The notes beneath the pieces are model-generated. The model saw nothing but the letters and a program-made list of their open reading frames with translations, made no database searches and had not been told where the DNA came from. The position numbers and the translations under genes were made by a program. This document shows, piece after piece, positions 1 to 64,000 of a stretch of 64,000 nucleotides of DNA. Within the stretch, counting starts at the first letter, position 1. The number at the start of each line of letters is the position of its first letter. This DNA is from an uncultured delta proteobacterium (GTDB lineage: Bacteria > Myxococcota_A > Polyangia > Fen-1088), in the NCBI GenBank assembly GCA_963767925.1, contig CAVYGB010000008.1:1984001-2048000 (forward strand), in the 5' to 3' direction.

Positions 1-1373
1 GTCACCTCCCCGCTGGCCGCAGGCGGCTTCGACCGGGGGCCCCGGCTGGACCGGCCCTCGGCCTTGCCGAGCAGCCCCTCCAGGCGCTGGCGCAGGGCCT
101 CGGCCCGGGGATCGGCAGCGGGAGCATGACCGTTCGTCGCCGCCGGCGCCGCGGGACCGGGGACCTGGGCGTAGACGCTGAGCGCGGGCACCCGCAGGTA
201 CCGGGCGGCGACCTCCCGCAGGTCGGAGGGCCGGACCCGGCCCAGCCGCTCGAAGTAGCGCTCCTCGAAGTCCAGGTCTCCGGCGATGGCCGACAGGAAG
301 CCCAGCTTGCGGGCGTAGCCCTGGACGGTCTCCTTGTCGAAGACCCGCTCGCTCTCGAGGATGGTGCGGCTGCGGGTCAGCTCCTCGGCGCTCACGTCTT
401 CGCGGGTCAGGCGCAGCGCCTGCTGCAGCAGCCCCTCGGCAGCGGCCGGGACCCGCCCGGGGGGCAGCGACCCCGCCACCACGAACAGCCCGGGGTTGCG
501 GGCGGCGAAGGTGTAGGCCGAGGCGCTCGTGGTCAGCCGCCGGTTGCGGACGACCTCGAGGTGCAGGCGCGAGCTCTCCCCCTGACCGAGCACGACCGCC
601 AGCAGGTCGAGGGCGGGGATGTCCTCGTGCTCCACGCCAGGGGCGCGAAAGCCGAACAGGATCTGGCTCTCCTTGACCGGGCGGGTGACCACCCGGACGC
701 GGGACGACTCCTGCGCGGGCTGGACCGGACGGGGCGGCTCCGGGTGACCCGCCGGCATCGACCCGAAGGCCGCCTCGATCGCGCTCCGGGCCGCGTCGAT
801 CTCGAAGTCGCCCACCACAACGAAGGTGACGTTGGCGCCCACATAGTGCTGGCGAAAGAAGCCGAGGAGCTGATCGCGGGAGAGCTGCCCGACGGTCTCG
901 GAGCTGCCGATGATGGGCCGCCCGTACGGGTGCCGGTCGAAGGCGGTCTCGAACAGCCCCTGCGCCGCCATGCGGTCCGGGTCGTCGCGCCCTTGCTTGA
1001 TCTCCTCGATGACCACTTTGCGCTCGCGGTCCAGCTCGTCCGGATCGAAGGCCGAGTTCTGGAGCGTGTCGGCGAGGATGTCGAGACCGGTCCCGAAGAA
1101 CGGGGTGGCGAGGACCACGTGGTAGGCCGTCTCGTCGTAGCTGGTCCAGGCGTTGATCTCGCCGCCGGCGCGCTCGACCTCCTGGGCGATCTTGCCGACA
1201 CCGCGGCGCTCGGTCCCCTTGAACACCATGTGCTCGCAGAGGTGCGAGATGCCGGCCAGCTCGGGCGGCTCGTCGGCGGAGCCGACCTTGACCCAGGCCT
1301 GAAACGCCACCACGGGGGCGGCATGATTTTCCTCGAGGACGACCTCGAGCCCATTGGAGAGACGGAAGTTCAA
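1..1373 (-). CDS. M16 family (pitrilysin-like) zinc peptidase, runs off the left edge (partial)
   Basis: Manual minus-strand translation from TTG at 1373 gives LNFRLSNGLEVVLEENHAAPVVAFQAWVKVGSADEPPELAGISHLCEHMVFKG, with the inverted HxxEH zinc motif. Absent from the ORF track, consistent with no stop inside the window. Confidence 0.9.
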   Translation of the reverse strand, partial: MNFRLSNGLEVVLEENHAAPVVAFQAWVKVGSADEPPELAGISHLCEHMVFKGTERRGVGKIAQEVERAGGEINAWTSYDETAYHVVLATPFFGTGLDILADTLQNSAFDPDELDRERKVVIEEIKQGRDDPDRMAAQGLFETAFDRHPYGRPIIGSSETVGQLSRDQLLGFFRQHYVGANVTFVVVGDFEIDAARSAIEAAFGSMPAGHPEPPRPVQPAQESSRVRVVTRPVKESQILFGFRAPGVEHEDIPALDLLAVVLGQGESSRLHLEVVRNRRLTTSASAYTFAARNPGLFVVAGSLPPGRVPAAAEGLLQQALRLTREDVSAEELTRSRTILESERVFDKETVQGYARKLGFLSAIAGDLDFEERYFERLGRVRPSDLREVAARYLRVPALSVYAQVPGPAAPAATNGHAPAADPRAEALRQRLEGLLGKAEGRSSRGPRSKPPAASGEV

Positions 1374-1651
1374 AGAGTCCTGGGCTTGGTGGGACCGTCG
1401 GTCGACTACCCCCGGGACGTGGAAACGGGCGGTCGAGATGGACGGTCAGGAGGGGCCGCCGGCGGTCCGGTCAGACTGGTCAGCCCCCTTACCCTAGCAC
1501 GACTGGGCGCAGGCGGTCATCGCCCGTGCGCCGGAGTGCCGCCCCGTTCAGGCGGCGCCCGATGGCCGAAGCGGGCCGCGCGTGGTATTGACACGGAGCC
1601 CCGCCGACCCCTTTACGCTGCGGCTGGCGGGTACAGACGGAGTCCGAGGCC

Positions 1652-1879
1652 ATGGTTCGCGCGTGTCCTATCTGCAAGCGGCCCATCTCGCCAGAAGCGG
1701 CGGAGGGGGTCAACCGGCCTTTTTGCTCGGCCCGTTGCAAGACCATCGATCTCGGCGGGTGGCTCACGGAGGCCTATCGCATCGGCCGCCCGATCGCCGA
1801 GGAAGATCTGGACGAGGGGGTGCCGCGGGAGGGTGGCGTCGAGGATCAGTCGCTGCCGGCCAAGGGAAAGCCGAGTTGA
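1652..1879 (+). CDS. yacG: DNA gyrase inhibitor YacG (zinc finger)
   Basis: CPIC...RPFCSARCKTIDLGGW...YRI signature. Confidence 0.9.
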   Translation: MVRACPICKRPISPEAAEGVNRPFCSARCKTIDLGGWLTEAYRIGRPIAEEDLDEGVPREGGVEDQSLPAKGKPS

Positions 1880-1902
1880 AGCGAGCAAGGTAAACTCTAG
1901 CG

Positions 1903-3678
1903 GTGGTGGCCCCTGGTGACCGGCTCCTGGTGCTGCTCGGCCGGGTACGACGGCGTATCCGCGCGCAGGCGGCGCTGCAAGGAGCGATCGCGGGCGCGCT
2001 CGTCGCGGCGGTGGCGGTCAATGTCGTGCTCCTGGTGAACGCGGTCGGGCGGTTCGATCGTCCCCCCGCGCCCGCCATCTGGCTGACCGGGCTGGGCTTC
2101 GGGCTGCTGGGGGCGGCCCTGTCCCTGTGGCGGCGGCCGAGCAGCCTGGCGGGCGCAGCCCGTCGGGTCGACCGGGCGGCCAGCGGCGACGCCGGCCAGG
2201 GCGGAGGCGATCGGGTATTCGTCGCCTTTTTCCTTCGCGGTCAGGAAGCGTCCGAGCTGGCCCGGGCGGCCCTCGAGGGGGCCGTGCGCCTCGCGACGGG
2301 AACGTCGCTGGCGGCGGCGGCGCCCTGGCGCTGCCCGCGCGGACTGGGGCTGCTGGGAGGGCTCGCGACGCTGGCGATCGGCCTCGCCGTCTGGCCCTGG
2401 CCGTCGGCCGCCGAGAGCGCTGCCACCAGCCGGGAGCCGGACGAACGCGCGCGCCGGGCGGTGCGGGGCGAGCTGGATCGCTTGCACCGGGCCGCCGGGC
2501 TGCGCGGCGACGCCGACCTGATGGCGCTCATCGCCCAGGCCGACGGGCTTCTGGCCCGGGAGAGCGGCGGATCCACGGTGAACCCCGAGCTGCGCGAGCG
2601 GCTGGCGGCGGTGGCCGCGGCGGCGCGGCTGTCGGCCCAGGCCGGCACGGCCGTCTCGGACGCCCTCGCCCGCATCGCCGAGGCCCTTGCCGCCGAGCCG
2701 CAGACGCGCGCCTGGGCCGAGGCGCTCTCGCGCCTGGAGGCGGGGGCCTCCGAGCGCGAAGCCAGCGCCGCCTCGAACCGGCTCTCCGGACTGGGCGCGG
2801 CCGAGCGGGCAGCGCTGGCCGAGGCCCTGTCCCGCGCGGCGGCGGCCGCCGGGGCCCTCGCGGGGGCCGAGTCCGAGAAGCAGAAGCAGGCCGAGGCCGA
2901 GGAGCAGCGGCGCCGCTTGTCGGGCTTGCAGGACGAGCCGGCGGCCCGGGCCGGGGGCGAGCAACAGAAGGCTCCCCCTCAGGAGCCCGGCGCGGCCGAG
3001 CGAAGCCTGAAGCGGCTCGAGCGGGACCTGCAGGACACGGCCGATCGCTGTCGAGCCGATCCGGCGGCGTGTGCGCGGGCGATGAATCAGGCGGCCGAAT
3101 CGCTCGGTTCGGAGATGGCCCGCGCGCGCTCCTCGGGCGAAAACCAGCAACTCGCCCAGACCCTCGAGCGCGAGCTGAGCCGCCAGGCCGGCGCGGGGGG
3201 GCCGGGAGGGGTTGCAGGGCCCAGCTCCGGCAGCGGCGCGGGGTCCAGCGCGCGCGGCGAGGCCGGCGGAACGGAGGCTCCGGCAGCGGCCGCCGCGGCC
3301 GGCGAGACCGCCCCCGGTGCCGGCGCCGCCGCGGAGACCGCCGGCGGCGCGGAGGCCAGCCCGATGGCGGCCGGTGGCGGAGCTGGCGTCGGCGCCGGAC
3401 AGGGCGAGGGGGCCGGCGGCGACGGCCCCGGATCGGGATCGCTGGCCGGCGGCGAGCGGACCGGCGAGAAGCGAGAGGTGCGGGTTCCGATGGGACCCGG
3501 TCCCTCGCGGGCCGAAGTGATCGAAGGTGGCGCCCGGCGCGGGTTCACCGAGCCCGGGTACCGGCGCGTGTACCGCGACTACGAGGCGGCCATCGAGGAG
3601 ACGCTCGACGCGACCGCGGTGCCGCCCGGGCGGCGGCGGCTGGTGCGCCGTTACTTCGATCTCATCCACCCCCGCTAG
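1903..3678 (+). CDS. Membrane-anchored helical/Gly-rich protein associated with the MoxR-VWA operon
   Basis: N-terminal hydrophobic segments, long helical region, Gly/Ala-rich linker, C-terminal 'YRRVYRDYE...VPPGRRRLVRRYF'; stop lies 7 bp before moxR. Confidence 0.7.
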   Translation: MVAPGDRLLVLLGRVRRRIRAQAALQGAIAGALVAAVAVNVVLLVNAVGRFDRPPAPAIWLTGLGFGLLGAALSLWRRPSSLAGAARRVDRAASGDAGQGGGDRVFVAFFLRGQEASELARAALEGAVRLATGTSLAAAAPWRCPRGLGLLGGLATLAIGLAVWPWPSAAESAATSREPDERARRAVRGELDRLHRAAGLRGDADLMALIAQADGLLARESGGSTVNPELRERLAAVAAAARLSAQAGTAVSDALARIAEALAAEPQTRAWAEALSRLEAGASEREASAASNRLSGLGAAERAALAEALSRAAAAAGALAGAESEKQKQAEAEEQRRRLSGLQDEPAARAGGEQQKAPPQEPGAAERSLKRLERDLQDTADRCRADPAACARAMNQAAESLGSEMARARSSGENQQLAQTLERELSRQAGAGGPGGVAGPSSGSGAGSSARGEAGGTEAPAAAAAAGETAPGAGAAAETAGGAEASPMAAGGGAGVGAGQGEGAGGDGPGSGSLAGGERTGEKREVRVPMGPGPSRAEVIEGGARRGFTEPGYRRVYRDYEAAIEETLDATAVPPGRRRLVRRYFDLIHPR

Positions 3679-3685
3679 GAGGACC

Positions 3686-4666
3686 ATGGAGGCAGCCCAG
3701 GCCGTAGAACGCTTCGTGCAGGACTCGGAAGGGTTCCTGGCCGAGATCGGACGCCGCATCGTCGGCCAGAGGGCCATCCTCGACGGGCTCCTGACCTCCC
3801 TGCTGGCCGGGGGACACGTCCTGCTCGAAGGCGTCCCCGGGCTGGGCAAGACAGCGATGGTCCGGGCGCTGGCCGGCGCGCTCGACCTGACCTTCTCCCG
3901 GATCCAGTTCACCCCGGATCTGATGCCCTCCGACATCACCGGCACCAACATCCTCGTCGAGTCGGCGGAGGGCGGGCGCCGCTTCCAGTTCCAGCAAGGT
4001 CCCGTGTTCTCCCATGTGGTCCTCGCCGACGAGGTCAACCGGGCCACCCCCAAGACCCAGAGCGCGCTGCTCGAGGCCATGCAGGAGCACTCCGTGACGG
4101 TGGGCCGCACCACCCACGCCCTGCCCCTACCTTTCTTCGTGCTGGCCACCCAGAACCCGATCGAGCTCGAGGGGACCTACCCCCTGCCCGAGGCCCAGCT
4201 CGATCGCTTCCTGTTCAAGCTGCGGGTGAACGCCCCCAGCCGGGACGAGCTGCACGCGATCCTCGACCGGACCACCGGGTCGGACGAGCCAGTCCTGCGA
4301 TCGGTTGTGGACCGGGACCGGCTCCTCGGCATGCGGAAGCTGGTGCGGGAGGTCCCGGTGGCCCGGCCGGTGCAGGACTACGTGGTCCGCCTCGTGGAGG
4401 CGACCCACCCGGAGACCTCGACCATCGCCGAGGTGAAGAAGTACGTCCGGTTCGGCAGCTCTCCCCGAGGTGCCCAGGCCATGCTCCTGGGGGCCAAGGT
4501 GGCGGCCCTGCGGGCGGGTCGCTTCTCGCCCTCCTTCGAGGACGTCCGGGTGATGGCGGCGCCGTCGCTCCGGCACCGGGTGCTGCTCAACTTCGAGGGT
4601 GAGACCGACGCGGTGGGGACCGACCGGATCGTCACCGCCCTGCTCGAGCGTATCCCCGAGACCTAG
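3686..4666 (+). CDS. moxR: MoxR family AAA+ ATPase
   Basis: GHVLLEGVPGLGKT Walker A, RIQFTPDLMPSDITG, LADEVNRATPKTQSALLEAMQE, ATQNPIELEGTYPLPEAQLDRF; AGGAGG RBS before ATG 3686. Confidence 0.95.
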   Translation: MEAAQAVERFVQDSEGFLAEIGRRIVGQRAILDGLLTSLLAGGHVLLEGVPGLGKTAMVRALAGALDLTFSRIQFTPDLMPSDITGTNILVESAEGGRRFQFQQGPVFSHVVLADEVNRATPKTQSALLEAMQEHSVTVGRTTHALPLPFFVLATQNPIELEGTYPLPEAQLDRFLFKLRVNAPSRDELHAILDRTTGSDEPVLRSVVDRDRLLGMRKLVREVPVARPVQDYVVRLVEATHPETSTIAEVKKYVRFGSSPRGAQAMLLGAKVAALRAGRFSPSFEDVRVMAAPSLRHRVLLNFEGETDAVGTDRIVTALLERIPET

Positions 4667-4669
4667 ACC

Positions 4670-5575
4670 ATGCCCGGGAGCTCGCCAGCGGTCTCCGCGC
4701 GCGGCCTGTTCGAGGAGGCCTTCCTGCGCAAGCTGCAGCAACTCTCCATCGTGGCCAAGCGGGTCGCGCACGGCAGCGGCCGGGGCGAGCGCAAGACCCG
4801 CCGCAGCGGGGCCGGGCTGGAGTTCGCCGACCACCGGGAGTACAGCGCCGGCGACGACCTCCGCCGCATCGACTGGAACCTCTACGGGCGCATCGGGCGG
4901 CCGCTGGTCCGCCTGTTCGACGAGGAAGAGGAGCTGGCCATGTACCTGCTGGTCGACAGCAGCGCTTCGATGGGCATCGGCGCGCGCCCCAAGCTGCAGA
5001 TCGCCTGCGAGACCGCGGCGGCGCTGGCCTACATCGGGCTCGGGGGCCGCGATCGGGTCGCGGTCCACCCCTTCGCCGCCGAGCTGGCCGACGGCGTGGG
5101 CCCGCTGCGCGGCCGCCAGCGGATCCACCCGGTGCTCAGCCTCCTCGATCAGCTCGTCCCGGCTGGGCGCACCGACCTGGCCCTGGCGGCGGCCGCCTTC
5201 GTGGGCCGGCACCGCCGCAAGGGGGTGGTCATCATCCTCTCGGACTTCTTCGACCCGGCCGGCACCGAGCCGGCCCTCGATCGCCTGCGCGCCCACCGCT
5301 TCGAGCCGGTCCTGGTCCACATCACCGCCTGGGAGGACCGCCGGGCGCCCGATGACGACGATCTGATGGTCGTCGACAGCGAATCCGGGCAGGAATACGT
5401 CGTCACGCTCGACGAGGAGGCGCGCCTGGCCTACGAGCGCGAGGTGGGGGCCCGGCTGGAGGCGCTCCAGCGATTTTGCCGGCAGCGGTCGGTGTCCTGC
5501 TTTCCGGTGAGCGCCGAGCAGGCGTTCGACGGGGTGGTGCTGCGCCTGCTGCACGCCGGCGGCCTGCTGACCTAG
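4670..5575 (+). CDS. DUF58 domain protein (VWA-like MoxR partner)
   Basis: GAGLEFADHREYSAGDDLRRIDWN, LLVDSSASM and IILSDF motifs. Confidence 0.9.
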   Translation: MPGSSPAVSARGLFEEAFLRKLQQLSIVAKRVAHGSGRGERKTRRSGAGLEFADHREYSAGDDLRRIDWNLYGRIGRPLVRLFDEEEELAMYLLVDSSASMGIGARPKLQIACETAAALAYIGLGGRDRVAVHPFAAELADGVGPLRGRQRIHPVLSLLDQLVPAGRTDLALAAAAFVGRHRRKGVVIILSDFFDPAGTEPALDRLRAHRFEPVLVHITAWEDRRAPDDDDLMVVDSESGQEYVVTLDEEARLAYEREVGARLEALQRFCRQRSVSCFPVSAEQAFDGVVLRLLHAGGLLT

Positions 5576-5582
5576 GCGAGCC

Positions 5583-7274
5583 GTGTTCACCCTCTTCGGT
5601 TACACGCTCGCGCTGGCTCCGGCGCAGCTCGCCGCCCTGGCCCTGGCGGCGATCGGCCTGCTGGCGGCCGCCCACCTGGTGGGGCGCCGGCCCCGGCGGA
5701 TGCTCGTCTCGACGATCGACCCCTGGAGCCTGCCCCGGGGACCGGCACGCCGATCCCGCCTCGGCTGGCGCATCCAGCGCTGGTTGACCTTCCTCCTGCA
5801 CGCCGCGATCGCGCTGCTGCTGGTGCTGGCCCTGGCCGATCCCCGGCCCGGCGGGGGCCAAGCCGGGGGCCGAGCCATCGCCTTGCTCCTGGATCGGTCG
5901 GCCTCGATGGCCGCCCGGGCCGGAGCCGGCACCCGGATCGACGAGGCCCGCGAGCAGGCGCGGGCCATCGCCGCCCGGCTCGAGCCCGGCGATCGGGTCC
6001 TGGTGGCAGGGTTCGCCCGCCAGCTCGAGGTGGAGACCACCTGGACCGCCGACGCCGCCGCGATCGAGGCGGCGATCGCCCGGATCGAGGTGGGGACCCA
6101 GGCCGACGACCTGCCGGCCGCCGTCACGGCGGTCACCGCCCTGGTGACTGGCCGGGACCGCCCGCGCATCGTCGCCATCGGCGATCGGCGCGCCCCGGCC
6201 GCCCCAGTGGAGTACGTCGCGGTCGGTGAGCCGGTGGACAACGTGGGCATCGTGGGGCTGACCCTGCAGCGCACCGACGAGGAGCCGAGGGCAGAGGCCT
6301 TCTTGACCGTGCAGGCCTCGGCGCGGACCGGGGGAAAGGCGCGCATCGACCTCGTCTCGCTGCCAGGCGGGCGGCGGGTCCAGAGCGCCGTGGTGGACCT
6401 TCCGGCGCGCGGCACCCGCACCGTGCGCCTGTCGTTCGCGGCGGCTGGTGCGACGAGGCTGGCGGCCGTGCTCGTCGAGCCGGCGCCCGGTCCGGGCAAT
6501 GCCCTGCTGGCCGACGACCGGGCGGTCGCGCTGCTGCCGCCCGTGGCCCGGCGCCGCGTGCTCCTGGTATCGGACGGGAACCTCTATCTGGAGGGCGCCC
6601 TGCGCAGCTTCGGCCCGGGCCTGCTGCTGGATCAGCGCCCCGCCTCCGGTCCGCCGGTGGGTAAGCAGGAGGCGAGCAGCTACGATGCCGTGGTGTTCGA
6701 TGGCGTGGCCCCCCTGCCCCCGCCGGCCGCTGGCCGGTACCTCTACCTCGACCCCTCGGGACCGGGGAGCCCCTTCCCTGTCCGGGGCCTGCTGCGCGAC
6801 CCGATCCCCACCGAGCTGGCCAGGAATCACCCGCTGCTCCGCCACGTGACCCTGGCCGACCTGAACATCCGCGAAGCCCGGCGCCTGAGCGCCAGCCCGG
6901 GCGACGTGGTGGTGGCGGCCGCCCTCGGCGTCCCGCTCATCCTCGCCCGGGAGCGACCCGGCCTGCGGATCGTCGCGCTCGGCTTCGACCTGCGGCGGTC
7001 CGACCTTCCCATGCGCCCCACCCTCCCCCTGTTGCTGGCCAACGCGCTCGACTGGCTGGCGGCCGTCCCTGGCCAGCCGACCGGCGAGCCGGGCGGAGTG
7101 CCCCTCGATCCCGCGGAGGTGGACACCCGGGACGCGGCCGCGGGGACGGCGCCGGCGCCACCCGCGCCGCCCCGGCTCGCCAGCACCTTGCCAGCGGTGC
7201 ACCTGTTCCTGCTGGTGGCGCTGGCCCTCGCCCTGGCCGAGTGGTGGGCCCACCGGCGACGATGGACAAGCTGA
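5583..7274 (+). CDS. BatA-like N-terminus plus VWA domain membrane protein
   Basis: N-terminal TM helices ending LALADP, MIDAS-like LLDRSASM, C-terminal TM followed by EWW. Confidence 0.8.
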   Translation: MFTLFGYTLALAPAQLAALALAAIGLLAAAHLVGRRPRRMLVSTIDPWSLPRGPARRSRLGWRIQRWLTFLLHAAIALLLVLALADPRPGGGQAGGRAIALLLDRSASMAARAGAGTRIDEAREQARAIAARLEPGDRVLVAGFARQLEVETTWTADAAAIEAAIARIEVGTQADDLPAAVTAVTALVTGRDRPRIVAIGDRRAPAAPVEYVAVGEPVDNVGIVGLTLQRTDEEPRAEAFLTVQASARTGGKARIDLVSLPGGRRVQSAVVDLPARGTRTVRLSFAAAGATRLAAVLVEPAPGPGNALLADDRAVALLPPVARRRVLLVSDGNLYLEGALRSFGPGLLLDQRPASGPPVGKQEASSYDAVVFDGVAPLPPPAAGRYLYLDPSGPGSPFPVRGLLRDPIPTELARNHPLLRHVTLADLNIREARRLSASPGDVVVAAALGVPLILARERPGLRIVALGFDLRRSDLPMRPTLPLLLANALDWLAAVPGQPTGEPGGVPLDPAEVDTRDAAAGTAPAPPAPPRLASTLPAVHLFLLVALALALAEWWAHRRRWTS

Positions 7275-9979
7275 GCGCAGCGCTTCGCCTCCTGGGCGGG
7301 TCCTGGCAGGTGGCCGAGCCGGCCTGGTTGCTGCTGCTGCTCCCGCTGGTGGTTCCCCACCTGCTGCTGCTGCGGGGCACTCTCCCCTCGCGCAAGCGGC
7401 GGGTGCTGCTGGCCCTGCGGCTGACCTGGCTGACTCTGGCGGTCCTGGCCCTCGCCGGCCCGGCCCGGCTGCGGCGAGCGGCGGAGGTCTCGGTGGTGGC
7501 GCTGCTCGATGTCTCGAGCAGCGTGCGAGAGGCCGAGCTGGCCGGCGGCCGTGCCCTGCTCGCGCGGGTCGAGGCGGAGACCGCCCGCCGGCGCGGACGC
7601 ACCTCGCTGGCGGCGCTGAAGTTCGCCGCCCATCCGTCCGATCTGCTTGCCACCGCGCGCGCCGCCCCGCCCCCCCGTCTCGCGGGGCCGGCCGGCGAGG
7701 AGTCGGACCTGGCGCTGGCCCTCGAGGTGGGGCTGGCCCGGCTCGACCCCGACCGGATCGGGCGGTTGCTCCTGATCAGCGACGGACGCCCCACCCGGGG
7801 CGATCTCCTCGAGGCGGCCGAACGCGCGCGGCGCCGGGGCGTGCGGGTCTTCGTCCATCCCCTCGCCGCTGCGACCACCCCGGAAGCGGCTGCCGAGAGT
7901 GATGTCGCGATCGCTGGCCTGACCGGCCCCGCGGCCGTTCAGCCGGGAGAGAGCTTCGAGGTGGAGGCCCGGATCGCCGCCAGCCACCCGGCCAACGTCC
8001 GGCTGCGGCTGCTCCGGGACGGACAGCCTACCGGCCCCGCCGGGGAGCGGTCGCTGTCGCTGCGATCGGGGATCGAGGTGGTCCGGTTCACCACCCGGCT
8101 CGCCGGGGAGACACCGGCCCGCTTCCGCCTGCAGGTCGAGCAAACCCACCCCGACCGCGAGCCTCGCAACGACGCCGCGACGCTGGCCATTGCCCCGCGA
8201 TCGCGCGGGCGGGTCCTGATCGCCGAGCCGGTCGCGGGCAGCACCCTCGCCTTTCGCCGCGCCCTGGCTGCCGAGGAGATCGAAGTTCAGACGGCGCTGG
8301 GGGCCAACCTGCCCGACCTCGACCGCCTGCCGGAGCTCGACCTCGTCGTGCTCTCCGACCTGGGGACCGGGCTTTCCGAGGCCAGCGCCGCTGCCCTCGA
8401 GCGGTTCGTGCGCGAACGGGGCGGCGGCCTGCTGGTGACCGGGGGCCCCGACGGTGGCGCCAGCGGGGGGACGGGACGGGCCCGCTTCGAGGCGATGCTG
8501 CCGCTTTCTTACGAGGCGACCGAACAGAAGGAGGAGGCGACCCTCGCGCTCGGCCTGATCATCGATCGGTCCGGATCCATGAGCGGACCGAAGATGGACC
8601 TCACAAAGGAGGCCGCCCGGGGCGCCGCCGAGCTGATGAACGCGCAGGACCTCATCACCGTTGTCACCTTCGACAGCCAGGCCCAGACCGTGGTGCGGCT
8701 GCAGCCGGCCTCGAACCGACAGCGCATCCTCAGCGACATCGCCCAGGTCCGGGCCAGCGGCGGCACCAACGTGTTACCCGGCCTGCAGGAGGCCTTCGAT
8801 CAGCTCCTGGCCGCCCGGGCCCGGAAGAAACACGCCATCGTGCTGTCCGACGGTCAGTCTCCGGCCGAGGGCGTGCGCGAGCTGATCGACGAGGCCGCCG
8901 CCGCCGGCATCACCGTGTCGGCGGTGGCGGTGGGCGACGGCGCCGACCTGGCCCTGCTGCAGACCATCGCCGCCCGCGGCGGCGGGCGCTTCTATCACAC
9001 GCGCGATCCGGCGAGCATCCCCCGCATCTTCACCCGCGAGACCACCCGATTCACGCCCACCAACCTCGTCGAGGCGCCCAGCCGCATCCGGAAGACCCGA
9101 CCGGCGCGCGCCATCGAAGGGATCCCCTTCGCCGCCGCGCCCCCGCTCGGGGGGTACGCCCGGGCCCGTCCGAGGCGGGGAGCGGAGGTCTTGCTGGTGA
9201 GCGGCGACGGCGATCCCCTGCTGGCCCGCTGGCAGCTCGGGCTCGGTCAGGTGCTGGTCTGGACCAGCGACATCACCCCGCGCTGGTCGGGCGAATGGTT
9301 GCGCTGGCGCCCCTTCAACAAGCTCTGGGGTCAGGTCGCGCGCAGCGCCCTCCGCCGGCCGGCCGGCCGGTCCCTGCCGATGTCGATCGCCCTCGAGCTC
9401 GACCGGGCGGTTGTGCAGGTCCGGGCCTTCGACTCGGAGGACCGACAACTCGCCGGCCTGCAAGGCACGCTCCGGGTCATCGACGTCGCCGCGACCGGGC
9501 CGATCCCGACCACCACCTCGCGATCGATCCCGCTCTCGCCCGCGGGTGGCGGCAGCTATCGGGCCGAGCTGTCGCTGGGGAGCGCGGCTTCCCTGCTGCT
9601 CACCGCCGAGCTGCAGGGCGACTCCCGGGAAGGCCCCTTGCGGCTGGCCGGCCACGGGCAACTGGCGATCCCCCCGCTGCGCGAGCTCCTGCCCCCGGGT
9701 GCGGAGCAGGCCAGCGATGCCCTCAGCGGTCGCCCCCTGCTGCGGGCGGTGGCGGCCCGCACCGGCGGCGCCGAGGTCGGGACCGACCTGGCGCCGCTGC
9801 TCGACGCGGGGCCTGCCGGGGACGGGGTGGAGGACGAGGTGGATGTCTGGCAGCCCCTGAGGAAGCTGCTGCTGGGCGCGGCGCTCGCGCTTTTTCTTGC
9901 GGAAATCGCCACCCGCCGTGCTAATTTCCGCCGTCCTGATCGGCGTCGGGGGGACGGCCCACCAACGCTCTCGGGCTGA
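7262..9979 (+). CDS. Double-VWA protein with central glutamine-amidotransferase-like region, membrane anchored
   Basis: Two DxSxS motifs ([16 protein letters not shown]) each with a later SDG; '[17 protein letters not shown]' segment; terminal hydrophobic helices. Confidence 0.8.
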
Positions 9980-9993
9980 GATATCGAAGTCTT

Positions 9994-10067
9994 CGGGGCG
10001 TGGCGCAGCCTGGTAGCGCGTTCGGTTCGGGACCGAAAGGTCGCAGGTTCAAATCCTGTCGCCCCGA
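9994..10067 (+). tRNA. tRNA-Pro (CGG)
   Basis: CGGGGCG acceptor stem, D arm, anticodon arm TTCGG-TTCGGGA-CCGAA, GGTTCAAATCC T arm; CCA not encoded. Confidence 0.95.
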
Positions 10068-10090
10068 CTCGTTTTATACTGTCCTTCTCG

Positions 10091-10305
10091 CTACTTGCTG
10101 ATCGCCGCCTGACCCGTTTGCACCTGGTTTGCACGGGCGGCGGACGTGTCGAGCGCTCCGATGAGCTCCCGGCCGGCTCCGGGTGCCAGGTGGACATACC
10201 GCTGGGTGGTCACGATGCTGGAGTGGCCGAGCCAGACCTGGACCTGGCGGAGGGGTACGCCGGCGATGGAGAGCTGGGATCCGAAGGAATGGCGGTTATC
10301 CGGCG
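10091..10305 (-). pseudogene. Tyrosine recombinase (integrase) C-terminal fragment
   Basis: RHSFGSQLSIAGVPLRQVQVWLGHSSIVTTQRYVH carries the box II R...H...Y catalytic residues; N-terminal part missing. Confidence 0.85.
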
Positions 10306-10329
10306 CTCGGGATAATGGCGAATGTCGTG

Positions 10330-10900
10330 CCACCGCACCCTCCGGAGCCCGGCCGCACCTGGCAGGCCGATCTGGACCAGCTTCTCAGCACCCGGCGGCT
10401 ATCCCGATTGAGCGCGCCGAGACGTGTCCCATCACGCAGCCGAATGGCGACCGACCCGTGCTGCGACTGCTGCTCGACCTTGACCTCGAACGGTTTTTGA
10501 GCACACGGTCCAGGTGCCCTTTCCACGCCCGCTCGAGATCCCAGATGCGTCTGCCCGTGTTCCCTCCCGCCTTGCTATTGACCGAAACGTGCCGACCGGT
10601 CGCTCGATTCCGGACGAACTTGGCCACCAGCAGGTGCACGTGAAAGTGAACCTCCCCCGCCTCGTTCCGCGTATGAACCGCCCCCACCGCGCTAACGTCA
10701 AGTCCGACGAACGTGTGTTCTCGATCGTGGCGGCGACCGCCCCGTAGACCGCTTCTTTCGCGTGCTGCCGATGCCCTTCCGCGTACAACGAGATCTCTTT
10801 GGGCACCGTGAGCGTGAAGCTCTTGTGCCCCGCTTCGCGCGGCGGTCGTACGGCCGAGGTGATCGACGGAAAAGTTTCCGACCAGCGCGCCCGGGCCCAC
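10330..10900 (-). pseudogene. Frameshifted MOBF/TrwC-like relaxase fragment
   Basis: KSFTLTVPKEISLY (motif II-like) in one frame and AVHTRNEAGEVHFHVHLLV (HUH motif III-like) in another; ends are approximate. Confidence 0.65.
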
Positions 10901-11278
10901 GCTGCCGCCACGGCGAAAAGCGCGAACAGAACCAGCACGACCCCAGTGCAAAGGTCGCGCCGGCGTCCCAAGCCGCGATAGTCATCCGGGAGACTCCCGA
11001 CGCGCAGGAATTTGTTCGGGAGGGTCGGACCGCGCATTTTTCAGCGGCACAGGACCGTCGCCAGCGGCTCGCGCCCGCTGGCTGGTCAGATCCGTACGAA
11101 CTGACAATCATTTTTCGGGATTCGAAGAGATGGTCTGGGTTCGCACCGCTCGCGACAAGAGTAAGGCGTGCCTGTCGACTCAGGGGGACCCATAAGGGGT
11201 CCGGGCCCCTCAACAACGACGACCCTTTGGGCACAGCCATGGCAGCGCCCACCTCAACCGCTGTAGCGAGGCCGAATC

Positions 11279-11566
11279 ATGCAAAGACAGAGCGAAGGTG
11301 TCTACCCCTCCCAGGATCCGCGCCTCCCGCGGGAGATTCGCGACCGCGTATTTGGCGCCATTGCGCTGACACGAAGCGAAGCCTTTCACCCGGACGCAGC
11401 CGGCGCCGCCATCGGGTCCGCGGCGGGCCTGGCGGCGATGTTGCTGGTGGACCTCTGGTGCCCGGTCGCTTTTCTGCCCCACCTGCTGCTCGGTCACCTG
11501 GCGCCGATTGCGGTCATCGTGTTCCTCGGCATGCGATTGGGTTCGCGGCTGCTCGCCCCGGCCTGA
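11279..11566 (+). CDS. NrsF/DUF1109-like membrane protein C-terminal fragment (possible pseudogene)
   Basis: AGAAIGSAAGLAAMLLVDLWCPVAFLPHLLLGHLAP resembles the C-terminal xCP...H...H helices of NrsF anti-sigma proteins; only 95 aa. Confidence 0.45.
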   Translation: MQRQSEGVYPSQDPRLPREIRDRVFGAIALTRSEAFHPDAAGAAIGSAAGLAAMLLVDLWCPVAFLPHLLLGHLAPIAVIVFLGMRLGSRLLAPA

Positions 11567-11596
11567 GTTCGACATCCGATTCGGTTGCAAGACTGC

Positions 11597-12490
11597 ATGG
11601 TTTCCGACCTCGAATCTCTGCGGTGCTTCGAAGCGGCCGCTTCGATGCTCAGCTTCCGGGCGGGCGCCAGTCGAGTTGGCCTCTCGCCCCCGGCGCTCAG
11701 CGACCGCATCCGTCGGCTGGAGGAGGGGCTGGGCGAGCGGCTCTTCGACCGGAGCAAGCGTCAAGTGACCCTCACGGCTGCTGGGCTCCGCCTGCTCCCG
11801 CACGCCCGCGATCTTCTGGCGGCCAACGCCCGCTGCTCGGCGGTCGCCCGCGGCGCGGATACCGAATCCCCCTTCGAGCTGCGACTGGGGACCCGTTTCG
11901 AGCTGGGGCTTTCCTGGCTGGTTCCGGCCCTTCGAGCGCTCGAGACGGCGGTTCCAGCCCGCACGCTGCATCTTTGCTTCGGGGACCACTCGGACATGTT
12001 CGCCCGGATCAAACAGGGCACCATCGACTGCGCGGTCACCAGCGCCCGTATCGCGGAGGGGGCGATCGACTACCGGGTGCTTCACCCGGAGACCTATGTC
12101 TTCGTGGCGACCACCGCCCTCGTTCGACGACGTCCCTTTCGCAACGCCGCAGACGCACCCGCCCATACCCTCGTGGACATCAGCCCGGATCTGCCGCTCG
12201 CGCGCTACTTTCTCGATCAGGCCGGGGGCACGGTCGATTGGCGCTTCTCCCGGCTGGAGTACCTGGGCACCATCGCGGCCGTGCGGCTGAGGGTGCTGCA
12301 GGGCGGGGGGGTGGCCGTGCTACCTCACTACTTCGTAGTGCAGGATCTGGCGCGCGGACACCTGCGGCCGATCATGCCCAGGGTGCGCCTCCAGCGTGAC
12401 AGCTTCCGTCTGATCTGGCGTCGCGGTCATCCCGCCTCTCCCATGATCGAACGTCTCGCAGGCGACCTGATCGCCCTGCCGCTCGCCTGA
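11597..12490 (+). CDS. LysR family transcriptional regulator
   Basis: N-terminal HTH 'LRCFEAAASMLSFRAGASRVGLSPPALSDRIRRLEEGLGERLFDRSKRQVTLTAAG'; ~297 aa. Confidence 0.95.
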   Translation: MVSDLESLRCFEAAASMLSFRAGASRVGLSPPALSDRIRRLEEGLGERLFDRSKRQVTLTAAGLRLLPHARDLLAANARCSAVARGADTESPFELRLGTRFELGLSWLVPALRALETAVPARTLHLCFGDHSDMFARIKQGTIDCAVTSARIAEGAIDYRVLHPETYVFVATTALVRRRPFRNAADAPAHTLVDISPDLPLARYFLDQAGGTVDWRFSRLEYLGTIAAVRLRVLQGGGVAVLPHYFVVQDLARGHLRPIMPRVRLQRDSFRLIWRRGHPASPMIERLAGDLIALPLA

Positions 12491-12784
12491 CCGACCGCTG
12501 ATCTTGCCCCGCTTTTGCGGACCTCCCCCAGAGGCGAAGATGCCTCGAAAAGTGTTCTTGGTCGGCGGCTGAGGTCGTGCGCGATCTCGACCTGATGTAC
12601 CGACTGCAGGTGACTCAGGCAGCACGAGAAGACCGTCCACGAAGACGGCAAGATCACCGGCGCCGTTCGGCAAACCAGAACAGAACCGAACCGAACAGGC
12701 GGCCGACCGCACCGTGGCGGGCTACCCACAGTGGTGGTCATGACCACATCGACTATTTCCAGGTCGTACCCTCCGCTGCACGTG

Positions 12785-14404
12785 ATGCGTTCTGCCTGGA
12801 TCGAGCGGCTGCCGGCCCTCTGGATCGCTTGCGCTACGGCCCTCTCAACCCTGGCAGGGTGCGAGGCGGTCGGGGAAATCGGTCTCCCTCGGTTCGTTCC
12901 CGGCGCGCCGGACGTCCCGGTTCTGGGGTTCGGCCTCGACCGATCGATGCCGCAAAACCAGGGGCTGCTGATTGGCATCGACACGAGAACCGGCTACCCG
13001 GCCAGCCAGGGTCCGACCATGGACCCTCTCATCGTGGAGGCTCGGCGGTTCTATGACGTCAACAAATACCCGCGCGCCGAGGAGCAGCGGGTGGACTATC
13101 CCGACCCATTCACCGGCGGGCCTCCCGGCATGCGGCGCACGGCTCCGCTCACCTTCGAGTCGTGGAAGGTGGCATTCGCCTTCCCGCCCCGGCGGCGAGG
13201 CCAGAGCCTGGAGAGCTATCGCGAGCTGGCGGGGGTCGTGACCTACTACAACCGCAACGAGTTGGGGCTCGGGCGCGAGCTCGCCTGCGCGAGCTTCGTC
13301 GACGGGACCGACCCCAACGGCCGGCCGTTGATGGGCCTGGCCTGTTACGTGACCAACTACGGAAGCATGTTCCGGGACGAGGTCCACTCGCTGCAAGAGG
13401 CGGTGGCGGGATCTAGCCCGCGCAATACCGTCTGCATCACCTGGCGCCCGACCATGGAACCGAATTACGAGGTCCAGTTCTACGTCTATGGGGCGGACGG
13501 TCGTCGCATGGACTGGGCCCAGCTCGACACCTTCGGACCGCGGCCGCATCCACAGGTGTGCACCGCTTGCCACGGGGGCTCCTACGACGAAGGCAAACAT
13601 CTGGTGAAGAACGGGCGGTTTCTCCCCCTCGATCCGAACGTCGTGGGCTTTGCCTCGAACGCTGCGGTCCCTCCTGCTTTGACCCGTGAGGGGCAGGAGG
13701 ATCGCATCCGGGTGATCAACGCCGCTTCCTTGCGCACGCCCCTCACCCCGGCCCAGGTAGAGTTGATCCACGAGCTATACGACGGACATGTGACGGTTCC
13801 CGGTGCGCGTAGCCGCAGCAGCTGGGTTCCGGTCGGCTGGCGGGGTAGCCCGCAGCAGGAGGGTCTCTTCGACCAGGTCATCAAGCCCTACTGCGCAACC
13901 TGTCACATGGCCATGCAGCACGGACTGGATGGAAGCGCGCTCCTGTCTTATGGCCTCTTCCGTTCAGCCGCGGACCTCCGGCGGTTTCCGCTGGAGGCGG
14001 TGATCTGTGGTTCGTTTGGTATGCCCAACGCTCAAACCACCTCGATCAACTTCTGGAACCCGCAATCGGGCCCCCTGTCGATCGGAGGTCGTGAATTTGC
14101 CGCGCCCGCGGACGCGCTCCTCGACTGGCTGGGGAGCGCCCGATCGAATTGCTCCGGGCTCGAAGAGGTCGGTACCTGCAACCGCGGTCCCGATCCAGAT
14201 ACGCTGTGTGGAAACGCCGCGAGTGGAACCGCCTGCAACCGATCGACCGGTCGCTGTGAGCCGCAAGGCAGCGGCGGCGCGGGGGAACCCCGGGGATACT
14301 GTCGTACGGACGGATCGCGCACCTGTCCCCAACGCCTCCGGTGCGTATCGGCAGGCAACATGACCGAAGGCCTGAAGACCTTCGACGGTGTCTGCGTGAC
14401 TTGA
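12785..14404 (+). CDS. Putative lipoprotein diheme c-type cytochrome with Cys-rich C-terminal domain
   Basis: Lipobox LAGC after a signal-like N-terminus; CTACH and CATCH heme motifs; about ten Cys in the last ~90 aa. Start codon uncertain (ORF open from 12731). Confidence 0.7.
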   Translation: MRSAWIERLPALWIACATALSTLAGCEAVGEIGLPRFVPGAPDVPVLGFGLDRSMPQNQGLLIGIDTRTGYPASQGPTMDPLIVEARRFYDVNKYPRAEEQRVDYPDPFTGGPPGMRRTAPLTFESWKVAFAFPPRRRGQSLESYRELAGVVTYYNRNELGLGRELACASFVDGTDPNGRPLMGLACYVTNYGSMFRDEVHSLQEAVAGSSPRNTVCITWRPTMEPNYEVQFYVYGADGRRMDWAQLDTFGPRPHPQVCTACHGGSYDEGKHLVKNGRFLPLDPNVVGFASNAAVPPALTREGQEDRIRVINAASLRTPLTPAQVELIHELYDGHVTVPGARSRSSWVPVGWRGSPQQEGLFDQVIKPYCATCHMAMQHGLDGSALLSYGLFRSAADLRRFPLEAVICGSFGMPNAQTTSINFWNPQSGPLSIGGREFAAPADALLDWLGSARSNCSGLEEVGTCNRGPDPDTLCGNAASGTACNRSTGRCEPQGSGGAGEPRGYCRTDGSRTCPQRLRCVSAGNMTEGLKTFDGVCVT

Positions 14405-14794
14405 GCAACGCCTCGAGGGGCGCGCGCGGAGACGATTCCGAGCGCGCCCAGGGCTGACACCACCCTGGGCCTCGAACCCCACCGCCGACCACAATCCGTA
14501 CTCCGTCGGACCTTTGGGCCTGTATCGCTTCGTCTTTCGAGTCGTTCGGCCGCGAAAGACCCGCGGGTCAAGTCGTTCATGAGCTGAGCCCTACGGACCG
14601 CTGGTGGCCGCGGGACAGATGTAGTGCCGTCGCAGAAGGTCTCCACGTCGGGGTGGATGCCTGATCCGACCGATCGCCCCTTCGAGTCGTCGGACGGGGG
14701 GAGCGGAGGGTCTGGAGGGCTACACCCAGGCCGAGCAGAGCTGGGCGGTCGAGGAGATCGAACGCTGGCTGGGCCGGGCGCGGGCCCGGGGAGA

Positions 14795-15490
14795 TCAGCG
14801 GGGGGCGGGCTCGTTGCGGCGCTGGGCCGCTCCCCGCTCGGCAGCGGCGCGGATCTCGGCGATGGCCGCCCGGTAGTCGGGGCGCCCGAAGACGGCCGCG
14901 CCGGCGATGAGGACGGAGGCGCCGGCCTCGGCGACGGTGGCCGCCGTGTCCGGCCCGACGCCACCGTCGACCGCGATCTCGGTCGGGATCCCGCGCCGCC
15001 GGATCTCCTCGGAGAGAACGCGGATCTTCGGCAACACCGCGGGGATGAAGGCCTGCCCGCCGAAGCCAGGGTTCACCGTCATCATCAAGACGGAGGCCAG
15101 GTCGTCGAGCACGACGTCGAGGCAGGCGTTGGGGGTGTGGGGGTTCAGCGAGACGCCCGCCCGCCGCCCCAGCGCCCGGATCTGCTGCACGGTCCGGTGC
15201 AGGTGGACGCTCGCCTCGGCGTGCACCCAGATTGTGTCGGCGCCGGCCTTGGCAAAGTCCTCGACGTAGCGCTCGGGCTCCACGATCATGAGGTGGACGT
15301 CGATGGGCTTCTGGGCCGCCCGGGCGATGGCCTTGACCACCACCGGCCCCAGGGTGATGTTGGGGACGTAGCGGCCGTCCATGACGTCGACGTGGATGCG
15401 GTCGCCTCCGGCCTCCTCGGCCGCCCGGACCTCCTCGGCCAGCCGGCCGAAGTCGGCCGACAGCACCGAAGGGGAAATGAAGATGCTCAC
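14795..15490 (-). CDS. rpe: Ribulose-phosphate 3-epimerase
   Basis: ISPSVLSADF, IHVDVMDG, DVHLMI, MTVNPGFGGQ, VDGG. Confidence 0.97.
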   Translation of the reverse strand: MSIFISPSVLSADFGRLAEEVRAAEEAGGDRIHVDVMDGRYVPNITLGPVVVKAIARAAQKPIDVHLMIVEPERYVEDFAKAGADTIWVHAEASVHLHRTVQQIRALGRRAGVSLNPHTPNACLDVVLDDLASVLMMTVNPGFGGQAFIPAVLPKIRVLSEEIRRRGIPTEIAVDGGVGPDTAATVAEAGASVLIAGAAVFGRPDYRAAIAEIRAAAERGAAQRRNEPAPR

Positions 15491-16422
15491 CCTTCGACTA
15501 TACCGCGGAGGCGGCTGCCCGCGGGGATCACCCTTCCCGCCAGCACCGCCGCCGCCGCGAGCCGCTTGCGGCCGGGGAGCTGCAGCTCGGCGAAGGCCAC
15601 CGCCCCTTGCCCGCAGGCCACCAGCAGGCCCTCGGCGCGGGCGCCCAGGACCTCTCCGGGCTCCCCCCGCTCCTCGCTGACGGTGGGGCCGAAGAGCTTC
15701 AGGCTCTCCCCCTCCAGCGTCGCGCTGGGACCGGGCCAGGGATCGACCCCCCGGGCCTGCGCCGAGACCAGCCGGGCCGGCAGGCGGAAGTCGAGCAGCC
15801 CGTGCTGCTTCTCCAGGGGCGGCGCGAGCGTCGCCCGGGCGTCGTCCTGAGGCTCGGGCGACACCTCACCCCGGCCGATGCGGGGCAGGGTCTCGAGCAG
15901 GAGGTCCGCCCCCAGGGTGGACAGCCGCTGGGCGAGCGAGCCCGCCGTGTCGGTCTCCGAGATCGGCTCCTCGCGCCGGGCCACCACCGCCCCGGTGTCG
16001 AGGCCCTCCTCGACCCGCATGATCGAGACCCCCGTGCGCGACTCGCCCCGGATGACCGCCCACTGGATGGGCGCTGCCCCCCGGTAGGCGGGCAAGAGGG
16101 AGGCGTGGACATTCCAGGGACCTCGCGGCGGGATCTCCAGCAGCGCGGGGGGCAAGATGCGCCCGTAGGCCACCACCACGAACAGGTCCGCCGATTGCGC
16201 CCGCAGCTTCTGCTGAAGCTCCGGCTCCTTGAGGCGCAGGGGCTGCTCCACCGGGATGCCGAGCTCGAGGGCGAGCTGCTTGACCGGCGGGGCGGTGAGG
16301 GTCCGGCCGCGGCCTGCTGGCCGATCGGGCTGGCTCACCACCAGGACCACCTCGTGCTGCTCCGCCACCCGGCGCAACGAGGGGACAGCGAACTCCGGGG
16401 AGCCGAAGAAGACGACCTTCAC
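15487..16422 (-). CDS. fmt: Methionyl-tRNA formyltransferase
   Basis: VFFGSPEFAVPSL, SQPDRPAGRG, NVHASLLPAYRGAAPIQW. Confidence 0.97.
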   Translation of the reverse strand: MKVVFFGSPEFAVPSLRRVAEQHEVVLVVSQPDRPAGRGRTLTAPPVKQLALELGIPVEQPLRLKEPELQQKLRAQSADLFVVVAYGRILPPALLEIPPRGPWNVHASLLPAYRGAAPIQWAVIRGESRTGVSIMRVEEGLDTGAVVARREEPISETDTAGSLAQRLSTLGADLLLETLPRIGRGEVSPEPQDDARATLAPPLEKQHGLLDFRLPARLVSAQARGVDPWPGPSATLEGESLKLFGPTVSEERGEPGEVLGARAEGLLVACGQGAVAFAELQLPGRKRLAAAAVLAGRVIPAGSRLRGIVEG

Positions 16423-17648
16423 GGCCGGCGGCCCGTCGGGGGCAAGAGGTGCTCGCGATAACGGCGGCGCAGGGCCTCGTCACCGAGGACCCGTCCGGCC
16501 TCGGCCAGCACGTCGCGGACGATCTCCAGCTCGCGAGCCAGCGTGACCGCCACCTCCGGATCGACCCGCTGGGGACCGATGTCCTCGGAGAGCCGACGGT
16601 GGGCCCGGGCTACCTCGGCCGCGGTCGCCTCCCGGGCCACCCCCAGGATCTGGAAGTAGTCGGCGTCCTGACTGAGGGCATAACGCGCCAGGATCCGCTC
16701 CCGATCGACCCGCTGGTCGAAGGTCCGCCGGCCGCGAGCCCGGCCCGGCTTCACCGGGGTGAGGAGGCCGAAACAGACGAGCACCAGCGCGAGGCGCGCG
16801 ACGAGGTCGTCCGGACGTCCGCTGGTCCGGGCGATGTCCTCCAGGGAACGCCGGCCGTCGAACCAGCCGAGCAGCTCCCGCTCGGCGGGCTCGAGGGCAA
16901 GCTCGGCCAGCAGGTCGGTGGCCTCCGGCCCGCGCGCGGCGGCGTAGAGGGTCGTGCCCTCGCCGAGGTGACGCTGGATCCGGGTGGCCGGGAAATCCCG
17001 GCGCAGGGCCTCGCGCACGAGGGCCGCCGGGTGCCGCAGCAGGCGGGTCTTGCGCGGCTCGAGCTCGGAGCGCGGGTCGAACCGGAAGCGCCCCTCGGTC
17101 CAGGGAAACAAGGACAGGATGATCTCCTCGTGCTGGGTCCGGAGCGCGGGCATCAGCTCGCCCGGCTTGAGCAGCCCCAGATCCACGAGCACCGCGCCCG
17201 TGCGCCGTCCGCTCCCGGCGGCCTGGCGCGCCACCCGACCCCGCTGATCGCTGTCGAGGCGGCCCTGCCGCAGCAACATCTCGCACAGGCGGTCTTCGAG
17301 CGCGCTGGAGGCCGCGTAGACCGGACGCCCGGCATCGAAGTGGATGCTCTTCTCCACCTCGCGCGCGCGCAGCGAGAGCTGTCCCGTCCAGACCTCCTGG
17401 TAGGCCCGGCCGAGCAGCAACGCCACGTCCGTCTCGGCCAGCTCACCGGCCCGGGCCAGGGTGGGCTCTGGCTCCGGGTCGGGCGCGCCCACCGTGCTCG
17501 CCGTCGCCAGCAGCTCGGCATCGAGCTGATCGTCGATCTCCGCGGTCAGGCGATCGGGCAGCGACGGCGCCAGGCCCGGCCCGGTCCCATCGCGGTCGTC
17601 ATCGGCGCGTGCCCGCCGCATGCGTCCCCGGGCCTCGGTCGTCGCCAT
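16419..17648 (-). CDS. DUF4388-like domain protein with C-terminal degenerate J-domain
   Basis: GEL...TGQLSL...KSIHFDAGRPVYAAS...RLCEML (DUF4388-like) and DYFQILGVAREATAAEV (J-like, HPD absent); start uncertain. Confidence 0.7.
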   Translation of the reverse strand: MATTEARGRMRRARADDDRDGTGPGLAPSLPDRLTAEIDDQLDAELLATASTVGAPDPEPEPTLARAGELAETDVALLLGRAYQEVWTGQLSLRAREVEKSIHFDAGRPVYAASSALEDRLCEMLLRQGRLDSDQRGRVARQAAGSGRRTGAVLVDLGLLKPGELMPALRTQHEEIILSLFPWTEGRFRFDPRSELEPRKTRLLRHPAALVREALRRDFPATRIQRHLGEGTTLYAAARGPEATDLLAELALEPAERELLGWFDGRRSLEDIARTSGRPDDLVARLALVLVCFGLLTPVKPGRARGRRTFDQRVDRERILARYALSQDADYFQILGVAREATAAEVARAHRRLSEDIGPQRVDPEVAVTLARELEIVRDVLAEAGRVLGDEALRRRYREHLLPPTGRRP

Positions 17649-17722
17649 GACCTTGATCAAAGCACGCGGCACGGGTCCCCGTCGACCATCTCGCGGCTTA
17701 CACCCCCGTACAGGGGCCTCGC

Positions 17723-20185
17723 TCAGAGCACGCTCTGCGGGTCGACGTCGACCACCAGCCGGACGCCGCCGGGAAGGACCCCGGCCGCCGCCTGCCGGGC
17801 GGTCGCCGCCAGGGCGGCGCGGTCGGCCGACCCCAGCCACACCTGCCAGCGGACCTGGCCGCGCAGGAACGCGATGGGCGCCTCGGCCGGACCCTTGACC
17901 GCCACTCCGGCGCCCGCGGCCAGGGCCCGTTCGGCCACCAGGGTCGCCGCCCGCCGGACCTCGGCGCCGTCTTGGCCCTCGAGCCTCAGGGCGATCAACC
18001 GGGCAAACGGCGGGTAGCTGGATTCCTGCCGGCGGCTCAGCTCACCCCGCACGAAGCCCTCGTAGTCGTGGGTGGGCAGCGCCACGACGGCCGGGTGGTC
18101 GGGGGTGAAGGTCTGGACGATCACCCGCCCCGGACGGTCCCCCCGCCCGGCCCGGCCCGCCACTTGCTCGAGGAGCTGGAAGGTCCGCTCCGCCGCCCGG
18201 AAGTCCGGCATGTGCATCCCCTGGTCGGGCAGCAGCGCGCCCACCAGGGTGACCCCCTCGAAGTCGTGCCCCTTCGTCACCATCTGGGTGCCCACCAGGA
18301 TGTCGACCTCCCGGCGCTGGACGCGGGCCAGCACCTGCTCGAGCACGGCGCCGCTGTTGCCGCCGGTGCTGTCCCGATCCAGCCGGGCCACCCGGGCGGT
18401 CGGGAACAGCTCGCGCACGAGGGTCTCCACCCGCTCGGTGCCAGCGCCCAGCCGCTCGAGCTTGGGGCGCGCGCAGGACGGGCAATTCACCGGCGGCGCC
18501 AGGGTCAAGCCGCAGTAGTGGCAGGCCAGCTCGGCGCGCGCCCGGTGGAAGGTCATCGACACCGCACACTGGCTGCAGCGCAGGACGTGACCGCAGGCCC
18601 GACAGAGCACCAGCGGGGAGAAGCCCCGCCGGTTGAGGAACAGGATGGCCTGCTCGCCCGCCTCCAGGGTCTGGCGGACGGCCTCCAGCAGACGCTTGGT
18701 GAACAGCCCGTCGGCCAGGAGCGGCTCGCGCCGGAGGTCCACGATCTCCACCGGCGGCAAAGGGCGCAGGGCGGCCACCGGGTTGGCCCGGGTGGGGAGG
18801 AGCAGCCGCCGGTAACGGCCTTGCTGGACGTTGTGCTGGCTCTCGAGCGAGGGCGTCGCCGAGCCCAGGACGGCTACCGCTCCCGCGCGCTGCGCGCGCA
18901 CCAGGGCCAGGTCGCGCCCGTGGTAGCGGAGCCCCTCCTCCTGCTTGAACGAGGAGTCGTGCTCCTCGTCGACAACCACCACCCCGAGGTCCCGCACGGG
19001 GGCAAACACCGCGGACCGCGCGCCGAGGGCGATCCCCACCTCGCCGGCGCGCAGGCGCCGCCAGGCGGTGCGGCGCTGGGCGGGTGGCAGGCCGCTGTGC
19101 AGGACCGACACGTCGTCGCCGAAGCGGGCCCGGAAACGGGCGGCGAGCTGGGGGGTCAGCGGAATCTCGGGGACCAGGACCAGGGCGCCACGGCCCTGCC
19201 GGCGCGCCTCGGCGATGAGCCGCAGGTAGATCTCCGTCTTGCCGGACCCCGTCACTCCCTGGAGCACGAAGGCCTGGAACCGGCCCCGCTCGGCAAGCGC
19301 GGCCGAGAGGGCCACCAGCGCCTCGGCCTGGTGGGGGTTGAGCTGGGGGACCTCCGCCGGCTGGTCCGGCCCCGGCGGCCGCGGGTCGGAGCGCTCCTCC
19401 AGCCGCACCACCCCCGCCCGCTCGAACGTGCGCACGGCCTGGCGCTCCCGCCGGTCCAGGCTCGCGACGGCGAGCCCCTCGCCGGCCTGCTGCAGCCGCT
19501 GGTAGAGCGCCCGCGCGATCTGCTGCCGGGGCCCGAAGCCGGGAGCCGGCCGATCCTCGACGACCCTGGCCCAGAGCTGGACGCGGCCCTGGCTGCGCCC
19601 GGCGATCTGGTCGCCCACCTCGACGTAACCCAGCTCGACGAGCCGGGGCAACCGGGGCTCGGCCCGGGTGCCGGCCAGCCCCCGCAGGCCCAGCCCCTGC
19701 CCTTGCGAGAGCCGGCGCAGCAGCTCCCGATCGTGCTCGTCCAGGCCCAGGCCGACGAAGCCCGCCTTGCCCTCCTCGTCCCGCCGCAGGAACAGCCGCC
19801 CCGCTTCGGTCAGCCGGATGCGGCGGGCGGCGGCGGCCCGCTCGCCCTGGGGCAGGGCCGCCCTCAGCACCTCTCCGAGCGGGGCCAGGTAGTAGCCGGC
19901 CGCCCAGCGGCACAGGTCCAGGACCTCCGGTTCCAGGGCGGGCTCGTCCTCCAGCACCGCCTCGATCGCCCGCACCTCCGCCGGACCTTCGGTCGGGTGA
20001 CCGACGACGAACCCGGTCACGCGCCGGCTGCCCAGGGGGACCACGACCTGCGCCCCGAGGGACGCGCGCTCGCCGAGCCGCGGATCGCGGTAGGTGAAGA
20101 CGGCGAACGGAGGCAGGGCCAGGGCGACCTCGAGGAGGCCGTCGGCCGCCTTGCTCCGCCGCTCCGCCCGAACGCCCTCGGTCAT
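17723..20185 (-). CDS. priA: Primosomal protein N' (replication restart helicase)
   Basis: GVTGSGKTEIY, LVPEIPLTPQ, DEEHDSSFKQ, four CxxC pairs, GTQMVTKGHDF, DVDP C-terminus. Confidence 0.97.
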   Translation of the reverse strand: MTEGVRAERRSKAADGLLEVALALPPFAVFTYRDPRLGERASLGAQVVVPLGSRRVTGFVVGHPTEGPAEVRAIEAVLEDEPALEPEVLDLCRWAAGYYLAPLGEVLRAALPQGERAAAARRIRLTEAGRLFLRRDEEGKAGFVGLGLDEHDRELLRRLSQGQGLGLRGLAGTRAEPRLPRLVELGYVEVGDQIAGRSQGRVQLWARVVEDRPAPGFGPRQQIARALYQRLQQAGEGLAVASLDRRERQAVRTFERAGVVRLEERSDPRPPGPDQPAEVPQLNPHQAEALVALSAALAERGRFQAFVLQGVTGSGKTEIYLRLIAEARRQGRGALVLVPEIPLTPQLAARFRARFGDDVSVLHSGLPPAQRRTAWRRLRAGEVGIALGARSAVFAPVRDLGVVVVDEEHDSSFKQEEGLRYHGRDLALVRAQRAGAVAVLGSATPSLESQHNVQQGRYRRLLLPTRANPVAALRPLPPVEIVDLRREPLLADGLFTKRLLEAVRQTLEAGEQAILFLNRRGFSPLVLCRACGHVLRCSQCAVSMTFHRARAELACHYCGLTLAPPVNCPSCARPKLERLGAGTERVETLVRELFPTARVARLDRDSTGGNSGAVLEQVLARVQRREVDILVGTQMVTKGHDFEGVTLVGALLPDQGMHMPDFRAAERTFQLLEQVAGRAGRGDRPGRVIVQTFTPDHPAVVALPTHDYEGFVRGELSRRQESSYPPFARLIALRLEGQDGAEVRRAATLVAERALAAGAGVAVKGPAEAPIAFLRGQVRWQVWLGSADRAALAATARQAAAGVLPGGVRLVVDVDPQSVL

Positions 20186-20201
20186 CGATCCGCCGCGGGG
20201 C

Positions 20202-21317
20202 TCAGGCCCGCTGCCACCCGGACATGCCGCCGGTGGGTGGCGGCGCCTCCGGTTCGCTGGGGGAGGCCTGGCTGGCGGCGGGCGGGCTGGATCCGGTGTA
20301 GACGACGCGAAGGATCTCGGCGACCGCCTCGTAGAGCGCTTCGGGGATCTCGTCCCCCTCCTCCACGTCGCGCAGAGCACGCGCCAGGCTGACGTCCCGG
20401 AAGATCGGCACGCCCGACTCGCGCGCGATCTCCTTGATCTTCTCGGCGAGGATCCGTTCGCCCTTGGCGACAACGAGGGGGGCCTCCTGCGAGTCCTTCT
20501 CGTAGCGAATGGCGACGGCGATGTGATCGGGGTTGACCACCACGAAATCCGCTTTGCGAACGGCGTTCAGCATACGCTGCTGGAGCAGCTCCTTGTGCAG
20601 CCGCATCCGCTCGTGTTTGTGATGCGGGTCACCTTCCTGCTCCTTGTGCTCGCGCTTGACCTCCTCGCGCGTCATCCGCAGCTCCTTCATGTGCCGGTGA
20701 CGCTGCCACAGGAAGTCTCCGAAGCCGATGACCGCGACCACCAGCACCATCCACTGGCCCAGTCGCCCGCTGGCGTGCCCCAGCACCACCAGGAGCTCGC
20801 GAGGGGTGGCCCCCGAGAGCTGGGTCAATGACCGCATGAGCGGCTCGATGGCCGCGTAGGCCACCGCGGCAGCGAGGCCGATCTTAACGAAGCCCTTCAC
20901 CATCTCGACCAGCGACTGCATGCTGACCACCCGCTTGAAGTCGGGCATCAGCTTCTGGGTATCGAACTTCAGCGCCTCCAGCGCGAACACGCCGCCCGTC
21001 TGCATGAATCCGATCCCGATGGCCGCCACCACGGCCGCGATGAGCGGGGCGACGAGGGCGTTCCGCAGGGCCATCAACCCCCGGGTGAGCTGGGGCACGA
21101 CCGTCTTTTCGCTGGCCGCCACCTCGAGGGCGGTCTTCATGTGCGCGAGCAGGCCGCCGATCCATCCCTCCGCGCTCACGCTCAGCACCATGAAGATGGC
21201 GATGAAGACCACCCCCCCGGTCAGATCGCGGCTCATCGCGACCTGACCCTTCTTGCGGGCGTCGGTCAGCCGCTTGTGAGACGGTTCTTCTGTCTTTTCG
21301 CCGGCCGACTCCGCCAT
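20202..21317 (-). CDS. flhB: Type III secretion export switch protein SctU/FlhB family
   Basis: EKTEEPSHKRL..ARKKGQV, LRMTREEVKREHKEQEGDP, NPDHIAVAIRY, APLVVAKG, IPEALYEAVAEIL. Confidence 0.93.
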   Translation of the reverse strand: MAESAGEKTEEPSHKRLTDARKKGQVAMSRDLTGGVVFIAIFMVLSVSAEGWIGGLLAHMKTALEVAASEKTVVPQLTRGLMALRNALVAPLIAAVVAAIGIGFMQTGGVFALEALKFDTQKLMPDFKRVVSMQSLVEMVKGFVKIGLAAAVAYAAIEPLMRSLTQLSGATPRELLVVLGHASGRLGQWMVLVVAVIGFGDFLWQRHRHMKELRMTREEVKREHKEQEGDPHHKHERMRLHKELLQQRMLNAVRKADFVVVNPDHIAVAIRYEKDSQEAPLVVAKGERILAEKIKEIARESGVPIFRDVSLARALRDVEEGDEIPEALYEAVAEILRVVYTGSSPPAASQASPSEPEAPPPTGGMSGWQRA

Positions 21318-21338
21318 GGTTGAGGCCTCCCCTGCCCC

Positions 21339-22130
21339 TCAGCGCCACACGGCGAAGGCCCGCTCCACCATGACGTACCAGCCCCGGAAGGCCCCGCTGA
21401 GCGCGCCCTCGATCCCGCCCAGGCCCACGAGGACGATCCCCACCCCGGCCATCGCCTTGAGGGGCATGCCCACGAAGTAGACCGGGATCTGCGGCGCCAT
21501 CCGGGCGATGGCCCCCAGCACGAGATCGGCCACGAACAGGGCCACGATGGCCGGCGCCGCCAGGGCCAGGGTCGACTCCAGCAACATCGCGGTGGTGATC
21601 ACGACGAGCCGGGCCGCCGCCGCCAGGCTCTCCGGGGTGCCCGACAGGTCGAGGGGGACCGCCTGGTAGCTCCGGGCGAGCGCGGTGGCCACGTGGCCCA
21701 CTCCGCCCATCTCCAGGAAGATCACGGTCGCCAGCAGCAGGAAGATGTCCCCCAGCGGGCTGGCCCGGCCCTCGGTGATCGGGGAGATCACCTCGGCCAT
21801 GTTGGCACCCCGCAAGGTGTCGACGAGGCGGCCCGCCGACTCGGCGGCCCGGAACACCGAGGAGCCCACGAAGCCGACGGTGAAGCCCACCGCGGTCTCG
21901 CGCGCCAGCAGCAGGATCCAGTAGAGCCCCCCCGTCTGGGTCGGCAGGGCGGGCATCACCACCGGCAAGCAGATGGCCGAGAGGGCCAGCCCCAGCCCCA
22001 TGCGCACCTGCGCGGGGACGCTCTGGCCGCCAAAGGCGGGGATCAGGAACGCGATCGGGATGGTACGCATGGCGCCCACCCCCAGGGCCCAGAGCCAGCG
22101 GTCCAGGTCCCTTGGCAGCAAGTCCAGCAT
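21339..22130 (-). CDS. fliR: Type III export gate protein SctT/FliR family
   Basis: Hydrophobic 263 aa; PAFGGQSVPAQVR, AGRLVDTLRG, RMAPQIPVYFVGMPLK. Confidence 0.9.
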   Translation of the reverse strand: MLDLLPRDLDRWLWALGVGAMRTIPIAFLIPAFGGQSVPAQVRMGLGLALSAICLPVVMPALPTQTGGLYWILLLARETAVGFTVGFVGSSVFRAAESAGRLVDTLRGANMAEVISPITEGRASPLGDIFLLLATVIFLEMGGVGHVATALARSYQAVPLDLSGTPESLAAAARLVVITTAMLLESTLALAAPAIVALFVADLVLGAIARMAPQIPVYFVGMPLKAMAGVGIVLVGLGGIEGALSGAFRGWYVMVERAFAVWR

Positions 22131-22143
22131 GGGCCCGTCGCGG

Positions 22144-22422
22144 TCAGCGCAAGGTGGACACCGAGGCCAGGACCGTCTGGGTGAAGCGCAGGAGCTGAGC
22201 GCCCAGCAGCGGCCCGAGCGCCACCAGCACGATCACGACGATCAGCAGCTTGGGCACGAAGGAGACCGTCTGGTCCTGGATCTGGGTGGCGGCCTGGAAC
22301 ACGCCCACGAAGAGACCTATCGCCAGGCTCGCGATCAGCGGCGGCGCCGACAGGACGATCACCAGGAGCAGACCCTCCCGGATCACCCGCAAGACGACAT
22401 CGAGAGCCGAGACGCTAGACAT
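22144..22422 (-). CDS. fliQ: Type III export gate protein SctS/FliQ family
   Basis: GLFVGVFQAATQIQDQTVSFVPKL. Confidence 0.93.
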   Translation of the reverse strand: MSSVSALDVVLRVIREGLLLVIVLSAPPLIASLAIGLFVGVFQAATQIQDQTVSFVPKLLIVVIVLVALGPLLGAQLLRFTQTVLASVSTLR

Positions 22423-23128
22423 AACTCTCCACCAGTCCCCGCAGGATGAGTTGCCAGCCGTCCGCGAGCACGAACAGCAGGAGCTTGAACGGAAGAGAGA
22501 CCGTTGTCGGCGACAACATGTGCATGCCGAGCGCGAGCAAGATGTTGGCGATCACCATGTCGACGACCAGGAAGGGTACGAACAGCAAGAACCCGATCTC
22601 GAAGGCCCGTCGGAGCTCCGAGGTCAAGAAGGCGGGCACGATGATCAGGAGGTCCCGATCGGTGATCCCGGCCCGCTCGGTGGGGGCGCGCATGCGCAGA
22701 GACAGGCCGTGGAACAGCGCCCGGTCGCGGGCGTTGCTGTGCTTGAGCAGGAACTCGCGCAGCGGCTCCTTGACCCGCTCGGCGGCCTGCTCCATCACGG
22801 CGATCGACTGGGCGCTCATCACCGAAGCGCCGGACCCCCGCTCCAGCAAGGGCTCGATCGCCTTGTACATGCGCTCACCGGTCGGCGCCATGACGTAGAG
22901 GGTGAGCAACATGGCCAGGCCCGTGATCACCTGATTCGGGGGGATCTGCGGGGTGCCCAGGGCGCCCTTCAGGATGGAGAGCACCACGGCGATGCGCACG
23001 AAGCTCGTCACCAGAAGCAAGACGAACGGCAGCAACGACAGCGCCGCCATCGCGATGATGAGCGTCAGGGGCCGGGTCGTCAGCGAGCCGCCGCGGTCGG
23101 CGGCCTGCGCCAGCGCCAGTAGGGTCAT
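22415..23128 (-). CDS. fliP: Type III export gate protein SctR/FliP family
   Basis: TSFVRIAVVLSIL..ALGTPQIPPNQV, PAFLTSEL..AFEIGF, LGMHMLSPTTVSLPFKLLLFVLADGW. Confidence 0.93.
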   Translation of the reverse strand: MTLLALAQAADRGGSLTTRPLTLIIAMAALSLLPFVLLLVTSFVRIAVVLSILKGALGTPQIPPNQVITGLAMLLTLYVMAPTGERMYKAIEPLLERGSGASVMSAQSIAVMEQAAERVKEPLREFLLKHSNARDRALFHGLSLRMRAPTERAGITDRDLLIIVPAFLTSELRRAFEIGFLLFVPFLVVDMVIANILLALGMHMLSPTTVSLPFKLLLFVLADGWQLILRGLVESYV

Positions 23129-23162
23129 AGTCCGGGTCCTCCAGGGTTGGGCGCGCGCACGC

Positions 23163-23585
23163 TCAGCCCTCGTGTTCGGTTTCGGGCCGGCTGGGCAGCG
23201 GCTGCGACCGCTCCATCGGGCCGGGACGGGCCAGGATGCGGCTCAAGATCTGGTTGAAGCGACTCCGGGTGGCGCGACCAAGCCGGCTCGCCGCCGGCTC
23301 CTCGACCTTCACCTGGCTGGGGTCGACCTCCGCCAGCAGGGTCATTCCGCCGTCGCTGGCGCCGACCAGGAAACAGCGCCCGGCTGCCTCCAGCAGGAAA
23401 AACGACCGCTTGGGCTCAGGCGAGCAGCGGGCGATGACCCGAATTGGACCGCCGCCGGGACCCATGCCCCGGCGGGATACCCACTTCAGAACGACATACG
23501 CCAGGAGGCAAACCAGTCCCAGCGACAGGAAGCTGAGCGCGACAGAGCCTCCCAGGCCTGGAATTTCCGCAGCCTGAGCGTCCAT
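23163..23585 (-). CDS. fliO: FliO-like protein
   Basis: Single N-terminal TM then 'IRVIARCSPEPKRSFFLLEAAGRCFLVGASDGGMTLLAEV'; directly upstream of fliP. Confidence 0.7.
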   Translation of the reverse strand: MDAQAAEIPGLGGSVALSFLSLGLVCLLAYVVLKWVSRRGMGPGGGPIRVIARCSPEPKRSFFLLEAAGRCFLVGASDGGMTLLAEVDPSQVKVEEPAASRLGRATRSRFNQILSRILARPGPMERSQPLPSRPETEHEG

Positions 23586-23629
23586 AGGAGCCTGGTCGTC
23601 TTACCACAGGCCCCCCTTCCGGCGGGAAG

Positions 23630-24295
23630 CTACTTTTTCTTGGCCTTAACGGACTCGGACTTTCCCGCGGCCTTCGCCGAGGGCTTGGCCTTGGCCGAAG
23701 GACCGGTGGCCTGCTTGGCCCGCTGCTTGGCGGCGCCGCGGGTCCCCTCGTCGTCGGAGGACTTCGCCTTGGCTGCCTTGGCAGGCTTCTCGCCCTTTTC
23801 AGCCTTGCCACCGGCGGCCTTCTTGCCTGCGGAAGCCCCCTTGGCTCCCGCCTCGGGCTCCGGCTGCTCCGCCACCGCTGGCTGACCGTCGGGGATCAGC
23901 TCGAGGAGCGAGATCGGCGCCGCGTCGCCCGGCCGGTTGCCGATCTTGACGATGCGGGTGTACCCGCCCGGTCGCCCGAGATAACGGGGGCCGATCTCGT
24001 CGAACAGCTTGACCACCGCACCCCGGTCCCGCACCCAGCGACGGGCCATGCGAACCGCGTGAACGACGCGGGCCTTCTCCTCGCGCGTCCGCGACTCCGG
24101 CTCCTTGGTGAGCACGTCGCCCAGCCGCCGGGCCAGCGTGATGGTCCGCTCCGCGATCCGCCGGGTTGCCTTCGCCTTGGCGTCGGTGGTTCGGATGCGC
24201 TCGTGCGTGAACAGCGAGGCGATCAGGTTGGAAAAGAGCGCCCGCCGGTGAGCCGACGTACGCGATAAATGGACTCCAGCACGTTGATGTCGCAT
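23630..24295 (-). CDS. rplQ: 50S ribosomal protein L17 with internal insert and long Lys/Ala-rich tail
   Basis: MRHQRAGVHLSRTSAHRRAL, RPGGYTRIVKIG.RPGDAA. Confidence 0.97.
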   Translation of the reverse strand: MRHQRAGVHLSRTSAHRRALFSNLIASLFTHERIRTTDAKAKATRRIAERTITLARRLGDVLTKEPESRTREEKARVVHAVRMARRWVRDRGAVVKLFDEIGPRYLGRPGGYTRIVKIGNRPGDAAPISLLELIPDGQPAVAEQPEPEAGAKGASAGKKAAGGKAEKGEKPAKAAKAKSSDDEGTRGAAKQRAKQATGPSAKAKPSAKAAGKSESVKAKKK

Positions 24296-24399
24296 GGGAA
24301 GGCCTGAGCCGTGAAGTGCTCTCGCTGTTGGTGATTCTTGGGGCGCTCCTGGGGCGTTTCCCAGGGCGCTGCTTGGGGCGTCTCTTTAAAGGCGTCTCT

Positions 24400-25437
<1,038 letters not shown>

Positions 25438-25490
25438 CTTCTTCTCCTCTCGGTCCTAGGCCGTCAAACTCTTGCCGCTGCTCACCCGGA

Positions 25491-26120
25491 TCACCTCGAG
25501 TAGAGCTCGACGATGAGCTGCTCGCGGATCGGCATGGTGAGATCGTCCCGGGACGGCAACGCCGTCAACTTTCCCTCGAAGGCGTCCTTGCTGAGCTGCA
25601 ACCACTTGGGCACGCCCCGCCGCTCCACCGCCGCCAGGCTCTCCTGGACACGGGTGATCTTGCGGGAACCCTCCCGCACGGAGATGGCGTCGCTGGCCCG
25701 GCAAAGGAAAGAGGGGATGTCCACCTTGCGACCGTTGACCCGCAGGTGCCCGTGGCGGACGAGCTGGCGAGCCTCGGCGTGGTCGGAGGCGAAGCCCAGC
25801 CGGTAGACCACGTTGTCCAGGCGCCGCTCGAGGAGCTGGAGCAAGTTCTCGCCGGTCACGCCCTTCATGCGGACGGCCTTGAAGTAGTAGCCCCGGAACT
25901 GCCGCTCGGCGAGGCCGTACATACGCTTGACCTTCTGCTTCTCGCGGAGCTGCAGGCCATAGTTGGACAGCTTGCGACGGCGAGCCTGGCCGTGCTGACC
26001 GGGGGCGTAAGCCCGCCGCTCGTAGCCGCACTTGTCGGTGTAGCAGCGATCGCCCTTGAGGAAGAGCTTCATGTCTTCGCGGCGGCAAAGACGACAGACC
26101 GGACCAGAGTATTTCGCCAT
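25491..26120 (-). CDS. rpsD: 30S ribosomal protein S4 (Cys/zinc type)
   Basis: [31 protein letters not shown]. Confidence 0.99.
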
Positions 26121-26144
26121 GGATGCTGAGCTTTCTCGAGGACC

Positions 26145-26543
26145 TTAAACGCGCCTGCGCTTGGGCGGCCGGCAACCGTTGTGGGGAATGGGGGTCAAAT
26201 CGCGGATGAGGCTGATGCGCAGGCCGGTCGCGGCCAGGGCCCGCAGGGCCGATTCGCGCCCCGCCCCGGGTCCCTTGATGAACACGTTCACCGACTTCAT
26301 CCCGTGCTCCATCGCCTTGTGAGCGGCGTCTTCCGCGGCGAGCTGGGCGGCGAAGGGGGTCGACTTGCGCGAGCCCTTGAACCCCTTCACACCCGAGGAG
26401 GACCAGGCCACCACGTTGCCCGAGACGTCGGTGATGGTGACGATGGTGTTGTTGAACGAGGCGGTGATGTGCGCGATCCCGCTCTGGACGTTCTTCTTGG
26501 CCTTCTTCGCCTTGGGCTTCTTCTCGGCTGTTTCGGTCGACAT
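26145..26543 (-). CDS. rpsK: 30S ribosomal protein S11
   Basis: [33 protein letters not shown]. Confidence 0.99.
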
Positions 26544-26589
26544 CGGTGGCTTTGATCCTCTCGTGTTGGCTCGGCGGCGAGGTCTCGGC

Positions 26590-26976
26590 TCAGGCGCCCG
26601 GTCCGTCTTTGCGCTTGATCATCTGACCCTTACGCGGCCCCTTACGGGTCCGGGCGTTGGTGTGGGTGCGCTGACCGCGCACGGGGAGATTTCGGCGGTG
26701 GCGCAAGCCCCGGTAGCAGCCGAGGTCCATGAGGCGCTTGATGTTCATGGCGACGTCGCGTCGCAGATCACCCTCCACCTTGAGCTGCAAGGACTCGATG
26801 ACCTCGCGGATCCGGCGGGCTTCAGCATCGTCGAGATCGTCGCTTCGCTTGTCGAGCGACACCTCGGCCGCCCGCAGGATCTGGCGGGATCTCATCTTGC
26901 CCACGCCATAAAGGTACGTGAGCGCAACTTCCATTCGTTTGTTGCGGGGCAGGTCAACGCCGGCGATACGGGCCAT
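26590..26976 (-). CDS. rpsM: 30S ribosomal protein S13
   Basis: [36 protein letters not shown]. Confidence 0.99.
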
Positions 26977-27006
26977 GGGTCTTGGGCTCTCCTTGCGGTG
27001 GGCGGA

Positions 27007-27120
27007 TCAGCCTTGGCGCTGCTTGTGGCGCGCGTTCTCGCAGATCACCCGCACGACACCGCGCCGCCGGATGACTTTGCATTTCTCACAAACCTTCTTG
27101 ACCGATGCTCTGACCTTCAT
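27007..27120 (-). CDS. rpmJ: 50S ribosomal protein L36
   Basis: [37 protein letters not shown]. Confidence 0.98.
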
Positions 27121-27199
27121 GACAAATACTTCCCCACGACAATCGAGCGATTGATTTGAAACGGGGCCTTCTCGCGTTTCCCGGCTCTGTCGGCTCTCC

Positions 27200-27958
27200 T
27201 CAAGAGGCACGAGATAACACGTAGGGCCCCTCCTCGGTGATGGCCACCGAGTGCTCAAAATGGGCGGAGAGGCTACCATCTTTGGTCACAGCCGTCCAGC
27301 CGTCTTCCTCGATGACCACCTCGGGCCCCCCGGCGTTGATCATCGGCTCGATGGCGATGACCATACCGGCGCTGAGCCGCCCCCCCTTGCCCCGCTCACC
27401 GTAGTTCGGGACGTGGGGCGCCTCGTGCATCTCGCGCCCGATCCCGTGACCGACGAACTGGGTGACGACGGAGAAGCCCTTCGCCTCGACGAATGACTGG
27501 ATCGCCCAGCCGATGTCCCCCAGCCGGTGGCCTGGAGCGCACTGCGCTATGGCCAGATCCAGCGCGTCTCGCGTGGAATCCATCAGGGCCTGGGCCTCCG
27601 GCGTGACCTTCTTGCCCACGGCGATGGTCCGGGCCGAATCGCCGCACCAACCGTCCTTGAACGCCCCGAAGTCGACCGAGACGATGTCCCCGTCATCAAG
27701 GATGACGTCCTTGCGGGGGATGCCATGGACCACCACGCTGTTGACCGAGGTGCAGAGCACTGCCGGATACCCCCGGTAGCCCAGGAACGCCGATTCCCCC
27801 TTGAGGTGCTTGAGGCGCCGCGAGGCCACCTCGTTGAGCTCCCAGGTGCTGACGCCGGCGGCGATGGCCGCCTCCACCGCATCGAGCACGTCGGCGACGA
27901 TGAGGTTGGCCTCTCGCATCTTGGCGATCTGGGCCGTGGTCTTGAGCTGGATTCCCAT
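27200..27958 (-). CDS. map: Methionine aminopeptidase type I
   Basis: [41 protein letters not shown]. Confidence 0.98.
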
Positions 27959-28013
27959 TCAGCGACCCTTCGACCGCCAACGCCTGCTCGAGCACCGGGA
28001 GGGGGACGCCATG

Positions 28014-29363
28014 TCAGGAGGAGCTCACCGGACCGACGGTGCGTCCACCGCGGCCACGGATGCGGGGCCCCTTGGGACCGGTGAAGCCCTCGTAGTTCCG
28101 GGTGATGAGGTGCGACTCGATCTGCTGGACGGTGTCGAGCGCCACCCCGACCACGATCATCAGCCCGGTGCCGCCGAACTGGAAGGGGACCCCAAGCTGC
28201 ACGCTCAGCAAGGTCGGCAACACGCAGACCGCCGAGACGTAGACCGCACCCCCGAAGGTGATGCGGGTGAGGACCTGGTCGATGTAAGCGGCGGTAGCCT
28301 TGCCCGGGCGGATCCCGGGGATGAAACCGCCGTACTTCCGCATGTTGTCCGCGACGTCGACCGGATTGAAGGTGACCGCGGTGTAGAAGTAGCAAAAGAA
28401 GATGATGAGCCCGACGTAGATCACGTTGTAGCGCCAGTCCGCGGGGTGAAGGGCGTCCGAGAACGACTTCACCCAGGGGTTCTGGACGAACGAGGCGATC
28501 TGCTGCGGAAACATCAGGATCGAGGAGGCGAAGATGGGGGGGATGACCCCCGCCGTGTTCACCTTCAGCGGCAGGTGCGTCGACTGGCCGCCGAACATCT
28601 TGCGGCCCACGAGGCGCTTCGCATATTGGACCGGGATCCGTCTTTGACCCCGTTCGAAGAAGATGATGCCGGCCATGACCAGCACGACGATGACCCCCAG
28701 CACCGCCAGGGCGAACACCGTGATGTCTCCCCCCTGGGCCTTCTGGAAGAGCTGGAAGACCGCCTGGGGCAGATCGCAGACGATGCCGGCGAAGATGATG
28801 AGCGAGATGCCGTTGCCGATGCCGCGCTCGGTGATCTGTTCACCCAGCCACATGATGAACGCCGTCCCGGTGGTCAGCGAGATCATGGTGATGAGGTAAA
28901 AGTGCCAGCCGGGATCGGGGACCACCTCGCCGTACTGGGCGTACTGCGTATTGTTCGCGATCAGCCAGCGGGCAATGAAGAACGACTGGATGAGCGCAAG
29001 GACGATGCAGCCGTAACGCGTGTACTGGTTGAGGCGGCGACGGCCCAGCTCACCTTCCCGCTGGATCTGCTCGAGCTTGGGAACGACGACGGTCAGGAGC
29101 TGCAGAATGATCGAGGCGCTGATGTACGGCATGATGCCGAGCGCGAAGATCGACATCTGCTCGAGCGCCCCGCCCGAGAACATGTTGAAAAGTCCCAGGA
29201 ACGAACCGGAGGCCTGGTTGATGATCTTCGTCATCACGCCGCGGTTCACGCCCGGCGTGGTCACGAAGACGCCGAAGCGGTAAACGGCCAGCAGCGCCAG
29301 GGTAAACAGCAGACGCCGGCGTAGCTCCGGGATCTTGCCGACGTTCTGGAACGCAGACGCCAT
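28014..29363 (-). CDS. secY: Preprotein translocase SecY
   Basis: [40 protein letters not shown]. Confidence 0.99.
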
Positions 29364-29371
29364 GGCTTGCC

Positions 29372-29830
29372 TTAAGCCTCGAGCACTTCGACGGAGCCGC
29401 CCGCCTTTTCGATCTTGGCCTTGGCGGTAGCCGAGAAGGCGTGGGCCTTGACGACCATCTTCTTGCTCAGCTCGCCGTCACCAAGGATCTTGACCCGCTT
29501 GCAACGGCGAGGCACCAGGCCCGCCTGCTGCAGCTCAGGCACGCCGACGGTGCCGCCACCGTCGAAGGTGTCCTCGAGGTGCCCGATGTTGACCGGGAAG
29601 TATTCCACCCGGAACGGATTCTTGAAGCCGACCTTGGGCAGCCGACGCTGCATCGGCATCTGACCACCCTCGAAGCCGAAGCGGGCACCGTGGTGACCGG
29701 TGCGGGCCTTCTGGCCCTTGACGCCCTTGCCTGACTGTTCGCCCGTGCCCGAGCCGGGGCCGCGGCCGATGCGCTTGCGGTTCCGGGTGGCGCCGCGAGG
29801 GCCTTTCAAATTGTGCAGTGAGCTCCCCAT
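29372..29830 (-). CDS. rplO: 50S ribosomal protein L15
   Basis: [22 protein letters not shown]. Confidence 0.98.
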
Positions 29831-29863
29831 GATGTTCCTCTCGCCGGGCTGTTCCCGAAGGCT

Positions 29864-30049
29864 CTACTCGGCGGCCTCGACCTTGACCAGGTGGGCCACT
29901 GCGCGGATCATGCCACGAACTGCCTGATTGTCCGGCACCTCGACGCTCATGTTCATGCGCCGCAGACCCAGATGGCGGATGGTCCGCTTCTGCGCCTCGA
30001 GCCGATTGATGCCGCTACGGATCAGGGTGACTTTGAGTTTCTTGGCCAT
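29864..30049 (-). CDS. rpmD: 50S ribosomal protein L30
   Basis: KVTLIRS...LGLRR...RGMI..VAHLV; position in spc operon. Confidence 0.96.
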   Translation of the reverse strand: MAKKLKVTLIRSGINRLEAQKRTIRHLGLRRMNMSVEVPDNQAVRGMIRAVAHLVKVEAAE

Positions 30050-30056
30050 TGGCGTT

Positions 30057-30557
30057 CTACCCTGCGAGCTCCTCGGGCCTCTTGCCGCGCAGAGCGGCCA
30101 CGTCGCCGGCGCTGCGCAGTTGTTTCAAGGCGTCGATGGTGGCGTGAATGACGTTGTGGGGATTGGAGGTGCCGATGCACTTGGTGAGGATGTCCTGCAC
30201 CCCGGAGACCTCGAGCACGGGCCGAACCGCTCCCCCGGCGATGACGCCGGTACCCGGACCGGCCGGTCGCAACACCACCACCCCGGCCCCGAACTGCCCC
30301 TTGACCTCGTGCGGGATGGTCCCGTTGATGAGCGGGATCTTGAACAGGTTCTTCTTCGCCTGTTCTGTCCCCTTGCGGATGGCTTCGGGCACCTCGTTGG
30401 CCTTACCCAGCCCGGCGCCCACGAATCCGCGTTGATCGCCCACGACCACCAGCGCCGAGAACGAGAAGCGCCGCCCGCCCTTGACCACCTTCGCCACGCG
30501 GTTGATGAAGACGACGCTGTCGACCAGCTCGCCAACTTCTTCGTAATTGATCGCCAT
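30057..30557 (-). CDS. rpsE: 30S ribosomal protein S5
   Basis: [24 protein letters not shown]. Confidence 0.99.
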
Positions 30558-30579
30558 CGTCTACCTTTCCAATCGCTCT

Positions 30580-31002
30580 CTAGAAATCCAGGCCGCCCTC
30601 GCGCGCGCCCGCGGCCACGGCGGACACCCGGCCGTGGTACTTGTAGCCGCCGCGATCGAAGACCACCTTCGAGATGCCCTTCTCGAGGCAGAGCTTGGCC
30701 AGGGCCGCGCCGACCAGCTTGGCCCGCTCGCTCTTCTTCGGCGGCTTCTCGGCGCTGGCTTCCTTCTTCACGCTGACCTTCTCGGCCTTGGCGCCGCTCT
30801 TCTTGTCCTGCGTGCCCTCCTTTTTCGCCAGGTCGGAGGCGGCCACCAGGGTCTTCTTGGCCAGATCGTCGATCACCTGGGCATAGATGTGCTTCGCGCT
30901 GCGAAAGACGACCAGCCGTGGCCTTTCGGCCGTCCCGGAAATCCGCTTCCGAAGCGAGCGGTGGCGGACTATGCGGCTCTGAAGCTTGCTCTTGCGGGCC
31001 AT
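30580..31002 (-). CDS. rplR: 50S ribosomal protein L18 with Lys-rich insertion
   Basis: [33 protein letters not shown]. Confidence 0.98.
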
Positions 31003-31064
31003 GACGTCGTTCTCCGTCTTCCTTGAGTCTCTCTGGCGTGACTGCTGGTTCCGAGCGTGGGCGG

Positions 31065-31622
31065 TTACTTGCCGCCACCGCCGCCGCTGGTCGCGCCGGC
31101 CTTGCCGACCTTGCGCTTGATGACCTCTTCGGCGTATTTGACGCCCTTGCCCTTGTAGGGCTCAGGCGGGCGCAGATCGCGGATCTTGGCCGCGGTCTGC
31201 CCCAGGATGTCCCGGTCGGCCGAGTTGAGGAAGACCCTGTTCTTCTCCACCTTGGCGGCAACCCCCTTGGGCAGCTTGAACACCACTGGGTGGGAGTAGC
31301 CGAGCTGCATGGTGAGGGTCTCACTCGAGACCTCGGCCCGGTAACCGACGCCGTTGATCTCCAGCTCGCGGGTCCAGCCGTCGGTGACGCCCTTGATCAT
31401 GTTGGCGAGCTGGGCCCGGATGAGACCGTGTTTGGCCCGGTTCGGCTGGGAGTCGTCAGCCCGCTCGACGGCGAGCTGGCTGGCGGAGACCTTGATCGTG
31501 ACCCCACCCGGGAGCGGCTTCTTCAGCTCCCCCTTGGGGCCCTTGACGCCGAAGGAACCGGCGCTCTGTGAGAAGGCCACCCCCTTCGGCAGCGGAAGCG
31601 GTTTGCGACCGATACGGGACAT
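31065..31622 (-). CDS. rplF: 50S ribosomal protein L6
   Basis: [25 protein letters not shown]. Confidence 0.99.
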
Positions 31623-32023
31623 CACCAAACCTCGCAGAGCAGCTCGCCGCCCATGCCTTCTTTGCGAGCGGCACGGTCGGTCATCAGCCCGCGCGATGTG
31701 GACAGGATGGCGACACCCAGTCCCGACCGAATGCGGGGGATTCGGTCGTGGCGCACGTACACCCGTTGCCCGGGCCGCGAGCGGCGCCGCAGGCCCGTGA
31801 TGGCGTTCGTGTGCGGATCAGCCCAGCGAAGCTTGATAGCCAGCTCGGCGTTGTCAGCAAAGTCGGTACGGACGTCGTAGCCGGCGATGTACCCCTCAGC
31901 CTTGAGCAGGTCGGCGATCCTCACCTTCAGCTTGGAGCTGGGCAGGATCACTTCGGCATGCCGGGCCAGGATGGCATTGCGGATACGAGCCAGAAAGTCA
32001 GCAATTGGGTCGGTCATCGACAT
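31622..32023 (-). CDS. rpsH: 30S ribosomal protein S8
   Basis: TDPIADFLARIRN, GVAILSTSRG, GGELLCEVW. Confidence 0.99.
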   Translation of the reverse strand: MSMTDPIADFLARIRNAILARHAEVILPSSKLKVRIADLLKAEGYIAGYDVRTDFADNAELAIKLRWADPHTNAITGLRRRSRPGQRVYVRHDRIPRIRSGLGVAILSTSRGLMTDRAARKEGMGGELLCEVW

Positions 32024-32030
32024 GGGCCAC

Positions 32031-32210
32031 CTACCAGCTCGATTTGATCACGCCCGGGATGTCACCGCGCAACGCCAGCGACCGGAAACACAGACGGCAG
32101 AGGGCGAATTTCCGGAGGAAGGCGCGCGCGCGACCACATTGCTTGCAGCGGTTCCGGTGGCGGACCCGCCACTTGGGCGGTTGCGGAAACATATCAACGG
32201 TTTTTGCCAT
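32031..32210 (-). CDS. rpsN: 30S ribosomal protein S14 (type Z, zinc-binding)
   Basis: [24 protein letters not shown]...IPGVIKSSW. Confidence 0.97.
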
Positions 32211-32214
32211 GGCG

Positions 32215-32940
32215 CTAATTCCTGAAGGGCATTCCCAGATGGCGCAGCAGCGCGCGCGCCTGCTCATCGGTGCGGGCGCTCGTGATGATGGTGATGTTCA
32301 TGCCCTTGGGCTTTTCCACTTTGTCTACCTGCTGAATCTCCGGGAAGATGAGGCCCTCCCGGATGCCCAGGGTGTAGTTGCCTCTCCCGTCGAAGGACCG
32401 CGGAGAGACACCCTTGAAGTCACGAACCCGGGGCAGCGCGAAGCTGACCAGCCGGTCGTAGAACTCCCACATCGTGTCCCGTCGGAGCGTCACCATGGCC
32501 CCGATCTTCTGGCCGGCGCGCAGCTTGAACACGGCGATCGACTTCTTGGACTTGGTGACCACCGGCTGCTGCCCGGTAATCAGGGCCAGCTCGTCGACCG
32601 CAGAGTCCAGGATCTTCGGGTTAGAGACCGCCTCGCCGAGACCCATGTTCACGCTGATGCTCAGCATGCGGGGGGCCTCCATCGAGTTCTTCAGCCCCAG
32701 CTCCTGGATCAAACGCTGCCGGATCTCCTTGTCGTAGAGCTGCCGGAGTCGGGCAGGTGCCGGCCGCCGGAGCTTCTCCGTCGCCAGCTCCCGGGCCGCC
32801 GCGGCCGCCGGTCCCTTGCCCTTGCCTTTGCCCTGAGCCCGGGCGGCCCGCTTGGCCGTCGCCTCGGCTTGCTGCTCGGCGGTCATGGCCGGTCGGCCAC
32901 CTTTGGCCTCGCCTGCCTTGTCGTCTTTCTCGTCAGCCAT
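32215..32940 (-). CDS. rplE: 50S ribosomal protein L5 with N-terminal extension
   Basis: [28 protein letters not shown]. Confidence 0.98.
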
Positions 32941-32970
32941 GACTGTGTTCCTTCAGGGAATCGCCGCGGA

Positions 32971-33288
32971 TCACGCCGCCTCGAAGACCGTTCCACATTT
33001 GATGCAAACTCGACGCTTGGCCTGGCCTTCCTTGACCTCGGCCCGCGCCCGCCTGGCCGCCGAACACTTCCCGCACCAGAGCGAGACGTTGGACAGCTCG
33101 ACCGAGCCTTCCTTCTCCAGGACGCCGCCCCGGGGGTTGGCCTGGGTGGGTCGGGTGTGGCGCTTGACCATGTTCACCCGTTCGATCACCACCCGGTGCT
33201 TCTTGGTCAGCAACCGCAGCACCCGGCCGCGCTTGCCCTTCTCCTTGCCGGAGATGACCACCACGCTGTCGCCCCGCCGCACGTTCAT
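32971..33288 (-). CDS. rplX: 50S ribosomal protein L24
   Basis: [20 protein letters not shown]-terminal CGKC...CIKC. Confidence 0.97.
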
Positions 33289-33656
33289 CACAGCACCTCC
33301 GGGGCCAGCGAGATGATCTTCATGAAGCGCTTGGCCCGAAGCTCGCGAGCGACCGGCCCGAAGATGCGGGTCCCGACCGGCTCGTTGTCCTTGTCCACCA
33401 GCACCGCCGAGTTGGCGTCGAAGCGGATGTAGGAGCCGTCGGCGCGCGAGACTTCTTTGCGGGTCCGCACGATGACGGCCTTCGCCACCTCGCCCTTCTT
33501 CACCTTGGCGTTGGGGATGGCTTCCTTGACCGACACCACGATGACGTCTCCAAGGGAGGCGTACTTGCGGCGCGTGCCACCGAGCACCCGGATGCACATC
33601 AGCTTCTTGGCGCCCGAGTTGTCGGCTACGTCGAGGGTTGTCGTTGTCTGGATCAT
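33288..33656 (-). CDS. rplN: 50S ribosomal protein L14
   Basis: [27 protein letters not shown]. Confidence 0.99.
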
Positions 33657-33663
33657 TTCGGGC

Positions 33664-33990
33664 TCACGCTTCCTGCGGGCGTTCGAGGAGCTTGATCACC
33701 TTCCACCGCTTCTCCCGCGAGAGGGGCCGGTGCTCGACGATCACGACGCGGTCACCCGTCTTGAACTCGTTCTTCTCGTCGTGGGCCTTGTACTTCTTGC
33801 GGCCCGTCAGAAACTTTCCGTACTTGAGGTGAGAGAAGCGCCGCTCGACCAGCACGATGCGGGTCTTGTTCATCTTGTCGCTCACAACGATGCCGATGAG
33901 CTTGCGCTTGCGGGTCTTGGGCCGGCCGTCCTTGTCGAGGGCCGCCTCACCGGCGGCCGCGCCGCCTACCTGGGCCTGAGGAGCGCTCAC
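33664..33990 (-). CDS. rpsQ: 30S ribosomal protein S17
   Basis: [26 protein letters not shown]. Confidence 0.98.
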
Positions 33991-34220
33991 GGGGTACCTT
34001 CCTTGCCGGCGCCCTTGCTCGCCTGCCGCATCCGCTCGGCCAGGACGGTGTTCACGCGGGCGATGTCGCGCCGGGTGTTCCGGATGACCATCGTGTTCTC
34101 GAGCTGGTTGGTGGTCTTCTTCAGGCGGTGCTTGAACAGATCCTCTTCCAGCTTGCGCACCGTGCGCAGAAGCTCGGCCGGGTCATTGCCCCGGATGTCC
34201 TTGGCTCTCAGGCCCTTCAT
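33987..34220 (-). CDS. rpmC: 50S ribosomal protein L29
   Basis: LFKHRL...QLEN...RRDIARVNT; overlaps both rplP and rpsQ. Confidence 0.95.
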
Positions 34221-34633
34221 ATGAGCTGCTCCCGTTTGATGACTCGTGTCTGCACGGAGAGCTTGTGCTCGGCCAGGTGGAACGCCTCCCGGGCCAGCTC
34301 TTCCGTGACGCCTTCGAGCTCGTACATCACCCGGCCGGGGCGCACGACGGCGACCCACTCCTCCGGGCTCCCCTTGCCGGTACCCATCCGGGTCTCGGCC
34401 GGCTTCTTGGTCAGCGACTTGTCGGGGAAGATGCGGATGTACAGCTTTCCGGCCCGCTTGATCTTTCTCGAGATGGCGACGCGGGCGGCCTCGATCTGCC
34501 GAGCGGTCACGAAGCCACAGGACAGCGACTGCAGCCCGAAATCGCCGAAGTCGACGACGGTGGCTCCCTTGGAGATACCGCGCATCTTCCCCTTCTGGGA
34601 TTTGCGCCACTTGACTTTCTTCGGTGCGAGCAT
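34217..34633 (-). CDS. rplP: 50S ribosomal protein L16
   Basis: [23 protein letters not shown]. Confidence 0.99.
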
Positions 34634-34648
34634 CGTTCAGTTCCTCAC

Positions 34649-35296
34649 TCAGGCGAGCCGAGCGGTCCGCTGGGGCAGCACTTCGCCCTTGAAGATCCAG
34701 CACTTCACGCCGATGGCGCCGTAGGTGGTGTGGGCCTCAGTCGTCCCGTATTCGATGTCCGCCCGCAGCGTGTGCAGTGGCACCCGCCCCTCGCGGTACC
34801 ACTCGTAACGGGCCATCTCCGCGCCGCCGAGCCGACCCGAACAGGCCAGTCGGATCCCCTTGGCTCCGAACTTCATGGCGGTCTGGACCGCCTTCTTCAT
34901 GGCCCGCCGGAAAGCTACCCGCCGCTCGAGCTGCGTCGCCACGCTCTCGGCCACGAGCTGGGCGTTGGTCTCGGCCTTGCGGACCTCCTGGATGTTGAGG
35001 AACACCTCGTTGGACGTCAGCGACTGGACGTCCTTCTTGAGGGTCTCGACGCCCGCGCCCCGCTTGCCGATGACGATGCCCGGCCGGGCGGTGTAGATGT
35101 TGATCTTCACCTTGTTGGCCGCCCGCTCGACCTCGACCGAGGCCACGCCGGCGTGACCAAGCTTCAGCTTGACGAACTTCTTGAGGCGCAGGTCCTCGTG
35201 GAGCCACTTGGCGAACTCCTTTTCGGAGTACCACTTGGAGGTCCAGCCCCGAACGACGCCGAGACGAAAACCGATCGGATGTGTTTTTTGTCCCAT
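34649..35296 (-). CDS. rpsC: 30S ribosomal protein S3
   Basis: [25 protein letters not shown]. Confidence 0.99.
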
Positions 35297-35304
35297 GGGG
35301 CTCC

Positions 35305-35637
35305 CTACTCCTTCTCGTCCACGACGACGGTCACGTGGGAGGTCCGCCGATGGATGCGGTTGGCCCGGCCCATCGAGCGCGGCAACCAGCGCTTCTGCAT
35401 GGTCCCGCCGTTGACCTCCACCCTCGTGACGACCAGCTTGTCGGCGTCGGCCTCGTCGTTTTCGGTGGCGTTGGCCACCGCCGAGTTGAGCACCTTGGTC
35501 AACATGCGGGCCGCCTTGCGGGGCTGAAAGCGCAGGACCGACAGGGCGTCCTCCACCTTCTTGCCGCGAATCATTTCCGCCACCATCCGCACCCGGCGGG
35601 GCGACTCGCGAAATCCTCTCAGCAGTGCGTGTGCCAT
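35305..35637 (-). CDS. rplV: 50S ribosomal protein L22
   Basis: [28 protein letters not shown]. Confidence 0.98.
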
Positions 35638-35656
35638 CTCGAATTCCTTCGCCCGA

Positions 35657-35938
35657 TCACTTCTTGTCGGATGACTTGCGATCGCCCGAGTGGGCGATGA
35701 AGGTCCGGGTGGGGGAAAACTCGCCGAGCTTGTGCCCGACCATGTTCTCGGTGACGAAGACCGGCAGGAACTTCCGCCCGTTGTGAACCGAGAAGGTGAG
35801 ACCCACCATCTCCGGGATCACGGTCGAGCGGCGCGACCAGGTCTTGATGATCTTCTTGGACTTCTGCCGCTGCATGTCCACCACCTTGGCCATCAGGTGG
35901 GTGTCCACGAACGGGCCTTTCTTGATTGAACGAGCCAT
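35657..35938 (-). CDS. rpsS: 30S ribosomal protein S19
   Basis: [28 protein letters not shown]. Confidence 0.99.
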
Positions 35939-35941
35939 GAC

Positions 35942-36775
35942 TTAGACCTTCTGTCCTCGGCGCTTGATGATCATGGGATCGGTCCGCTTGTTCTCCCGGG
36001 TCTTCAGCCCCTTGGCGAGCTGACCCCAGGGCGAGCAGGGGTGCCGGCCACCGGACGAGCGACCTTCGCCGCCGCCCATGGGATGGTCGATGGGGTTCAT
36101 CGTCACGCCGCGGTTGTGCGGCCGCCAGCCGCGCCAGCGGGTGCGCCCCGCCTTGCCCACGTGGGTGCCGCTGTGCTCGGCATTTCCTACCTGACCCACG
36201 GTAGCCCGGCAGTCCAGATGCACGCGCCGGACCTCGCCCGAGGGGAGCCGGAGCTGACCCCAGTCCCCTTCCTTGGCCATGATCTGGGCGCCGCTGCCGG
36301 CCGAGCGGACGAGCTGGGCTCCGCCGCTGATCTTGAGCTCGATGTTGTGAACCGTCGTGCCCAGGGGGATGAACCGGATGGGCAGGCTGTTACCGGGCTT
36401 GATGTCGGCGTTACGCGAAGAGATGACGGCGTCGCCGATATTCAGCCCCACCGGGCAGAGGATGTATCGCTTCTCTCCGTCGGCGTAGGTGAGCAGGGCG
36501 ATGCGGGCGCTGCGGTTCGGATCGTATTCGATGCTGACCACCTTGGCCGGCACCCCGATCTTGTTCCGCTTGAAGTCGATGATGCGCAGGCGCCGTTTGT
36601 GCCCACCCCCGCGGAAGCGGGAGGTGATGCGGCCGTTGTTGTTCCGGCCTCCGCTGGAGGGTCGCGGCTCGAGCAGCGACTTCAGCGGCCGGGCGCCCTT
36701 CGTCAGATCGGAGAAATCCGGAGCGATGCGGCCGCGCTGGCCCGGGCTGGTCGGATTCGGCGTACGAAGGCCCAT
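35942..36775 (-). CDS. rplB: 50S ribosomal protein L2
   Basis: [35 protein letters not shown]. Confidence 0.99.
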
Positions 36776-36778
36776 GGT

Positions 36779-37120
36779 CTAGGCTCCCCCCTCGAAGAAA
36801 TCGATGTTTTGGCCGGCAGCCAGGGTGACGATCGCCTTCTTCCAGTTCGACCTTCGACCCACGAACCGGCCCAGGCGCTTCTCCTTGCCCCGCACGATGG
36901 TGGTCCGCACCTTCACCACGTCCACCTTCCAGAGCTTCTGGACGGCGTTGCGGATCTCGATCTTGTTGGCGTCGTCCGCCACCTCGAAGGCCACCTGCGG
37001 CGACAGCGACTCGGCATCACCCTCGTCGACCTCGTCAGCGGGCTTGCCGCCGGTCTCCTTGAGGCGCGTACCCTTCTCGGTCAGCAAGGGCCGTTTGATG
37101 ATCTTTTCGGGGGAGCGCAT
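36779..37120 (-). CDS. rplW: 50S ribosomal protein L23 with acidic insertion
   Basis: [24 protein letters not shown]. Confidence 0.97.
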
Positions 37121-37130
37121 GGCTGTCCTT

Positions 37131-37784
37131 TCAGTCCGCCTTGGCCGGTTCGGTCTTCTCGGCGGCGCCGAGGATGCGGCTCTCGACCGCCTTCACTGCT
37201 TCCTTGCTGATCACCAGCGTCGGATAGTTAAGGATGTCGTAGACGTTGAGTCCCTCGGGCGCCAGGTACTTGGTGGTGCTGAGGTTCCGTAACGACTTGG
37301 TCAAGGTGCCGTTGTCCCGACGGTCGATCACGAGGGCGGAGGTGATCCCCAGGGCCTTGAGCACGCTGAGGGCCTTCTTGGTCTTGGGAGCGTCGAAGGC
37401 GAACTCCGACACGATGACCACCTTGTTCTCCTTGGCGCGCAGGGAGAGCGCCGAGGCCAGGGCGGCCCGCCGGACCTTCTTGGGGACCGTGTATTCGTAG
37501 TCCCGCGGGTGGGGCCCGAACACCTTGCCGCCGCCCACGAACTGGGGAGACCGGCTGGAACCCTGCCGGGCGTTGCCGGTCCCCTTCTGGCGGTACGGCT
37601 TCTTGCCACCGCCCCGCACGAACTCGCGGGTCTTGGTGGCGTGCGTTCCGGCCCGGCGCGCCGCGCGCTGGGCCTTGACGATCTCCCAGAAGAGGTACTC
37701 CTTGACCGGCGCCGCAAACACGGCATCGGCCACCTCGAGTGCCCCTACCTTCTTTCCTTCGATGTCCACGACGTCGAGTTGCAT
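37131..37784 (-). CDS. rplD: 50S ribosomal protein L4
   Basis: [31 protein letters not shown]. Confidence 0.99.
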
Positions 37785-37792
37785 GGTCCGTC

Positions 37793-38098
37793 TCAGGTCT
37801 TGATCTCTACGTCCACGCCGGCAGACAGGTCGAGCTTCATGAGGGCGTCGAGCGTCTGCTGAGTCGGGTCGAGAATGTCGAGCAGGCGTTTGTGCGTGCG
37901 AATCTCGAACTGCTCACGCGACTTCTTGTCGACGTGAGGCGAACGGAGCACGCAGTACTTGTTGATCTTGGTGGGCAGCGGAATGGGACCGGCCACCTTG
38001 GCTCCCGTGCGCCGGGCGGTGTCGACGATCTCGCCCGCCGACTGATCGAGCAGCCGGTGGTCGTAGGCCTTCAGGCGAATTCTTATCTTCGGGGTCAT
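37793..38098 (-). CDS. rpsJ: 30S ribosomal protein S10
   Basis: [24 protein letters not shown]. Confidence 0.99.
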
Positions 38099-38105
38099 GG
38101 GTGCC

Positions 38106-39302
<1,197 letters not shown>

Positions 39303-39317
39303 GATTCGTCCTCCAAA

Positions 39318-41402
39318 CTAGGCACCGCGAACCCGGTTCACGATCGCATCGCTCACCTGGGCGGGTACCGGAGCGTACCGAAGGAACTGCATCGTGAACG
39401 TCGCCCGTCCCTGCGTCAAGGAACGAACGTCGGTTGAATACCCGAACATCGTCGCGAGTGGAACCTCTGCCGCCACCGCCTGCGCATCTCCCCGGCCCTC
39501 GAGACCCAGGATCCGACCCCGCCGCGCCGAGAGGTTCCCGACGATGGCGCCGGTGAATGGCTCGGGCGCCACCACCTCGAGGCTCATGATCGGCTCGACG
39601 ATCACCGGCTGGCCCTTGCGGAGCGCCGCGGCGGCCGTCTGAGACGCCGCGATCTGGAAAGCAGCCTCATTCGAGTCGACGGGATGGACCGTCGCGGCCA
39701 GCAGCGTGACCTTCGTGTCGATCATCGGATAGCCGGCCAGCGGCCCTCGCCCCAGCGAGGCGCGCGCGCCCCGCTCGACGGCGCCGACGAGCTCCTTGGC
39801 CAGGGCCCCCGCCGCCATGGCGTTTTCGAACAAGATGCCTCGGCCCGGCTCTTCCGGGTCGAGCCGCAGGCCGACGTGGGCGAACTGGCCCCGGCCCAGC
39901 GCCTCCTGCACGAAGGTCTCCTCGTGCTGGGCGGTCCGGGTGATCGCCTCCCGATAGGCCACCTGGGGTCGGCCCACCCGGGCCGCCACCTTGAACTCGC
40001 GCACCAGGCGGTCGACGATGATCTCGAGGTGCAGCTCGCCCATTCCCGACAGCAGCGTCTGGCCGGTCTCCGGGTCGGTCGACACCCGGAAGGAAGGATC
40101 TTCGGCGGCCAGCTTGTCGAGGGCGCCCATCAGCTCCTGCTCGGCGGCCTGGGTCTTCGGCTCGATCACCACCGACATTGCCGGCGGGGGAAATTCGATG
40201 ACGTCGAGGACCACCGGCCGAGCCGGATCGCACAGGGTGTCGCCCGTGGTCGAGACCCGCAGGCCCACCGCGGCTGCGATGTTCCCCGAGGAGACGGAGC
40301 GGACGTCTTCCTTCTTGTTGGCGTGCATCTGCAGCAAGCGCCCGATGCGCTCCCGCTTGCCCTTCGTCGCGTTGTAGACCGTCGACCCGTTCTCGACCCG
40401 CCCGGAATAGACCCGCAGGTAGGTCAGCGGACCGACGTAGGCGTCGTTCATGATCTTGAAAGCCAGGGCGGCGAAGGGCTCCTGCTCGGAGGGGCGGATC
40501 GTCACCCGAGCGCCGTCCGGGAGGTGCCCAATCACGGGCGGCAGATCTTCGGGCGAGGGCAGGTATTCGACGACGGCGTCGAGCAGCGGCTGAACGCCTT
40601 TGTTCTTGAAAGCCGCTCCGTAGAGAACGGGCACCGCTCGCCCGGCGATGGTGGCGCGCCGCAGACCGGCCCTCAGGCGAGGCTCCGAGACTTCGGCGCC
40701 TTCCACGAAGAGGGCCAGGATCTCCTCGTCCACCTCGGCCACCAGCTCGATCATCCTCTGGCGGGCCGCCTTGGCCTCGGCCAGTTGCTCGGCCGGGATC
40801 TCACCTTCCAGGAACATCGCACCAGTCAGGTCGCTCACCCACTCGAGCTTGCGCATGCGGACCAGATCGATCACGCCGGCGAAGTCGTTCTCGAGCCCGA
40901 CCGGGAGCTGGATCGGGACCGGGTGGGCCCGCAGCCGCGTCCGGATCTGCTCGATGCAGGTCTGGGGGTCAGCCCCAACCCGGTCGCACTTGTTGATGAA
41001 GGCGAGCCGGGGCACGTGGTACTTGTCGGCCTGCCGCCAGACCGTCTCGGACTGGGGCTCAACTCCACCGACGGCACAGAAGACCGCCACGGCGCCGTCC
41101 AGGATCCGGAGGCTGCGCTCGACCTCCACCGTGAAGTCGACGTGCCCAGGGGTGTCGATGATGTTCACCCGATGGTCGCGCCAGAAGCAGGTGGTGGCCG
41201 CGGACGTGATGGTGATGCCGCGCTCCTGCTCCTGCTGCATCCAGTCCATCACCGCGGTCCCGTCGTCTACCTCACCCATTCGGTGGGAGACCCCGGTGTA
41301 GAACAGAATGCGCTCAGTGGTCGTGGTCTTGCCCGCATCGATATGCGCCATGATCCCGATGTTTCGGGTCTTATCGATTGGGACTTGGCGAACCACGACC
41401 AC
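39318..41402 (-). CDS. fusA: Elongation factor G (divergent domain IV)
   Basis: [35 protein letters not shown]; located in the str operon. Confidence 0.97.
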
Positions 41403-41535
41403 TTATCTCCCTCGGCGCGCACACAGCGGGGCTCACCCGAGCACCTCCGTGAGGTCCGCCGACCTTACGTTGAGAAAACGACTGCGAAAGCTTGTTGCTG
41501 CTGACCGGCTGTCGAAAGACTCCTGCTGGTTTCAG

Positions 41536-42027
41536 CTACCAGCGATAGTGAGCGAAGGCCTTGTTGGCTTCGGCCATCTTGTGGGTGTCTTCCCGCTTCT
41601 TGACGGCGGCACCACGATTGGACGAAGCATCGAGCAACTCGGAAGCCAGCTTCTCCCGCATGGTCCGTCCATCCGAGCGGTCGCGAGCGGCGTGGATCAG
41701 CCAGCGCATACCCAGGGTCAGGGCGCGCTCGGGCCGCACGTCCACCGGAACCTGGTAGGTGGCGCCGCCCACGCGGCGGGACTTCACCTCGAGCTTGGGC
41801 TGGACGTTGACCAGAGCGCGGTCCCACACCTTCACGGGGTCGTCCTTGGCCTTCTCCGCGACGATGTCGAGGGCGCCGTAGACGATCCGCTCGGCGACCG
41901 ACTTTTTACCCGAGTCCATTACCGTGTTGACGAATTTCGTCAGACGACGGCGCGTGTCCAGCATCTGATCCGTGAACTTCGGATCCGGCAGCAGCTTGCG
42001 TTTGGGTACTTCGCCTTTACGGGGCAT
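41536..42027 (-). CDS. rpsG: 30S ribosomal protein S7
   Basis: [30 protein letters not shown]. Confidence 0.99.
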
Positions 42028-42077
42028 GGATCCCTGGTCCTCGTTCGGTCATGGGTGGCGACACTCTCACTCGGGCG

Positions 42078-42449
42078 TTACTTCGGCCGCTTGGCGCCGT
42101 ACTTCGAGCGCCCCTGGCGACGGTTGGCCACGCCCTGGGTATCCAGGCTACCCCGGATGATGTGGTAACGAACCCCCGGAAGGTCCTTCACACGTCCCCC
42201 GCGGATCAGCACCACGGAGTGCTCCTGGAGGTTGTGACCTTCGCCCGGGATGTAGGTCGTGACCTCCATGTGATTGGTCAAGCGGACGCGCGCCACCTTG
42301 CGAAGGGCCGAGTTCGGCTTCTTGGGGGTGGTCGTGTAGACGCGCACGCAGACGCCGCGGCGCTGGGGACACGCCATCAGGGCCGGTGAAGCCGTCTTGC
42401 GGCCCACGAGTCGGCGGCCCTGTCGGACGAGCTGATTGATGGTTGGCAT
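42078..42449 (-). CDS. rpsL: 30S ribosomal protein S12
   Basis: [30 protein letters not shown]. Confidence 0.99.
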
Positions 42450-42530
42450 TCGCTTGTGTGACCTCTGCGGGAGGGGCGGATTATAGGGATGACGATCGCG
42501 AAGTCAATGGGATCGCGAGGGAAAACGCCG

Positions 42531-46733
<4,203 letters not shown>

Positions 46734-46806
46734 TGTCATTGTCGATCGCTCCGTCGCAAAACCTTCAAATTCACCCGGCCGTCGCCGACCTCTGCTCTCG
46801 CTCGCT

Positions 46807-51021
<4,215 letters not shown>

Positions 51022-51179
51022 TTGATCTATCCCCTGGTCGAAAAACTCAAAGGTCCAATGACAGTTCTCGGCCCTAAGGCCGTTTGGCCCTGCCGAGATC
51101 TGCCAATTAGAAAGTACTTACACCCGACGATTTGACGAACCCTGCCAGCTACAACGAGCCTCGTGACGAGCCCCGGCCC

Positions 51180-51563
51180 CTACTTGACTTCGACCTTCGC
51201 CCCCGCCTCTTCCAGCTTCTTGCTCATCGTCTCGGCGTCGGCCTTCGACACGCCCTCTTTGACGACCTTGGGGGCGCCGTCGACCAGGTCCTTGGCCTCT
51301 TTCAGGCCGAGGTTGGTCACCTCGCGCACGGCCTTGATGACGCCGATCTTGTTCCCGCCGGCGTCCTTGAGGGTGACGGTGAACTCGGTCTGCTCGGCCG
51401 CGGGCGCCGCTGCTGCGGCCGCCGGGGCTCCGGCCGCGGCCACTGCCACGGGAGCCGCCTTGACGCCCCACTTGTCCTCGAGCTCCTTGGTCAGCGCCGC
51501 GAGATCGAGCACCGTCATCTTGGAGAGAAAATCAACAACCTGTTCCTTGGTCACATCGGCCAT
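51180..51563 (-). CDS. rplL: 50S ribosomal protein L7/L12
   Basis: [46 protein letters not shown]; own AGGAG RBS. Confidence 0.98.
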
Positions 51564-51643
51564 GTTCGAAAACTCCTTTACGGTCTTCTCTTGATGTTGA
51601 AACTGAACGCTCCCTGCCCCGGCCTCGTTTGCTCCTCCCGCGA

Positions 51644-52178
51644 CTACTCGGCGGCCGCCACCCTCCTTGAGCTTTTCCTCCTGAGCGGCCAGCAGGTACA
51701 CGAAGTTCTGCGGAGCTGCGTTGAGCAGCGCCAGGAAGTTCTGGGGAACGGCATTGAAGGTCGCAAGCAACATGGCCCGCAGCTCGTCTCGGCCTGGCAG
51801 AGTGGAGAGCGCCTCCACGCCCTTCTTGTCGAGGGCGCGCCCCTCGACGTAGCCGCCCTTGACGACGAACTTGTCGTTCTCCTTGGCGACCTTGGTGGCG
51901 ATCTTGGCAGGGACCGCCGGGTCTTCGAACGAGTAGGCGATGGCGGTGGGGCCGGCCATCAGGTCGTTGAGGAGCTCCATCGAGGTCCCCTTGACCGCCA
52001 GTCCGAGCAGGGTGTTCTTGACGACCCGGTATTCACAGCCGCTGGCCCGGAATTCGTTGCGCAGCTTGGTATCGGCGTCCACGGTCAGCCCACGGAAGTC
52101 GACCAGCACCAGGCTCTGGGCCCGGGCGAGCTTCTCCTTCAGGGTCGTGACAGCGGCAGCTTTTTCATGACGTTCCAC
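51644..52178 (-). CDS. rplJ: 50S ribosomal protein L10 (reads through in frame into rplL as assembled; probable true stop at 51644-51646)
   Basis: [31 protein letters not shown]. Confidence 0.95.
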
Positions 52179-52198
52179 GGGTCATTCTCCTCGCGCGA

Positions 52199-52913
52199 TC
52201 AGCGGGCCTCGAGATCAGACAACAATGGCGTGGGGTCGACTTTTATTCCCGGCCCCATCGTGGTCGAGAGCGTGACCGACCGGACGTAGACCCCCTTGGC
52301 GGAGGCGGGCTTGAGCTTGATGATCGTCTCCAGGAAGGCCTTGGCGTTCTCGTGGAGCTTGTCCCCGCCGAACGAGGCCTTTCCCACCCGGGCGTGGACG
52401 ATGCCGGCCTTCTCGACCCGGAACTCCACGCGGCCGGCCTTCAGCTCCCGAACCGCCTTGGCCACGTCGTTGGTGACGGTGCCCATCTTGGGGTTGGGCA
52501 TGAGCCCCTTGGGCCCCAGCACCCGGCCCAGCCGGCCGACCAGACCCATCATGTCCGGGGTCGCCACCATCGAGTCGAAGTCGGTCCAGCTTTCCTTCTG
52601 GATCCGGTCGGCGATGTCCTCGGCGCCCACGAAGTCTGCCCCGGCATCCTTCGCTTCCCGGGCCTTGTCACCCTTGGCGATCACGCAGACGCGCAGTGTC
52701 TTTCCGGTCCCGTGGGGCAGGACGACTGCCCCGCGGACCATCTGATCGGCGTGTTTGGGATCCACCCCCAGGCGCACGGCGATGTCGACGCTCTCGTCGA
52801 AGGTCGCGACCTTGGTATCGGGGACCAGACGGCAGGCGTCCTCGAGCGGGATAACGCCGGGTGCGGTCGACCTTGGCGGCTGACTTGCGAAACTTTTTTC
52901 CTGCTTGCGGCAT
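52199..52913 (-). CDS. rplA: 50S ribosomal protein L1 (apparent frameshift near 52830-52860)
   Basis: [40 protein letters not shown]-terminus [10 protein letters not shown] is in another frame. Confidence 0.96.
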
Positions 52914-52946
52914 GGCTTCTACGCTTCGGTTGGCTGAGGGAGGGGG

Positions 52947-53393
52947 CTAGTCGACGACCTCGACCCCCATCGACTTGGCCGTCCCCGCGATGGTGCGCAT
53001 GGCCGACTCGACGTTGGTCGTGTTCAGATCGGGCAACTTGAGCTGCGCGATGTCGCGGAGCTGCTTCTGGGTGATCTTGCCCACCTTGACCTTGTTCGGC
53101 TCCTTCGAGCCGGACCCGGGCTTCTTGGCGGTGGCCAGACCGAGGGTCTTCTTGATCAACACGGCCGCCGGCGGCGTCTTGGTGATGAAGCTGAAGGACC
53201 GGTCCGAATAGACCGTGATGACCACGGGGATGGTCATCTCGTCCTTGGCCTGCGCCTGGGTGCGGGCGTTGAACTGCTTGCAAAACTCCATGATGTTCAC
53301 GCCGTGCTGGCCGAGCGCCGGGCCGATGGGCGGCGCCGGGTTGGCCTTGGCGGCGGGGATCTGGAGCTTGATGTATCCGGTGACCTTCTTCAT
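52947..53393 (-). CDS. rplK: 50S ribosomal protein L11
   Basis: [26 protein letters not shown]. Confidence 0.99.
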
Positions 53394-53403
53394 CTGATGC
53401 CTT

Positions 53404-53931
53404 CTACGCTTTTTCGACCTGGGCGAAGTCCAGCTCGACCGGCGTGGCGCGCCCGAAAATGGACAGATTCACCCGGAGCTTCTGCTTCTCGGGTTTGACC
53501 TCCACGACCACGCCCGCAAAATTTGCGAACGGCCCCTCCGTCACCCGGACGGTGTCGCCCTCGCCGTAGGAGATGCGAGGCTTGGAGCGGCTGGTCCCCT
53601 CGCTGATCGCCGTGTTGATGGTCTGGATCTCGGTCTCCTTGATGGGCTGGGGGTTCATGCCCCCGAGGAAACCGGTGATCTTGGGCGTGTTCTTGACCAG
53701 GTGGAAGGTCTCCTGATCGAGATCCATCTGGACGAACATGTACCCCGGGAAAAATTTGCGCCGGGTCGACCGCTTCTGGCCCTTGACCAGCTCGACAACG
53801 GTGTCGGTCGGGATCAAGACCTCCCCGAACTTCTCGATCAGTCCCGCCTGACGCACGCGATCCAGCAGCGATAGCCGCGCCTTGTTCTCGTGTCCAGAAT
53901 AGGTATGCACGACGTACCATTTCATCGCCAT
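53404..53931 (-). CDS. nusG: Transcription termination/antitermination factor NusG
   Basis: [39 protein letters not shown]. Confidence 0.98.
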
Positions 53932-53951
53932 CGGATGAACCGCCCCGTCCG

Positions 53952-54309
53952 TCAGCGCAGCACCAGGTTCGCAAGACCGCCCCAGACCACGTCGAAGCCC
54001 GCGAGGATGAACGAGGCGATCCCCACCGTCACCATGACCACCACGGTGGCCGCCGTGGTCTCCTTGCGGGTGGGCCAGGTAACCTTCTCCAGCTCGTGGG
54101 TGACGTCGTAGGCCGCGGTGAAGAACCGCTCGTTCTGGTAGGCCATCAACCCGAGGACGATCCGCCAGGACGACGGCCGCACCGTTGATGAGGAGCTCAT
54201 TCGGCTTGGCGAAGTAGCCCCAGACCCACTTGGCGGTCTCCGCGAGCAGGAACGCCAGAATCAGGCTTCCGATCGCGAACAGCAGATGTACGTATTTGTT
54301 CGGCCCCAT
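53952..54309 (-). CDS. secE: Preprotein translocase SecE, 3-TM type (apparent frameshift near 54160)
   Basis: ELEKVTWPTRKET motif; located between tRNA-Trp and nusG. Confidence 0.92.
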
Positions 54310-54341
54310 GGCTGCCTAGCGGTTGATTCGTTCGGACGGTG

Positions 54342-54414
54342 CAGGGCAGGAGGGACTCGAACCCCCAACCCGCGGTTTTGGAGACCGCTGCTCTACCGTT
54401 AGAGCTACTGCCCT
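54342..54414 (-). tRNA. tRNA-Trp (CCA)
   Basis: AGGGCAGTAGCTC...GCGGT-CTCCAAA-ACCGC...GGTTCGAGTCC; conserved position before secE. Confidence 0.96.
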
Positions 54415-54493
54415 ATTATAATGGGAACCCTGAGAGGGTTCCAGCGAGAAGCCGTCTCTCCAGCGCCGACGAGCCGCAACCTCGCGGACCGGC

Positions 54494-54681
54494 CGGAGCC
54501 GTCCCTCCTCCACGCGATGCCTGGGACTAGCCGATGGCCGGCGGAGCCGTCCCTCCTCCACGCGATGCCTGGGAACCCTGAGCCGATTCCCAAACCCTCC
54601 CGCGACGGACTCGGGCCGGCGGAGCCGTCCCTCCTCCACGCGATGCCTGGGAACCCTGAGCCGATTCCCAAACCCTCCCGC
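54494..54681. repeat. Direct repeat array: two exact 68-bp copies (54536-54603, 54614-54681) plus a 33-bp partial copy (54494-54526)
   Basis: GGCCGGCGGAGCCGTCCCTCCTCCACGCGATGCCTGGGAACCCTGAGCCGATTCCCAAACCCTCCCGC read twice, 10 bp apart. Confidence 0.95.
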
Positions 54682-54726
54682 TGTGGACGCGGGCAAGCCG
54701 GGGGACCTGCCTTCGTCCTTGCGGTG

Positions 54727-54888
54727 TCACTTCGTTTCCTTGTGCCGGCGATGGCATCGGCATCGCTTGCAGAACTTCGACAGCTCGAGCTTTTCGGCGT
54801 TGGCCCTCTTGTTCTTCGTGGTGGTGTAGTTGCGTTCTCGGCACTCCTGGCATTCCAGGGTGATGATGACTCTTGCAGCAGCGGCCAC
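54727..54888 (-). CDS. rpmG: 50S ribosomal protein L33 (zinc type)
   Basis: Manual translation from GTG after [58 protein letters not shown]; too short for the ORF track. Confidence 0.97.
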
Positions 54889-54910
54889 GGCGATGCTCCT
54901 TCAGGACCCG

Positions 54911-56109
<1,199 letters not shown>

Positions 56110-56175
56110 CTCAAGTTCTCCCGAAGAGCGCGTTGTCCATCAAAAGGGCTGAAGTGTGACCGATTTTGGGCTTCG

Positions 56176-56248
56176 AGCCCACGACCAGAATTGAACTGGT
56201 GACCTCGTCCTTACCAAGGACGTGCTCTGCCAACTGAGCTACGTGGGC
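56176..56248 (-). tRNA. tRNA-Thr (GGT)
   Basis: GCCCACGTAGCTCAG...GTCCTTGGTAAGGAC...GTTCAATTC. Confidence 0.96.
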
Positions 56249-56314
56249 GCGTATCATTTAGTAAGAGCAGCGGGCGGCTCTGGTTGTTCGGGTGTGATCG
56301 GGGGGCAGTGACGG

Positions 56315-56387
<73 letters not shown>

Positions 56388-56415
56388 ACGGGCTGCGCCC
56401 GTGGGCGCGTTTTCG

Positions 56416-56497
56416 TGGAGGGGGAAGGATTCGAACCTTCGAAGCCAGTGGCGCCAGATTTACAGTCTGGTCCCTTTGACCGCTCGGGAACCCCTCC
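56416..56497 (-). tRNA. tRNA-Tyr (GTA)
   Basis: GGAGGGGTTCCCGAGCGG...CAGACTGTAAATCTG, long variable arm, GGTTCGAATCC. Confidence 0.96.
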
Positions 56498-56622
56498 GTA
56501 GAAGTACGCGCAGAGCAGGTAAATTTCCCGAAACCGTTTGACCGGCCCAGGACCCTGGCTCGAGCGTTTAGGCCGTCTTTCGTCTCCCGATCGCTTATCC
56601 TCCTTGATGAATGCTCCGCAGG

Positions 56623-56694
56623 AGCTGGCGATGGGAGTCGAACCCGCAACCTGCTGATTACAAATCAGCTGCTCTACCATTGAGCTACGCCAGC
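56623..56694 (-). tRNA. tRNA-Thr (TGT)
   Basis: GCTGGCGTAGCTCAA...CTGATTTGTAATCAG...GGTTCGACTCC. Confidence 0.96.
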
Positions 56695-56801
56695 GCCGTT
56701 GTCGTCTGCTCTCCTACCGTTCTCCAGATGTCTGTGTGATCTCGCCCAGTTAGCCTCGTTCCCGGCGTGGACAGAGTACTCCTGTCGACGGGGAGCGCGA
56801 A

Positions 56802-56830
56802 CGTATAGTTCGGGAAAGGCGACGTGTCAA
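56802..56830 (-). promoter_or_regulatory. Sigma70-type promoter for the tRNA-tuf operon
   Basis: TTGACA (56830-56825), 17-bp spacer, TATACG (56807-56802); about 100 bp upstream of tRNA-Thr(TGT). Confidence 0.7.
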
Positions 56831-56901
56831 GCAAATTGCAGGCGAGACTTCGGAAAAGCCCCCTAGCGCGCGGTTTGCGCCGCGCCGGGCCAGCCGCGAA
56901 G

Positions 56902-58169
56902 CTAGAGTATCTGTCGGTCGACCTGCGGTGTGGTGGGAGCTTCCTGGCGAGCGCCCGGGTTCTGCCGCGGGGGAGCGGTCGGCTGGGGCGGGCCGCCGGT
57001 ACCTTCGGCGGGTTCGCCGGCGCCCGGAACGAACAGGTCCCTCGCGGCGGGATCCAGCAGCTTGAGAAGCTTGGCGTAGGCGAGCTTCGTCTTCTCGGCC
57101 CAGTCGGTCTGGACACCCAGGCGCTCGACCATGAGGAGGTTCTCGCGGTACCAGCGCATCGACTTCTCGAGGAGGATCCGGATCTTCTTGCGCAGCTCCT
57201 CGACGTAGACCTCGCGCGCCTCCGGGTCGAGGCTCGGTGGGCACCGGGGCGCCCACGAACGCCTGGTACAGCTCCTCGTAGAGCGAGCCCACCTGGAAGC
57301 CGGCCGCCGAGGCCCAGCCCGGGTTGCCGTATTTGATGGTGTCGATGTAGGCGCGCTGGGCCTTGAGCAGCAGGCCCGCTTTCTCCTCGAGGTCGCGGTC
57401 CATCTGCGATTCCGGCAGTCGGATCGGGCTGCGGCGGAAGCGCTCGTGGACGATCTGACCGAGGTGGTACTGCGAGAACGCCAGGAAGAAGTCGGTGGCC
57501 AGCCGCTCCTGGGTCTGGATCTGCTCACGGAAGGCCAGGACCGACCGGAAGGTGCGTTCGGCCTGGTCCAGATCGTTCAGACGGAACTGGCCGAACCCCC
57601 GGCGGGCGATGGCCTCGATCCGGTCGTCCGCGTTGAGGTCCTTCCGGTCGAGCAGCCGGACGAAGACCTCGATCGAGGCGGGCCAGTTCTCGAGCTCGGC
57701 GAAGCAGGCCCCGAGCTGGAACAGGGCGTCCTTGGCGTCGGTGTGGTCGCGGTGCTTTTCGGCCAGCTCCCGGAACGAATCGATGGCCGAGCTGCCAGTC
57801 CTTCTTCTCGGTCTGGGCCAGCCCCCGGTTGTAGAGGGCCGAGCGCGCGTAGTGCGAGCCCGGGAACTTGCCGAGCAGCTTGTCGTAGAAACGAATGGCG
57901 TCGTCCTGGCGACCCGCCGAGAGGGCCGCCCCACCCTGCTCGAACAGCTCCTCGGCGTCGAAGCTCTCGATGGTCAGGCCGTCGGCCCCCTGGCTGGCCT
58001 CGATCGACATGGGCTCCATTTCGTAGTGGACCACCGCCGGCGCGATCGGCGCCGGAGGGCCCTGGGATCGGCTGGTGGCACAGGCGCCCAGGAGGGCCAC
58101 CGGCACGACCCAGCGCAGCGAAAGGTGTCGGCCAGGGCCCGGGGTCGCGCGGCTTTTCTCGATATTCAT
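56902..58169 (-). CDS. TPR-repeat lipoprotein (apparent frameshifts near 57790 and 57240)
   Basis: Lipobox LLGAC; TPR-like helices 'AEELFEQG..A...YDKLL..FP.S..ARSALYNRG' and 'DALFQLG' continue across three frames. Confidence 0.75.
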
Positions 58170-58270
58170 CTGGATGCCACCATCGAAGACAACTCGGAGC
58201 CTAGCCGGGTTCCGCCGGCGTGCTCGACGCCACTTGCGATGCGCGTCGGACGGGCGCAAAACGGAGAGCC

Positions 58271-58799
58271 ATGGAGTCACCGGCGACCCTGCGACCGCTC
58301 ATCCCTGCCGAACGAATCGCGGAGCGGGTGGCGGCGCTCGGGCAGGAGGTCGCCGCGGCCTTGCCCCTGGGCGACCTGATCGTGGTGGGCGTGCTGCGCG
58401 GCGCCTTCATCTTCATGGCCGACCTGGTGCGTGCCCTGCCCCGCGAGCACCGCTGCGAGTTCCTGGCGGTGCGCAGCTACGGCGACGCCACCGAGACCTC
58501 GGGGGTCGTCGAGATCACCGGGGATCTGTCGCTCACCCATCGAAGGCAAGCACGTGCTGCTGGTGGAGGACATCGTCGACACCGGCCTGACCCTGAAGTA
58601 TCTGATCGGCCTGCTCAAGGCCCGCAAGCCGGCCGGCCTGCACGTCTGCGCCCTGCTCTCCAAGCCGTCGCGCCGGCGCGTCGAGGTCCCTGTCGATTTC
58701 CTGGGCTTCGAGATCCCCGACGTCTTCGTGGTCGGGTACGGGCTGGACGCCGGCCAGCGCTTCCGCCACCTGCCCTATCTGGCCGAGCTGACCACCTGA
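58271..58799 (+). CDS. hpt: Hypoxanthine phosphoribosyltransferase (apparent frameshift near 58535)
   Basis: [40 protein letters not shown]. Confidence 0.95.
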
Positions 58800-58815
58800 G
58801 CCGCGGGCCGGCCCC

Positions 58816-59860
58816 TCAGCGCTTGCGGGCCAGCTTCTGCTTCACGCTCTGGTAGCGCTTGAGGAACTCGGCGTGTTGCATGCGGAAGTGTCCCAGGTAG
58901 CGCCGCTCCCGGGACTTGCGACGGAGCGCCTCGCGCGCCTCGAGCACGGAGGTTATCAGCTGTTCCACGTCGGAGAACAGCGGCACCAGGGTCACCATCT
59001 TGCTGCTCTCGACCATCTTGATCTCGCCGGGGCCGCGCTCGCCGGGCGGACGGAAGGCGATCGCAACCAGGTCCGGCGAGGAGGCCTTCACCGACTTGAC
59101 CAGCATCGTCACGGGAAAGTCGGGGAGCGGGTCTTTCGTCACCAGCACGTGGGGCGGTCGCTGGGTGGCAGCGTCGAGCGCCTCCCCTCCGGTCTGGACC
59201 ACCCGCACGCGCCAGCCGCTCTCCGGGTTGAGCTCGCGGGCGAGCCGCAGGGGGATGGTATCGCCGTCGTCGATGCAGAGCAGGTCGAAGACGGCCGGCA
59301 CCGAGGTGGTGGAGACCTCGCCGTCGCCGCGCAGGAGCTTGTCCTCCAGGTCCATGACGTGGCGGGACAGATCCATCATCTCCTTGAGGAAGCTCTCGTG
59401 GATCTCGGCCACGTCCTCGAAGAGCTTGTCCCGGTTGATTGTCGCCCGCACCGTCTGCGCCGCGGCCAGCACCCGCTCGCGCAGATACGGGATCGAGTCG
59501 TTGCTCTTGGGGACCACATCCGTGGCGCCGGCGCGAAAGGCGCTGGCCACCGCCTCGAAGCTCCGCCGGGAGGTCATCACGATGACCGAGGTCAAGGGGG
59601 CGTGTTGCTGGGTGAAGCGCAGGAGCTCGAGTCCCGCCCAGCGGTCGCGGCGTATCGAGGTCGACGAGCACCACCGCATAGAAGCGATGGGCGAGCTGAT
59701 CGCGAGCCCGCTCGGGGTCGGTCAGCGCCGTCACGCTGAGGCCGGTCTCGCGCATCAGCCGCTCGAGGCCATGCAACACAGCCTCGTTGCCATCCATGAT
59801 GAGGATGTCTTCGACCGCCGCCTCTGCTGTCTTTTGCGCCTGGGGCTGTCCCACTGCCAT
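58816..59860 (-). CDS. Protein with receiver domain, coiled coil and second degenerate receiver-like domain (apparent frameshift near 59635)
   Basis: ILIMDG...VVLVDL..P / GLELL...VIVMTS...AFRAGATDVVPK; second LLCIDD...TGGEAL...PPHVLV. Confidence 0.75.
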
Positions 59861-59947
59861 CCCGCCGCCCTCTGAAAGGCTAGGCTCCCCGGACGCAAAG
59901 GTCAAAACTCAAGCCGCCGACCTTTGAGGCCGAGTACCAGGGCTGAC

Positions 59948-61133
59948 ATGCACGCTGCGCTGGACCGCGTTCTGCAGGCCGCCCGGCACCTGGGAGCGTC
60001 GGACGTTCACCTCAAGGCCGGCCTGCCGCCCATCTTCCGGATCAAGGGCGACCTGCGCACGGTGCGAGACGTACCTCCGCTGTCGCGAGAGGTGGTCAGC
60101 GAGTTCGCCTTCTCGATGATGTCTGACCGCCTGCGGGACAGCTACGAGAGGACCTGGGACGTCGACCTGGCCTACTCCACCCAGGACGGCGCCCGCTACC
60201 GGGTCAACGTCTTCCAGCAGCGGGGCAACGTCGGCATGGTGATGCGGCTCATCCCGCCCGACGTGCCCCCCTTCGAGAAGCTGAACCTGCCCCAGCGGGT
60301 CCTGCAGCTCGCCGACGAGGAGCGCGGGCTGATCCTCGTCACCGGGATCACGGGATCGGGCAAGTCGACGACCCTGGCGGCCATGGTCGACTACATCAAC
60401 GCCAGCCGGGCGGCCCACATCGTCACCATCGAGGACCCCGTCGAATACGCCTTCCGCGATCGCAAGAGCGTCATCAATCAGCGGGAGGTGGGTTTCGACA
60501 CCACCTCCTTCTCGCAAGGCGCTGCGGGCGGCGCTGCGGCAGGATCCCGACGTCGTGCTGGTGGGTGAGATGCGCGACCTCGAGACGACCGACATCGGCA
60601 TGACGGCGGCCGAGACGGGGCACCTCGTGCTCTCGACCCTGCACACGGTCGACGCGGCCGAGACCATCAATCGGGTCATCTCACTGTACCCTCCCCACCA
60701 GCAGATGCAGGCCCGCCTGCAGCTCATCACCGTCCTCCGGGGCGTCATCTCCCAGCGCCTGCTGGCCCGGGCCGACGGGACGGGCATGGTGCCGGCCATC
60801 GAGATCCTGATCGCCACCGCCCGGGTCAAGGAGCTCATCGCCGATCCCAAGCGCACCCGGGAGATCCACGACGCCATCGCCAGCGGCCGCGATCCCTACG
60901 GCATGATCAGCTTCGACCAGAGCCTCACCGAGCTGGTGCTCAAGAAGATGGTGACCTACGCGGAGGCCTCGGCCGCCGCCACCAACCCGGCGGACTTCGC
61001 CCTCCACTTCCGGGGCGTCAGCAAGGGCGGCTCGATGACCGACATGGGTCCCCCCCTGCAGGCCGCCCCTCCGGCGACGGCCCCTCAGGCCGGCGGGCAG
61101 CCCCCGATGCAGATCGATCGCTTCAAGGAATAG
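59948..61133 (+). CDS. pilT: PilT/PilU family type IV pilus retraction ATPase (apparent frameshift near 60517)
   Basis: [48 protein letters not shown]. Confidence 0.9.
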
Positions 61134-61262
61134 GCCCCGTCGAGCCGAGCCCCGCCGAGCCGGGGCGGGGCGGCGCCGAGCCGAGCCCGACGAGACAGCG
61201 GACGCCCGGGTGGGCCGTCGGTCGACATTTCCTCCGAGAAGTCATATTCTTGGAGGTTTCCG

Positions 61263-63950
61263 ATGTCGTCCAAGTTCCAGACCTCCCATCAAGTTCGGCG
61301 GACCTTCCTCGAGTTTTTTGCGGCGCGGGGCCACCAGCCCGTGGCCAGCGCGTCGCTGGTCCCCAGCAACGACCCCACCCTGCTGTTCACCAACGCCGGG
61401 ATGAACCAGTTCAAGGACGTGTTCACCGGCAAGGCCCAGCGGGCCTACACCCGGGCCACCAGCTCGCAGAAGTGCGTGCGGGCCGGGGGCAAACACAACG
61501 ACCTCGACAACGTGGGTCGGACCGCCCGCCACCACACCTTCTTCGAGATGCTCGGCAACTTCTCCTTCGGGGACTACTTCAAGGACGAGGCCATCACCTT
61601 CGCCTACGAGCTGCTCACCAAGGAGTACGCCCTCGACGCCCGGCGGCTGGTCTACACGGTCCACGAGACCGACGACGAGGCGCGGGCCATCTGGCGCAAG
61701 GTGGCCGGTGTGCCCGACACCCTGATCGTCGGGCTGGGGGACAAGGACAACTTCTGGGCCATGGGCGACACCGGCCCCTGCGGCCCCTGCAGCGAGATCC
61801 ACTTTCACCAGGGAGACGACATCCCCTGCGCCGAGGTGACGGCGGGCCGGCCGTGCCTCGGTCCGGCCTGCGACTGCGACCGCTGGATCGAGATCTGGAA
61901 CCTCGTCTTCATGCAATACGAGCAGTTCGCCGACAAGACCCGGCGGCCGCTGCCCAAGCCCTCGGTCGACACCGGCATGGGGCTCGAGCGCCTGTGCGCC
62001 GTCCTGGGCGGGTTCCGATCCAACTACGAGATCGACTTCCTGCGGCCCCTGATCGACGAGGTGTCCCGGCTGGCCGGCAAGGAGTTCGTCCCGACCGACT
62101 ATTCGACCGGGTCGTCCTCGGTGTCGATGCGGGCCATCGCCGACCACGCGCGGGCGGCGGCCTTCCTCATCGGCGACGGGGTGTTTCCCGACAAGACCGG
62201 CCGGGAATACGTCCTGCGGCGGATCATGCGGCGGGCGATTTACCACGGCTGGCTGCTCGGGATCCGCAAGCCCTTCCTGGCCGACATCTCCGAGCGGGTG
62301 ATCGGCGAGATGGGCGCCGTCTACCCCGAGCTCGTCGAGCGCAAGGGGGTCATCGGGGAGGTGATCAGCCAGGAGGAGCGGCGCTTCCGCGACACCCTGG
62401 AGCGAGGCGTGAAGCTGTTCGAGGAGGAGGCCGGTCGCCTGCGCGATCCGGTGGTCCCCGGCGAGCTCGCCTTCAAGCTGTACGACACCTACGGCTTCCC
62501 CCTCGACCTCACCCGGGTGGTGGCCGAGGGCCGGGGCCTGCGGGTCGACGAGGCCGGCTTCGAGGCCAAGATGGACGAGCAGCGGCGGCGGGCCGAGTTC
62601 GCCGGCTCGGGCGAGGCGGCGGTCGAGGGGGTGTACCAGAGCATCCTCGAGCGGGTCGGGGCCAGCACCTTCCTCGGTTACGAGAGCACCGAGGTGGAGA
62701 GCGAGATCGTGGCCCTCATCGCCGAGGGGGCCTCGGTGCCGGCGGTGAGCGCGGCGGGGGGCCCGCTGAGCAACCTGGGCGTCATCGTGCAGAAGACGCC
62801 GTTTTACGGGGAGCAAGGCGGCCAGATCGGCGACACCGGCCGGCTGATCGGCCCCGGCGGGCAGCTCGAGATCTCCGATACCCGGCGACCGCTGGCGTCC
62901 CTCTACGTCCACCTCGGGCGCCTGGAGTCTGGCGAGCTGAAGGTGGGGGACAAGGTCAAGCTGGTCGTCGACGTCGAGCGGCGGGACGCGATCCGCCGCA
63001 ACCACTCGGCCACCCACCTGCTGCACTGGTCGCTGCGGCACGTCCTCGGCGAACACGTGGCCCAGAAGGGCTCGCTGGTGGCGCCCGACCGGCTCCGCTT
63101 CGACTTCTCCCACTTCCAGCCCCTGACCGGGGCCGAGCGTCAGAAGATCGAGGACCTGGTCAACGCCCGGGTGCTGCAGAACGTGGCCACCCAGACCGAG
63201 GTGCTGCCCATCGCCGAGGCCAAGAGCCGGGGGGCCATCGCGTTCTTCGGCGAGAAATACGGGGACAACGTCCGCGTGCTGAGCATGGGGGACTCGATCG
63301 AGTTCTGCGGCGGCACCCACGTCTCGCGCACGGGGGACATCGGCCTGTTCAAGATCACCGAGGAGGCCGGCATCGCCCAGGGGGTGCGCCGGATCGAGGC
63401 GGTGACGGGGAGCGGGGCCATCGCCTACGTTCGCCGGCTGGAGCACGAGCTGGGCGCCGCGGGCGAGCGGCTGCGCAGCGGGCCCTTCGAGGTGGTGCCC
63501 CGGATCGAACGGCTGCAGCAGGAGCTGCGCGAACGTGACCGCGAGCTGGAGAAGCTGCGGGCCAAGCTGGCTTCGGGCGGGGGCCGCGACCTGTCGGCGG
63601 AGGCGGTGAAGATCGGCGATCGCTGGCTGCTGGTGGGCGACGTGGGCGTGGGCGACCCGAAGACCCTGCGCGAGACGGTGGACGGCCTGCGCGAGCGGCT
63701 CAAGCCGGGCGTGATCCTGCTGGCCGGGGCCGAGGGGGACAAGCTGGCGGTGGTCTGCGCGGTCACTGGCGACGCCGGCCCGGGGCTACACGCGGGCAAG
63801 CTGCTGGGCTCGCTGCTCGACGGTATCGGGGGCAAGGGCGGCGGCCGGCCCGACCTGGGCCAGGGCGGCGGTCCCCGACCGGCGGATGTGCCGGCCGTGC
63901 TGGCGGCGTGGCGCGAGAAGATCCGCGGGCTCCTCTCGTCGCAGGGGTGA
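61263..63950 (+). CDS. alaS: Alanine--tRNA ligase
   Basis: DPTLLFTNAGMNQFK, HHTFFEMLGNFSFGDYFK, DTGMGLER, NHSATHLL, CGGTH, GGKGGG. Confidence 0.99.
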   Translation: MSSKFQTSHQVRRTFLEFFAARGHQPVASASLVPSNDPTLLFTNAGMNQFKDVFTGKAQRAYTRATSSQKCVRAGGKHNDLDNVGRTARHHTFFEMLGNFSFGDYFKDEAITFAYELLTKEYALDARRLVYTVHETDDEARAIWRKVAGVPDTLIVGLGDKDNFWAMGDTGPCGPCSEIHFHQGDDIPCAEVTAGRPCLGPACDCDRWIEIWNLVFMQYEQFADKTRRPLPKPSVDTGMGLERLCAVLGGFRSNYEIDFLRPLIDEVSRLAGKEFVPTDYSTGSSSVSMRAIADHARAAAFLIGDGVFPDKTGREYVLRRIMRRAIYHGWLLGIRKPFLADISERVIGEMGAVYPELVERKGVIGEVISQEERRFRDTLERGVKLFEEEAGRLRDPVVPGELAFKLYDTYGFPLDLTRVVAEGRGLRVDEAGFEAKMDEQRRRAEFAGSGEAAVEGVYQSILERVGASTFLGYESTEVESEIVALIAEGASVPAVSAAGGPLSNLGVIVQKTPFYGEQGGQIGDTGRLIGPGGQLEISDTRRPLASLYVHLGRLESGELKVGDKVKLVVDVERRDAIRRNHSATHLLHWSLRHVLGEHVAQKGSLVAPDRLRFDFSHFQPLTGAERQKIEDLVNARVLQNVATQTEVLPIAEAKSRGAIAFFGEKYGDNVRVLSMGDSIEFCGGTHVSRTGDIGLFKITEEAGIAQGVRRIEAVTGSGAIAYVRRLEHELGAAGERLRSGPFEVVPRIERLQQELRERDRELEKLRAKLASGGGRDLSAEAVKIGDRWLLVGDVGVGDPKTLRETVDGLRERLKPGVILLAGAEGDKLAVVCAVTGDAGPGLHAGKLLGSLLDGIGGKGGGRPDLGQGGGPRPADVPAVLAAWREKIRGLLSSQG

Positions 63951-64000
63951 TCGGTGGGGGGGCGGGAAAGCAACGGAGCCTTGACCCCGGCGGAGGCGCC

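Follow-up and report, generated by a model that had tools for sequence, protein, structure and literature searches.

A type III export gate beside rplQ in an uncultured Polyangia genome: probable part of a dispersed, needle-less secretion system

The window, a stretch of 64,000 nucleotides from the genome of an uncultured Polyangia (Myxococcota), contains five contiguous open reading frames on the minus strand (20202–23585), all of which pass the Pfam gathering scores of type III export-gate families, as an earlier note on this DNA had proposed. They are a FliO-like gene (23163–23585; 140 aa; Pfam FliO, 40.3 bits against a gathering score of 22), sctR, which encodes the pore subunit of the gate (FliP family; 22415–23128; Pfam FliP, 227 bits), sctS (FliQ family; 22144–22422; Pfam Bac_export_3, 90.5 bits), sctT (FliR family; 21339–22130; Pfam Bac_export_1, 165 bits) and sctU (FlhB family; 20202–21317; Pfam Bac_export_2, 351.3 bits). 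In the last of these NPDH replaces the NPTH autocleavage motif. Neighbouring genes of the module are −8 to +34 bp apart, the negative value being the 8 bp overlap of sctR and sctS, and the G+C content (0.65–0.73) is similar to that of the surrounding DNA. The open reading frames of positions 17000–27500 include none for SctV, an ATPase, a ring, rod or hook protein or flagellin, and the matches of these families in the genome all lie outside the window, as the note had also stated.

The module is inserted between housekeeping genes of the same strand. Its upstream neighbour, rplQ (23630–24295; ribosomal protein L17, its C-terminal tail rich in Lys and Ala; Pfam Ribosomal_L17, 104.9 bits), closes the row rpsM-rpsK-rpsD-rpoA-rplQ, the other members of which are seen as open reading frames further upstream. 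Its downstream neighbour is the primosomal helicase gene priA (17723–20185; six PriA and helicase Pfam domains), the ATG of which lies 16 bp past the sctU stop; in relatives sctU and priA are likewise neighbours, 9 bp to 5.7 kb apart. The rplQ–fliO spacer of 44 bp (23586–23629) holds a 5-bp hairpin followed by TGGTAAGAC, an extended −10-like element 12 nt 5' of the fliO ATG. A −35 box is absent from the spacer. Both gaps match those given in the note, and so does the absence of a U-tract terminator: the hairpin has no U tract, and a terminator scan found no terminator-like site on the minus strand between rplQ and fliO.

Is this gate of the flagellar type? The note had assumed a non-flagellated organism. 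The genome in fact carries a full flagellar gene set with its own fliOPQR-flhBA. The module is 27–42% identical to this flagellar gate; SctR and the genome's own FliP share 42%, and the FliO-like protein matches the flagellar FliO at 36% identity over 59 aa only. SctR scores above the cut-off on NF009438 (258.7 vs 179) and on the yscR model TIGR01102 (226.2 vs 208.6), and under it on the fliP model TIGR01103 (215.5 vs 217.45). With both scores under the cut-off in each case, SctT does better on the SctT model (154.9 bits) than on fliR (137.4 bits), and SctU better on the SctU model (327.3 bits) than on flhB (304.3 bits). For sctS the fliQ model scores slightly higher, the FliO-like protein reaches 45.2 bits on TIGR03500 (cut-off 55.25), and among solved structures SctR matches flagellar FliP best (174.6 bits, against 132.6 bits for SpaP).

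If the gate is not flagellar, does it stand alone? The note had taken it to be a minimal, stand-alone module, a view that the rest of the genome does not bear out. A second SctV, SctL–SctN, SctQ and SctI–SctJ lie at four other loci, and relatives keep them along with the gate. This second system, which we call T3SS2, thus occupies five separate loci on two contigs, among housekeeping genes. Beyond the locus in the window (rplQ, fliO-sctRSTU, priA), they comprise sctV, adjoining an M16 peptidase gene (C2:1269203–1271317; SctV/FHIPEP); a weak FliG/SctK-like open reading frame ahead of the FliH-like and FliI-like genes sctL and sctN, beside typA, HIT and surA; an SctP-like gene with sctQ; and a FliA-like sigma gene with sctI and sctJ, beside pspA and holB. 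SctN exceeds the cut-off of its equivalog model (TIGR02546; 611.2 vs 604.75), and the C-terminal 484 aa of SctV score 395.6 bits on hrcV against 306.1 bits on FlhA. SctL, SctJ and SctQ score highest on injectisome-type models, each under the cut-off, and the SctJ-type ring protein has 260 aa and is not a FliF. The call of SctI combines a weak match (E 0.008) with its position ahead of sctJ. Every member of the core, SctR, S, T, U, V, N, L, Q, J and I, has been found in the genome, SctI weakly and sctV with its frame broken. Relative to a same-genus genome, sctV has three single-base insertions in this assembly. The gene may be broken; since other genes are similarly affected and the estimated completeness of the assembly is 83.8%, assembly error is at least as likely.

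Other components were sought in the same assembly. For SctD only FHA-level matches under the cut-off were obtained, and the needle family gave no match in a search of the genome that had no positive control. No secretin gene lies at or near the five loci; of the four secretin-family genes in the genome, not one comes within 250 kb of a T3SS2 locus.

Orthologues of SctU, SctV, SctN, SctJ and SctQ occur in all 18 family relatives. Six of the 18 have no flagellin match, and all six keep the T3SS2 orthologues. Among 20 loci taken from relatives, 17 are of the window type; the whole row rpoA-rplQ-fliO-sctRSTU-priA is present in nine, the rest ending at contig ends or at the limits of the fetched range. 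A second contig set gave 43 window-type loci among 80. The synteny suggested by the note holds for 32 of these 43, in which rplQ is directly upstream, nine being too short to tell; it fails in two relatives, which lack rplQ in more than 4 kb of sequence upstream of fliO. The four partner loci are likewise syntenic across the family. The gate genes are under purifying selection, with dN/dS values for the five of 0.12–0.23 against the same-genus genome.

Where does the gate fall among type III systems? We built three trees from concatenated SctRSTU (50 rows under LG+G4; 36 rows under LG+C20 PMSF; 36 rows under LG+F+G4). All three place the rplQ-linked rows together with clustered loci of Myxococcaceae, apart from the flagellar gates, the classical non-flagellar (NF) references (Ysc, Mxi-Spa, Rhizo, Hrp1, Desulfo) and an environmental clade. 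The support for this split is SH-aLRT 97 (50 rows), SH-aLRT 98 (36 rows, PMSF) and UFBoot 99 (36 rows, LG+F+G4). The flagellar rows, the genome's own included, form a separate clade (support 98–100), as do the five classical injectisome rows (100) and the environmental rows (SH-aLRT 95–97, UFBoot 98). Within the Myxococcota side branching is weakly supported (54–74). As myxobacterial rows the set has MAG loci with the label Myxococcaceae or Myxococcales, and it includes no labelled M. xanthus row and no chlamydial row. The note had reckoned that a complete flagellar set elsewhere in the genome, with the gate nested in its clade, would tell against it. The flagellar set is there and the gate lies outside its clade. 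The trees, with the six flagellin-less relatives, uphold the note's picture of a gate distinct from both the flagellar and the classical injectisome kinds.

The note further proposed that the system was undescribed. It belongs instead with a needle-less myxobacterial lineage: the ‘Myxo’ NF-T3SS of the Cystobacterineae (Abby and Rocha 2012, PMC3459982), which in Myxococcus xanthus is studied under the name T3SS* (mxan_2434–2464; PMC10433427, PMC12075869). The order in the Myxococcaceae clustered loci is SctI-SctJ-x-SctQ-FliO-SctRSTUV, and the gene content of T3SS* given in reviews (PMC10433427) matches it; judged by gene content only, these loci may be T3SS* or the second M. xanthus locus. T3SS2 shares with ‘Myxo’/T3SS* the phylum, the tree grouping, the core SctI, J, Q, R, S, T, U, V, N and L, a FliO homologue encoded alongside the gate and loci without a linked secretin. 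The presence of FliO in NF-T3SS of Myxococcota, including M. xanthus, has been reported (PMC12403147). T3SS2 differs in its host, a Polyangia family, in sharing this genome with a full flagellum, in the SctU motif and in having its genes spread among housekeeping genes at five or more loci, whereas ‘Myxo’ is one cluster (a short or a long locus). Nor were SctD or a Tad/Kil partner identified for T3SS2 in the 83.8%-complete assembly; the Tad/Kil marker RcpC was not found in it, so that the partner used by T3SS* of M. xanthus, a Tad-like Kil pilus with which it lyses prey, is not evident here.

Other known systems were compared as well. The flagellar gate has the same five families in the same order, fliO-P-Q-R then flhB; the T3SS2 gate differs in its separate clade, in its SctJ-type partner ring in place of FliF and in its presence in relatives without flagellar structural genes. 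Environmental clusters from Acidobacteriota, UBA10199 and Eisenbacteria assemblies have an SctR about 50% identical to that of the window, and the order SctL-SctN-...-SctQ-(FliO)-SctRST(U), and no flagellar gene was seen around them, but they form their own clade, are clustered rather than dispersed and retain NPTH. Classical injectisomes differ in that T3SS2 has no nearby secretin SctC, lacks NPTH in this genome and falls outside the Ysc/Mxi-Spa/Hrp/Rhizo/Desulfo clade. The chlamydial T3SS, which injects effectors into eukaryotic cells, possesses secretin, needle and translocon. Like T3SS2, the Chlamydiales NF-T3SS has its core genes spread over several loci, a scattering that Abby and Rocha tie to constitutive expression (PMC3459982); the sigma-70-like promoters at the individual T3SS2 loci make a parallel. 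The T3SS2 gate lies outside the classical NF clade, in trees without a chlamydial sequence.

What has become of the autocleavage site? Among 46 unique SctU sequences of the clade, NPTH is found in two, NPDH or NPEH in 24 and NPHV in one, and in 19 the Asn-Pro is lost. By contrast NPTH is present in all 30 comparator sequences, in 4/4 Myxococcaceae-type loci and in 9/9 environmental clusters. The altered motif and the loss of Asn-Pro could reflect relaxed constraint.

The note had suggested co-expression with the ribosomal genes, the module being spliced into their superoperon. Read-through is plausible in this genome because no terminator separates rplQ from fliO. As a general feature of the clade the splicing does not stand, given the two relatives without rplQ and the promoter found in most of the others. 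In relatives a TTGACA-N17–19-TAnnnn element occupies the position matching this spacer, and 33 of 46 unique upstream regions have an exact TTGACA −35 and a −10 box directly 5' of the fliO start (background 37/5000 control windows). The module is thus isolated by its own promoter in most of the clade, an outcome that the note had named beforehand as refuting its proposal. In this genus the −35 box is lost, and this genome keeps only the −10 half. With the −35 box gone and the rplQ terminator missing, ribosomal-operon read-through probably contributes in this genus. Sigma-70-like promoters, not sigma-28-like ones, precede fliO, sctV and sctJ; they lie so near the start codons that transcripts with little or no leader are expected, and expression of the T3SS2 loci would look constitutive.

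We conclude that the five genes probably encode the membrane gate of T3SS2, a system of the myxobacterial needle-less lineage that is split into at least five pieces among housekeeping genes. T3SS2 is best read as a dispersed variant of the ‘Myxo’/T3SS* kind. In related loci of Myxococcaceae and Myxococcales the gate adjoins SctI, SctJ, SctQ and SctV in one row, so the dispersed genes probably descend from one operon, an ancestral cluster that was broken up in this Polyangia family of uncultured soil myxobacteria. By homology, the FliO-like protein, presumably an assembly factor, would aid formation of the SctR pentamer, and SctS, SctT and SctU would then complete the gate; SctV would form a ring around it and SctJ the inner-membrane ring, with SctQ, SctL and SctN as sorting platform and ATPase. 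The assembled machine would move unfolded proteins across the inner membrane and, there being no identified secretin or needle, may deliver them to the periplasm or to another outer-membrane conduit.

What might such a machine export? One proposal concerns function and is compatible with the anatomy of T3SS2 set out above: the system would chiefly export a FlgM-like anti-sigma factor, controlling orphan FliA-like sigma factors, and would not deliver effectors. The genome has three FliA-like genes, one of which, FliA/WhiG-like (TIGR02479, 148.9 bits, under the cut-off of 189.6), lies directly 5' of sctI-sctJ, an adjacency kept in 8 of 9 relatives' loci. Export of FlgM through a type III system is established in flagellar systems. 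Five of the six flagellin-less relatives were searched: all have a FlgM-family match (three above the cut-off) and none matches the flagellar rod family, so that T3SS2 is the one type III exporter observed there. However, the promoters of fliO, sctV and sctJ are not of the sigma-28 type, no FlgM gene adjoins any T3SS2 locus, co-occurrence among close kin is not independent evidence, and the many members that have lost NPTH speak against a substrate-switching checkpoint. We regard this proposal as rather unlikely. Equally speculative is the broader idea that T3SS2 may now serve as a constitutive route of export across the inner membrane, housekeeping-like in character, with its parts wired one by one into core operons and the NPTH switch dispensable, in which export of a FlgM-like anti-sigma factor would control the orphan sigma factors even without a flagellum.

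Could the genes instead be a decaying relic, pseudogenes-to-be that persist by linkage to essential neighbours? The insertions in sctV, the degenerate NPTH motif and the lost −35 box of this genus would fit, and the M. xanthus loci were themselves first annotated as relics (PMC3459982). Yet the relatives listed have open frames without stops, SctN is 69–92% identical within the family, and close SctR orthologues (at least 57% identity) occur in at least eight family codes of the class; these, with the low dN/dS, the gene order conserved at the five loci and the conserved promoter motif, make decay very improbable. We give still less credence to a gate acting independently of SctV, SctN, SctQ and SctJ, as a membrane conduit or a platform for nanotubes. 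The module is physically apart from all other T3SS genes, and a FliOPQR-FlhBA CORE has been proposed for nanotube biogenesis in B. subtilis (PMC6456723). But the genomes that have the gate also retain partners of its non-flagellar type, and the Myxococcaceae and Myxococcales loci join gate and partners in one cluster. To our knowledge, SctRSTU requires SctV and a ring in every system studied. Least credible of all is a spare or specialised gate for the genome's own flagellum. The genome is flagellated, the FliO gene and the weak FliG-like frame before FliH-like and FliI-like genes recall flagellar operons, and SctS prefers the fliQ model. Against this, the flagellar cluster has its own complete gate, 27–42% identical to the module, which three trees place outside the flagellar clade and which is kept in all six flagellin-less relatives; FliO, moreover, is known from NF-T3SS of Myxococcota (PMC12403147).

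The needle-less T3SS of myxobacteria is regarded as a living intermediate between flagellum and injectisome, and its range now extends to uncultured Polyangia. A recent survey relying on gene sets reports T3SS as mostly confined to Myxococcia; a system divided over five loci would escape cluster-based detection tools. Flagellated and non-flagellated sister genomes that share T3SS2 offer a natural experiment, as do the members without an SctU autocleavage site, which bear on the need for substrate switching where there is no needle or hook. T3SS2 is also a case of stable, ancient scattering of a multi-protein machine into housekeeping operons, rare outside Chlamydiales.

What kind of gate lies between rplQ and priA? 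The ORF listing and the family scans bear out the earlier note's description of five contiguous minus-strand genes at window 20202-23585. The FliO-like gene encodes 140 aa (Pfam FliO, 40.3 bits; cut-off 22); with it lie sctR/fliP (227 bits), sctS/fliQ (90.5 bits), sctT/fliR (165 bits) and, at window 20202-21317, sctU/flhB (351.3 bits). The end of rplQ is separated from the downstream fliO by 44 bp containing a 5-bp hairpin followed by G-rich sequence without a U tract, and a consensus scan listed no minus-strand terminator in this spacer. At the other end, 16 bp lie between the sctU stop and the priA ATG. The G+C content of the module is not distinct from that of its surroundings. Both flanks have features of their own. 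Ribosomal protein L17 (221 aa in total) ends in a Lys/Ala-rich C-terminal tail of about 85 aa (window 23630-23890), which diverges faster than the core among relatives, and after priA comes a DUF4388 plus DnaJ-domain protein (window 16419-17840) found in the same place in many relatives at 28-50% identity.

The gate had been taken to belong to an organism without a flagellum. That premise is wrong. Outside the window, contig C8 of the host assembly (Myxococcota, Polyangia; 9.34 Mb, 71% G+C, 13 contigs, estimated completeness 83.8%) carries a full flagellar regulon in two gene blocks, C8:502684-513999 (fetched locus L027) and C8:558290-580218 (L008, L009). One block contains fliE, fliF, fliG, fliH, fliI, a rod gene, flgD, flgE, flbD and motAB. 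The other contains the genes for flagellin, fliD, fliS, flgK, flgL, flgM, flgI, flgH, flgG and flgF, together with a FliA gene, flhF, flhA, flhB, fliR, Q, P, O, N, M and L. Since these blocks include fliOPQR-flhBA, the flagellum has its own complete gate, with which the gate proteins of the window share 27-42% identity.

Does the gate stand alone, as had also been proposed? It does not. Searching the genome by protein family turned up a second copy of every core part outside the gate, each at a separate locus. The sctV gene is on its own, flanked by hisD/rplU-rpmA-obg and an M16 peptidase gene. The sctL-sctN pair follows a 302-aa ORF and has typA, surA and a HIT gene as neighbours; at 611.2 against a cut-off of 604.75, SctN clears the SctN equivalog model. 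SctQ (SpaO/YscQ model, 91 bits, below the cut-off of 100.8) is encoded after a 334-aa ORF that gives weak YscP/FliK C-terminal matches (E 0.05 and 0.02). SctJ (260 aa; SctJ model 143.7 bits against 31.3 for FliF) adjoins pspA and holB and is preceded by a small ORF that resembles SctI only weakly (E 0.008), directly upstream of which lies a FliA/WhiG-like sigma gene (an adjacency at C8:3090367-3092616; L026:6367-8616). The gate is predicted to be one fifth of a split, non-flagellar machine, which we call T3SS2. The observation in the earlier note was thus sound, its interpretation only partly so.

Some parts of a type III machine did not emerge. SctD was not identified in the genome, where only FHA-domain-level matches below the cut-off were seen. 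None of the genome's four secretin genes is close to T3SS2: all are on other contigs or at a distance of more than 250 kb from its loci. The needle family is without a match in the genome, in a search that had no positive control and in which no control genome matched. The conserved, all-helical 302-aa ORF before sctL-sctN (C8:1122183-1123091; L024:10183-11091) matches no family in Pfam or NCBIfam; a profile built from six orthologues picked up no relative among solved sequences, Foldseek returned nothing at E ≤ 0.001, and hhalign gave a probability of 0.4% against the genome's own FliG. Its language-model look-alikes are FliG-domain clusters (0.92 and below), and VIA-align gave Z scores of 6.0 for FliG and 4.3 for PscK, both below the level that is meaningful for helical proteins. 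On this weak evidence the protein may be FliG- or SctK-like.

The sctV gene has three single-base insertions relative to a same-genus genome (C2:1269420, 1269482 and 1269861). They may be a real break or an assembly error; other genes of the assembly are similarly broken, among them the flagellar fliI (C8:507182-508461) and a FliA-like gene (C8:751533-752176), both with single-base frame breaks. Such breaks, with a completeness of 83.8% in only 13 contigs, suggest indel errors in the assembly. The sctV orthologues of relatives are open frames of 579-768 aa, as full-length matches.

How widely is this arrangement kept? Those relatives that have names are MAGs from fens, soils and permafrost that bear the labels Myxococcota, Myxococcales or Polyangia. 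Seventeen of the 20 loci fetched around their SctU matches have the gate genes arranged as in the window (window-type loci). The whole rpoA-rplQ-fliO-sctRSTU-priA row is present in nine of the 17; the other eight end at contig ends or at the limit of the fetched range. Among the best 80 loci, taken from one genome per species, 43 are window-type: rplQ is directly upstream in 32, nine are too short to tell, and two have more than 4 kb of upstream sequence without rplQ. The row also occurs in other families of the class, complete in two (f4, f9) and partial in two (f6, f8), and close SctR orthologues (at least 57% identity) occur in at least eight family codes. Several relatives, forming a subclade, have extra genes at the module junctions (L090:4955-5374, L090:7749-8504, L090:9562-10557 and L102:7868-10588): a PilZ-domain gene between rplQ and fliO, ORFs without a Pfam match between sctT and sctU (251 aa, or up to 2.8 kb), and a nucleotidyl-transferase gene between sctU and priA.

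The partner loci are also syntenic across the family, in the orders sigma-sctI-sctJ-pspA-holB, 302-aa ORF-sctL-sctN-HIT-surA, SctP-like ORF-sctQ-glgA-like gene, and sctV-M16 peptidase gene. Each of the 18 family relatives has SctU, SctV, SctN, SctJ and SctQ orthologues. Flagellin matches were found in 12 of these; the six in which a flagellin match is absent all have T3SS2 orthologues, and in the five of them that were searched (G002, G006, G011, G016, G018) there was no rod-family match. T3SS2 is independent of the flagellum. Against a same-genus genome the five gate genes have dN/dS values of 0.12-0.23, and are therefore under purifying selection.

To which type III lineage does the gate belong? 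The NCBIfam scores tilt toward the non-flagellar side, though not decisively. SctR is above the cut-off of the YscR equivalog (226.2 against 208.6) and below that of the FliP model (215.5 against 217.45); for SctT and SctU the SctT/SctU models outscore FliR/FlhB, all below cut-offs; for SctS the FliQ model scores higher. The nearest solved-structure sequence to SctR is a flagellar FliP (174.6 bits; SpaP, 132.6 bits). A deep-branching lineage would be expected to show such an intermediate profile.

We built trees from concatenated SctR, S, T and U of window-type and other loci and of flagellar loci from relatives and this genome. The annotated plasmid references were non-flagellar (Ysc-type Aeromonas, Mxi-Spa Shigella, Rhizo Bradyrhizobium, Hrp1 Pantoea, Desulfo N. 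vulgaris and, for SctU only, Hrp2 Burkholderia) and flagellar (Alloyangia, Ralstonia, Klebsiella). Three analyses gave the same split, with window-type loci and the clustered loci of Myxococcaceae/Myxococcales MAGs on one side, joined by one groundwater deltaproteobacterial MAG row, and everything else on the other. Support was SH-aLRT 97 (LG+G4, 50 rows), SH-aLRT 98 (LG+C20 PMSF, 36 rows) and UFBoot 99 (LG+F+G4, 36 rows). The flagellar rows form a single clade (98-100), as do the five classical references with several gate proteins (100); the Hrp2 row is basal to the flagellar group in the 50-row tree, and it was excluded from the 36-row trees. The clusters of Acidobacteriota, UBA10199 and Eisenbacteria form a third clade (95-98). 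These environmental clusters (L123-L156, including 'uncultured Pseudomonadota' MAGs) are ordered SctL-SctN-...-SctQ-(FliO)-SctRST(U); no flagellar genes were seen near them, and they stand apart from flagellar, classical and myxobacterial gates. Within the myxobacterial side support is 54-74, and the clustered form may be either the sister of the dispersed form or nested in it. The Myxococcaceae loci have the order SctI-SctJ-x-SctQ-FliO-SctRSTUV; in gene content they match the list that reviews give for T3SS*, the needle-less myxobacterial system (PMC10433427), with no labelled M. xanthus row in the trees.

Is the module expressed with the ribosomal genes? Upstream of fliO, at 24-39 nt from the start, 33 of 46 unique regions have an exact TTGACA (one of the 46 is a flagellar locus, without TTGACA); the exact hexamer is present in 37 of 5000 control windows taken from these loci. 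Before fliO it is followed after 17-19 nt by a TAAGTC-, TATAAC- or TAACAG-like box, then by 6-11 nt to the start codon. The element is a predicted conserved sigma-70-type promoter that would yield an mRNA with little or no leader; sctV and sctJ are preceded by similar arrangements. In this genome and its congener, whose spacer is the shortest of the set, what is left is only TGGTAAGAC (an extended -10), without a -35 box. With the -35 box gone, the co-expression with the ribosomal operon that had been proposed is plausible in this genus only; elsewhere the module is predicted to be its own transcription unit, merely placed after rplQ. A GGTAAGA motif upstream of both fliO and sctI in this genome, considered as a shared element, proved to be the -10 box of the relatives' promoter.

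Self-cleavage of SctU/FlhB at NPTH underlies substrate switching. NPTH is present in all 30 comparators (11 flagellar, six classical, nine environmental and four Myxococcaceae-type), whereas residues 267-270 of the window SctU read NPDH. Among 46 unique window-type sequences (loci L058-L120) we counted NPTH in two, NPDH in 20 (the window included), NPEH in four and NPHV in one; in the other 19 Asn-Pro is absent (DGDR, QSGV, EPGV and similar). Elsewhere the protein is conserved. Either substrate switching can be dispensed with where there is no hook or needle to build, or the constraint is relaxing.

The Myxo T3SS lineage has been described, as have the scattered T3SS genes of Chlamydiales (PMC3459982), and FliO has been reported in non-flagellar T3SS of Myxococcota (PMC12403147). 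A 2026 preprint on Danish Myxococcota MAGs states that T3SS is primarily restricted to Myxococcia, though its supplementary data might list single genes. Our literature search found no published report of a dispersed Myxo-type T3SS in Polyangia, of the rplQ/priA linkage of its gate, or of NPTH loss in its SctU. In M. xanthus the Kil Tad pilus recruits the related T3SS*, which is required for prey lysis (PMC12075869, PMC10433427); here the Tad marker RcpC had no match in the assembly (83.8% estimated completeness).

What might T3SS2 export? A bolder reading is that it exports a FlgM-like anti-sigma factor. A FliA-like sigma gene adjoins sctI-sctJ in eight of nine relatives' loci, and the genome has three such genes: the flagellar one, a second near C8:751.5-752.2 kb and the one linked to sctI-sctJ. 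A FlgM-family match is present in each of the five flagellin-less relatives searched, above the cut-off in three; with no rod match there, T3SS2 is the sole type III exporter seen alongside an anti-sigma-28 homologue in these five. Against this reading, the T3SS2 promoters that we see are sigma-70-like. Sigma-28 and sigma-54 promoters were sought before the T3SS2 loci of this genome, with two loose sigma-28-like matches only; the one before sctJ is not kept upstream in relatives, which show TGnTAnnnT-like -10 boxes, and promoters of these two types were rejected. As for T3SS2 itself, homology suggests that the five products of the module would form an SctR5S4T1U1-type gate, with FliO as its assembly factor, and that this gate, together with SctV, SctJ, SctQ, SctL and SctN, would push unfolded proteins across the inner membrane.
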